Origin: Octopus vulgaris
Taxonomy: Eukaryota
Reading direction: 5' to 3'
Assembly (NCBI GenBank): GCA_951406725.2
Contig: OX597827.1
Span: forward strand, 15,004,001 to 15,068,000
Length of the DNA stretch: 64,000 nt
Part shown: piece after piece, positions 1-64,000 of the stretch
Position numbering within the stretch: the stretch's first letter is position 1
Layout of the letters: every line of letters starts with the position of its first letter
Notes under the pieces: generated by a model
Databases searched by the model: none
Told to the model about the DNA's origin: nothing
Seen by the model: only the letters and a program-made list of their open reading frames with translations
Position numbers and translations under genes: made by a program

Positions 1-62
1 AAAAAGGGTGAGAATCCCATCACTGTAGATAATGACAGCAAAAATATTTGATAGATCTTTAC

Positions 63-215
63 CTGTTATAGTAATCTTGTGTCTTCTGAAATTCGCCAAC
101 ACTAACTACACCTGATATTCCCAGCTCCATATTCATGCACACAGGTATATCATGACTCATACACTGTTCACTTTTCTGACTTTTATGCATGCACCTTTGA
201 TAAGTTGTAGTGCAC
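63..215 (-). CDS. Candidate internal coding exon (153 bp, phase 2/2) of an unidentified gene: (R)CTTTYQRCMHKSQKSEQCMSHDIPVCMNMELGISGVVSVGEFQKTQDYYN(R/S)
   Basis: Minus-strand acceptor gtgttcag|G at 216/215 and donor AACAG|gtaaag at 63/62. Length divisible by 3, only one of three frames open, unique non-repetitive sequence. Polypyrimidine tract is weak and no homologue recognised. Confidence 0.5.
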
Positions 216-349
216 CTGAACACTATACACAATAATTTCATTATTATTATTGTTATTATTATTATTTTTAACATTGTAGATAGTAAACAAAATGTTGAAA
301 CTCTTGGTTAGAAATAAAATTTCTGCTTTCATTCCTAACTAAATGCTAT

Positions 350-541
350 AATAGATATGCTTGTGTGATTAAACGTGTGTTTCCAATCCCATGGTTCTGG
401 GTTCAGTCTCACTGCACAGTGGTACCTTGGGCAAGTGTCTTCTGCTATAGCCGCGGGCCTGCGAGTAGATTTAGTAAACGGAAATTGAAAGAAGCCCATC
501 GTGTGTGTGTGTGTGTGTGTGTGTTTGTGTGAGTGTGTGTG

Positions 542-582
<41 letters not shown>

Positions 583-810
583 GCACATCTTTGTGTCTGT
601 GTTTGTCCTCCACCACTATTTGACATCTGGTGTTGGTGTGTTTATGTCCCCACAACTCAGTGGTTCAGCAAAAGAAACTGATAGAATAAGTACTAGGCTT
701 ACAAAGCAAGTGCCAGGGGTCGATTCATTTGACTAAAGATTTTTCAATGTGGTGCCCCAGCATGGCCACAGTTTAATGACAGAGACTACTAAAAAAGAGA
801 AAAAATAGAA
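350..810 (+). mobile_element. tRNA-derived SINE family A (CORE-like, internal (GT)n), diverged copy
   Basis: ggttctgggttcagtc...accttgggcaagtgtcttc head/core, internal microsatellite and cagcatggccacagt tail, shared with more than 12 copies in the window. Boundaries approximate. Confidence 0.8.
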
Positions 811-887
811 GATATAAGTGAGGAAGTGTTGTTCCTTAATATAATCAGAACCATACTAAACGAAAATACATATTTAGAAATACAAAA

Positions 888-1021
888 ATTATTTTCTACT
901 CAAGGCACAAGGTCCAAAATTTTTGGTGAAGGGACCAGTCGATTAGATCAATCCCAGTACGTAATTGATACTTAATTTATTGACTCTGAAAAGATGAAAG
1001 GCAAAGTCGACCTCGGCGGAA
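888..1021 (-). mobile_element. SINE family B fragment (Nin/Deu-like core)
   Basis: Reverse complement contains ccgccgaggtcgactttgcctttcatc...aaattaagtatca, matching the copies at 44393 and 54238. Confidence 0.75.
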
Positions 1022-1166
1022 TAGAAATACAAAAATTAAGATACCCATTGAGCAAAATTGCTTAATGAAAAATTAGGGGCCCATTTAGTAAACCCTAATA
1101 ATTTGTTGTGTTCTGTATATCAAACCTTTATTGAATACCCGAAACATGTTAATATAATAAAATGCT

Positions 1167-1393
1167 TCATATTTTCTGACATACAAGTTGACATAGTATA
1201 TAAGTTGAGGTGGGTTTTTTGCAGTCAAAAATAATCAATGTTTAAGTTGATACTCATCATATAAGTAGACTCCCCTCCCCTCTCCATTTTGTCCTGAATA
1301 ACCACTCTACCAGAGATTTTTTCGTTGCAGGTACATTCCTTTGACTGTAAATTTCTTGTCTGAAAAATTCAACTTACATGCCAGAAAATATGG
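1167..1393. mobile_element. Tc2/pogo-like MITE relic with ~25-bp terminal inverted repeats
   Basis: catattttctgacatacaagttga (1168) versus tcaacttacatgccagaaaatatg (to 1392), followed by GTA. Internal repeats of taagttga. Confidence 0.6.
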
Positions 1394-2365
1394 TAAATCT
1401 TCTTGATCTAAGTGGTTGAATTAAAATGTATGAATCAAGTGAAAGATGTAATGTCCTTGAAATTGTTGTTTTGTATACCCCTAATGGTGATTCCAATACC
1501 ATTTTCCAGACAGTTCTATAAATAATTTATATTTATTATGGTCTGTACCAGTTATTTACCTCTTTCTAACCAGGATGATATTCATAAATTTCATTTCTCA
1601 GCCACAAATACTATAATATATCAGCATATAATATATACTATAGCATATCAGTATAGAGTTTATACTCCTGGATGTCAGTATATGATATCTGAGCATACAG
1701 TATATATTATATCAACATATATCATAAACTATATCAGTATATGGTATATATTGCAGTACATTAGTATCTATTATATACAAATACAGTGTATTGTATAGTG
1801 TATTATTATTAATATATAGTATATGCTATCATATATCAATATAGTATATACTATAGAGTATTGTATATACAGTAGTAAATCAGCATGCAGAACATACCAT
1901 ACTATTTCAGTACATAGTGTATTGAAAGGATAATTGATCAAATGTTCTTCCCAGTCCATAATCCTGCTTTTCAGATTCTGTGATAAAAATATCCACTGAA
2001 TGGGATTCTGGTCTTTTGCAGGATTACTCGATTTTGCCAATTGAGTGGACTGGAGCAACATGAAATGAAGAGTTTTGCTTAAGAACACAATGCATCACTT
2101 GTTCCAGAAATCGAAACCACAATCTTACAATCATGAGCACAACACCTTACCCACTAAACCATGCATCTCCAAGTATATTGTTTATACTATAGTACGTGTT
2201 ACTATGTATTAGTATACAGCATATACTATAGTATATATTAGTGTACATTATTATAAAGTAAATACTATGATGTATCAGCATACATATATACTATAGTTTG
2301 TCAGTATATACTATATGCTATTGTATATCTGTATATAGTTTACATACTACTATATCAGAATATAG

Positions 2366-2648
2366 TGGAGGCACATGGCCTAGTGGTTAGAGCAGCGGAC
2401 TCGTGGTCAAGGGATCGCGGGTTTGTGTGTGTTTATGAGTGACACACCTAAGCTCCACGCAGCTCTGGCAGAAGGTAATGGCGAACCTCTGCTAACTCTT
2501 TCGCCACAACTTTCTCTCACTCTTTCCTCCTGCATCTTGCAGCTCACCTGCGATGGACCGGCGTCCCATCCAGGTGGGGAACCTATATGCCAAGGAAACC
2601 GGGAAACCAGCCCTTATGAGCCAGGGATGGCTCAAGAAGGAACAAAAA
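2366..2648 (+). mobile_element. tRNA-headed SINE family C (V/Meta-like central domain)
   Basis: A-box-like tggcctagtgg and the domain cctgcgatggaccggcgtcccatccagg. Second copy at 35604-35908. Confidence 0.8.
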
Positions 2649-4009
2649 TATCAGTGTATAAGTAATTCCACTCATTTCTACTTCATTAGTTTGACAATGT
2701 ATTTCTTTCAATGGAATTCTTTTCCTATCTACTACACTATGTTGCAAGGGGTTGGATGGATTTAGAAATTCGAAGATTTACTTTTTTTCTTTTTTTAAGA
2801 AAAAGCTTCTTTATTGCTGAAATTAGACTAAACTGATTGAGTTAAACAGATTGAGAAGACAACTTTCTTCTCAACCCAGAAGTACAAACTCAAACTCAAA
2901 CTAGTTAAGTTTGAACTTCAGTCTATAATATCAGCCATTACAATTAGCCCACAATTCAGAACTATTGCTATTCAGAACTAAGACTGAAAATTGCACTATT
3001 GAGGGATTAAAAGGATTTAGCTAATCTCAAACAGAATTGAACTTTCCAATGAGTCTAGACCTTGTCTTTCCAAACTGTATTCTATAAAAAGCCTTTTTTT
3101 TTAAAATATTTATATGTTAAATATAAGTCTGTTTATATTTTATACAAATCATTTGTTTACATTCATTTCATCAATGGTGGAATTCATCAGCAACTTAGGG
3201 TGAGATGTATGATAACTCATTTAAAAAACTCGCATGGATAATGGATAACCCAATCTTTTTAGAGTCAATACAAATAACAGAATCTATTCTCAGTAGAAGC
3301 ACTAGGTAACAAATTACACACACACACACACACATAGGTGCAGGCATGGCTGTGTGGTAAGAAGGTTGTTTCCCAACCACACTTTGTGGTGGGGAAATAA
3401 CCACAAATGGTGCTATTCCCTCAATATCATATTAGTTGCAAATTTTTTTCTTTTTCCTAGAATGGTTTCATGGGAATTTTTTGCTTTGTTTATTTATTTA
3501 TATATTTATTACTTATAATTTTTTTTTTTTCTTTTAAATAAATGGAAATGTATGTACATATGTGTACATGTGTGGGGATGCGCACTCACACACACATACA
3601 CACACACATGCATACACACATATCTGTACAAGCTTCATCTATAATATACAATTCCTGTACCTTAGTAAAGAATGATTATCTAATGTACCTTCCGATAACT
3701 TTGGTAATTATATTAGGCCTAATTAGTTTGATATTTACTTCAAAACTCGCATCCAAGAAAACACAGGTAGCTTACTGGCTACCTGCTGTTAGCTGCAATT
3801 AATTACATTTTTGAGAGCAGGAATTCTGGAATGCTTTGGTAATACACCGTAATGCTAGTCCGAACAATTTTTGTGTCAGAATGATATCTATTATTTTCTA
3901 TGTTTCAAGCTATCTTTATTATGATGCAGGATAACTCTACATTCTACAGCATAGAGAAGCAGTTTTCATCAATTAGAAACAGGTGATACTCTATCATCAT
4001 CCTCATCAT

Positions 4010-4282
4010 CATCATCATTATCATCATCATTATCGTTTAACGTCCGTTTTCCGTGCAAGTATGGGTTGGACGGTTCAACCAGGATCTGGGAAGCCAGGAG
4101 GCTGCACCAGGCTCCAGTCTGATCTGGCAGTGTTTCTACAGCTGAATGGTCTTCCTAATGCCAACCACTCCGTGAGTGTAGTGGGTGCTTTTTACGTGCC
4201 ACCGGCATAGGTGCCAGGGGAGGCTGGCATTGGCCATGATCGGTTGGTGCTTTTTACGTGCCACCGGCACAGAAGCCAGTCA
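4010..4282 (-). mobile_element. 5'-truncated RTE-LINE 3' UTR copy with (GAT)n tail
   Basis: Homologous to the UTR that follows the RTE ORF end at 46455-46910. Similar copies near 16452, 20375, 21875, 25084, 25390, 26950 and 43420. Confidence 0.75.
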
Positions 4283-4867
4283 AGAACAAATATAAAAAGT
4301 GCACGGGTACTATTTGATAACTATACCCCCGGGGTTAAATGCTATATTTGCAGCTTTCTTTAACAAAAATATCAAGGTAAGAAATTTGAAGAAAACTATA
4401 AAAATTTTGGGTTAGTTGTATGACAGTAATGATAAATTTTGCTAATATTATAATTAATTCATCAGATTCTATAAAAATTATTTTTTTTTTAAATGGGGCT
4501 GTTTGCAGCAAAAATACTTTTTTAGTAATGGAAATAAATGCAAATGAAAGAAATATTTGGTATGTATATATGTGTTTATATATGCATACATGTATGTGTC
4601 TGTGTGTGTGTATGTCTGCATATATATGTATAGCTATATATATGTGAGTGTGTGTGCATACATATAAATACATACATATGTTTGTATGGGTGTATATATA
4701 TGCACAAACACTCACACATATATATATACAATTGTGTGTGTGTGTCTATATATATATATATGTGAGTGTGTGCGCATACATATAAATACATACATATGTT
4801 TGTATGTGTGTGTATATATATATATATATATGCACAAACACTCACACATATATATATATACAATTGT

Positions 4868-4905
<38 letters not shown>

Positions 4906-4979
4906 ATGCATGTGATGTTAACATTTGTTATATATTGGGGGTAGGTCAGCTTTTTTTAGCAACAGGTTGTGACTCTTAC

Positions 4980-5063
4980 CTTGTGTCCATTCAATGGAGA
5001 CCTCTCTGCTTCCTCTTCCCCATCCTGATGAGGGCTACAGTCGATGATACGGAGAATTTCCAT
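4980..5063 (-). CDS. Candidate alternative first coding exon: MEILRIIDCSPHQDGEEEAERSPLNGHK| (alternative reading: MDT-R in phase 2)
   Basis: Strong donor AAG|gtaaga at 4980/4979, start context aaaATGG with an in-frame stop just upstream, unique sequence of higher GC than its flanks. Confidence 0.45.
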
Positions 5064-5806
5064 TTTTTATTCCGTCCCTCATCCGACCAGAACTTAATCC
5101 CATCATTATCCTTGCAAGAAAAACGTGTGTTGAACCATTAAATAATTAGTCCAGATTCACCGAAAAGCTTGAGGTCAAACGCACTTTGTTGCAACTTATT
5201 AGACACACACAGTGTTACACAAACCTACATGACAATCCTCTTCAAAGTGAAGGTCATCAGTTATGGCTAAAATCTTTACATAGCAACATTAACTACTTCC
5301 TGGATTTAAGTGGACAGATTAAATCAAAAAAAATTTTTCATTACATACAGAAATATCGTTGTTGTCATGCTTAAATCGGCGGAACATCCTGCATAAACAA
5401 AAATGGTGCTATTCCCTCAATATCATATTAGTTGCAAATTTTTTTTCTTTTTCCCAGAATGGTTTCATGGGAATTTTTTGCTTTGTTTATTTATTTATAT
5501 ATTTATTACTTATAATTATTATTTTTTTCTTTTAAATAAAATGAGTGTACCCTTATAACAATAAGACCCAAGTCACAAGAATATTCTTGCATAACAATAT
5601 TGATTAAAGCAAGAATTGGCAACCTTTTCTAATTATAAGCAATTTTTTTTTTTACATCTAATTAACCACACAAGACCATTTATAACATACAATGCAATTT
5701 ACTTGATCTTCCTTCATAAAATAGACACACCATTTGTATTGAATTCTGAATAGATCTTTAATAAATTCATGTTTTGTGTAAAAGCAATACATGAGCTAAT
5801 ATATAA

Positions 5807-5839
<33 letters not shown>

Positions 5840-6164
5840 GGTCAGAGAGAGAGAGAGAGAGAAAGGAAATAAAAAGTGTGTGAGTGTGTGTGTGTGTGTG
5901 AGAAAATGTGAGAGTATTTTGTGTATACACAAGTATACACAAAATACATAATATTTATAAATATTACGCATAACTACGTAAACTACAAATACAATATATC
6001 TAATTATATGTATGTATATATGTATATATATCAATATACATATATCTATATATATAGATATATGTATATATGTATGTATGTGTATATATGTATATGCTTT
6101 CCCACTTATACGCACATAGTTTTATACGCATTTATGTGCTTACTCTGCAAATGCATACATGTAC

Positions 6165-6211
<47 letters not shown>

Positions 6212-6476
6212 AAAACATACATATATAACACTATGTAATTATATATATGCATATCATATATATAGACTCACACACACACATGCGCACCTACATACATGCA
6301 CACACAACACACACGCAGTTACACGCAAACATGCCTATATCCCAACATCGATATATGAATCAATTATAAAAATATACGGAGATTTAAATACACACACACA
6401 CACGCACGCATACACCATCCTCCTCCTCCTCATCATCATCATCATCATAAAAGATTATATATAAATATATATGTGC

Positions 6477-6637
<161 letters not shown>

Positions 6638-7080
6638 TATATGCATATGTATGAAATATATTTAGTTCTGCTCACAAGGCTATGTAATTGGGACTTGAAT
6701 AGAAACCAGATAGAGAAATTTTAAAAAATAGGAAGGAATTTCTAAAAATTTCGCTGAACCCAATCATAAAAATTATCTTGGCTACATGAAGCAAATTTGA
6801 CACAGATTACAAGAAAACTGCTGCCAGCAAACCTAGCCAGAAGCAGGAGTTCTCCCTAAGTCACTGCACTTCGCATTGAGCAACATATTATTACTAAAGC
6901 AGTATGTGTGAACCTCATTATTCCCTTGTTAAGGGGTAAAGACATTGACGAAAATCAATTCAGTTGAATACGATAGCTGGGAAAGCAGCAGATCTATGAA
7001 GCACTGACACACCAATCCTGCTCAGTCAGCAGGTCACATCAGAGAACAACACATTTTTATTGAAAACATGCCAAGATATT

Positions 7081-7119
<39 letters not shown>

Positions 7120-7469
7120 ATTTGAGGATTTACAATCTACAGCTAGTTGGTTTCTCTATCCATTTTCATAAACGCAAAACAAATTAATTCTGATTCTAAT
7201 TACAAAGCATCTGATGTCAAGGTTGTGAGCCAAATTCAGAGAAAGCAGGAAAAAAAAAAAACGTAATAATAGATAAAAATGAAAATAAAAAAACATATAA
7301 AAAAATTTCTTATATATTCATATATTTTAAAAAATTGTCTTCCCTTTTGTCAATACTATTGAATTATACAAGAAGAGGGAGAAATATGCATGTACATATA
7401 TATGTGTGTGAGCGTGTGTGTATATGTGTATATATTATATGTGTATATGTATGCATGTATGTATGGATA

Positions 7470-7515
<46 letters not shown>

Positions 7516-8151
7516 GGGAAAGAAGATGAGGAAGAAAAGGCCTTTAATCTCTTCTGCAAACTGCAATATACGAACATACATAAATATACCAATACCAAAA
7601 GATATTAAATCAAATGCTAAAAAAAAAAATGAAAGAGGCTAAGCAAATCATTTTGACCACATTTAAAGAAAACTTCCGATATACTACCAGCCATTAGTAC
7701 CGTTTTTTTTTTTTTTTTTTTTTTTGCTTTTTATTTTCTTTATTTTTATTTTCTGTTATTTTTGTTTCTGAAGGTATGGTGGTGGTGGTGGTGGTGGAGA
7801 TATTGAAAAAAAAATTTCAAAAAAAAATAAATAAAAATTCACTGCCCTCCACCTTCTTCTCTTCATCCTCCTCCTCCTCCTCTCCTTCTTCACATCCTCC
7901 TCCTCCTTCTCATCCTCCTCCTCCTCCTCTTGCAATGTATTCTAATTCATTAGTATCAGAGAAGGATAACTATAACTACAACTACTCCAACCAGGGATAA
8001 AACTGTTGCTTTGATGCAACCAATACCACTTACAGAGAGAGAAATGCTTTCTCTTGTTGGGTTTTTAAAGCAGCTTGGGTTGATGAAGAATATAATGATA
8101 TAACGTAATATATACACGTACATAGGTATAGATATACTTAGATAGATATAG

Positions 8152-8191
<40 letters not shown>

Positions 8192-8195
8192 TGAT

Positions 8196-8245
<50 letters not shown>

Positions 8246-8296
8246 ATATTTATACATGTACCTATAGATAGATATGCAGAAACACATTCACACATG

Positions 8297-8351
<55 letters not shown>

Positions 8352-8495
8352 TAGATACAGATATACTTAGATATATGATACATAGATCGATAGATAGATG
8401 TAGGTATAGATAAATATACGCATATATATATATTCATACATACACCTTATAGTTAGATACGCACAAACACACATTCACACATTTTAAGACATATA

Positions 8496-8538
<43 letters not shown>

Positions 8539-8967
8539 AATAATTTAGAATGAAATGAAAATGAAATAATTAAATGAAATGGGGGTTGGAGGGGGAGAGG
8601 AGGGCATAAGTTAAAGAGAAGCAACCTTAGAAAATGTCACTATAAGTAATGAGTGCAAATTCACTGATAGACAAAACCTCTTTTGAAAAGGACAATAACA
8701 AAATTCTGTACAGTGTTCACTTCAGTAATATATTGATTTTTAGCTGTTCATAGGTGATTCTGGCTACTAACATTTTCAATGAATATCTTGGTGCTGTTAA
8801 TGGTTGCTGTAGTTATGCAGTGAATGTAATAGGAGGCTATGTCAATACCGTAATGGAAATTCTCTATCTGCTACATCGTATGTGAGTGTGTGCATGTGTG
8901 TGTGTGTGTGAGTATATATATATATGTGTGTGTATATAAATAGATAGATAGATTGATAGAGAGAGAA

Positions 8968-8998
<31 letters not shown>

Positions 8999-8999
8999 C

Positions 9000-9042
<43 letters not shown>

Positions 9043-9082
9043 TATATATTCAGTATTTTAGGTGTGTATATATATATACATC

Positions 9083-9117
<35 letters not shown>

Positions 9118-9321
9118 TTATGTGCGCGTGCGTTTGTCTGTGTGTCTATATTTATATAATTATATACGCACATATGTATCAACATATACATACATTCATA
9201 TATTTGATATATGTATACATACATATAGTGCCTCCATTAAATGCATATACAAACATATACATATATGTGTATATACATAAATGCACACAGATATATATAT
9301 GTATGTATGTATATATTTATG

Positions 9322-9358
<37 letters not shown>

Positions 9359-9619
9359 GCATATATATTAACAAAGTTACAAACATACTATGCATTCATA
9401 TCCTTTAATATAAATATGCATATACACGCACATGTAAATTCACAGATATATGTATATATGTATGTATATATATATATATATGTATATGAATGCATGTGTA
9501 TGTGTTTGGTGTGCTGAACACACATACACCACACATGCATATACATGCACACAGACACACACATATAGAAATATACACATAGATATATATATATATATAG
9601 ATTTATATGTATGTATGTA

Positions 9620-9662
<43 letters not shown>

Positions 9663-10164
9663 ACATAGGTATATATATCATATGTATGTTTTATGCATTC
9701 ATATTTATGTACATAAAGATGTGCATCCATGCGTGCTTGCATGTATACACACGCACATCTACATATACACATATTCTACACGCATATTTATATTTACACA
9801 TATAGAAATATATTTATTGTATACGTCTGTGCATTTGAGCATTTAATTTCTATGCACGTTCATGTAGACATTCATATGCATGTGTGTGTGTGCGCGTGTG
9901 TGTAAAGATGTGCACTCACACACTCACACACATAGACAGACACACACACACAAGTGTGTACATGCATACACACACATGCATATACATACATGCGCATATG
10001 CATGCATGAAGACACACATCTACTAAATTTTAGCATGGTTTTTTTCTAGAGGTCTTGTTGAATAACATCAGGACATGTTATAGTATAGATTTTCTTACTC
10101 CTTATACCCATAAATATACATACATAAAATATATATATACATATATATATATACATATATATAC

Positions 10165-10243
<79 letters not shown>

Positions 10244-10284
10244 TATATACATATATATATACATATATATATACATATATATAC

Positions 10285-10359
<75 letters not shown>

Positions 10360-10871
10360 TACATTCACACATACATACATACATACATTTATACATATGT
10401 ACATACATATATACACATACAGAAGGGGTGAAAAAAATTTTCTACAACGAAGATGCAACCAGACTTCTCTCTCTTTCAATGCATTTCTCTTTGTACATCA
10501 CCCCTTCTCCTTTCATTTACTGCTAGCCCACCCCACTGCTACTAAGCACCCATGACCTACCTACCTATCAACCAACCATCTACCCAACAATCAACCACTG
10601 CAGCCATTACATTCATTCTTTTTTTTCTTTCTTTCTGTCTTTCTTCCTTTTTTTTCTTTCTTTCTTTCTTTTTTTTTTTTTTGTTTTTCTTTTTTTCTCT
10701 TTCCTCACTAGTAACAAATTTTTTTCTTTTCACAGCTGATCATCAGGAAGAAAGAGATTCTGAAGGAAAAAATAATACAGGGTGGATGGATGGATGGATG
10801 GATAGAGAAGGAAAACAATCACACACACATACACGTAAAAAAAATTTATAATAATAATAATAATAATAATG

Positions 10872-10914
<43 letters not shown>

Positions 10915-11130
10915 AATGATGATAATAAAAGCAAGCAATGAGAAGAAGAAAAATATGAGGGGAGGGGGAGATGAAGCGAGTTTAAATTCCCAGATAAACA
11001 GTTCTACACATCCATCTTCAGCCTCCTCACTGACACAGTATAGTAGTAAACAAGGAAACCTTTGATCAGTAAAACATCAGTACTAGATTCCTGCCTTACT
11101 ACCTACTCCCACTGCTGCCACCACCACCAC

Positions 11131-11167
<37 letters not shown>

Positions 11168-11768
11168 GCCACCACCACCACCACCACCACCATCATAGCT
11201 ACTACCACAGCTGCTGCTGCTGCCACCACCGACACAACCTCCTCCTTGCAGCTTGCCACTACTCTAAAAATCTAAAATAAAATATCCAGTAATATCGATA
11301 AATGAAAGGGGTGGGGGAGGAAAAGGGTTGGAGTATTTTTTTTTTTTGTGTGTGTGTTTTATTTTCTCAATTTTTCCAGGGAAAGAGAGAGAGAAAGAAC
11401 AAACAGCTTCACCTTTTTTTTTTTATTCTTTGTTATTTTTTATTTTTTATTTTCATTTTCCTTTTGTATTTTTGGCATTTAAAAAAAAAAAAACGTATAT
11501 TTATTTTTTTATTTATGTATCTTTTAATTTTGTCTTTCATCTGTTTTGTGTTTTTTTTTGGCTTCTTTTATATATATATATGTATATATATGTATATATA
11601 TATACATACACACACATATATATATTATGCAAATATTGTTTTCATGGAAGAGAAACAGAAATTCCATGTTGTAACAGATTCAACCAAATCTCTGTCGATA
11701 TCCACTTCCCATCTTGTTCAAGCTCACCACCAGCACCAGCATCACTACCACCATCTCATCTCCACAAT

Positions 11769-11804
<36 letters not shown>

Positions 11805-12247
11805 CCTCTCTTTCTGTAACCCTCTTTGTATCTTTTCTTTCACTACCATCTCTCTCCATTTTGGCCACACCATCTTTAGTTGATTTCATTTTCTCTCTCA
11901 CGTTTCAACACTTGCTGCATCTTCTTTCCATCCATCCATCCATCCATCCATCCATCCATCCATCCATTCCTAGCAGCATCTTAATGTTATCTTGTCATTG
12001 ATGCAGATCTATCCATTGTATTTATTTACTTGTCTATCAATCTATCATCCATGTATGAACGTGAATGTGTGTATGGGTGCATGCACGTATGTACATGTAT
12101 GCATGCGTGCATGTATGCGTATGTGCATATGTGTGTACGTGTATGTGCATCCCCTTCTTCCCATCCATAGAAACACATGTGTGTGTGTATGTGTGTGTTT
12201 GTGTGTGTATACATATTTGTATATGTATATCTATCTATCTATCTATA

Positions 12248-12278
<31 letters not shown>

Positions 12279-12600
12279 TGGTAGGTATTGGTATAGATAA
12301 ATATAAAGGTGTGTATATAAATATGTATAAAGGTATATATTCACAGCTACAAACCTCCCCAACACAGGCAATACTCAACGCATACAGATACAAATACACA
12401 CACACACACACACACACACACTCACTCATACAGTAGTGTAGAATAGAGTAGAGTAGAGTACAGTACAGTTCGATTTGGAAAGAGAAGCCTAGGATTTTTC
12501 ACATTAGTATTTCAAATTCCATTGAAGAGAAAATGGCAACATTAACAACAAGAGCAAAAACACACAAAAAAATACTTACAAAAAAAAAAATCCTACTTAC

Positions 12601-12696
12601 TTCCACTGTTTCATCCATTGCTATCTGCTGTGACTGAGGATAGATATCCTGCGCTAGAATCCTACAGTAGCTACTGCCGTATTGTGACAACTGCAT
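12601..12696 (-). CDS. Candidate alternative first coding exon: MQLSQYGSSYCRILAQDIYPQSQQIAMDETVE|
   Basis: Consensus donor GAA|gtaagt at 12601/12600 followed by a T-rich intron start. ATG with A at -3, 32 open codons, unique island between microsatellites. Confidence 0.55.
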
Positions 12697-12857
12697 TATG
12701 TAGATGGGTTTCTGCCGCTTGTGAATAAATGTTAACCTGCTACTCCAGCAACTATTCTCTGCCTATACATCTGGTTGTCTGTGCCTAGGTCCGAGTGGTA
12801 GTTAGCTTTGGTCTGTGTTCTTGTGGAGCTTGTATCATTGTGTCTGTGTGTTGGCGA

Positions 12858-13055
12858 AGCTCATGTGACTGTGTCAGTGCGTGTGTGTGTGAGTGTGTGA
12901 GTTTGTGTGTGTGTTTGTATGTGTGCTTGTATGTATGTGTGTCCATGAGCGAGAGAGCATAAGTGCATATGTGTATGAGTGTGTGTATATATACATACAT
13001 ACATACATATATATATATATATATCTGTGTGTGTGTGAGTGCACGCGTGTGTGTG

Positions 13056-13102
<47 letters not shown>

Positions 13103-13333
13103 GTGTATATATATGTGCGTGTGTGTATATATGTATATATGTGTAGGAAAGAATCTATATGCGTTTGGTTATTTGTGTGCGTATGTGTATGCGTGCGTGT
13201 TTGGCTATATGTATATGGTGCGAATATTAGAGAGTAAACTTATGTGATTATGTTTTTTTTAATATGTGTATATATGTGTGTATATATGTGTATATATGTG
13301 TGTATGTCTGTGTATTAATGAGCTCATGTGACT
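12858..13333. promoter_or_regulatory. Two identical 13-mers AGCTCATGTGACT (12858-12870, 13321-13333) containing a TCATGTGA E-box (M-box-like)
   Basis: Exact repeat flanking a microsatellite, about 160 and 630 bp upstream of the candidate ATG at 12696 (minus strand). Confidence 0.35.
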
Positions 13334-13776
13334 ATGTGTTCTAGAAAAAAAAAGCCTATATGATTCTGTCTGCACGGTAGAGAGCCTAAGTGCATCTATT
13401 GGTGCACTAGTGAAGCCCATGTGTAGATGTAAATATGTTTATATGAGTGTGTATGTCTCTGTGTGTGCGTGTGTGTGTGTGCGTGTGGGTCTTTTTGTGT
13501 ATCTGTATGTATGTATTCATGTGTACATGAATGAGCATGTATGCGTGTGCGCGAGTGTGTATGTATGTGTGTGCGTGCGTGCGTGCGTGCGTGTGTGTTA
13601 ATGAAAAAGCTTTTGTGCTTGTATGATGTTAAGCTTGCAGTGCTGTCAATCTGCACTAGCAAGCTTACATTGCTCTCCCCCTCTCTCTCTCTCTCTCCTT
13701 CTTTGCCTCTCTCTCTCTCTCTCTCTATTCCTTACTCTCCCTCACACACTCCTTCTGTCACATCACCATCTCTCAC

Positions 13777-13828
<52 letters not shown>

Positions 13829-14381
13829 TCCTGTGTGTATGTGATATGCTTCAGCAGCTGAGTCCCAGAAAGCTTGCATCTATGCATTGTTACATGGGAA
13901 CTTGTTTCTAATGGAGTTTCAATGTGTTTTTCTCTCTTGTACTGATGTAGCTTGAAAAATTATATTATATTATAAATACACACACAAACACACCAATACA
14001 CACAAATATACATATATATACATATATATATATACACATGCACATATATATGATTTATATGTGTAGTACCTTTATCACTCTGGGTCTATTTGTTTGTGGT
14101 TCATTACAAGTGTGCAGTGCATATTGATGCATAAGTATGCATCCACTGATATATATATATATATATATATTATATTATATTATATATATATATAAATATA
14201 TATGCAGGCGGCATACAAAGATAGATATTATATTAGGTTTTAATTACAATTTAATAGATTAAATGGAAAAGAAAAAGTGTGCCTTCATTTTGTGTCTGTA
14301 ACATCTCTTTAAATTTAGCCACATATAATGCACATACATATACATATACATATATATACATACATATAGATAGATAGATAA

Positions 14382-14478
<97 letters not shown>

Positions 14479-15612
14479 CACAGATATATTTAGATATAGA
14501 TATACATATATATATATATATATATTATACACATATGTATATATGTTTGTATGATTGATATATATATATATAAACATATATATATGTGTGTGTGTATATG
14601 AATTAGTTGGAAAATCTGTTGTATTATCAGGGTGTATATTTGAAAATATGAACTCCTCACTAGATGTGTTTTACATGTGCAACTGTTGTATTGTATGTTA
14701 GGGAGATCTATACATGTTTGCATACAAGTACCGCAGTCACAAATTGATAGATAGGGTTTTATACATGGCAAGAGAGAGAGAAAAAGAAAGAGATGGAGTG
14801 AGAGAGAGAGAGACTAATGTTGTAGTCTTAAACCATATATATAAGGCATTACTAATTCCCATTGAACTATAATGCTACTAATACATACACATACCCCCTA
14901 CACATATTTCAACTAGGCTGTTGTTGTTGCTATTGCTTAGCCCCAGAACAACCTTGATTGTGCAGACACATGATCAAAGATATTCCAACCATGACCAGCC
15001 TGTCTTTTTTTTTCCTTTTTCCTGTATGCAACAAACCTAGAACCACATTATACAGTGTGTCCCTTTTTTCGTATCTAAGATGCTTGGATGTGATATGAGA
15101 TATATGTAGCTGTTATTTCTAGCAGTGAACAGCCAGGTACAGGCTTCTTCAATGGCTTGAGCTTAACTATGTCAAATACATAGGCACCCATTTATTAAAC
15201 ATATAGGCCAACATTTATTTCAATGCATCCAACATATCATACAATACAATACAATAAAGGATATCATCAGTCAAAATGGTGTCAAACAAACAGACAGCCG
15301 TTCATCAAACATACCAGCACACAGTTGGTACAGTATATAGGTACACATATTAAAATCTATCAAACACAATACATATTTTAAAATGTGAAATGCTTGAATT
15401 ACACATTTATCAAACATATACTCACACGTGCTATTTCTGGTATAACCCATACAGATTATGAGGTATATCAGACTCAACACCATACATGCACAATCATATC
15501 TATCTACATATCTGTCTATATCTATCAATCTATATGTATGTGTATATACATATATATATATATATATACACACACATGCATATACATATATATATATATA
15601 TGTGTGTGTATA

Positions 15613-16000
15613 TTCTTTTACTTGTTTCAGTCATTTGACTGCGGCCATGCTGGAGCACCGCCTTTAGTCGAGCAAATTGACCCCGGGACTTATTCTTTTG
15701 TAAGCCCAGTACTTATTCTATTGGTCTCTTTTGCCGAACCGCTAAGTGACAGGGACGTAAACACACCAGCATCAGTTGTCAAGCAATGCTAGGGGGACAA
15801 ACACAGACACACAAACACACACACACATACATATATATGACAGGCTTCTTTCAGTTTCCGTCTACCAAATCCACTCACAAGGCATTGGTCAGCCCGGGGC
15901 TATAGCAGAAGACACTTGCCCAAGATGCCACGCAGTGGGACTGAACCCGGAACCATGTTGTTGGTAAACAAGCTACTTACCACACAGCCACTCCTGTGCC
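15613..16000 (-). mobile_element. SINE family A, full-length
   Basis: Reverse complement of ggcacaggagtggctgtgtggtaag ... gactgaaacaagtaaaag. Confidence 0.9.
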
Positions 16001-16063
16001 ATTATATATGTATATACATAGATACATAGATACATAGATATATATGTGTATGTGTGTGTGTGT

Positions 16064-16126
<63 letters not shown>

Positions 16127-16675
16127 CATCTGCATATATGTGTGTAGGTCTTATGTTTGATATGATTCGATACATACATGCATATATATATATAAACACA
16201 TGCATACACCGATGCAGAGGCAAAATACACACATACGTACACATACATACTTGTACACACTTATGTAAATTACACAAGCATCTATAATTTCATGTATGTC
16301 AAACTATGTCAGTATATAAAGATGTTGAGTTTTGTGCAAAGCTTGATGACATGTGTCACTTAACAGGTGCGTTTCCATATGTATATATACATATATATAT
16401 ATACACACACATACATACATACACACACACACACATACATACATACACATATCATCATCATCATCGTTTGATGTCTGCTCTCCATGCTGGCATAGGTTGG
16501 ACGGTTTGACTGGGGTCTGGAAAGCCAGCGGCTGCCCCAGGCTCCATTCTGATCTGGCAATGTGTCTACAGCTGTTTGAAACACCAACCACTCCAAGAGT
16601 GTAGTAGGCGCTTTTTACATGCCACTGGCACAGGAGCCAGTCGAGCAAGCCTATGTGCCACCAGCATGGGACCCA

Positions 16676-16753
<78 letters not shown>

Positions 16754-16784
16754 CATATATATATATGTGCATATATATGTGTGC

Positions 16785-16815
<31 letters not shown>

Positions 16816-16864
16816 CATATACACATATACAGGCATAAAATATGTATATATATATATATATACA

Positions 16865-16895
<31 letters not shown>

Positions 16896-16928
16896 CTACA
16901 TACGTACATACATACGTACGTACATATA

Positions 16929-17801
16929 CAGGGTGCAATGGGTAAATTGTCACCATTTTATATTTTTAATTTCACGCATGCACATTGTTTCTTTTTGATT
17001 TTTGGGGCAACACAGTATAGTAGGGTCATTTGGGCACCATCTGTGAGAAAAACTGTAATATGATGCAATTCACACTGCCAGAAATTTAGAAACGACATAC
17101 TGTACTGCTTGGCATTCATGTCAGAAGTTCCAATATGAGCAGATGGTGAACACACAGAATACCTGTTGGCTTGCTATGTCCCCAAAACATGTACCACGAG
17201 TGATAAAAATCAAACATCCAGTCAACATCATGGTGTTTGGAGTGGTTACTAGTGATAGCAATGTTATGCCTCTATTCATCTTCCCACATGGCCTCAGATT
17301 CAACATGGAGGCTTGAATCAAGTGCATGGAGGAGGTAGTGCTGCCCTCGGTCAAGAGGGTGGCTGCTGGAAGACCCTACGTCTGGCAAGAGGATTCTGCA
17401 CCATGCCAAAGAAGCAGGAGAACCGAGTCATGGTTCATAGACAATTTCTGCAACCACATCACCCCTAACATCTGGCCACCTAACTCCAGACTGCAGCCCC
17501 CTTGATTATTATGTGCAGAGTACAGTTGAGTGAGAGACCAAAAAAGCTCCTTGTAACACCAAAGTTGAACTGGAAGCAAGGAATATGGCAGCATTCACCA
17601 ACTTAAACAAGAAGAGTGGTAAGAGATTCTGAAGTCATCTGGAGGCCATGGTTGGAGCCAATGGCGATTTTATTGAATAGATTTACTCATTAGTATTTCA
17701 AGATACTTTTATGTAATTTTGGTAAATATATGTGTAAAATGAAATGTCAGTGTTATTTTCATTTTTGTGTAATTTAGATGACAACTATATTCGCCACAAT
17801 C

Positions 17802-17803
<2 letters not shown>
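16929..17803 (+). mobile_element. Tc1/mariner superfamily DD37D (maT-like) transposon relic, internally deleted
   Basis: Begins TA|CAGGGTG and ends in a degenerate inverted repeat. Translates as IMVFGVVTSD...RPYVWQEDSAP...IWPPNS(fs)DCSPLDYY, with 37 residues between the last two Asp after frameshift correction. Stops and frameshifts present. Confidence 0.85.
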
Positions 17804-17849
<46 letters not shown>

Positions 17850-17852
<3 letters not shown>

Positions 17853-18930
17853 GGTATTTGAGGACATACCTATTTTGGGTCATTGCTGCATTTTTTTGCT
17901 ATCCCCTGTATAATCATTGCTTCAGAAAATAATAATGGCAGACCCTTAGCTAACTCAAGAGATGAAGAGGCATGCTGTTATTGTTGTTATAAAGGCTGAA
18001 CATAGCGATTTAGAAATATCTCAAGTTTTAAAAGTTGCAAGATCCTTCGTCTACAAAGTTTGTAAGAAGCTAGAGACTGAAGATGGAAACATATCACCAG
18101 TATCAAAGCATAAAATGCATTCTAAACACTCTGAAATCATCAGAACACCTGAATTTATGCAGCAAGTTCAGCAGGCCATTGATTACAATCACAGAAAGTT
18201 CATGAGATCAATTGCAAAAGTTCTCCATGTATCAGACGGAACAGTCAGAAATATTGTCCTTGAAGTCATCAGATATAAGTTTTATATGATGAGGAAAGGT
18301 CAATTTGTCAGAAAAAACAAAATAAAATCACTACATCAGTTCTAAAAGGCTCTTAAACAAACTGAAATATCCAACAGAAGATTTGATTTGGTTTTTCTCA
18401 AATGAGAAAAACTTCGACCAAGATCAAAAAGTTAACAGAAGAAATGATAGATGGTTATGTGCAGACCCTTCAGAAGTTGCAAGTGTTATGCATACAAAAT
18501 TTCCTGCAACTGTCATGGTTTTAGGGGTTGTCAGCAACGAAGGGCATGTGATGCCTTTTTACTTCTTTCCACAAGGCCTTAGAGTTAACTCTGCCGCCTA
18601 CTTTGAGGTCCTGGAAATAATTGTTAAGCCCTGGATAGACAGTGTATGCAATGGAAGGCCATATGCGTTTCAGTAAGACTCTGCACTATCACACATGGCT
18701 CTAGTAACACAGGAATGGATGGCTGAAAATTTTCATGATCCCATAACCCCTAACATTTGACCTCCTAATTCTCCAGGTCTCAATCCATTAGACTATTACA
18801 TGTGGAGCGTTGTTGAGAGAGAGGTCAATGAGCATGCTCATAACACCAAAGATTCTTTGAAAGCTGCCATAGTCAGAGTAATGCCCAAAATGAACCAGAT
18901 CATCTGATTCGAGCATGTAGAGGATTTAGA
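17850..18930 (+). mobile_element. Second DD37D transposon, near-complete transposase pseudogene, 3' truncated
   Basis: TA|CAGGGT start. ORFs 17962-18345 (HTH region) and 18383-18676 (WFFSNEKNF...VMVLGVVSNEG), continuing Q*DSALSH...PPNSPGLNPLDYYMW with D-x37-D spacing. Confidence 0.9.
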
Positions 18931-18949
18931 TATACAGATATACATTTAG

Positions 18950-19420
18950 GACTTCATTTGTGCTGAGGTGGATGGGTCTTCTCAAGCTCAGTAACTTCCC
19001 AAAAACCTCAATCCTTTCTGTCATGACCTCCATGAAACTCAACGTCCTGAAGTCAATCTCCATTACATCATTCCATTCCTTCGTAGCCCTGCCCCCTCTT
19101 CCACAACATTTAATGATTAGACATTTAATGGTCAGAACCTCTTTATGCAGATATCTTCATCCATACACATCACATGACCATACCAGAATAGTCTTTTCTC
19201 TAGCTCACAATTATGCCCAGTTTTTCTCTCAACACATTGGCATTTCGTCACACATGCACACTGGCATTGCACATCCAGCAGAGCTTGCTAACTTCATTTT
19301 TATCTAGTTTTTTCATGTCCCCTGTATTTACAGCCCATGTTTCACTATTATGAAGTATTGCTCTTCATATACAAGCATCATACAATCTACCTTTCACTCT
19401 GAGAAAGCGGGGCCTTTGTC
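18950..19420 (-). mobile_element. Degraded RTE-clade LINE ORF 3' fragment
   Basis: Minus strand reads WYGHVMCMDED, homologous to 42350-42550 and 46230-46454. Confidence 0.7.
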
Positions 19421-20864
19421 AGCCTGAGGCTATAGCAGAAGACATTTGCTCAAGGTGCAATGCTGTAGGACTGAACCCAGAACCATGTTGTTGGGAAGTA
19501 AACTTCTTACCACACAGCCAGACCTATGCCTAAGGAAAAACGAAGAGCACAGACAATGAAGTCTTAAATATATACAAAAAGATGGGATGGTCATGATAGG
19601 AATTTCTTTAATCATAGGACTGCTGGATCAAACAGCAACATCAAAGCATTAGATCCACTGCTAAGGAGGAGCCCTTATTCGGTCATATGATCTACAAGAA
19701 ATAGCAGCCAAATCTACCTCAATCCACACCCTACCATTTTGAAACCTGAATGAACACATCAGATAATGTTGCCCCACATACCATGACTGGAATACCATCA
19801 ATCACAAGATATACCACGTCTGCATGATCATGACTGACCCGGGGTCAGACAACAACTTCAACAGTGACAATCTATCATAGGACCCTATAGTAGTTGACTA
19901 TAGAAAGAGAAAGTGAATTAACCCTCATTACTAATGAAATATGATAATTCTTGTGAATAAGAAATTAAAAGAAAATTAAGTTTTAGTTTCAAAGCAACCA
20001 TAGCTTAATACATTTCTTTTGTATTTTATTAATTGTTCCATAGCAAATGTACTCTTGATAAATCACAATAAAATTGGGCTTAGAGGGGAAGGAAGGGACT
20101 CTCTCATAAAAGTACATAGTTGCTTTCATTAGATTAACAGAGTAACTATTAATGCCACAGACTTTTTTTTTCCTTTTATAAAGGCATTTTGAGAAAGCAA
20201 CAAATTTTCTCTTCAATTAACTAATTAGGTGGCAAGCTGGTAAAATCATTAGTATGTTGGATTAAAATGCTTAGCAGCATTTTGTCCTGCTCTTTATATT
20301 TGTTGTTTTAATCTCACTTAAGTCAACTTTACATTTCATCCCTTCAGGATGGCAAAAGTACCTATCAACTATTATCATCATCATCACTTAACGTCTGCTT
20401 TCCATGCTGGCATGGGTTGGACGGTTTGATATGGAGCTGGCTCCAACTGGCTGTTGTAGTATGGTCTCTATGTCTGGATGCTCTTCCTAATTATAATTAC
20501 TTAACAGAGCATGTTGGGTGCTTTTTACAGGCCACCAGCACAGGTACGTTTACACAGCACTAGTACAGGTGCATTAATTGAGCCCAATTAGAGAATTGTC
20601 AGTGGGGCCCCTCTACTCCACAAAAGCTGAAGATTGAATGTTTTATGCTTCATGAAGTGTGCCATTCCCAGACAGAAAGTGTTGAGGGTTTGAGGCTCCT
20701 CCACAATGATATACTAAAAATTCATCCCAGTGTCCTCCACTTTAGCAATTTGAACAAATCTGTCTAATTGGCCCAATTTGAACAAATCTGTCTAATTGGC
20801 TTAAAACCAGCCCAGGCTATTTATTTTCTAAAACTACTTATACTACTACCAATAACAATAATAT

Positions 20865-20998
<134 letters not shown>

Positions 20999-21384
20999 CT
21001 TCTATCGCTGCTACCACAACTACTGTTACTAGTAAAAATGATTAAAAATTTTAGCACAAGGAAGTAATTTCAGGGGAGGGAATAAGCTGATTATATCAAC
21101 CTGTAAGCACTCAAAATCTTTTGAGTTCTTAAGGCCTCTATGGATCTTAACCTGGAGCCCCTGTCTTGAACCCTGCAATAGACTGGCATCCCACAAAAGT
21201 AAATTTTTAATCACTCTCACACTGACACACAAGAATATGTGTTGGGCACAACTAGAATGCTTTTCATCAAAGGTCTGCTTGATCAGGTTAGGACTGAGGC
21301 AAAACAACAGTAACAGCAACAAAAACAACAATATATATGAATATATAATATCTGGATGTATCATAAATATATATGTATATATGT

Positions 21385-21433
<49 letters not shown>

Positions 21434-21602
21434 AATAAAAGGGCAAGCAACAGGTTGCTTAGCCACATACCAAAAAATTAGAAATAGCAGTCAAAGACCA
21501 CTTATTTCTATTTTCTACGAATATAACCCCACGTACAACATATACATGTGACTCACATATGTAAAACAGAAGGAAAAAGTAACGAAAACAAAATCTTTGG
21601 TT

Positions 21603-21664
21603 AGTTACGGATGCGTTTCTGGATTAGAATTATAAATTAATTCATTTCCTTCTTCAGTGCAACT
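21603..21664 (-). ncRNA. Minimal type-I hammerhead-like motif (Penelope type), slightly degenerate
   Basis: Minus strand: AGTTGCA-CTGAAGA-AGGA..GAATTA/TAATTC..TCCA-GAAA-CGC-ATC-CGTAACT. Stem I and stem II pairing visible. ATC stands where GTC is usual. Confidence 0.6.
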
Positions 21665-22546
21665 TTCCACTTAAATAGATTTTGCAAATGCTGTACATAC
21701 CTCCAGCTTCCCAAACTAGCATCATCAGAGATAGTAGAAGATAGCCAGCATTGGCCAAATCCATATAGACGAATGAATTCGTATTTTCCCTCCAAAATTT
21801 TACCATGTGCATCACAAAAATAATAGTTGTTTTTTTTTTAAATTAATAATTATTTACCCTTATATTATTAATATCATCATCACCATCATTAACGTCCGTT
21901 TTCCATGCTAGCATGGGTTGGACGGTTCGACCAGGGTCTGGTAAGCCATGGAGGCTGCACCAGGCTCTAATCTGATTTGGCAGTATTTCTACAGCTAGAT
22001 GCCCTTCCTAACGCAAACCACTCCGTGAGTGTAGTGGATGTTTTTTATGTGCCACCAGCACAGGAGCCAGAGCAGGCTGGCAAACGGCCATGATATATAT
22101 ATATATATATATATACATAATGGTCTCTCCCATTCAAAAAGAAATATGAGCATTCAGCTTTTGCTAAATGAGCTGCACAAATGATTTGTTTATAGTGATC
22201 AAATGCTCGTGCCATACGTTAGCTCACTCTCTCTATCAAAATCGACGTTGTCTGAACAGGTGCACTATGTGCCACACGTCAGGTGTGAAAGTGATTGTAG
22301 AGCAACGTGAGATGAAGTGCTTTGCTCAAGAACACAATGCACCACCCAGTCTGGGAATTGAAATCAGGTTCTAGCAATCATGAGTACAACATCCTATCCC
22401 CGAAGTCATGCATTTATCAAATAAGCACAGGGGTCAGTTTGTACAACTGAATCCTTCAAGACAGTTCCCCAGCAGGACCTATTCCAATGACAGAAACAAG
22501 TAAAAGGTTAAAGATAAAGGATATAGATAAATAGATAAATAGATAG

Positions 22547-23080
22547 ATTTCTTTATTGGTCACACAGGGCTAGGCACAGAGGGGACAATTACAATGTAGA
22601 GTTTTTTTCTTTTCGAGGGGGGCGAAAACAAAGTAAAAAAAAAAAAAATAGGGACAACGATCCAAAGGGATCGAAATCGTTGGGGATATATGCAAAAAAT
22701 GTCTAAATAGTACAAAAAGTTCCCAAGAAATGGAGAGATTTATCTGTGGAAAGAAAAACCTACGAAAAGACCACAGTAACCTTGGGCAATTACGTCACAT
22801 GTTAGCATATTTATTTACAATTAAGAAAATCTCTGTTTAAAATTTTTATGGTTCAAGGTGGCTTCATCATTCGTACATGCCATCCTTGCTACATTTACCT
22901 ATCTTTTTTTGAAACAGTCGCTAGATAAAACTTCCCTCTCTACTCTCATGTATCCTTTCCACAAGAAGCAGAAGAGAATGCATTCTAGTTTGATAATGGT
23001 AGGGTTGGGACAAGGCACGATGGTCAGGCAGTAGTAGATGACGGACGTGATGTACGTGTTCACCACCTCCGCCCGACTTT
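22547..23080 (-). mobile_element. Tx1/L1-clade LINE 3' fragment with internal deletion
   Basis: Minus translation SRAEVVNTYITSVIYYCLTIVPCPNPTIIKLECILFCFLWKG...ERE...FKKR*VNVARM. 3' end ...tagccctgtgtgaccaataaagaaat. Both flanks are GATA-type repeats. Confidence 0.7.
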
Positions 23081-23144
23081 TTGCCGGGCGAGAGTGACTA
23101 CCCTACTCATTATAGATAGATAGATAGATAGATATAGATGTTTG

Positions 23145-23189
<45 letters not shown>

Positions 23190-23209
23190 TTGCATGTGTG
23201 TGTGTATAT

Positions 23210-23667
23210 TCTTTTATTCTTTTATTTGTTTCAGTCACTTGACTGCGGCCATGCTGGAGCACCGCCTTTTGTCAAACAAATTGATCCCAGAACTTATTCT
23301 TTGTAAGCCTAGTACTTATTTGATTGGTCTCTTTTGCCAAACTGCTAAGTTACGGGGATGTAAACACACCAGTATCAGTTGTCAAGCTGATGGGGTGGGG
23401 AAAACTGAAAAACAAATACATACATACACACACACATATATATAAAAATATATATATATATATATACTGCGGGTTCATTTTAGTTTCCATCTGCCAAATT
23501 CACTCACAAGGCTTTGATCAGCCTGAGACTATAGTAGAAGACACTTGCCCAAGGTGGCAGGCAGTGGGACTGAACATGGAACCATGTGGTTGGTAAGCAA
23601 GCTACTTAGCACACACCCACTCCAGTACCTATAGCACACTCCTTACCACACAGCCACTCCTGCTCGT
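23210..23667 (-). mobile_element. SINE family A
   Basis: Same head/core/tail as the 15613-16000 copy. Confidence 0.85.
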
Positions 23668-24075
23668 ATATGTATATATGTATATATTAAGTATATGATT
23701 TAACTTACTAACCCAATTCATATATTTCTATAACAGTTTTCATATCTACACTGATTTACGCTATTAAATTCAAAGGAAGAAACAATGTTAGAAATCTTTG
23801 GAAATTATTCCAATAAAAGGAATTACTCGCATTCAACCTTTTAAAAATCAATAAAAATATAAAAGTATATATAATATATAAACATATATAAATGTGTGTG
23901 TGTGCATGTATAAGAGGTTTTGGGCCAGAAGACCCAAGATGGCAGTTAAAGCTATGTAAGTACTACAGAAGGACCATAGTTAGACCCTTGGTTCGATAAT
24001 AGTATGCATGTAATAGTAATAAACAGTAGTAATAGTAGACACCCGTTTGTATATATATATATATGCATATATATA

Positions 24076-24131
<56 letters not shown>

Positions 24132-24155
24132 TATATGTATGTGCATTTATATATG

Positions 24156-24187
<32 letters not shown>

Positions 24188-24388
24188 CAAATGGAAGAAA
24201 GCGCTAATATATGATCTAAGTTATATGATGTATAAAAACATGTAATATACAAATAAATATCTGTAAATATAAAACCATCCAAATTTCTGAGTACCTCATT
24301 TCTTCTAATATAAAATGCCTGCACATCATCTCCAAACCTTCTAATATATATATATTTATATATATATATATATACATATATGTATGTG

Positions 24389-24431
<43 letters not shown>

Positions 24432-24519
24432 CTTATATATATATATATACACATATATATGTGTGTGTATATACACACACGACACACACACACACATATA
24501 TATGTAATACCTGAGATAT

Positions 24520-25000
24520 ACAGCAAATCAATAGCATGCCAATACAGACCTGATTTTTTGCCTGGTTCCTTAACACGTCAGAAATCACAACAGTATGTAA
24601 ATCCTTCCTGGTAATATATTTATATCTGCAGAGAAAATTTGTAAAGCAACTATGCCAAAATTATCCCCTATTAAATCTGCACTTTACTGTATTTATGGTC
24701 CCTGTTACATACATCAGACCCACACCCTTAATGTAATTAAGAGAATAATTTACTTAGAGAAATTAGCCGAAGACCCTATCAAAATGAAAAATGATAGTTA
24801 AGTCAGTATGATCATATTTAATGTAGTATGCATTAAAAAAGGTCACAACGAATAAGTGCTCAGTGAGTAAGAGATAATATTACTCAATTACTAACACTAA
24901 TTTGACAGTTTTCTCGAAAACAAGAGAGACAACCCCAAGCATGTTTCAACCATATAAATCGTTCTTGGATGAAGCACAGATGTTACTGTTAAAATATTGC
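24520..25000 (-). mobile_element. Old repeat, homologous to 29780-30190, with hammerhead-core relics (Penelope-like terminus)
   Basis: Shared attaaatctgcacttta, acatcagac.cacacccttaatg and gagaataatttact.agagaaat blocks. The minus strand keeps GAAACATG. Confidence 0.6.
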
Positions 25001-25792
25001 TGAAGTAATCACTAAGCAAATATGCAACAGATTACACTGGCAGGCACAGGAATTAACACTTTAAATGTATAATATATAAATACATCATCATCGTTTAACG
25101 TCCGCTTTCCATGCTAGCATGGGTCGGACGTATGACAGAGGGCTGGCGAACCGGATGGTTGCACCAGGTTCCAGTCTTGATTTGGCAGAGTATCTACAGC
25201 TGGATGCTCTTCCTAATGCCAACCACTCAGAGTGTAGTGGGTGATTTTACGTGCCACCAGCATGGAGGCCAGATAGCCGCTCTGGTAACGACCACGCTTG
25301 GATGGTGCTTTTGAACTGCCACTGGCACGGAAACCGGTTAGCCGCTCTGTCAATGATCACACTCGTATGGTGCTCTTTGTACATATATGTGTGTGTCAAC
25401 CCCCTTTGCTTGTGAAGACATTGTTGGGGCAAGCGAAATCGAAATCGAATTGAACCAGCCAGGATCCCTGGTCTGGTGGTACGTAAAAAGCACTATCCGA
25501 CTCGTGGCCGATGCCAGCACCGCCTCGACTGGCTTCCGTGCCGGTGGCACATAAAATACACCAATCTGACCGTGGCCGTTGCCAGCCCCGCCTGGCACCT
25601 GTGCAGGTGGCACGTAAAAAGCACCCACTACACTCACGGAGTGGTTGGCGTTAGGAAGGGCATCCAGCTGTAGAAACATTGCCAGATTAGACTGGAGCCT
25701 GGTGCAGCCTTCTGGCTTCCCAGAACCCCGGTCGAACCGTCCAACCCATGCTAGCATGGAGAACGGACGTTAAACGACGATGATGATGATGA

Positions 25793-25826
<34 letters not shown>

Positions 25827-25915
25827 TTATATAAATAAGGCTAAGGTCGTTATTTAAATACCAATCTTATCAGGTGGCCAGCACGGGAATAAAAGCCTTC
25901 AAAGGTAATAATTAC

Positions 25916-26093
25916 TATTAAAATTATAATTAAGGGTATCTAAGAGATACCAGCACGCTGGAAATAGCAGCCAAAACTTGACTCTAAAACAACATTAAAT
26001 GTTCATACATTTAATGTGGTTTTAGAGTCAAGTTTTGGCTGCTATTTTCAGCGTGATGGTATCTCTTAGATACCCTTAATTATAATTTTAATA
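25916..26093. repeat. Long inverted repeat, 87-bp arms with 4-nt loop
   Basis: 25916-26002 versus 26007-26093, three mismatches by eye. Confidence 0.95.
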
Positions 26094-28263
26094 ATATATA
26101 TATAGATATATATATAGATATATATATATATGAATGTATATATGTACGTATGTGTTAATGCAACAGAAACAATCATCAGCTTTATAAGGTGAGATATATA
26201 ATAAAGATGTAATTTTCTCTAAATGTATTTTTTGTTGACAACACTCTGTATTTCTAAAAATTCTGCCAAAGAATATTTGGATTTACCTGCCATGTATGAG
26301 AATTTACCTGAGATCTGTGTTCTGCTTACATTTACTGGTGTCTAATTGTTGAATATTTTTAACCAAATTCTTTTAATACTAAATGCTTTATTGATATCTG
26401 TGTGCGTGTGTGTGCGCGTGTGTGTGTGTGTGTGTGTGTGTTTGTCCCCCACCACCATCGCTTGACAACTGATGTTGGTGTATTTACGTTCCCGTAACTT
26501 AGCAGTTCAGCATAAGAGACTGATAGAATAACTTCAATGTTTACAAAGGATAAGTGCTAGGGCTGATTTCATCAACTGAACCCTCCCCCCTTAAGGTGGT
26601 GCTCCAGCATGGCCACAGTCAAAATGACTAAAACGAGTAAAAGAATAAATAAAAGAAATCCTGACACCTGTCCATGTCTCCTTCGACCTTCTTCTTCCAT
26701 ATTCCATTCCACTTAATACACCTTGGCCCTTTCTACCCATCAATGCACATCCATCATCCATGCACATTTCATACCCATAGCAGCACAATTTTGTCCCCCC
26801 CGTGCACCACATACGACTCCTGTTAGACTTAGATTTTCTTTCAACTCTTCCATGCTTCACCATTCATTCACATTCACATTACACATCCAAAATCGCATGC
26901 TTGTTTCATTTCTTTATAACCTTCCTGCATCTTTTGCACTCACAACCCGTTGGCTGGCTTCCACCGTTGCCAGCGCCGCCTTGGCTGGCTTCCGTGCCGC
27001 TGGCACGTTAAAAGCTCCAACCGATTGTGGCCGATGCCAGACCGCCCCCCTGGCACCTGTGCAGGTGGCACGTAAAAAGCACCCACTACACTCGCGGAGT
27101 GGTTGGCGTTAGGAAGGGCATCCAGCCGTAGAAACTCTGGAGCCTGGAGCAGCCCCTGGCTTCCCAGAACCCGGTCGAACCGTCCAACCCGTGCTAGCGC
27201 GGAAAACGGACGTTAAACGATGATGATGATGATGATGATGATGAACCCACGACTTATTAGCTGTAAAACTATGCTTCATTCACAAGTGTCATCCAGTATA
27301 CTTTTCACTCAAAGAAGAAGATAATGTTTTTGTTTCCAGAAATAGTAATAGAGATTTTTCCACCCTCTTCTTATTCTGGTTATTACTCTTTCAAAGCACT
27401 CCCCTCCTCAACTATGGATCCACCTATGTTGTGGCAGCTACCAACAACTGTGGAGCCCTCTGGGGGACCAAAAATGAATTTATTTCTTTGAAGCTCTAAC
27501 TCAGCATTTCTCAACTTTTTATTTCTTTCAGTCATTTGTGTGTATGTGTGTGTGTTTGTGTTTGCTCGTCACCCCTCACCCACACCACCACCATCACTGG
27601 ACAACCGATGCTCAGGTGTTTATGTCCCTGTAACTTAGTGGTTCAGCAAAAGATACCGATAGAATAAGTACTAGGCTCACCAAGAATAAGTCCAGTCTGC
27701 TTAACCTCTATTTTTCCCCACTGTGCCTTGGGGACATGTTCTGACACATGTCGATCACCATCTCTCCACTCTCTCTCTCTATCTTTCTCTGTAGATCTCT
27801 CTTTCTCTCCCTTCTTCTGCAACTGGGATATCATTGAATTTCTTCTACAGCAAGACCCCTATCTCTATCTGGAGCTCCACAGTTAATTGAACAAATCGAC
27901 CCCAGGACTTATTCTTGGTAAGCCTAGTACTTATTCTATCAGGCTCTTTTGCTGAACCACTAAGTTACAGGGACATAACCACACCAGCATCAGTTGTCCA
28001 GCGATGGTGGGGGACAAACACAAACACACACAAACACACACACACACACATACGACGGGCTTCTTTCAGTTTCCGTCTACCAAATCCACTCACAAGGCTT
28101 TGGTCGGCCCAAGGCTATAGTAGAAGACACTTGCCCAATGTGTTATGCAGTGAGACTGAACCTGGAATCATGTGGTTGGTAAGCAAGCTACTTACCACAC
28201 AACCACTATATATATATATATATGTATATATGTATATGTATGTGTGTGCGTGTGTGTGTTAGT

Positions 28264-28600
28264 GAAGGCACATGGCTCAGTGGTTAGAGCATTGAGCATA
28301 TGATTGTGAGGTTGTGAGTTCAATTCCTGGACCAGGCTATGTGTTGTGTTCTTGAGCAAGACACTTTATTTCACGTTACTCCAGTTCACTCAACTGTAGA
28401 AATGAGTTGCGACATCAATGGTGCCAAGCTGTGTCAGCCCCTTTGCCTTTCCCTTGGACGACACGGGTTGGCATGGAGAGGGGAGCCTGGAATGCATGTG
28501 TGACTGCTGGTCTTCCATAAACAACCTTGCCCGGACTTGTGCCTCAAAGAGTAACTTTCTAGGTGCAATCGCATGGTCAGTCATAACTGAAGGGGGTCAC
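28264..28600 (+). mobile_element. tRNA-headed CORE-like SINE family D
   Basis: A box tggctcagtgg, B box gagttcaattcc, core gtgttcttgagcaagacactt. Related minus-strand copies near 2030-2170, 22170-22410 and 52440-52560. Confidence 0.75.
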
Positions 28601-28716
28601 CCATATGTACATGATTGTCTTCCCATTTTTTTCAGCCCAATCCATTTGCAAGGTTTTGTTCAACCTGAAGCTATACTTACCTAAGGTTTCTTGCATTGGG
28701 ACTGAACCTGAAGTTA

Positions 28717-29610
28717 CAAGGTATGATCAATAAGTATCCGGACTGTTGCCATAGTAACAAAGCTAAAACACGTAGAGTGAAGCTACTAGGCAAAAATTGG
28801 TCCTGAACTCTGCTGTACATGTGCACTAGGTTTTATCATTCTTGCTCACTTTCGCTGATTACTGCAGAGCTTGGAAGGAAGGTGTGTAGCGTGTGATTGG
28901 TGCATTGACCATGAGAGGGAAAGTTGTCATGGCAATACCTGCTCAGAGGCCTATACAAAGTTGCAGAAAGTGTATAGAGAGGAGTATATGAGCTGCACAC
29001 AAGTGTCTGACTGGTTCAGATGTTTCCAAGATGGCCAAAAAATGTTGATAGGGACAAACGTTCTGGGAGACTCGCAACCAGCAGAACTGAGAAAAACATC
29101 ACATATGCTCATGCAGCTGTGAGGGGAAATTGCCAAATCACCATCCATGTGTTATCAGGGGGTGTGTAGATTAGTCACAGTTCAGTTCAGTTCATTATCA
29201 CTGAAGGTTTAGGTATGAGATACATGTCTACCAAGTTCATGCCAAAACTGCTATCAGCTGACCAGAATGACACTAGGGTTTCAGTTGCACAAGATCTCCT
29301 TGATTGTGCCGAGAATGATGAAAACTTTTTGAAAACTTTGCATGGGCCTCTTATCAGGTATTGCCAAGCTTTTGGCAAAATTTGATGCAGATTCTCTGCT
29401 CAACTTTCTCTGTCATGGTCAATACAATGATCATATGCTACACACCTTCCTTCCAAGCACTGCTGCAAACAGTAAAAGTGAACAAGAATGTTAAAACTTA
29501 GAGCACATGCATGGCAGACTTCAAGGTCAATCTGTGCCAAGCAGCTTTACTCTGTGTGCTTTAGCTTCGTTACTATGACAACAGTCCGGATACTTATTGA
29601 TCAGATCATG
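28717..29610 (+). mobile_element. Non-autonomous mariner element with ~200-bp terminal inverted repeats and TA target duplication
   Basis: TA|CAAGGTATGATCAATAAGTATCCGGACTGTTG ... CAACAGTCCGGATACTTATTGATCAGATCATG|TA. Interior encodes a mariner N-terminal DNA-binding region (EAYTKLQKVY...VSDWFRCFQDG...GMRYMSTKFMPKLL). Catalytic domain missing. Confidence 0.9.
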
Positions 29611-29779
29611 TATATGTATGGGTTTGGAAGCAAACTTCTTAATTATGGAGGCATGCCTGCAAATGTGCATGTGTGACACTGCATGTGTGTATGTGTGTGT
29701 GTTTGTGCATGTGTACACACACACATATATACATATACATACATATATACACACAGAAACACATACATATATATGTATA

Positions 29780-30190
29780 TATAGAGCTGTATGTATTTCA
29801 GTTCTGTCGTTTGTTTTAGCCACCACGTTAAAAATCTCAACAATAAATTCTTTCCTACCAACATACATATCACCCCAAACGAAATTGTTCTCCATTAAAT
29901 CTGCACTTTATACTACTTATACTCCCTCTTACATCAGACACACACCCTTAATGCATTTTAGAGAATAATTTACTCAGAGAAATCAGTTATGTTAAGGTTA
30001 ACGTATTTAATACAGTGATCATTAAAAAGTAAATTAGAAATAATTATATGAGGTGATAATCGAGATAATCTTACTCATAGACTAATATGGTGCTAGTGAT
30101 TGCAGTAAGTACAGAAAGCAACACCAGACATGTGTCATTCTTATCAAACCTCCTCAGAAATGCACAGAGACTGCAGTCTATAATATTATA
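29780..30190 (-). mobile_element. Second copy of the 24520-25000 repeat
   Basis: Local homology as above. The minus strand keeps CTGAGGA (30157-30151) and ACATGTC. Confidence 0.6.
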
Positions 30191-30197
30191 TAATTTT

Positions 30198-30430
30198 AAG
30201 GCAGTGAGCTGGCAAAAATGTTAGCACGCCAGGCGAAATGCATAGCCATATTTTGTCTGTCGTTACGTTCTGAGTTCAAATTCTGCCAAGGTCAGCTTTG
30301 CCTTTCATCCTTTCGGGGTCAATAAATTAAGTACCAGTTACGCACTGGGGTCAATGTAATCGACTTAATCCCTTTGTCTGTCCTTGTTTGTCCCCTCTCT
30401 GTTTAGCCCCTTGTGGGTAGTAAAGAAATA
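30198..30430 (+). mobile_element. SINE family B, full-length
   Basis: ggcagtgagctggca head, ctttgcctttcatcctttcggggtc core, tagccccttgtgggtagtaaagaaat tail. Confidence 0.9.
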
Positions 30431-30791
30431 TATATAATGGTTGGTATACAAGTTTACATTACCTCAGAAACAAAGAGACTAAATTACTCCGGGATAATTG
30501 GTTAGGGCAGCGGACTCGCGGTCGTAGGATTGCAGTTTCAATTCCCAGACCGGGCGTTGTGAGTGTTTATTGAGCAAAAACACCTTGAAGCTCCACAAGG
30601 CTCCGGCAGGGGTCGTGGTGATCCCTGCTGTACTCTTTCACCACTCTTTCTCTCACTCTTTCTTCTATTGGCCTGCTCACTTGGCCAGCGGGGTGGTGTC
30701 ATTCGAAGGCTAAAACAATGCGAAGTGCATTGTGACCAGCGATGTGTAACAATATCTGATGGTCTGGTCGGTCACGTGATCACGTGATATA

Positions 30792-30830
<39 letters not shown>

Positions 30831-30849
30831 TGCGGGGTCTTGAATATAT

Positions 30850-30858
30850 TCATATATA

Positions 30859-30889
<31 letters not shown>

Positions 30890-31331
30890 TTTCTTGGTTT
30901 GACCACCATCCGTGTAGCATCTCTCGTATTTCTTCCTATGACTTTTATCTATGTTCCTGCCATAAGGCTTCACTTCCACACTTGCCAGCTTAATTTAATT
31001 CATCCCTAATCGAAAGACACTTGTTGTTTGTATTTGTAATTGTGTACCATTTCTCCGGTTTTTTTTCCTTTTTGTCCTTGTTTTCATGTACATTCGCTTA
31101 CTTTCTTTCAAAGAATCCAGTGCTCTTAGCTTAGATTTCCTTGATGCCGGCCAGATTAGAGCAGTCTTGAGATTAACCAGCCAAAACTGCAAAGACGATC
31201 TACTTCTCGATTGATAATTGAAAGCTCTGGATGACTCGTCCTTGTTTTTTCCTGTCCTTTTTTGTATCACTTACTGTCTGAATGTTTTCTTGTTGCCTGT
31301 TATGTTCTTGTTCCATTTTGTGTTTTGGTTT

Positions 31332-31332
<1 letters not shown>
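30850..31332 (+). mobile_element. Unclassified repeat, homologous in inverted orientation to 33820-34225
   Basis: Shared gtccttgtttt..tacatt, aa.gaatc.a.tgc.ctt.gcttag and ggccagatt.gagca.tct..agatt blocks. Both copies sit between TA microsatellites. Confidence 0.65.
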
Positions 31333-31365
<33 letters not shown>

Positions 31366-31384
31366 TAAATGTATCTATATCTAA

Positions 31385-31425
<41 letters not shown>

Positions 31426-31580
31426 TTCCACCTAAATGTGGCTGACCCATAGGGGACGATGCTACTGTTGTTTATAACCCCAGGAAGACATTTCCTCCAG
31501 TTGGCTAACGACACTCTGTCTGTGTCCAGTAAGTATTTGCAAAGGGAAATCATCATCCCCATCTCTAGCCTTACGTGATA

Positions 31581-31625
31581 CACATGGACCCGGGTTTCTG
31601 AATAATAAGTCGTCACCAGCGTGTG
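31581..31625 (-). ncRNA. Degenerate copy of the hammerhead at 31940
   Basis: Minus strand CACACG-CTGGTGA-CGACTTATTATTCA-GAAA-CCCGGG-TC-CATGTG. Core A>G change and disrupted stem II. Confidence 0.65.
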
Positions 31626-31939
31626 ACAATCACCAGCTAGGGATGAGAACTGATTCCTAGCCCAAAATATTATATGCTTTTTCCAGTAACAAACTGTTGC
31701 TGATCTTGGAAAAAGAAAAACAAGCAATAATAAATCTCCAATGAAATGTAAACAGTAGCAGCACAACATCGTGAAGTATATTTGCCACCTAAATGCGGCT
31801 GACCCATAGGGGACAAGGCTGCTGTTTTTTATAGTCCCATACTGATCTCCTTTTTCAAGATCAGCGACAGTTTGTCACTGGCAAAAAGCATATAGTATTT
31901 TGCATTTGGAATCAGTTCTCATCCCTAGCTAGTGATTGT

Positions 31940-31984
31940 CACATGCTGATGATGGGTTATTACCCAGAAACCCGGGTCCATGTG
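31940..31984 (+). ncRNA. Minimal type-I hammerhead ribozyme with intact core, predicted cleavage after C31978 (GUC)
   Basis: Stem I CACATG/CATGTG, core CTGATGA, stem II TGGGT-TATT-ACCCA, GAAA, palindromic ACCCGGGT forming a minimal stem III, then GTC. Confidence 0.85.
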
Positions 31985-33819
31985 TATCATGTAAGGCTAG
32001 AGATGGAAACAGAACGATATACATTCATATGCATGGCAGAAATGTTAGAACGCTGGGTGAAATGCTTAGCAGTATTTCGTCTGTCTATACATTCTTGTTT
32101 ATCCTCCCACCACTACCATCGTTTGACAACTGACGTTAGTGTGTTTACGTCCCCATAACTTTGTAGTTAGACAAAAGAGGCCAATAGAATAAGTACTAGG
32201 CTTACAAAGAATAAGTCCTGGGACCAGTTTGTTCAACTAAAGATGATGCTCCAGCATGGCCACAGCCAAATGAGTGAAACAGTCGTTTGACTGCAGCCAT
32301 GCTGGAGCACCACCTTGAAGGGTTTTAGCTGAACAAATTGACCCTAGGATTTATTTTTCAAAGGCTAGTACCTATTGTATTTGCCTCTTTTGACAAACCG
32401 CTAAGTTACAGGCTGTAAACATACCACCACCAGTTGTGGGGGTGGGGGGGGGGGGCAAAGACAGACATATATATATATATATGTATATATGATGATATAT
32501 ACATACGATGGGTTTCTTTCAATTTCCATCTACCAAATCCACTCCCAAGGCTTTGGTCATTCCGAGGCTAGAGTAGAGGACACTTGCCCAAGGTGCCATG
32601 CAGTGAGACTGAACCTGGAACCACGTGGTTGAGAAGCAAGCTTCTTACCACACAGACATATATATATATATAGATGTATATATATATGTATGTATGTACA
32701 CATACACACATACATGCATATATTTTCAGATATATGTGTGTATATGCATGTATATATATTTATATATATACATGTGTTTATGAATGCATACCAGCTTATA
32801 TATACATATGTCATATATATATATCTATGTATGTATATGAATGTATATATGTATATTGAGCGTCTTTGAATTTCTGTATACCAAACCCACTCACAAGGCT
32901 TTGGTCAGCCTGGGCTATAGCAGAAGACGCTTGCCTAAGGTGTGACACAGAGCAGGACTGAACCTAAGACCATGTGGTTGAGAAGCAAACTTCTTACTAC
33001 ACAGCCATGTCTGTAACTATAGCATTAGGTATATTATCAAGTATATTATTTTAAGGAAAATACATAATTAAAGTAATTTAGTCAGAGTATCTAACAAGAT
33101 AATTAAGCTGTAATAAAAATTAAGCTGTGATAATAATTCAACTGTGATAATAATTAAGCTGTAATGAGTAATTGGCCATGTGATTGCAACACTGACCTTT
33201 GTGTATGTACTCCAATAAGGGCTGCCAGAAAAGCAAAAGGGCTGTTTCTATGGGGTCCTCCTTTGAGCTACAACAATAAGTTATCTCATTATTACAGCTG
33301 GGCATATATGAGACAATCCCATGAAGGCTGTTCTAACATAAAGGGGTGCTGTACATATGTCATAAGAATTGGGGTTCTGGGCTCTTGAAGTCCTTTGATG
33401 CAAAGGACCCGAGCAATTTGTAATACTAATGTCAGAAAACTGGTCAGCTTCTGATCACTTACAGATCAGGGTACTGTACAAAACAGATAGACTTCACATA
33501 CATCAGGAAATAGTGGAAGCACATGGCCTAGTGGTTGGAGCAGCGGACTTGCGGTCAATAATTCTGCCTCCAACTCAGTTGCATGCCTGTGTTTCACTTA
33601 TCTTTTTGCATGCTTTACGACAATAAACGTCACCAACTGCCTACCCTGAGTAGTAACTGATGGCATGTGCCTGATATATACATACATACTGTGTGTTTGT
33701 GTGTGTGTGTGTGGATGCATGTCTTCGTGTTTGCCCCCACAGCACTTGACAATCAGCACTAGTTTGTTTACATCCCTATGACTTAGTTGTTCAACACACA
33801 CACACATATATATATATAT

Positions 33820-34225
33820 CTAAAAAAATACAAACTGGGACAAGAACGCAAAACATTTAGAAGACGATACAAAAAACACGGACGGGACATTTGAAGCCTT
33901 CAATCTTCAGTCAAGAACCAGATCATCCTCGGAATTTCAGCTGATAAATCTTGAGATTGCTCCAATCTGGCCAGTTTCTAGGAAAAACTAAGCCAAGCGC
34001 ATTAGATTCCTTGGAAAAAAGCTTCAAATGTATACAAAACAAGGACGGAAAAACAGACGATGTTACACAAATATGAATACAAAAATGATACGTAAAAACA
34101 ATAATAATAACAATAACAGGACATCACAAACAGGCGTCTTTCAACTTAGATGAATTAAACTCAGCTGGCGTGTTAGAAATGTGCCTTGGGGCAGAGAAAA
34201 AAATGATGTAACCACGACCGCTGGC
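33820..34225 (-). mobile_element. Unclassified repeat, inverted homologue of 30850-31332
   Basis: See 30850-31332. Confidence 0.65.
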
Positions 34226-34411
34226 ATATATATATATATATATATGTATGTATATATGCTTGTGTAGACTAAGTGGGATTTGTTAGTTCTTTGAATGTTG
34301 CCACGTAGAAGTGTGCAATTGTTTTTGTAGACCTACATAGTTTTTGTAGATGTGTGTTGTCGTTTTCAAGCTGATCATTCATATGGTAGCAGAAGTTAGT
34401 GTGAACTTTCA

Positions 34412-34459
<48 letters not shown>

Positions 34460-34794
34460 GTATATATATATATATATGTATATATATATAATAATAATAT
34501 TAGGGAGTAAATCCAAACTTACAAGGAAAAATTAGATTTAGGATTAAATCAAATTTCACAGTATAAATATAAATATAAATTAGAAATAAAACCACTATTA
34601 GGCAAATCAAACAGTGAGAATAACATAAACCAAACATAAAAATAAATATAATTAATATAATATACAAAATATATAAAATATAAAATTTAAAATTGAAATT
34701 ATTTAAATTTAAAATTTTTATTTACATTTATAAATTTTTATATTTTTTTATATATTTTTTAAATTTTTAAATTTTACTAAACCATAATTTTAGG

Positions 34795-35172
34795 TAGTTA
34801 AATTTATTTAATTTATTAATATATTTATCTAAAATGAGTTTACTCAATTTACCAAGGTCTGATTTACATTAATCTAACTTTAGGGTCTGAATAAAAATTA
34901 TCTTTATGGTTTTTCAAAGTAATTCTAGGGTTCATAGGTACATAAGGTTCAGCTTTATTATCCAACTTATAGTTCATCATGACTAATTTAGAGGCCTTAT
35001 TTATAGCATAAAGTGTACTATCTGGAACGATTTTATATTTTTTAATTATCTCTTTCTCTAAAAGGTAATCATATAATTTAACATCCAGTTTATATAGATT
35101 CCTAGTTTTATCTGATTGTACAATAATACCATCCATATTTCTCATTTCTTTAATTCTAATAGCTAAATTTCT

Positions 35173-35175
<3 letters not shown>
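34795..35175 (-). pseudogene. Penelope-like element reverse transcriptase fragment
   Basis: SDKTRNLYKLD...YDYLLEKEIIKKYK...RITLKNHKDNFYSDPKVRL(fs)CKSDLGKLSKLILDK matches the xDKTxNxY...TLKDHKxNF..xPxxRLINPxKSxxGxxSK pattern I recognise from PLE RT N-terminal regions. Followed by an AT-rich tail to ~34500. Confidence 0.75.
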
Positions 35176-35209
<34 letters not shown>

Positions 35210-35603
35210 ACATATATGCTGGCTTTGCCCATGCTCACATGGCCTTCTTTTCAGTTTTTGTCTACCGAATCCATTTGCAAAGCTTGGGGCTATAGTAGAA
35301 GATACTTGCCCAAGGTGCCATACAGTGAAACCAAAGCCATGTGGTTGGGAAGCAAACTTCTTAACCACACAGCCACCTAGGTTGAAAAAATAAAGTTAGC
35401 AGAAGGCACAATCATGGCTGTATTGTAAGAAGTAAAATTCTTCAAGGTCGTGCCCCAGCATGGCCAGCAGTGTAAGGATTGATAATACTAAAAGATAAAA
35501 GTTGAATATTGGGGTTGAGCTATTCAACTTTACCTGCAGCCACTTAAATTTAAAACCTTGTTCTAATGTTGGAAATCATAAATTATGATATATTAGTTGA
35601 GAG

Positions 35604-35908
35604 TGGAGGCATATGGCCTAGTGGTTAGAGCAGCAGACTTGCGGTTGAGGGATCGTGGGTTCGAATCTCAAACCGGGTGATGTGTGCATTTATGAGCGAA
35701 AACACCTAAGCTCCACGTGGCTCTGGCAGAAGGTAATGGCAAAACTTCTGCTCACTCTTTTGCCACAACTTTCTCTCACTCTTTCCTCCTGCTTCTTGCA
35801 GCTCACCTGCGATGGACCAGCATCCTGTCCAGGTGGGGAACCTATACGCCAAGAAACTGGGAACCCAGCCCTTATGAGCCAGGCATGGCTCGAGAAGGAA
35901 CAAAAGCA
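35604..35908 (+). mobile_element. SINE family C, full-length
   Basis: A box tggcctagtgg, B box ggttcgaatct, homologous to 2366-2648. Confidence 0.85.
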
Positions 35909-35937
35909 AAAAAAAGTTGAGGGGTTTATTGAGGTTT

Positions 35938-36557
35938 TTTTTGTTAATTCTAAAGATTAATGACCAACACATTTAATTTTTTTCAGTTTTTTGAAATTTT
36001 TTCTTCCATTATTATTTTGTTAATTCTAAGGATTAATGACCAACACATTTAAATTTTTTTCATTTTTTTGAAATTTTTCTTCCATTAATTATTTTGTTAA
36101 TTTTAAGGATTAATGACCAACACATTTAATTTTTTTCATTTTTTTGAAATTCTTTCTTCCATAATTATTTTGTTAATTTTAAGGAATAATGACCAACACA
36201 TTTAATTTTTTTCATTTCTTTGAAATTCTTTCTTCCATAATTATTTTGTTAATTCTAAGGATTAATGACCAACACATTTAATTTTTTTCATTTTTTTGAA
36301 ATTCTTTCTTCCATAATTATTTTGTTAATTTTAAGGAATAATGACCAACACATTTAATTTTTTTCATTTCTTTGAAATTTTTTCTTCCATAATTATTTTG
36401 TTAATTCTAAGGATTAATGACCAACACATTTAATTTTTTTCATTTTTTTGAAATTTTTTCTTCCATAATTATTTTGTTAATTCTAAGGATTAATGACCAA
36501 CACATTTAATTTTTTTTGAAATTTTTTTGAAATTTTTTCTTCCATATTTATTTTGTT
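35938..36557. repeat. Minisatellite, 8 units of ~76 bp
   Basis: ttgttaattYtaaggaWtaatgaccaacacatttaa... recurs at 76-77 bp spacing. Confidence 0.95.
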
Positions 36558-37595
36558 TCTTTGCATTTATAAGTCAAAGTATTTCTCACATATTTTTCTT
36601 TGATGTCCATGAAAATGAATAATAAATTCTTTATAACGTGTGTTTGGCAAGTTAAGGACAGTATACCAAAAACAAAAACAAAAAAAAAAGAAACAGATGA
36701 ATTTGTTTACTTTCAATGATGTATGAAATAATATGTATATAACAACATATCAACATGGTTTTCAATATTGCGTCAAGTCATTGTTTAAAATTGTGCAGGT
36801 ATGTCATCTCAAAAAAAAAAAAAAATTCAAATATCCCCCTCACTTCCAACCCATCTCCTATTTTTCTTTTTGATTTTTTTTGGGGTTTTTTTTTGTTTTT
36901 TTGTTGTTGTTGTTTTGTTTTTTTTTTTGTTTTCTTTTCAGAACAAGAGATTTTTGTTTTTTTATTATTAAAGTATGAAATATGTAATGCATTTCCTTTT
37001 GAAAATTAAATTTCTTTTTTGAAATTTAAAAAAGAAAAAAAAAAAAAAACAACTGTCTTACATATAGTTATGAAAAATATCAGTTTGTACATTGTTTCAT
37101 GTTCTTACTGTTTTTTTTTTTTTCCAAAAATAAGTATTTCCTAGTTAGGTGGGCAAATCTGAAAGATAAACAGAAATACAATAATTAGGCATTTATTGGA
37201 AATTTCGAAATTGAATTTTCAACAACAAACTAGTAATTCTTTTATAATTTTCTGAACTAGAAAAACTACATCAAAAATTTTTTCACATTTCATACATACA
37301 CACTCATACACATGTGTGTGTGAATGTGTGTGTGTGCATGCGTGTGTGCATGCAGGTGTGCATGCAGGTGTGTGAAATGTGTGTTTGAGTGCACCTGTGA
37401 ACACACACATATGAGTTCACAATTTATGCTTCATACATTTACGTCTGTCTGTTCGTCTTTTCATAGTTGATTGAGTGGGACATCTCTGCAAATGTATAAA
37501 TTTACCTGGCTTGTGCATCTGGCATTCGCCATGATAGATTGCTAGCCACTAAACTTTTTTTTTATTTTCGCTCCATGTTTATTTCTGTGTTCCTT

Positions 37596-37634
37596 TCTTC
37601 TGTGACGAAGAGCGTAGGCTCGAAATGTAAAAGA
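37596..37634 (+). ncRNA. Minimal hammerhead-like motif in a Penelope-type terminal repeat (~37480-37730)
   Basis: GTGACGA-A-GAGC-GTAG-GCTC-GAAA-T-GTA-AAAGA. Perfect stem II and GAAA box, first core base non-canonical. Confidence 0.55.
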
Positions 37635-38015
37635 CTTTCTCACTTCCTGAGCATACATGTGTTTGTTGTTTACACACCCATCTTCATCATTTGTTTTTTT
37701 TAATAAATTCTCACTATTTATATACCTAGATGAGTTTTCCTATTCCCAAATCATTAAACCACTGACTACTAGTTTTAAAAAGAAAGACCACATTGGGCAA
37801 TCCAATCCTAGATATTCACAGAAGTTTAAATATAAGAAGAGAGGGTCATTACTAGAATGTCTCTGATCACAGGTTTGGACAACAACAACAACAATAATAA
37901 AAGACATACAGAAAAGAATTGGTCACTGAAGAGAGTATATCACATCCATACTATAACACTCAATGTTTAAAAAATCCCATTATACTTTTATAATTAAATA
38001 TTATTAGGAATTATA

Positions 38016-39078
38016 TTCTTTTATTGGTTTCAGTCATTTGACTGTGACCATGCTGGAGCACTGCCTTAAAGGGTTTTAGTTGAAGAAATCAACCCCAAGA
38101 CTTATTCTTTGTAAGCCTAGTATTTATTCTATTGTTCTCTTTTGTCAAACCGTTATGTAACTGGGACGTAAACACACCAGCACCAGTTGTCAAGCGATGG
38201 TGGCAGGGGAGTGGAGACACACACAGATGCAAAGACACGCACTCATAAATTTATATATATATATATATACAATGGTCTTCTTTCAGTTTCCATCTACCAA
38301 ATCCACTCATGAGGCTTTGGTCAGCCTGAGGCTATAGTAGAAGACACTTGCCCAAGGTGCCACACAGTGGAACTGAACCCGGAACCATGTGGTTGGGAAG
38401 CATGCTTCTTACCACACAGTCACACCCATGTCTCTTTTTTTACTCTTTTACTCTTGTACTCGTTTCAGTCATTTGACTGTGGCCATGCTGGAGCACCGCC
38501 TTTAGTCAAGCAAATCGACCCCCAGGGCTTATTCTTTGTAAGCCTAGTACTTATTCTATCACCAGCATCGGTTGTCAAGCGATGTTGGGGGGGGGACAAA
38601 CACAGACACACAAACATGCACACACACATATATATACGACGGGCTTCTTTCAGTTTCCATCTACCAAATCCACTCACAAGGCTTTGGTCGGCCCGGGGCT
38701 ATAGTAGAAGACACTTGCCCAAGATGCCACGCAGTGGGACTGAACCCGCAACCATGTGGTTGGTAAGCAAGCTACTTACCACTCAGCCACTCCTACGCCT
38801 ATGTCTATATAAGATTTTTTCATTAAAATTTACGAGCAATAAACTGATTATATTCCTACAATACACAAAACATTTACTCTTTTATTCTTTTACTTGTTTC
38901 AGTCATTTGACTGCGGCCATGCTGGAGCACCGCCTTTAGTCGAGCAAATCGACCCCGGGACTTATTCTTTTGTAAGCCCAGTACTTATTCTATCGGTCTC
39001 TTTTGCCGAACTGCTAAGTGACGGGGACATAAACACACCAGCATCGGTTGTCAAGCAATGCTAGGGGGACAAACACAT

Positions 39079-39080
<2 letters not shown>
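38016..39080 (-). mobile_element. Three head-to-tail SINE family A copies (~38016-38427, ~38440-38800, ~38873-39080 partial)
   Basis: Tail tttcagtcatttgactg..ccatgctggagcac occurs three times. Confidence 0.85.
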
Positions 39081-39115
<35 letters not shown>

Positions 39116-39840
39116 CATATATACGAACAATTTGAACAATTTTTTTTACCATTCCTAATAATATTTAATCCTAAAAATATAATAAGAGCTTTTAGACATT
39201 ACACGGCTATGAAGATGACCCCCACCCTGAATAAAATAGGAACAGGAAGAGTTCATAAGTGAAAGAATGGTTGAGAACCACTGCCTTAGTGCAGCTATCT
39301 TGACATTTCTCAACAAAGCCATTGAAATCTCCAATTTTTTCTGTTTTTATCTTTTTAGTCAAAGAAGGCGATGAGTTTCATCCTTCACAATTCTATCAGT
39401 TACAAGGAAATCCCAATGCAATTACTTGACTTAGTAAAAGCTAAAAATAGGGTCAACAAGAATTGTCATAAGCTATTGTAGCTAAAAATAAAGATTGTGC
39501 TGGAAAACAATCAGGTTTGCTCTGAATGAATGACACATGAACTGATGATAGTTGGATTCTGTTGTATATTTTTGGTATTAATCAGTTAAGTTTGATACAC
39601 GAGAAAAGAAAAAGAAAGGTAAAAAAAGAAAATAAAAGCTCTGCTTGTGAAGTGTGGAATTTTGAAGAGAAATAATTGGGTTAAGTGTTTAGCTCAGCAT
39701 TTGTGGAGTTTGTAGTCAGCACTTTAATAATGTCTTTTAAACTACAAAGTGCAGCATTGTCAGAAGAAGGAGTCATTCCCTATGACTGACATTGTAGCAG
39801 CATCATAAACTGCTACAAAGGCAGCAGCAATGATTTAAAG

Positions 39841-40101
39841 CAGGGGTTCTCAATCATTTTTTTTCTATAGACCCCTTTGATTTCTATTGTACTCGGATGA
39901 ACCCTCATAACCATATAATGTTTAAGAAATCCTATTATAGCAGTGGCTGTGTGGTAAGTAGCTTCCTTACGAACCACATGGTTCCGGGCTCAGTCCCACT
40001 GCGTGACACCTTGTGCAAGTGTCTTCTACTATAGCCTCGGGCCGACCAAAGCCTTGTGAGTGGATTTGGTAAACGGAAACTGAAAGAAGCCTGTCGTATA
40101 T

Positions 40102-40147
<46 letters not shown>

Positions 40148-40520
40148 GTGTGTGTTTGTGTGTCTGTGTTTGTCCTCCCAACATCGCTTGACAACCGAAT
40201 CTGGTATGTTTACATCCCAGTGACTAAGTGGTTCAGCAAAAGAGACCGATGGAATAAGTACTAGGCTTACAAAGAATAAGACCTGGGGTCAATTTGCTCA
40301 AATAAAGGCGGTGCTCCAGCATGGCCACAGTCAAATGACTGAAACAAGTAAAAGAGTAAAAGGGTAAATAGTATACTTTTATAATTAAATATTAGTAATT
40401 GTATTTTAAAAATTGTTAAAATTGTTGGTACATTGTAGAAGTATAACCTAACCCTAACCCTTACAAAAAAATTTTATATGGACCCCCAAGGGTCATATGG
40501 ACCCTGGTTGAGGATCACTG
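39841..40520 (+). mobile_element. hAT-like MITE interrupted by a family A SINE (39940-40365)
   Basis: Termini CAGGGGTTCTCAA...TTGAGGATCACTG. Related fragments at 37950-38010 (+) and 39140-39283 (-). Confidence 0.65.
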
Positions 40521-40559
40521 CCTTAGAGAGTAGCAGCTATAGATGAATTGAATTACTGG

Positions 40560-42560
40560 TTCAGGTTATGAAGGTCACACAGGAAGTCATGGTACACTTG
40601 ACCCATGACAGGTTAAATATTGATGAGGTGAGTTTGGTTTTGTAGTGGGACAACAGTAGAAGAAATATTTGGCAAAGAGTATACCCTTATTCTTGGTTTT
40701 CATTGACTTGGAGAAAGCATTTGACAGGGTATCATGTGTAGTAATCTGGTGATCATTAGGAAATCTAGGTGTTGAGGAACAGTTTCAGGAAACTGTACAA
40801 GTCATGTACAAAGATGGGATGAGTAGGAGATAGGCGCAGGAGTGGCTGTGTGGTAAGTAGCTTGTCTACAAACCACATGGTTCTGGGTTTAGTCCCACTG
40901 CATGGCACCCTGGGCAAGTGTCTTCTGCTATAGCCTCGGGCCGACCAAAGCCTTGTGAGTGGATTTGGTAGACGGAAACTGAAAGAAGCCTGTCGTATAT
41001 ATGTCTATATATATATGCGTGTGTATGTTTGTGTGTCCCCTTTACTGTTTATGTCCCCATTACTTAGCGGTTCGGCAAAAGAGACCGATTAAATAAGTAC
41101 TGGGCTTACAAAAGAATAAGTCCCGGGGTCGAGTTGTCGATTAAAAGGCGGTGCTCCAGCATGGCCAGTCAAATGACTGAAACAAGTAAAAGAGTAAAAG
41201 AGAGAGAGTAAAACAAAAGCTAACAATGATTTCAGCGATGAATTTAGCAAGAGGGCTGGAGTCCCTCAAAGCTCAGTTCTCAGTCCCCTCCTATTCATTA
41301 TAGTCTTACATGGCTATCACAGAGAAGTTTAAGACTGGTTGTCCATGTTGATTCACTTTTCATAATTGAATCTATAGAGGAATTACAGAGAAAACTAAGC
41401 CTAGAATTGAGAGGCCTTAAGGTAAACATAGCAAAGATAAAGGTCTTAGTAAGTAGGAGAGAAGTCAGGAGCCTGGGGCCTTCAGAGAAATGACTTGGCT
41501 TAGTCTTCAGCATTAAAGTAGTTATAAGCACCACCTGCCGTACCCAGTGTAAGCTATGGATACACAAGAAATGTAATGGAATCACAGTCAGACTAGTCGG
41601 GAATACAAGCTTCTTCTGTGACAAATGCCCTGGAATAGTATATACTACGAACATGTCAGACACCCTTTTATACTGGGATGACTCCTTAGAAGCAGTTGAT
41701 AGACTTTGTTATCTAGGAGATATGAATTAGCTAGGGGGGGGGGGGTTACTTTGAAAATATAGTAATCAAGGGAAGGATGAGTTGAAGAAGATTCAGGGAG
41801 CTACTACCACTGTCAGCAGCAAAGGTTTTTTTCTCACAGAGTAAAGAGCAAATTGTATGCTATTTTTTAATTTTTTTTTTAAATTTGTTTAATTTTTTTT
41901 TTTTTTTTGCCCACAAGGGGCTGAACATAGAGGGGACAAACAAGGACAGACAAAGGGATTAAGTTGATTACATCGACCCCAGTGCGTAACTGGTACTTAA
42001 TTTATCGACCCTGAAAGGATGAAAGGCAAAGTCGACCTCAGCGGAATTTGAACTCAGAACGTATCAGCGAACGAAATAACACAAAGCATTTTGCCCGGCT
42101 TGCTAACGTTTCTGCCAGCTCGCCGCCTTAAATTGTATGATATTGGTGTTAGAACTACAATGCTTCATAGTAGCAAGACATAGGCCTTGAATCCAAAGGG
42201 TTCAAGAAGACTGGAAAGAAATGAAGAAAGCATGCTCCTTTGGGTGTGCAATGTGAGTGTGCATGAAAGACATACTGTACATGTGCTGAGAGAAAGAAAA
42301 AACTAGGCATAGGAGATATTAGATATAGGGAGCAAAAAAGAAAACTGCTCAGGTGTGGGCATGTGATGTGTATAGATGAGGATGGCCATATAGAAATGTG
42401 CCAGTTGCTTAATGTGCTTGGAGCTTGCAGGAGAGGAAGATCCAAGAAGGCATAGGAGGAAATAGTGAAGGCAGACTCCAGGACACTCAGCCTCACACAG
42501 AAGATGACAACAAATCAAAATTTCTGGTGAGGTGAGGTTTTTGAGAAGGCCTGCTCACCT
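40560..42560 (+). mobile_element. Degraded RTE-clade LINE (RT domain to C-terminus) with two nested SINEs (40831-41208 family A; 41905-42129 family B)
   Basis: FIDLEKAFDRV, GVPQSSVLSPLLFIIV, CYLGD and GHVMCIDED motifs with stops and frameshifts. The family B insert is flanked by AAATTGTATG(C/A)TATT. Confidence 0.85.
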
Positions 42561-42663
42561 CAGTGAAATGGGTTCTGGAAGCATTGTGTTTGTTCTACTC
42601 TCCACCGACACCACAACCACCACCACCACCACCATCACTGAAGCAAACTACCTCTCACTATAC

Positions 42664-42890
42664 ACTCATCATCATCATTGTTTAACTGTGGTCGAGACAA
42701 TGGAATTTACTATGCTACGTCAGACTTCACGGTCCATCGTAGCATTACGGAGGTCCTGTTGTTGGATGCCTGTATCCCTGGAGATTACATCAGGGTAGGA
42801 GAGTGTGTGCCCTCTGGTATCGCGAGTAGATGGCTTCCAGAGGAGAAGAGTAGAAATTACCTCCTTTTCAGCTCTACAACAATGTCCAGC
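42664..42890 (-). mobile_element. 3' end of a different RTE/RTEX-like LINE
   Basis: Minus translation AGHCCRAEKEVISTLLLWKPSTRDTRGHTLSYPDVISRDTG...MDREV*R, ending in (TGA)n. Confidence 0.7.
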
Positions 42891-44392
42891 AAACTGGACT
42901 CTCCTACCTCCCCCTGCTCCTGCAGCCTACTTCAACCTTGTCAACTCTCTCTCTATCTATCTATCTCTATCTCTCTTTTGTCCAACCCTTGTCAACCAAC
43001 TGTATCATCATTTAGTATCCTGCTGTTTTCCCCTTCCCGCACACTCTTCTGCCTCTCTCATTCTTACCCAACTCTTGACTCACTGATTCCACCCCAAAAA
43101 CCCCTACCCAATTTTTACAGAAATAGGCTGCTTCTCATCCTCTCTTCTCCTGCTCTTCATACAATCCTGCAACCTTATTCACCTCACTGCTGTTCCCCGC
43201 ATGCCTTGAGGGGCCCCCTGGACATTTCATCTCCACTATCTCTTCATAGCTCCTACTGCTCCAACAGATCATTCCCTCTCTCTCTCTCTTCCTACCTTAT
43301 TAAATGAGAGTAGCCATGCAGCTCTTCTACAAGAACCTTCTCTATCACTCCCCCATGTTTCTCACACACTTTTACCTTTCACCACTTGCATAAAGCCTAC
43401 TCTGACATCCCTTGAAGTTCATAGTCTTGCAAGCTGCATGGTAACCTCAATTAGTGCTAGTGACACGTAAAAAAGTACCCAGTACACACGGTAAAGTGGT
43501 TGGTGTTAGGACGGGCATCTGCTGAAGAAACCATACCAAAACAGATACTGGATTACAACACAGTTGTGGATGCACCACATCCTGCTAAACCATCCATTCC
43601 TTGCCAGTATGGAATATGAAAGTTAAATTATGATGATGATGACAAGGAACATAATGATGGCCTTATTTCAGTTTCTGTCAACTAAATCCACTTATAAGGA
43701 TTTGGTTGACCCAGAGCTATAAAAGGAGGTATTTGCTCAAGGTACCACACAGTGGGACTGAACCTAGAACCATGTGGCTGGGAAGCAAACTTCTTAGCTG
43801 CACAGCCATGCCATATTTATAATAGAATCAAAGCAATTTAGACACTGCCCCACCTGGTATTTCTTCATAATGTCTGTTGATTGTGTTCCCTCTAAATCGA
43901 TGGTCTCTTTTCAATGTCGATGGTGTGGTTATATTTTGACTCTCTTCAACTCCCTTTTCTTCTCGTATGACTTCAACTTGTGGAATGAAGGCCTATAAAA
44001 TATCAACCATCAATTATTAGTATTTGTATTTCAATCCTGATATAAACTGAAATTAATTCTTGAAATTTTAAAAACCAATAACACAATATTTTGCACCATA
44101 TTTTAATTTTTTTTTTTTTTTTCTTAAAAGAATCTCCCAGAAAATCAACCTGTGTCTTATAAACACAAAGTCAATAAACTGACATTCCATCATTTATGAT
44201 GACGAGTGTTTGAGTTGATCCAATCAATGGAACAGCATTCTTGTGAAATTAACATGCAAGTGGCTGAGCACTCCACAGACAAGTGCACCCTTAACAGCAC
44301 TAGTGTAGCTAGAATGTGTGCTGCCAAGGCAGCCCTTCTTGCCTTTCAGCATCGATGAAATAAATACCAGCTGAGCACTGGGGTCAATATAT

Positions 44393-44623
44393 ATTTCTTT
44401 ACTACCCACAAGGGGCTAAACATAGAGGGGACAAACAAGGACAGACAAACGGATTAAGTCGATTACATCGACCCCAGAATGTAACTGGTACTTATTTTAT
44501 CGACCCCGAAAGGATGAAAGGCAAAGTCGACCTCGGCGGAATTTGAACCCAGAACACGTAACGACAGACGAAATACGGCTACGCATTTCGCCCGGCGTGC
44601 TAACGATTGCCAGCTCGCCGCCT
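44393..44623 (-). mobile_element. SINE family B, young full-length copy with 16-bp TSD
   Basis: Flanked by CACTGGGGTCAATATA at 44376-44391 and 44626-44641, inserted into an older related SINE. Confidence 0.9.
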
Positions 44624-44802
44624 TTCACTGGGGTCAATATAATTGACATATCTACTGCCTTGAAATTCCTGGCCTTGTGCTAAAATTTGAAGCCATTATT
44701 ATACCTGCGTTTGTTTACATATTAAATTTGAAAAAAAAATCAACTCTAAAAAATTTTGGATCTGGGTTTGCACCTCTAAAACAAATTTTGTTTCTGTACT
44801 TA

Positions 44803-45210
44803 TAGGCGCAGGAGTGGCTGTGTGGTAAGTAGCTTATTTACCAACCACATGGTTCCAGGTTCAGTCCCACTGTGTGGCACCTTGGGCAAGTGTCTTCTAC
44901 TATAGCCTCGGGCCGACCAAAGCCTTGTGAGTGGATTTGGTAGACGGAAACTGAAAGAAGCCCGTCATATGTATGTATATCTATATATATGCGTGTGTGT
45001 GTCTGTGTTTGTTCCCCAGCATTGCTTGACAACCGATGCTGGTGTGTTTATGTCCCCGTTACTTAGCGGTTCGGCAAAAGAGACCGATAGAATAAGTACT
45101 GGGCTTACAAAAGAATAAGTCCCGGGGTCGAGTTGCTTGATTAAAGGCGGTGCTCCAGCATGGCCGCAGTCAAATGACTGAAACTAATAAAAGAGTAAAA
45201 GAGAGAGAGA
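44803..45210 (+). mobile_element. SINE family A, full-length
   Basis: ggcgcaggagtggctgtgtggtaag head to gactgaaactaataaaagag tail. Confidence 0.9.
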
Positions 45211-45634
45211 GTATATGCGTAATATATGTATCCTACTAGTAAGGTAAGGATTTTCCTGCTAGTTTTTCTAATTATTTTCTTCTTTATTTATTTATTTAAA
45301 CTTATACTGCGTCTTTTTACAGCTGATGTATTTGAGCTCTACCACTAAACACTATATCATCTATTAAATAAAAACCACTGATGTTATGTCATTTATTTGA
45401 ATGAAGGCTGTGATATCATGTCGTATATTTAGTAAAGCAATGATATCATGGTATCTAGTGAACAAAGCCATCATTTCATCTTCTAAGTAAAGCCAGCATT
45501 ATTGGTGTCACGTTAGTCATCTCATCTACTGATAGAGTTAATGATATCATGGCATCTCATATATAGAACAAAGCCAGTGGCATGGGAAGATTCACTGAGT
45601 ACAGGACTGATAAATGTATATATTTATATTATAT

Positions 45635-45683
<49 letters not shown>

Positions 45684-46010
45684 TATATTATATTATATTA
45701 TATATATACATTATATATATTATATATATATATATATGTATATATATACATACATAAATTTATATATACATATATTTATATATACATATATATAGACATA
45801 TATATATGTATGTATGTATGTGTATATATATATATATCATATTATATTATATACAAATATATGTGTGTGTGTGTGTGTATATATATATGCATATATATAT
45901 ATAAAATATACATAATATACATACACATATATGTATGTATGTATATAAATATATTATATTTATATATGTATGCATGTATGTATATATATGTATGTACGTT
46001 TGTGTGTGTG

Positions 46011-46046
<36 letters not shown>

Positions 46047-46054
46047 TGTGTATG

Positions 46055-46910
46055 AACAACCATGCTACACGCCAGGGAAACATGGGCCATGAATACTGAG
46101 GACATGCATGCGTAGGCTTGAAAGAAATGAAGCAAGCATGATCTGCTGGATGTGCATATATGACAGAGTGTAAGAACCCTGAGAGAAAGGTTGGGCATAA
46201 GGAGCATCAAATGTGGTGTGCAAGAGAGGCGTCTGCACTAGTATAGTCATGTGTTGTGTATGAATGAAGACAGCTGTGTGAGGAAGTGCCACTCCCTAAC
46301 TGTAGAAGGAACCTGTGGAAGAGGTAGACCCAGGAAGACATGGGATGAGGTGGTGAAGCATGACCTTCGAACATTGGGCATCAGAGAGGCAATGATAGGA
46401 GACCAGGACCTTTGGAGATATGCTGTGATTGAGAAGACCTGGCAACTAAAGTGAGATCACAGCCACACACATCCAGCCCTGTTAAGAATACCTCTTGATG
46501 TGTTGGGCAATATGATATGCTGGAGAAGACCTGTTGAGTCAAGTAAAACCAATATCATAGCTGGAGCCAGTGCTCCCTGACTGGCTCCTGTGCTGATGGC
46601 ATGTAAAAAGCACCATCCGAATGTGGTCAATGCCAGGTCTACCTGACTGGCTCCAGTGCCGGTGGCACGTAAAAAGCACCATCCAAACCTGATCGTTGCC
46701 AGGCCCACCTTATTGGCTCCTGTGCCGGTGGTACATAAAAAGTGCCCACTACACTCTCAGAGTGGTTGGCGTTCGGAAAGGCATCCAGCTGTAGAAACTC
46801 TGCCAGACCAGATTGGAGTCTGGTACAACCACTGGCTCTCCAGACCTCAGTCAAACCATCCAATCCAAGCCAGCATGGAAAACAGACATTAATTGATGAT
46901 GATGATGATG
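46055..46910 (+). mobile_element. RTE-clade LINE 3' end (ORF C-terminus, 3' UTR, (GAT)n tail)
   Basis: ETWAMNTED...HVLCMNEDSCVRKC..LTVEGTCGRGRPRKTWDEVVKHDL...DLWR, followed by the UTR seen as isolated copies elsewhere. Confidence 0.85.
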
Positions 46911-46967
46911 TATGTATGTATGTGTGAGTGTATATATATATATACACATACATATACACACACACAC

Positions 46968-47002
<35 letters not shown>

Positions 47003-48286
47003 CTGCATGGTTCATTCATGGTATGTGACTGACAATTGCTATATGCTCTATGTATATAAATATATATGGAATGTGGTTGATATGGTACATACACAGCTGA
47101 CATGTATGGCAGGTCATTGATATATGGTACATGGTCAATAAATGGTACATTGCCAATAAATGGTACATGTACATGGTACATGCACATGGTACATGCACAT
47201 GGTACATGCACATGGTACATGGCTCATCATCTTCATCAGCATCATCATCATCATCAGTCAGTGTACACTTTTCTATCCTTTCATGGATCACACGGAATTC
47301 GTTAAGGACAACTTTCCTGGCACAAACCTTCAGCTTTTAACAAGTAAAATAATATTTTGAAGACTGGAGATGAACAACCTTGCTAGTATGATGGGGGGGG
47401 GATGCTTGTTTCCAACCATCACTTGATATCGAGACAAAAGCTGCACATATACGCACACACACACTCACACACTTACATATATAAATACGTTTACATATAT
47501 GCAATAGGCTTCTTTCAGTTTCTGTCAAATCCACTCACAAGGTTTTTGGTCAGCCTGGAGCTATTGTAGAAGTCACTTGCCTAAGGTGCTATGCAATGGA
47601 ACTGAACCTAAAACCACACAGCTGGGAAGTGAATCCCTCAACCACACACCCACTCCTGCATGTCTCTGATATATATGTGTGTGTATGTGTGTGTATATGT
47701 GCGTGTGTGCATGTGTGTGTGTGTGTGTGCTTTCTTTCTTCTTTTATTCTTTTGTATGTTTCAGTCAGCCATACTGGAGCACCATCTTTAGTTGAACAAA
47801 TCAACTCCAGGACTTATTCTTTGTAAGCTTAGTACTTATTCTATTGGTCTCTTTTGCCGAACCGCTAAGTTACGAGGACATAAACACACCAGCATCAGTT
47901 GTTAAGTGATGGTGGAGGGACAAACACAGACACACATACATATATATGTATACATATATACGACGGGCTTTTTTCCGTTTCTGTCTACCAAATCCACTCA
48001 CAAGGCTTTGGTCAGCCCGAGGTTATAGTGGAAGACATTTGCCCAATGTGCCATGCAGTGGGACTGAACCCGGAAACATGTGGTTGGTAAGCAAGCTACT
48101 TATCACACAGCCACACACACACAGATAGATAGATAGATAGATAGATAGATATTTAGATAGACAGACAGATAGATAGATATTTAGATAGACAGACAGATAG
48201 ATAGATATTTAGACAGACAGACAGACATATAGATAGATAGACAGATAGATAGATATTTAGATAGACAGACAGACAGACAGACTGGC

Positions 48287-48320
<34 letters not shown>

Positions 48321-48569
48321 GAAACAATGGATAGGTGTCATTTCATTACACCTGTTTCTAATGAATTTTTTAATTGATTAATGAGCATGTAACATCATTA
48401 TAAAAAATCATTTTCTTCAGATGAGTACATGAACCACAATACTAGGAACATTTTAAAACATTTAAAATCCACAATGATGTGTGCATTATTTTGTGATTCC
48501 AAGAACTTTGCTGGTCGTAAATACATTCATACTTATATATATGCATGTGTGTGTGTGTGTATTACTCTC

Positions 48570-49345
48570 TCTCTCTCCTGCAATGCCAACATAGATACTG
48601 AAACCATCAACAGAATCTCCAAGGCAAGCAGCACGTTTGGGAGACTGCGAAAGAAAGTCTGGGAGCGGAGAGGAATCAGCCTCAACACCAAGCTGAAAGT
48701 CTACCGGGCAGTCGTGCTTACCACCCTACTATACGGCTGCGAGACGTGGACTGCTTACCGAAGGCATGAGCGCCAGATAAACCACTTCCATCTCAGGTGT
48801 CTTCGGAACCTCCTTCACATCCGCTGGCAGGACAAAGTCCCAGACACGGAAGTTCTGAAGCAGGCAGATCTCCCTAGCACCATCACAATCATGCGCAAGG
48901 CCCAGCTGAGATGGGCGGGCCACGTCTCCCGCATGTCTGACACTCGCATCCCAAAACAGCTCTTCTACGGTGAACTTAGCCAGGGCAGGCGCAAAGTCGG
49001 AGGGCAGAGGAAGCGCTACAAGGATAGTCTCAAGGTCTCTCTCAAAGACTTCTCCATCGGAACAGAGACCTGGGAGACACTTACTGCCGACCACTCATCC
49101 TGGCGCAGTGCAATCACCATAGGAGCAGGGACAGCCGAGGAGGGACGGATTCGGTCAGCAGAGCAGAAACGCCAGATGCGTAAAGCCAGAGCCGCCTGCA
49201 CCAGTAGCACGGCCCCTACCCACTTCTGCCCTACCTGTGGGAGGGGCTTCCTTGCCCGGATTGGCCTCACCAGCCACCTCTGGTCTCATGGTGGCAGTTC
49301 CATCAGATGATGTCAGTTGGTCATCTTCGAACCGAAGGACGAACA
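48570..49345 (+). mobile_element. Young 5'-truncated RTE-clade LINE with uninterrupted ORF C-terminus and terminal C2H2-type motif
   Basis: RISKASSTFGRL...LLYGCETWT...QLRWAGHVSRM..RIPKQLFYGEL...CPTCGRGF..RIGLTSHLWSH, no stops over ~245 codons. Possible TSD TATTACTCT (48560, 49363). Confidence 0.95.
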
Positions 49346-49364
49346 TTATTATATAATATTATTA

Positions 49365-49775
49365 TTACTCTTTTACTTGTTTCAGTCATTTGACTGTGGC
49401 CATGCTGGAGCACCACCTTTAGTCGAGCAAATCGACCCTGGAACTTATTCTTTGTAAGCCCAGTACTTATTCTATCGGTCTCTTTTGCCAAACCGCTAGG
49501 TGACGGGGACGTAAACACACCAGCATCGGTTGTCAAGCAATGCTAGGGGGACAAACACAGACACACAAACATACACAGAAATACATATATATATATATAT
49601 ATACATATATACGACAGGCTTCTTTCAGTTTCCGTCTACCAAATCCACTCACAAGGCTTTGGTCGGCCCAAGGCTAAAGTAGAAGACACTTGCCCAAGGT
49701 GCCACGCAGTGGGACTGAACCCGGAACCATGTGGTTGGTAAACAAGCTACTTACCACACATTCACTCCTGCGCCT
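49365..49775 (-). mobile_element. SINE family A, full-length
   Basis: As for the other copies. Further copies at ~27885-28207, ~32283-32657 and ~47740-48115. Confidence 0.9.
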
Positions 49776-49886
49776 ATATATATAAATTTAAAATGAGGAT
49801 GAGAAATTAGACATTAATTTAATCAACATCGATTTCACACCAGTGGTCGCGCATATAAAAAAACTGAAGGTTCAGTAAAATTGTAT

Positions 49887-50073
49887 TATATACGTATTAA
49901 AGGGAAACCACAATGTGGACACCTTTATGCTAGAAATAGATCCGCTATGCTCTTACCACTAAGAAATGTTCTCAAGAAAAATTTATGAGAACATTTCTTA
50001 GTGGTAAGACCATAGCGGACCTATTTCTAGCATAAGGGTGTCCACATAGTGGTTTCCCTCTAATATGTATATA
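49887..50073. repeat. Long inverted repeat, 88-bp arms with 11-nt loop
   Basis: 49887-49974 versus 49986-50073, about six mismatches by eye. Confidence 0.95.
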
Positions 50074-50294
50074 TAAATATACATATATTTATAACAATGA
50101 GAGTCTTTGTAACAAGTCGCTAGACCACATACCGAAAGTATTAGAAATAGCAGCCAGATGACTACCATTTCCTTTTAATACAAAAATATGTCTCCACAGA
50201 CAACAGTATTTGTAACTCCCCTATAAATCCCCATACTTTATATATATATATATATATACCCCCATACTTATATATATATATATACCCCCATACT

Positions 50295-50337
<43 letters not shown>

Positions 50338-50370
50338 CCCCATACTTATATATATATATATACCCCCATA

Positions 50371-50415
<45 letters not shown>

Positions 50416-50804
50416 TTCATACACAGAATACAGCTGATATATGTGTAATAAAATGGTACATACATTGGTGGACATATGGTATGTAAGTGCATTATTGATA
50501 CTTGGGACATGGTTTACATACAGCTTATGGCTAACACATATATAAGACTTATATATGGTATACTGATTGATAAATGGTACCTGGGTAATATATAGAATCA
50601 GTCGGACAATACAATACTGTGGTTGGCTCTAGAACACAACTGTTGTAAAATGAGTGACACATAAAACCAGGAAGAACGTAGAGGACACAAGGTGAAATGC
50701 TGAACATGTTTGATATAAGGAAAATACGTTTGATATTTAGATCAACATGTTTGGTATATAGAACATGTGCTGATACATAGAACACTTGTCTGATATACAG
50801 AACA

Positions 50805-51217
50805 CGGCGAGCTGGCAGAAACGTTAGCATGCCAGGTGAAATGCGTAGCCGTATTTCGTCTGCCGTTACGTTCAGAGTTCAAATTCTGCCGAGGTTGACT
50901 CTGCCTTTCATCCTTTTGGGGTCAATAAATTAAGGACCAGTTACGCACTGGGGTTGATGTAATCGACTTAATCCGTTTGTCTGTCCTTGTTTGTCCTCTC
51001 TGTGTTTAGCTCCTTGTGGGTAGTATAGAAATAGATATTTCGTATGCTTTTGCATTCTGAGTTCAAATTCCGTCATGGTCGACTTTGCCTTTCATCCTTT
51101 CAGTGTCAATAAATTAAGTACCAGTCATGCACTGGGGTTGATGTAATCGACTTAATCCGTTTGTCTGTCCTTGTTTGTCTCCTCTGTGTTTAGCCCCTTG
51201 TGGGCAATAAAGAAATA
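50805..51217 (+). mobile_element. SINE family B dimer (full unit plus headless unit)
   Basis: Core and tail occur twice, junction gaaatagatatttcgt. Confidence 0.85.
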
Positions 51218-51922
51218 AGAACACATGGCTGATATATATAACAATTGTTTGGTATATAGAACACTTGCCTGGTGTATAAAGCACATGTTTAATAGATACA
51301 ATACATACAGCAGTGAGCTGGCATAATCATTAGCACACTGGACAAAGTGCTTAGTGACATTATGTTGTCTTTACATTCCAAGTTCAAATACCACCATGGG
51401 CAACTTTGCCTTTCATCCTTTCAGGGTCGATAAATTAAGTACCAGCTGCATACTGGGGTCGATCTAATTGACTGGCCTCCTTCCTGAAAAACTTCAGGCC
51501 TTGTGCCCAGAGTAGAAAAGAATCATTAGCACACTGGGCAAAATGAGTTCAAATTCCACCATGGTCAAATTTGCCTTTCATCCTTTTGGGGTTAATAAAA
51601 TAAGTACCAGTTGAACACTGGGGTGATGTTATGGACTAGGCCACACTCCCAGAATTGCTGGCCAAGAACCAAAATTTGAAACCAATATATAGCTCAGATG
51701 TTTTGTATAAAGAATACATATTTGATACAGAGAAAACTTTGTTTGATATACAGAACACATCACTAATAAAAAGAACATTTGTATGATGTATAAAACACAT
51801 GGTCAATATACAGAACATGTTTGATATATAACTGGTACTCCACTGGTTACAGCAACAAGGGTTCCAGCTGATTCAATCAACCTAACAGTCAGTTCACTCA
51901 ACAGATATACACACACCCTTAA

Positions 51923-52369
51923 CCTTTTCGTTACTGTATTTATTTTGAGATGCTCTGTGTTTCTTCCAATTACTTTAACCATTTAGCATTCAAACCGGCC
52001 ATATCTGGCCAAAATATTTAACCTGTTTTATATTGAAACTGGCCAGATCTTGCCTCTCACATCAGCCCTACCATGTCATTCTAAAACTAAAAAAATCACA
52101 TCACTGCAATCTCTAAACTACAAGATAATGCAGGATTAATTCAAACCATTTTAAATAAACATCACATCACATTTGGCAGAATAATCTGAACACTAAAGGG
52201 TTAAATATAACAAAGAATTTAGTAAAATAACTTAGTTATCATTGAGCCAGTGTTAGGAACATAAATTGTGACTAAGGTTTGGTGGAAGATTTTCATTCAG
52301 AACTTTTGAAAACAAGACATTGGTAGTACAGAGCCAGAGCCGGTTTCAGCCGGGCTGGTATCAAAAGGG
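51923..52369. mobile_element. piggyBac-like MITE containing a second piggyBac-like MITE (51979-52200)
   Basis: Outer TTAA|CCTTTTCGTTAC...GTATCAAAAGGG|TTAA. Inner TTAA|CCATTTAGCATTCA...TGAACACTAAAGGG|TTAA. Confidence 0.8.
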
Positions 52370-52689
52370 TTAACATAATTCTTAGGGAATTTCAGCATAA
52401 CACAGAATGTGACAAGGCTGATTCTTTGAAATACAGGCACTTACCATTCTTGAATGGTCTGGAGCAACATGAAATAAAGTACCTTGCTCAAGGACACAAC
52501 ACACCACTTGGAATTGAACTCGTGACTTCACGATCGTGAACTGAACACCCTAATCACTACAGAACACATGTCTTATATATACAGAACATTTGTCTAACAT
52601 ACAGATCTATATTTAAGAGATGAGGAATTATGTACATTATTTACATTATTTACATTTGATGGATATTTGTCCTCATCTTGTTTGTTCTT

Positions 52690-52732
52690 AACACATTTCA
52701 GCTGATATACCCTCCAGCCTTCATCAGGTGTC
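52690..52732 (-). ncRNA. Hammerhead-like motif, left arm (stem III region shortened)
   Basis: GACAC-CTGATGA-A-GGCTG-GAGGGTATAT-CAGCT-GAAA-T-GTGTT. Confidence 0.6.
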
Positions 52733-53014
52733 TTGGGGGAAATTTTGAACCTGGCATAGTGGTTAAGAGCGCAGGCTACTAACCCCACGATTCCAAGTTC
52801 GATTCCAGGCAGTGACCTGAATAACAATAATAATATAAGCGCAGGAGTGGCTGTGTGGTAAGTAGCTTGCTTACCAACCACATGGTTCTGGGTTCAGTCC
52901 TACTGCGTAGCACCTTGGGCAAGTGTCTTCTACTATAGCTTCAGGCCAACCAAAGCCTTGTGAGTGGATTTGGTAGACGGAAACTGAAAGAAGCCCGTCA
53001 TATATATGTATGCG

Positions 53015-53049
<35 letters not shown>

Positions 53050-53337
53050 CTGTGTGTGTTTGTATGTTTGTGTGTCTATGTTTGTCCCCCCACAACATCG
53101 CTTGACAGCCAATGCTGGTGTGTTTATGTCCCCATAACTTAGCGGTTCAGCAAAAGAGACCAATAGAATAAGCACTAGGCTTACAAAGAATAAGTCCTGG
53201 GGTTGATCTGCTCGACTAAAGGTGGTGCTCCAGCATGGCCACGGTCAAATGACTGAAACAAGTAAAAAAGTAAAGAGTATAATAACAACATTGAAAAATA
53301 CCTTAGGAATGAGAACCCAGGTTCGAAATTTCCCCAA

Positions 53338-53383
53338 GACACCTGATGAAGGCTGGAGGGTATATCGGCTGAAAAGTTGTGTT
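53338..53383 (+). ncRNA. Hammerhead-like motif, right arm
   Basis: GACAC-CTGATGA-A-GGCTG-GAGGGTATAT-CGGCT-GAAA-A-GTT-GTGTT. Stem I GACAC/GTGTT, stem II with wobble pairs. Confidence 0.65.
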
Positions 53384-54080
53384 AACAACAAACAAGATGA
53401 GGACAAATATCCGTCAAATGTAAATAATGTAAATAATTTGTCTAACATAGAATATTTGTCTCAAATACAGAGCATATGTCTGACTTGTATGTTTGACAGA
53501 CATCTAATATACAGAACAGGTGTTTTATATATGCAACATGTACCTGAAATATGGAGTATATCTGACATGTTTTAATGATGATGAATTGGTGGTGTTATAT
53601 TCTGGGATTGTAGGGTGGCAGTGAGCTGGCAGAAACGTTAGCACGCCGGGCGAAATGCTTAGCGGTATTTCGTCTGTTGTTACGTTCTGAGTTCAAATTC
53701 TGCCGAGGTCGACTTTGCCTTTCATTCTTTCGGGGTCAATAAAGCACCAGTTGTGTACTGGGGTCAATCAAATCAACTGGCCCCCTCCCCCCAAATTACA
53801 GCCCTTGTGCCTATTGTAGAAAGGGTTATATATTGGGATTATGGTGGTGATGGTGATGGTGATGATGGTAGTGGTGTATACTTCAGTAAAGGTGATGGTG
53901 ATAGGGGTGAGGTTTATACTTTAGCAATATTATTGTCTGAGGTGGTTGTGGTTGAAGTTGTTTAACCCTAGTCAAGCTCTGGTGGAGCAGGCCTATGATC
54001 AAAGCAAGGTATTCCATTCATGATTAGCCTATCTTCTCTCAAGCACATGTTTATCTAGGAATATCATCCAATGTGTTCAG

Positions 54081-54115
<35 letters not shown>

Positions 54116-54237
54116 CCTCACTCTCTCTTTCTCTCTCTCTTTTCCAAGACAATTGATTGTAGGGTGTCATTTGGGGGTGTTTTGGCTACTATTTCTATGC
54201 ACCAGTTATAGTGATGTGTACATACATATATACATAA

Positions 54238-54653
54238 GGCGGCGAGCTGGCAGAATCGTTAGCACGTTGGGCGAAATGCTTAGCGGTATTTCGTCTGCCG
54301 TTACATTCTGAGTACAAATTCCGCCGAGGTCGACTTTGCCTTTCATCCTTTCGGGGTCGATAAATTCATTACCAGTTACGCACTGGGGTCGATATAATCG
54401 ACTTAATCCGATTTGTCTGTCCTTGTTTGTCCTCTCTGTGTTTAGCCCCTTGTGGGTAGTAAAGAAATAGGTATTTCGTCTGTCTTTGCGTTCGGAGTTC
54501 AAATTCTGCCGAGGTCGCCTTTGCCTTTCATCCTTTCGGGGTTGATTAAATAAGTACCAGTTGTGCACTGGGGTCGATATAATCGACTTAATCCGTTTGT
54601 CTGTCCTTGTTTGTCCTCTCTGTGTTTAGCCCCTTGTGGGTAGTAAAGAAATA
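54238..54653 (+). mobile_element. SINE family B dimer (full unit plus headless unit)
   Basis: Junction gaaataggtatttcgt at the same position as in 50805-51217. Confidence 0.85.
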
Positions 54654-54964
54654 GGTACACATGTGTGTGTGTGTGTGTACATGTATGTGTTATGCTTTAG
54701 TGATAATTTTCTAAGTCGTCAATGTTATACTTTAATGGTATTAGTGGTGGCTGTGATGGTGATGGTAGTGGTGGGGGAAAGGTATGTTTATAGGTTAGTA
54801 GTGATGCTAATTGTGATGGTGGTGGTGGTGGTGGTGATGTTAATCATAGTGCTGGTGGTATACATGCAGTATAACGTCGGAAATATTTTAGTTTTTATTG
54901 ATGAAGGAGATCCTGTATAGTTTTAGAGATGCAAATGTTGGTGTTAATGATGGTAGTGTTGTTG

Positions 54965-54996
<32 letters not shown>

Positions 54997-55539
54997 GGTA
55001 GTGGTGGTGGTGGTACTGCTGCTGTTGCTGCTGGGATGATGGTTGCAGTTGAACTAACTAAACAAATGAAATTATTTAGGATGTCATTCATACAAAAAAC
55101 ATTTATTGAATGAAACAAAAACAAGAAGAAACGAAAAAAAAACGAAAAAAAAACAAAAAAAACAAGACATTTATTTATATATATATATATATATTTATTC
55201 AGTTTCTTTTGGGGTTTTTTTTTTTTTGTTTTTCATCAAACATTTATTCAAACATTCATTCAAGTTATTTCATCAGTCAAAAACAAAAAAAGTAACAAAA
55301 TAAATAAATAAATAACTAAATAAATAAATAAATAAATAAAAAGCCTTCAATTAAGCATTCAACTGGCCACCATTCATCGAATCCAACGTTTATTTAGTCA
55401 AATCTTTTGAGTCAAACATTCATTCAGTCAACTTTTCAATCATACAATCAGTTAAATGTTCATTCATTAGTCACTTAAATCGCTGTTGTTTTTGTTCTTT
55501 AATATGACTGATGTATTTGATTATTTCTTGCCAAACCCC

Positions 55540-55852
55540 CACCATACACACACACACACACACACGCACACATGCATGCACATACACATGCACGTACATA
55601 CATACGCACGCACATACACGCTGTCAGCAAAAACACGCACCTACCCTTACGTGTGCATTCTTTTGCTCTTATGCACGCAGACACAGATATTGCAGAAACT
55701 CACATGCAATACACATATACACACATAACATACATACATGCACACAAACACACACACATATATACATGCACACACACACATACATACATGCACACACACA
55801 CAAACACACACACATACATACATGCACACAAACACACACACATACATACATG

Positions 55853-55884
<32 letters not shown>

Positions 55885-55900
55885 CACACACATACATACA

Positions 55901-55935
<35 letters not shown>

Positions 55936-56152
55936 ACACACAAACACACACACACATACATGCACACACACACACACACACACATACATACATGCACACA
56001 CACACACACACACACACATACATACATGCACACACACACACACACACACACATACATACATGCACACACACACAAACACACACACATACATACATGCACA
56101 CACACACAAACACACAAACATACATACACACACACACACACACAACACACAC

Positions 56153-56185
<33 letters not shown>

Positions 56186-56220
56186 TACATACATGCACAC
56201 ACACACACACACACATACAC

Positions 56221-56263
<43 letters not shown>

Positions 56264-56301
56264 TACATGCACACACACAAACACACACACATACATACAT
56301 G

Positions 56302-56333
<32 letters not shown>

Positions 56334-56928
56334 ATATGCCTTGCATTGCATCTTTCCGTACATTAGATATTCATTCACAAACACACGCTTTATAGTACAT
56401 GCATACACTTACACACACACACACACACACACATGCACACACGTGCACACACACACATGCACCAAAGGCAAATGCAAAACTCCGCCATCAATTCTACCAA
56501 ATACTACCACCTACTATTCCACTTGTCTACACGCATACACACGCATACACACACACACACATGCATACACACACACACACACACACACACATGCATGCGC
56601 TTCATAAATGAAAATTTACTATTGCACTCACACACATGTAAACACACAGACACACACACACATGCACGCAAGCACACATACATTCTTGTTCAGCCACCAT
56701 AACCTGTATTCAACTCGCACGCTCCTGCTAAACGTACACGTGCACACACACACACATAATTCCTTACTGATGAGCCCCCCCCTCCATTCAAGCTGCACAC
56801 GCGCTCACACACACAAACACACGCACATCCATACGTACAGATGTGCTCATGCAAATACATGCGCATGCACACATACACACACACACACACACACATATAC
56901 AGATGTGCTCATGCAAATACATGCGCAT

Positions 56929-56967
<39 letters not shown>

Positions 56968-56993
56968 GATGTGCTCATGCAAATACATGCGCA

Positions 56994-57027
<34 letters not shown>

Positions 57028-58125
57028 GATATGCTCATGCAAATACATGCGCATGCACACACACACACATGCATGCATACATACATACATACACTCATGC
57101 AAATACATGTGCAAACACACACACACACACACACATATACAGATGTGCTCATGCAAATACACACACGCAATTGTATATACACACGCATGCATGCATACAT
57201 ACATACATACATACAAATGTGCAAATACAAACACACACACACATTACTCTGCTCTTCAATATCAAGCTACTATTCAACACATGAACACACACACACATAA
57301 ACAGAAACACACATGCACGTACATGCACGCACATACATGTACGTGCAACCGTAGTCAGTAACACTAGTACCATTCTACTCACACACACACACACACACAT
57401 TACCCTAGTCACCAATATCATCAGAACCATTCCACAAAACACACGCACACACACACACACATATGCACACATGCATGCATACATGCACACACACACACAC
57501 ACACATGCACTCACATACACATGCACATAGATGTATACACAGAAATACACACATACATGTACACACTCACACACACATGCATGCGCAGGCCCACATACAC
57601 ATACATGCACACACGTGCATGCATACACACATACATAGATACACACACACACGCGCATGCATACACATACATACACACATGCGTACACATACACATACAT
57701 GCACACATACTCAGAAATACACACACTCATGTACGCACAGGCACACACGCACACTTATGCACGCGCAGGCAAACACACACACAGACACACACACACACTC
57801 ACGTACGCACAGGCACACACACACACACTTATGCACGCACAGGCAAACACACACACACACACACACACTCACGTACGCACAGGCACACACACACACACTT
57901 ATGCACGCGCAGGCAAACACACACACACACACACACTCACATATGCACAGGCACACACACACACACTCACGTATGCACAGGCACACACACACTTATGCAC
58001 GCGCAGGCAAACACACACACACACAGACACAGACACACACTCACATACGCACAGGCACACACACACACACACACTTATGCACGAGCAGGCAAACACACAC
58101 GCACACACACACGCACACATACACT
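55540..58125. repeat. ~2.6-kb compound (CA)n-based repeat with higher-order sub-arrays
   Basis: catacatacatg(ca)n units at 55730-56325, atgtgctcatgcaaatac units at 56835-57160, cttatgcacgcgcaggcaaa units at 57750-58095. Confidence 0.95.
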
Positions 58126-58250
58126 TCCCTAGTCATCAATATCGCAACTACCATTCCACATGCCTCCACTCCCCCCCCCGCGCCGCACATCATACCCACA
58201 CACACACACACACACAATCCATCCACCACCACCACCATTTACTAACTAAC

Positions 58251-58472
58251 CCCTCCTCGCTGCCCCAACCTCAACCATGTTCTTCTCTCCTGCTCCAGAA
58301 TGTAAGGCAGAGTTTTTACAGTATTATTCAAGGGACTGTCATCAGCGAAGACAGCTCTCAGTGCTGATTGGAATTTCACAGATAGAATTATCAAGAACAA
58401 TGCAAGGGAGAAACCCTGCCAGAGCCAATGCTGCTTGCTTCGACCCAATTTCAAAGACTGCTGCTTTTCCAT
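58251..58472 (-). CDS. Candidate first coding exon with signal-peptide/signal-anchor-like segment: MEKQQSLKLGRSKQHWLWQGFSLALFLIILSVKFQSALRAVFADDSPLNNTVKTLPYILEQERRTWLRLGQRGG|
   Basis: Only complex-sequence island in ~5 kb of simple repeats. 74 open codons, in-frame TGA two codons upstream, basic N-region plus hydrophobic core, possible V-F-A|DD cleavage site, NNT sequon, donor GGG|gttagt. Confidence 0.6.
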
Positions 58473-58499
58473 AGATCAGCCATCCCCTGTGCATTCAAA

Positions 58500-58925
58500 T
58501 GGTGGTGGTGATAGTGGTGGTGGTGGTGGTGGTGGTGGTGGTGGTGGTGGCGGCGGTGGTGGCGGTGGTGGTGGTGATGGTGGTGGTGGTGGCGGTGGTG
58601 GTGATGGTGATGGTGATGGTGGTGGTGGTGGTAGTGGTGGTGGCGGTTGTGGTGGTGGTGGTGGTGGTGGTGGTGGTGGTTGTGGTGGCATTGGTGGTGA
58701 CGGTGGCAGCAGCAGTTGAAGATGGTGGCAGCGGTGGCGGTGGTGGTGGTGGTGGCGGTGGTGGTGGCAGCGGTGGTGGTGGCAGCGGTGGTGGTGGCGG
58801 TGGTGTTAGTGGTGGTGGTGGTGGTGGTAGTTGTAGTAGTTGTAGTAGTAGTTTCTGTTGCTGCTGCTCTTGTTGCTGCTGCTGTTGTAGGCTCAGCGAG
58901 AAGAGGAAGGAGAAGAAGAGGAAGG

Positions 58926-58964
<39 letters not shown>

Positions 58965-59061
58965 AAACCATAGTTCATTGTACTAATAGCAGCAGATATG
59001 CTGTACTGGGATATTGAGTGGATGTGTTGAAAGCAGCAGCAGTAGTAGCAGCAGCAGCAAC

Positions 59062-59105
<44 letters not shown>

Positions 59106-59609
59106 CAGCAGTAGTAATTTCGGGTTGCAATATAATGTTATATCAATAATACTAGTAGTCGATACACTAGTAGCATGAATGGGGACGGGAGGGCTACAGC
59201 GATGGTGGTTGTGGTGGGAGGGGAAGGCAGGTGTTGGCGGTGGGGGGGGTGGGGTATTGGGAGGAAGGTGGTGGTGGAGGGGGGTGACAGCAATGACAAC
59301 AATGACTACGACGACAACGATGATGATGATGATGCTGATGATGATGATGACCACAATGATGATGAGGGTGGTGGTGATGGTGGTGGTGGTGGTGCGGTGT
59401 GGTTGGTAGTTGTAACAGTGGTAGAGAAGGTAGTGGTGGTGGTGGTGGTGGTAGTGGCAGCGGCAACAGTAGTAGTAATAGTAGTAGTAGTAGTAATAGT
59501 AGCAGCAGCAGCTACTGTGGTAAATAGAGTAGCAGCATCACCAATGCTAATAACAGTAGTAGTAGTAGTAGCAGTAGTAGTAGTAGCAGTAGTAGTAGTA
59601 GTAGTAGTG

Positions 59610-59691
<82 letters not shown>

Positions 59692-59701
59692 CAGTAGTAG
59701 T

Positions 59702-59739
<38 letters not shown>

Positions 59740-60200
59740 TAGTATCAACAGCAGCAGCTGCTGCAGCAACTACAAGGGTTGCACCATCAACACTACCACC
59801 ACCACCACCAACAACAACAACAGCAGCAGCAGCGACAGCAGCAACAGCAACACCACCAGTAGCAGCAGCAGCAACAATAGTAGTAGAAGCACAAGAACTA
59901 ACAATACCATCCACACATCAACAGCATCGACAAGAAACACCATCAACGCCGGCAACAGCTGCAGCAGCAGCAATACTATTGTCACTGCAATCAGCAGCGC
60001 CACCTTCATCGATAACAGCAGCAGTAACAACAACGCAACCACCAGTAGCAGCAGCAGCACAATATATATCGCCATCGAAAACACCATTACCATCATCATC
60101 ATCATCATCATCACCATTATCATCAACATCACCATCATTATCATCATCATCATCATCACCATCATCGTTTCTAACAACAGCAACACCTTCGACGCCGTCG
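58500..60200. repeat. Compound trinucleotide repeat block (GGT, GAA, GTA, GCA, CAT)
   Basis: Seen directly. Probable 5' UTR/promoter side of the 58472 exon. Confidence 0.9.
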
Positions 60201-60905
60201 CCTTCAACGTTTGCAAGGACGTAAGCACCAGTAGGATAACAATATCGAACAAGACGACCACAACCACCATTGTCGTCTTCTTCCTTGATAACATCACCAG
60301 CATCACAACGAAGACCTGACAACACCACGCACGGCACAACAAGCTAGTAGCACAACAAAACTGCCACGACACCGCCACCGACAATTTCGCTAATAACAAC
60401 AACAACAACAACAACACTGGTTAGGGAACAGCAGCATCAATGCCATCGCCACATCCCGCCAACGGTACTACGTCCTGTAGCGCAATAATGATTGACAACA
60501 AACGCTGCCGCCAACACTAGTAACGCAACAATATCATCACAAACGTTTACTACCACCTTTATCAATAACAACACATGACCAGACCACCAGTATTGCTACA
60601 ACATCGACATAAATAACAACATCAACAGCAATGCCACAATCTGTTGTATGACAATATGTCCAACAATAACACCTCTACTTTCATCAGTAATGATAACATA
60701 ACCACTAACAACACAGTCGTATAAACATCAGTAACAACACAATGTCTGATATCGCAATAATGTCGACATATACATCATTTGCTATCTAAACCAATAACAA
60801 CACAGGCATCAGAAACATAACAATATATCCAGCAATAACGCCACCGTCTTCACCAACAACGCAAAAATATCAACACAAATATGACTGTCATTGACAACAA
60901 CAATA

Positions 60906-61130
60906 CCTATTTCTTTGCTACCCACAAGGGGCCAAACACAGAGGGGACAAACAAGGACAGACATAGTATTAAGTCGATTACATCGACCCCATTGTGTAAC
61001 TGGTACTTAATTTATCGACCCTGAAAGGAAGAAAAGCAAAGTCGACCTCGGCGGAATTTGAACTCACAACGTAACGGCTGACAAAATACTGCTAGGTGTT
61101 TCGCTTGGCATGCTAACGTTTCTGCCAGCA
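60906..61130 (-). mobile_element. SINE family B
   Basis: Reverse complement of head, core and tail as at 44393. Confidence 0.85.
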
Positions 61131-61309
61131 CACAACCACTAGTAATATAGTAATATAAACGTCAACATATCTGATATCAGCGCCATTAGTTGCATGACAA
61201 CATCAACAGTAACAACAACACTTTGTCAATAACAACAACATGACCCCTAATAATGCAACAATATCAAAGTCAGCAACATAACAAGCACCAATAACAAGAT
61301 GGCCCCTAA

Positions 61310-64000
61310 TAATACAGCAATATTGACATCAACACCATTGCCACCTTCACCAAAATCAAAAACAATATGGCCCCCCACCAATCACCAATAATGTAACAAT
61401 ATCAAAATCAGCACCACCACCACCATCACCTTCTCCAATAACAACAACGTGACCCCTAAAGATATGACAATATCAACATCAACACCATCGCCACCTTCAC
61501 CAATATCAAAAACAATATGATCCCCCCATCACCAATAATGTAACAATATCAAAATCAGCACCACCACCACCACCTTCTCCAATAACAACAACGTGACCCC
61601 TAAAGATATGACAATATCGACATCAACACCATTGCCACTTTCACCAATATCAAAAACAATATGACCCCACCCCCATCACCAATAATGAAACAATATCAAA
61701 ACAGCACCACCACCACCATCTTCTCCAATAACAACAACATAACCCCTAAAGATATGACCCCTAAAGATATGACAATATTGACATCAACCCCATTGCCACC
61801 TTCACCAATATCAAAAACAATATGACCCCACCTCATCACCAATAATGTAACAATATCGAAATCAACACCACCACCACCTTCTCCAATAACAACAACATGA
61901 CCCCTGAAGATATGACAATATTGACATCAACACCATTGCCACCTTCACCAATATCAAAAACAATATGACACCCCCCCCATCACCAATAATGTAACAATAT
62001 CAAAATCACCACCACCATCACCATCACCTTCTCCAATAACAACAACATGACCCCTAAAGATATGACAATATTGACATCAACACCATTGCCACCTTCACCA
62101 ATATCAAAAACAATATGACCCCCACCTCATCACCAATAATGTAACAATATCAAATTCAGCACCACCACCACCTTCTCCAATAACAACATGACCCCTAAAG
62201 ATATGACAATATCGACATCAACACCATTGCCACCCTCACCAATATCAACAACAATATGACCCCCCTCCATCACCAATAATGTAACAATATCAAATTCAGC
62301 ACCACCACCACCACCTTCTCCAATAACAACAACATGACCCCTAAAGATATGACAATATTGACATCAACACCATTGTCACCTTCACCAATATCAAAAACAA
62401 TATGACCCCACTGCCATCACCAATAATGTAACAATATCAAATTCAGCACCACCACCACCACCACCTTGACCCCTAAAGATATGACAATATCGACATCAAC
62501 CCCATTGCCACCTTCACCAATATCAAAAACAATATGACCCCACTGCCATCACCAATAATGTAACAATATCAAAATCAGCAGCACCACCACCACCTTCTCC
62601 AATAACAACAACATGACCCCTAAAGATATGACAATATTGACATCAACACCATTGCCACCTTCACCAATATCAAAAACAATATGACCCCCCACCTCATCAC
62701 CAATAATGTAACAATATCAAAATCAGCACCACCACCACCACCTTCTCCAATAACAACAACGTGACCCCTAAAGATATGACAATATTGACATCAACACCAT
62801 TGTCACCTTCACCAATATCAAAAACAATATGACCCCCACCTCATCACCAATAATGTAACAATATCAAAATCAGCACCACCACCACCACCTTCTCCAATAA
62901 CAACAACATGACCCCTAAAGATATGACAATATTGACATCAACACCATTGTCACCTTCACCAATATCAAAAACAATATGACCCCAACCTCATCACCAATAA
63001 TGAAACAATATCAAAATCAGCAACACCACCACCACCATCACCTTCTCCAGTAACAACAACGTGACCCCTAAAGATATGACAATATTGACATCAACACCAT
63101 TGCCACCTTCACCAATATCAAAAACAATATGACCCCCCTTCCATCACCAATAATGTAGCAATATCAAATTCAGCACCACCACCACCACCACCTTCTCCAA
63201 TAACAACATGACCCCTAAAGATATGACAATATCGACATCAACACCATTGCCACCTTCACCAATATCAACAACAATATGACCCCCCCCCATCACCAATAAT
63301 GTAACAATATCAACTTCAGCACCACCATACCACCTTCTCCAATAACAACAATGTGACCCCTAAAGATATGACAATATTGACATCAACACCATCGCCATCT
63401 TCACTAATATCAAAAACAATATGACCCCACTGCCATCACCAATAATGTAACAATATCAAAATCAGCACCACCACCACCAGCTTCTCCAATAACAACAACG
63501 TGACCCCTAAAGATATGACAATATCGACATCAACCCCATTGCCACCTTCACCAATATCAAAAACAATATGACCCCACTGCCATTACCAATAATGTAACAA
63601 TATCAAATTCAGCACCACCACCACCATCTTCTCCAATAACAACAACATGACCCCTAAAGATTGACAATATCAACATCAACACCATCGCCACCTTCACCAA
63701 TATCAAAAACAATATGACCCCACCTCATCACCAATAATGTAACAATATCAAAATCAGCACCACCACCACCACCTTCTCCAATAACAACAACATGACCCCT
63801 AAAGATATGACAATATTGACATCAACCCCATTGTCACCTTCACCAATATCAAAAACAATATGACCCCCACCTCATCACCAATAATGTAACAATATCAAAA
63901 TCAGCACCACCACCACCACCACCACCTTCTCCAATAACAACAACGTGACCCCTAAAGATATGACAATATTGACATCAACATCATTGTCACCTTCACCAAT
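61310..64000. repeat. Satellite, ~147-bp unit (range 132-158), about 18-19 copies, continuing past the window edge
   Basis: gacccctaaagatatgacaatat recurs at 61451, 61595, ... 62615, 62763, 62910, 63063, 63210, 63355, 63502, 63649, 63794, 63947. Confidence 0.97.

Follow-up and report, generated by a model that had tools for sequence, protein, structure and literature searches.

A decayed insertion of a dispersed, hammerhead-bearing non-coding family in the Octopus vulgaris genome, likely mobilised in trans by Penelope-like enzymes

A 64,000-nucleotide stretch of Octopus vulgaris DNA (the window, whose positions are used throughout) contains a motif resembling a type I hammerhead ribozyme, together with a partial direct repeat and an inverted copy, which raises the question of what kind of element carries the motif and how that element came to lie there. 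As set out below, we consider it likely that this part of the window is a decayed insertion (~10% diverged) of a dispersed non-coding family, which has a type I hammerhead predicted to cut as a dimer and is likely mobilised in trans by a Penelope-like RT and GIY-YIG endonuclease.

Anatomy of the locus and its hammerhead motif

The locus is an inverted pair, in which a 419-bp minus-strand arm ending at (TA)n is accompanied by a 164-bp plus-strand arm. Its features are as follows.

31332..31420, no strand: (TA)n microsatellite, likely the insertion target, recognised from sequence; it adjoins the 3' end of the minus-strand arm.
31421..31839, minus strand: main arm, ~1.2 periods of the 357-bp unit, 5'-truncated, with the short (tail-less) family 3' end.
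31425..31482, minus strand: direct repeat of 31782-31839 (partial tandem, pseudo-LTR-like), spacing 357, 86% identity over 58 nt.
31581..31625, minus strand: decayed hammerhead with core A6 changed to G (CTGGTGA, read 31625-31581), stem II broken, a mismatch in stem I and the palindrome intact.
31723..31767 (bounds approximate), minus strand: internal copy of the ~45-nt tail, that is, the stretch between the two preferred family 3' ends.
31846..32009, plus strand: inverted, 5'-truncated partner arm of 164 bp, joined 5'-to-5' to the main arm.
31920..32006, plus strand: predicted extended stem I around the ribozyme, its outer helices with internal loops, from the fold of 31915-32006.
31940..31984, plus strand: type I hammerhead with intact core and palindrome ACCCGGGT; predicted cut 31978/31979.

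The ~357-bp unit with a partial direct repeat and an inverted copy, as described in the first-pass annotation, was recovered in this way, the inverted arms (31559-31716 and 31848-32006) being complementary at 88% over 159 bp. Family copies end at unit position ~72 or ~117; the plus arm has lost its 3' part from ~31 nt past the cut site, and the main arm differs from the column-majority letter of its subfamily at 25 of 243 positions.

Other repeats surround the locus. Abundant, highly transcribed ones adjoin the element at 32034-32281, with RNA-seq depth in the thousands, and one of these recurs at 30210-30271; four tandem copies at 17-nt spacing occupy 33099-33182; and a minus-strand frame at 34867-35250 resembles, by eye, the N-terminal part of the Hydra-clade Penelope-like element (PLE) protein of locus L118, described below. 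We take a 305-aa open frame at 48393-49307 (+) to be like the C-terminal part of a LINE (RTE-like) ORF2, and the stretches at 17950-18904 (+) and 28859-29382 (+) to be broken remnants of Tc1/mariner-like transposases.

In the plus-strand motif, stem I (CACATG/CATGTG) spans 31940-45 and 31979-84 and encloses CTGATGA at 31946-52, stem II at 31953-66, GAAA at 31967-70, the palindrome ACCCGGGT at 31970-77 and GTC at 31976-78. The CUGANGA / GAAA / UH core, three helices and an open end in stem I are all present, and a scan of the 64-kb window for type I hammerheads returned this motif as its sole match. The parts first assigned to the motif (a 6-bp stem I, CUGAUGA, GAAA, the palindrome and GUC) stand, with the exception of a 5-bp stem II, which is instead a 4-bp, G-C-closed helix with an additional nucleotide at either flank, T.A at this locus and C.A in the family. 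The preferred reading of stem II has G-C, G-Y, G-C and U-A pairs and a loop of 4 nt, with an additional C and an additional A at its flanks. Nor is the hammerhead 'minimal', since the palindrome measures 8 nt, helix II has 4 bp, and helix I, of 6 bp, continues into a long extension. The unpaired U that follows the 6-bp stem I and a loop II ending in UA presumably resemble the tertiary contact of canonical hammerheads.

When folded singly, the 45-mer of the plus motif was no better than its shuffles (z -1.08), and the imposed monomer hammerhead fold was disfavoured (-8.0 vs -13.1 for the competing fold). When two copies were co-folded, the double-hammerhead topology was the MFE structure, at -36.7. 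In a plus-strand transcript running over both arms, the arms are predicted to pair with one another, with a pair probability of 0.0 for the ribozyme stems and the motif buried in a hairpin. A model-based search did not recognise the motif: an Rfam scan of 29000-35000 at E<=10 gave 90 matches, none of them to a hammerhead family, the others being microsatellite noise below gathering scores, and the variant layout may explain the missing match. The reality of the motif rests on the family to which it belongs. Read against that family, 31940-31984 is real as a sequence motif, for which cleavage is predicted.

The dispersed family and its stem III palindromes

Genome-wide searches were made in the 2.8-Gb assembly, and the loci analysed were top BLAST matches or exact-pattern matches, a choice that favours long, well-kept copies. 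A DNA search with the unit gave 4453 candidates, and among the best 40 of 4453 scored the top non-self identities were 75-86%. The exact core pattern matched 148 times, against 0 for a reversed-pattern control, and a looser pattern from which the commonest stem III was excluded matched 834 times, against 2 for its control; among the 100 of 834 listed, the matches were subfamilies of the 357-bp unit and two sister families, which have periods of ~350 and ~400 bp and the same core layout. Because copies differ by a median of 7-13% from the column-majority letters of their own group, the 357-bp family is, as judged by sequence divergence, an old one. Families differ by up to ~49% outside the core (112 of 227 columns) and share an unchanged GUC/UC site, the core being partly fixed by the classing rule. 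Same-strand dimers with both 14-nt cores exact numbered five, by an exact pattern that undercounts decayed dimers, and the sister families provided one dimer; no tandem array longer than a dimer was seen among the loci analysed, and the window locus itself does not hold two same-strand ribozymes.

Members of the two sister families were seen at L211:1050-1760 and at L208, L210 and L212-L219, as mini-elements with the C..A core layout. The first has stem II GAG/CTC, a period of ~350 and a visibly homologous 3' end; the second has GCC/GGC and a period of ~400, and is older.

The family also clarified stem II. Among unselected copies, the extra bases are C.A in 23/33 and T.A in 10/33, and for this reason the U-A at this locus most likely arose by CpG decay from the C.A arrangement of the family, and is not the closing pair that had been taken as the family state. 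The extra base between 9 and 10.1 is C or T in all 33 of these copies, and the G10.1-C11.1 pair is G-C in 80 of 91 aligned rows. The idea that the extra A is itself CpG decay of a C-G pair was considered and rejected, since A occupies this position in 33/33 unselected copies and in three families that differ in stem II.

Our structure alignment comprised 91 copies, taken from 97 extracted segments, with many rows chosen by core pattern. In these copies the proposed structure pairs 84.6% of cells, compared with 27-44% when partners are slid, and double-sided changes occur in 18 of 29 pairs, figures to be read knowing that related sequences can exceed a shuffle control without structure and that CpG decay of both partners accounts for some double changes. 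The outer helices of the extended stem I (helices 1-2) show double-sided changes between subfamilies in the same alignment. Because relatedness and CpG decay inflate pair counts, the stem III palindromes provide the clearer evidence. Among 24 copies fetched with a ribozyme-free query, 14 have a perfect stem III palindrome (ACCCGGGT in 8, ACTGCAGT in 4 and ACTCGAGT in 2), one sister family has ACTAGT and ACATGT, and with ACTCGGGT, also common in stem III, self-pairing is still possible through G.U. Letters thus change while stem III stays self-complementary, which is what a double hammerhead requires; at the level of sequence, this is strong evidence for past selection for a dimeric ribozyme. 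The first-pass proposal of a non-autonomous, Penelope-type or retrozyme-type hammerhead family, whose stem III is a palindrome that lends itself to cleavage as a dimer, was in this respect supported by stem covariation and by palindrome switching among subfamilies.

Two other comparisons were set aside. Non-CpG changes in the core (12/297, vs 106/1345 elsewhere) give a weak signal of purifying selection on single copies, confounded by ascertainment and subfamily structure, and subfamily differences in core and non-core columns (0/17 vs 29-112/227), being partly fixed by the classing rule, were not leaned on, palindrome switches being preferred.

A wider reading, which we offer tentatively and as less likely than not, is that the genome holds a radiation of ~350-400-nt circular-RNA PLE parasites, in which the stem III palindrome, a self-recognition code, has switched at least four times. 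Under this reading, the palindromes would be ACCCGGGU, ACUCGAGU, ACUGCAGU, ACUAGU and ACAUGU, with the G.U-wobble form ACUCGGGU as a likely intermediate.

Insertion footprints and the search for a Penelope-like partner

Mapping of 143 loci gave, after removal of 19 duplicates, 187 segments in 119 loci. Their 3' ends fall mostly into two classes ~45 nt apart (67 short and 80 tailed, making up 147 of 187, with 40 other), and their 5' ends are spread over the whole 357-bp period. Inverted pairs joined 5'-to-5' numbered 54 in the 119 loci, with the tail on one arm only in 24 of the 30 pairs in which both 3' ends are intact (p 0.0006), and (TA)3+ was present at 78 of the 147 intact family 3' ends, compared with a background of 11.8%. 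The family shares with PLEs 5' truncation, partial tandems, an inverted 5'-truncated partner, a one-sided tail and a preference for (TA)n, features described as characteristic of Penelope-like insertions, with microsatellite targets preferred by the Hydra, Neptune and Naiad clades (PMC8557442). Unlike PLEs, it has no RT/EN frame, and its tail is ~45 nt, compared with the 30-40 bp given in the same source.

Copies exceeding one period re-enter the 357-bp unit upstream, not coding sequence or a reading frame, and because longer copies continue into their own unit in this way we regard the family as non-autonomous. This also counts against the view that what is seen are ends of a long autonomous PLE, 5'-truncated and left as solo pseudo-LTRs, which could appeal to the ascription of most min-HHRs to truncated PLEs (PMC4209133) and to the inversion, tail and truncation common to autonomous PLEs (PMC8557442). 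The PLE protein matches found in family loci, moreover, belong to neighbouring insertions, at varying distance and orientation, and we hold this origin to be very unlikely.

Around PLE frames, 94 loci were taken from the top-scoring families of three protein searches (GIY-YIG, one young Hydra-clade family with a 717-aa frame and one old family of this clade), and in none of them was there an autonomous element whose end is homologous to the unit; unit matches in these loci occurred only where a family copy sat beside or inside a PLE. There was no consistently placed PLE frame in the flanks of 12 sister-family loci, and no PLE protein match in the window locus (L001). According to PMC8557442, non-autonomous PLEs generally, though not universally, resemble an autonomous family of their genome at the 3' end. 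The Hydra-clade elements examined in this genome carry hammerheads different from that of the 357-bp unit, with long stems II, an odd-length stem III and a position near the 3' end, whereas the family ribozyme lies ~175 nt upstream.

The search brought several PLEs of the genome to light. A very young Hydra-clade family, at L118:223-2373 (+) and over 100 near-identical places, has a 717-aa frame with RWK, DKT and CxCx5C motifs and no Pfam match, and, in the 3' UTR, a hammerhead variant that has CCGA(A/T)GA for CUGANGA, an additional U ahead of GAAA and a stem III of odd length. At L030:1847-2705, an element of this young Hydra family lies inside a mini-element copy, ~190 bp of which is duplicated nearly identically, inverted, around the element. 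At L019:2024 (minus strand), an old Hydra-clade 3' UTR, lacking the Hydra 3' end, is joined to the mini-element exactly at the predicted cut site; this junction is possibly a template switch, a single case with no general enrichment. An intact Neptune-like element at L111:1430-6672 has a 781-aa RT+GIY-YIG frame, an upstream 359-aa frame, 456-bp direct repeats 99% identical, and a 3' UTR in which GATTGG and TGACGTC recur and the sole hammerhead-like motif is a degenerate one. The Hydra-clade hammerhead of L232 is nearly identical to the Hydra-1_oBim entry in PMC8557442 File S2.

From these footprints a life cycle can be proposed. Where, as in rare master loci, two ribozymes lie on the same strand, the palindromes would pair and both sites would be cut, freeing a unit-length RNA that would probably be ligated into a circle. 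A Penelope-like RT/EN would nick a (TA)n site, begin synthesis ~175 or ~220 nt downstream of the cut site, at either of two fixed positions, copy across the cut site and stop at a variable point; a second, inverted synthesis would yield the 5'-to-5' partner and the one-sided ~45-nt tail. Dimeric cutting and a circularised unit RNA were proposed in PMC4209133, and unit-length RNA release and circularisation were shown for other retrozymes in PMC7229834. A circle and an uncut tandem transcript would, as templates, both yield the insertions seen here. Linear cleaved templates should leave 5' ends enriched at the cut site; such enrichment was looked for and rejected (4/187, expected ~6, p 0.54).

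RNA-seq was sampled as ~6% of each of three raw-read runs, at 80% likeness, the species label of the runs being one that may differ from that of the genome. Depth on the family reached ~130, compared with ~8,000-10,000 on the adjoining repeat, with no strand bias. The RNA ends predicted at 31978/31979 did not pile up in these reads, from a library type poorly suited to show them, and the sole pile-up of ends was at 31997, with 5 molecules. On this reference, reads from circular RNA and from a genomic tandem are indistinguishable.

It could be argued that tandem transcripts are mobilised by PLEs uncut, the ribozyme being inactive or marginal because the extra C.A disturbs its core, and the fold being kept as an RT recognition structure. 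Such an arrangement would fit the seamless run of copies over the cut site, the lack of both 5'-end enrichment and RNA ends there, and the low in vitro activity of PLE hammerheads (PMC4209133). A recognition fold, however, needs no intermolecular palindrome, nor a GUC/UC site unchanged across families up to ~49% different, and in many PLE hammerheads stem II has additional nucleotides at both flanks (PMC8557442 File S2). We therefore regard an uncut, non-cleaving family as unlikely and prefer the dimer-cutting one.

Within such a dimer-cutting family, the anatomy and folding of the window copy suggest that it is a dead end: with one ribozyme per strand, ~10% divergence and arms that would pair together, burying the ribozyme of a cross-arm transcript, it could not itself be the source of the ~357-nt cut-to-cut or circular RNA that was first envisaged. 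Its minus copy had also been thought to be mutated by selection against cleavage of a host pre-mRNA. No host gene was confirmed on the minus strand: 33 candidate exon frames had no Pfam match over the cut-off, and PDB, homologue and representative searches gave nothing credible, one match being a 20-residue repeated one. Selection need not be invoked for the damage to the minus copy, as the core is damaged in 11/27 unselected copies. If, conversely, the plus ribozyme were functional and kept by selection, for example in a host or antisense transcript, with the minus copy inactivated to protect host pre-mRNA, this would account for the plus copy having kept all core letters together with the palindrome, as the minus copy has not. 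However, since the core is kept in 16/27 and the palindrome in 9/27 unselected copies, one intact and one damaged arm are a common outcome; the plus copy shows CpG-type changes of the sort seen in other copies, no second ribozyme accompanies it on its strand, and the fold prediction has it sequestered by the opposite arm. With the host gene unconfirmed, we consider selection on this copy extremely improbable.

Relation to known elements

The kind of element is already known, from hammerheads found in PLEs (2014), from retrozymes of animals (2020) and from the PLE origin proposed for these (2026 preprint, bioRxiv 10.64898/2026.07.22.740005), and the 357-bp family is a further member of it, not a new class of RNA. 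By its sequence features, it would work like a metazoan non-LTR retrozyme, with the structural hallmarks examined being those of a non-autonomous PLE. Metazoan retrozymes, among them the 350-390-bp repeats of Mytilus galloprovincialis, are likewise described as having a 150-450-bp non-coding unit with a type I hammerhead, dispersed monomers beside dimers and a proposed non-autonomous PLE derivation (PMC7229834; bioRxiv 10.64898/2026.07.22.740005). Unlike them, the family consists mostly of ~0.5-1.6-period dispersed copies with PLE-type inversion and tail, few of its same-strand dimers (5) have exact cores, tandem arrays beyond dimers were not seen among the loci analysed and its RNA coverage is low. 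The preprint reports 21 Xenopus cases with a homologous autonomous pLTR, whereas none was found for the 357-bp family among the 94 PLE loci; it also reports that one of nine tested retrozyme dimers cleaved, and its case for regarding animal retrozymes as non-autonomous PLEs is built on vertebrate co-occurrence and pLTR homology.

As described in PMC4209133, min-HHRs have no helix III or loop 3, a helix II of 7-8 bp and a helix I of 4-5 bp. The PLE min-HHRs and small-palindromic-helix-III variants of that paper resemble our motif in being type I, in G10.1-C11.1, in the extra base 9/10.1, and in a palindromic 15.2-16.2 region with proposed dimeric action. Because helix III is an 8-nt palindrome, helices I and II are of canonical size and stem I is extended, the motif is nearer to the canonical or small-helix-III class than to the minimal one. 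Its C.A stem II layout is not new either: PMC8557442 File S2 lists C..A for PLE-X1_cBra ('ctgatgac...agaa'), together with T..T and G..C for Hydra-clade elements. Our literature searches gave no description of the family, from cephalopods or otherwise; the supplements of PMC7229834 and of the preprint may list it.

For the detection of such elements, the family shows that a hammerhead layout matched more than 800 times by an exact pattern in a single genome escapes Rfam scanning. The natural palindrome variants are ready matched and mismatched pairs for testing dimeric cleavage. If the radiation reading is true, the palindrome would permit dimeric cleavage only between like units, and the octopus families, together with their tail and inversion footprints, would form a natural series for obligate double-hammerhead processing in an animal and for direct PLE mobilisation of retrozymes. 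To the case for a PLE origin made in the 2026 preprint from vertebrate co-occurrence and pLTRs, this invertebrate family adds the footprints of the insertion mechanism.
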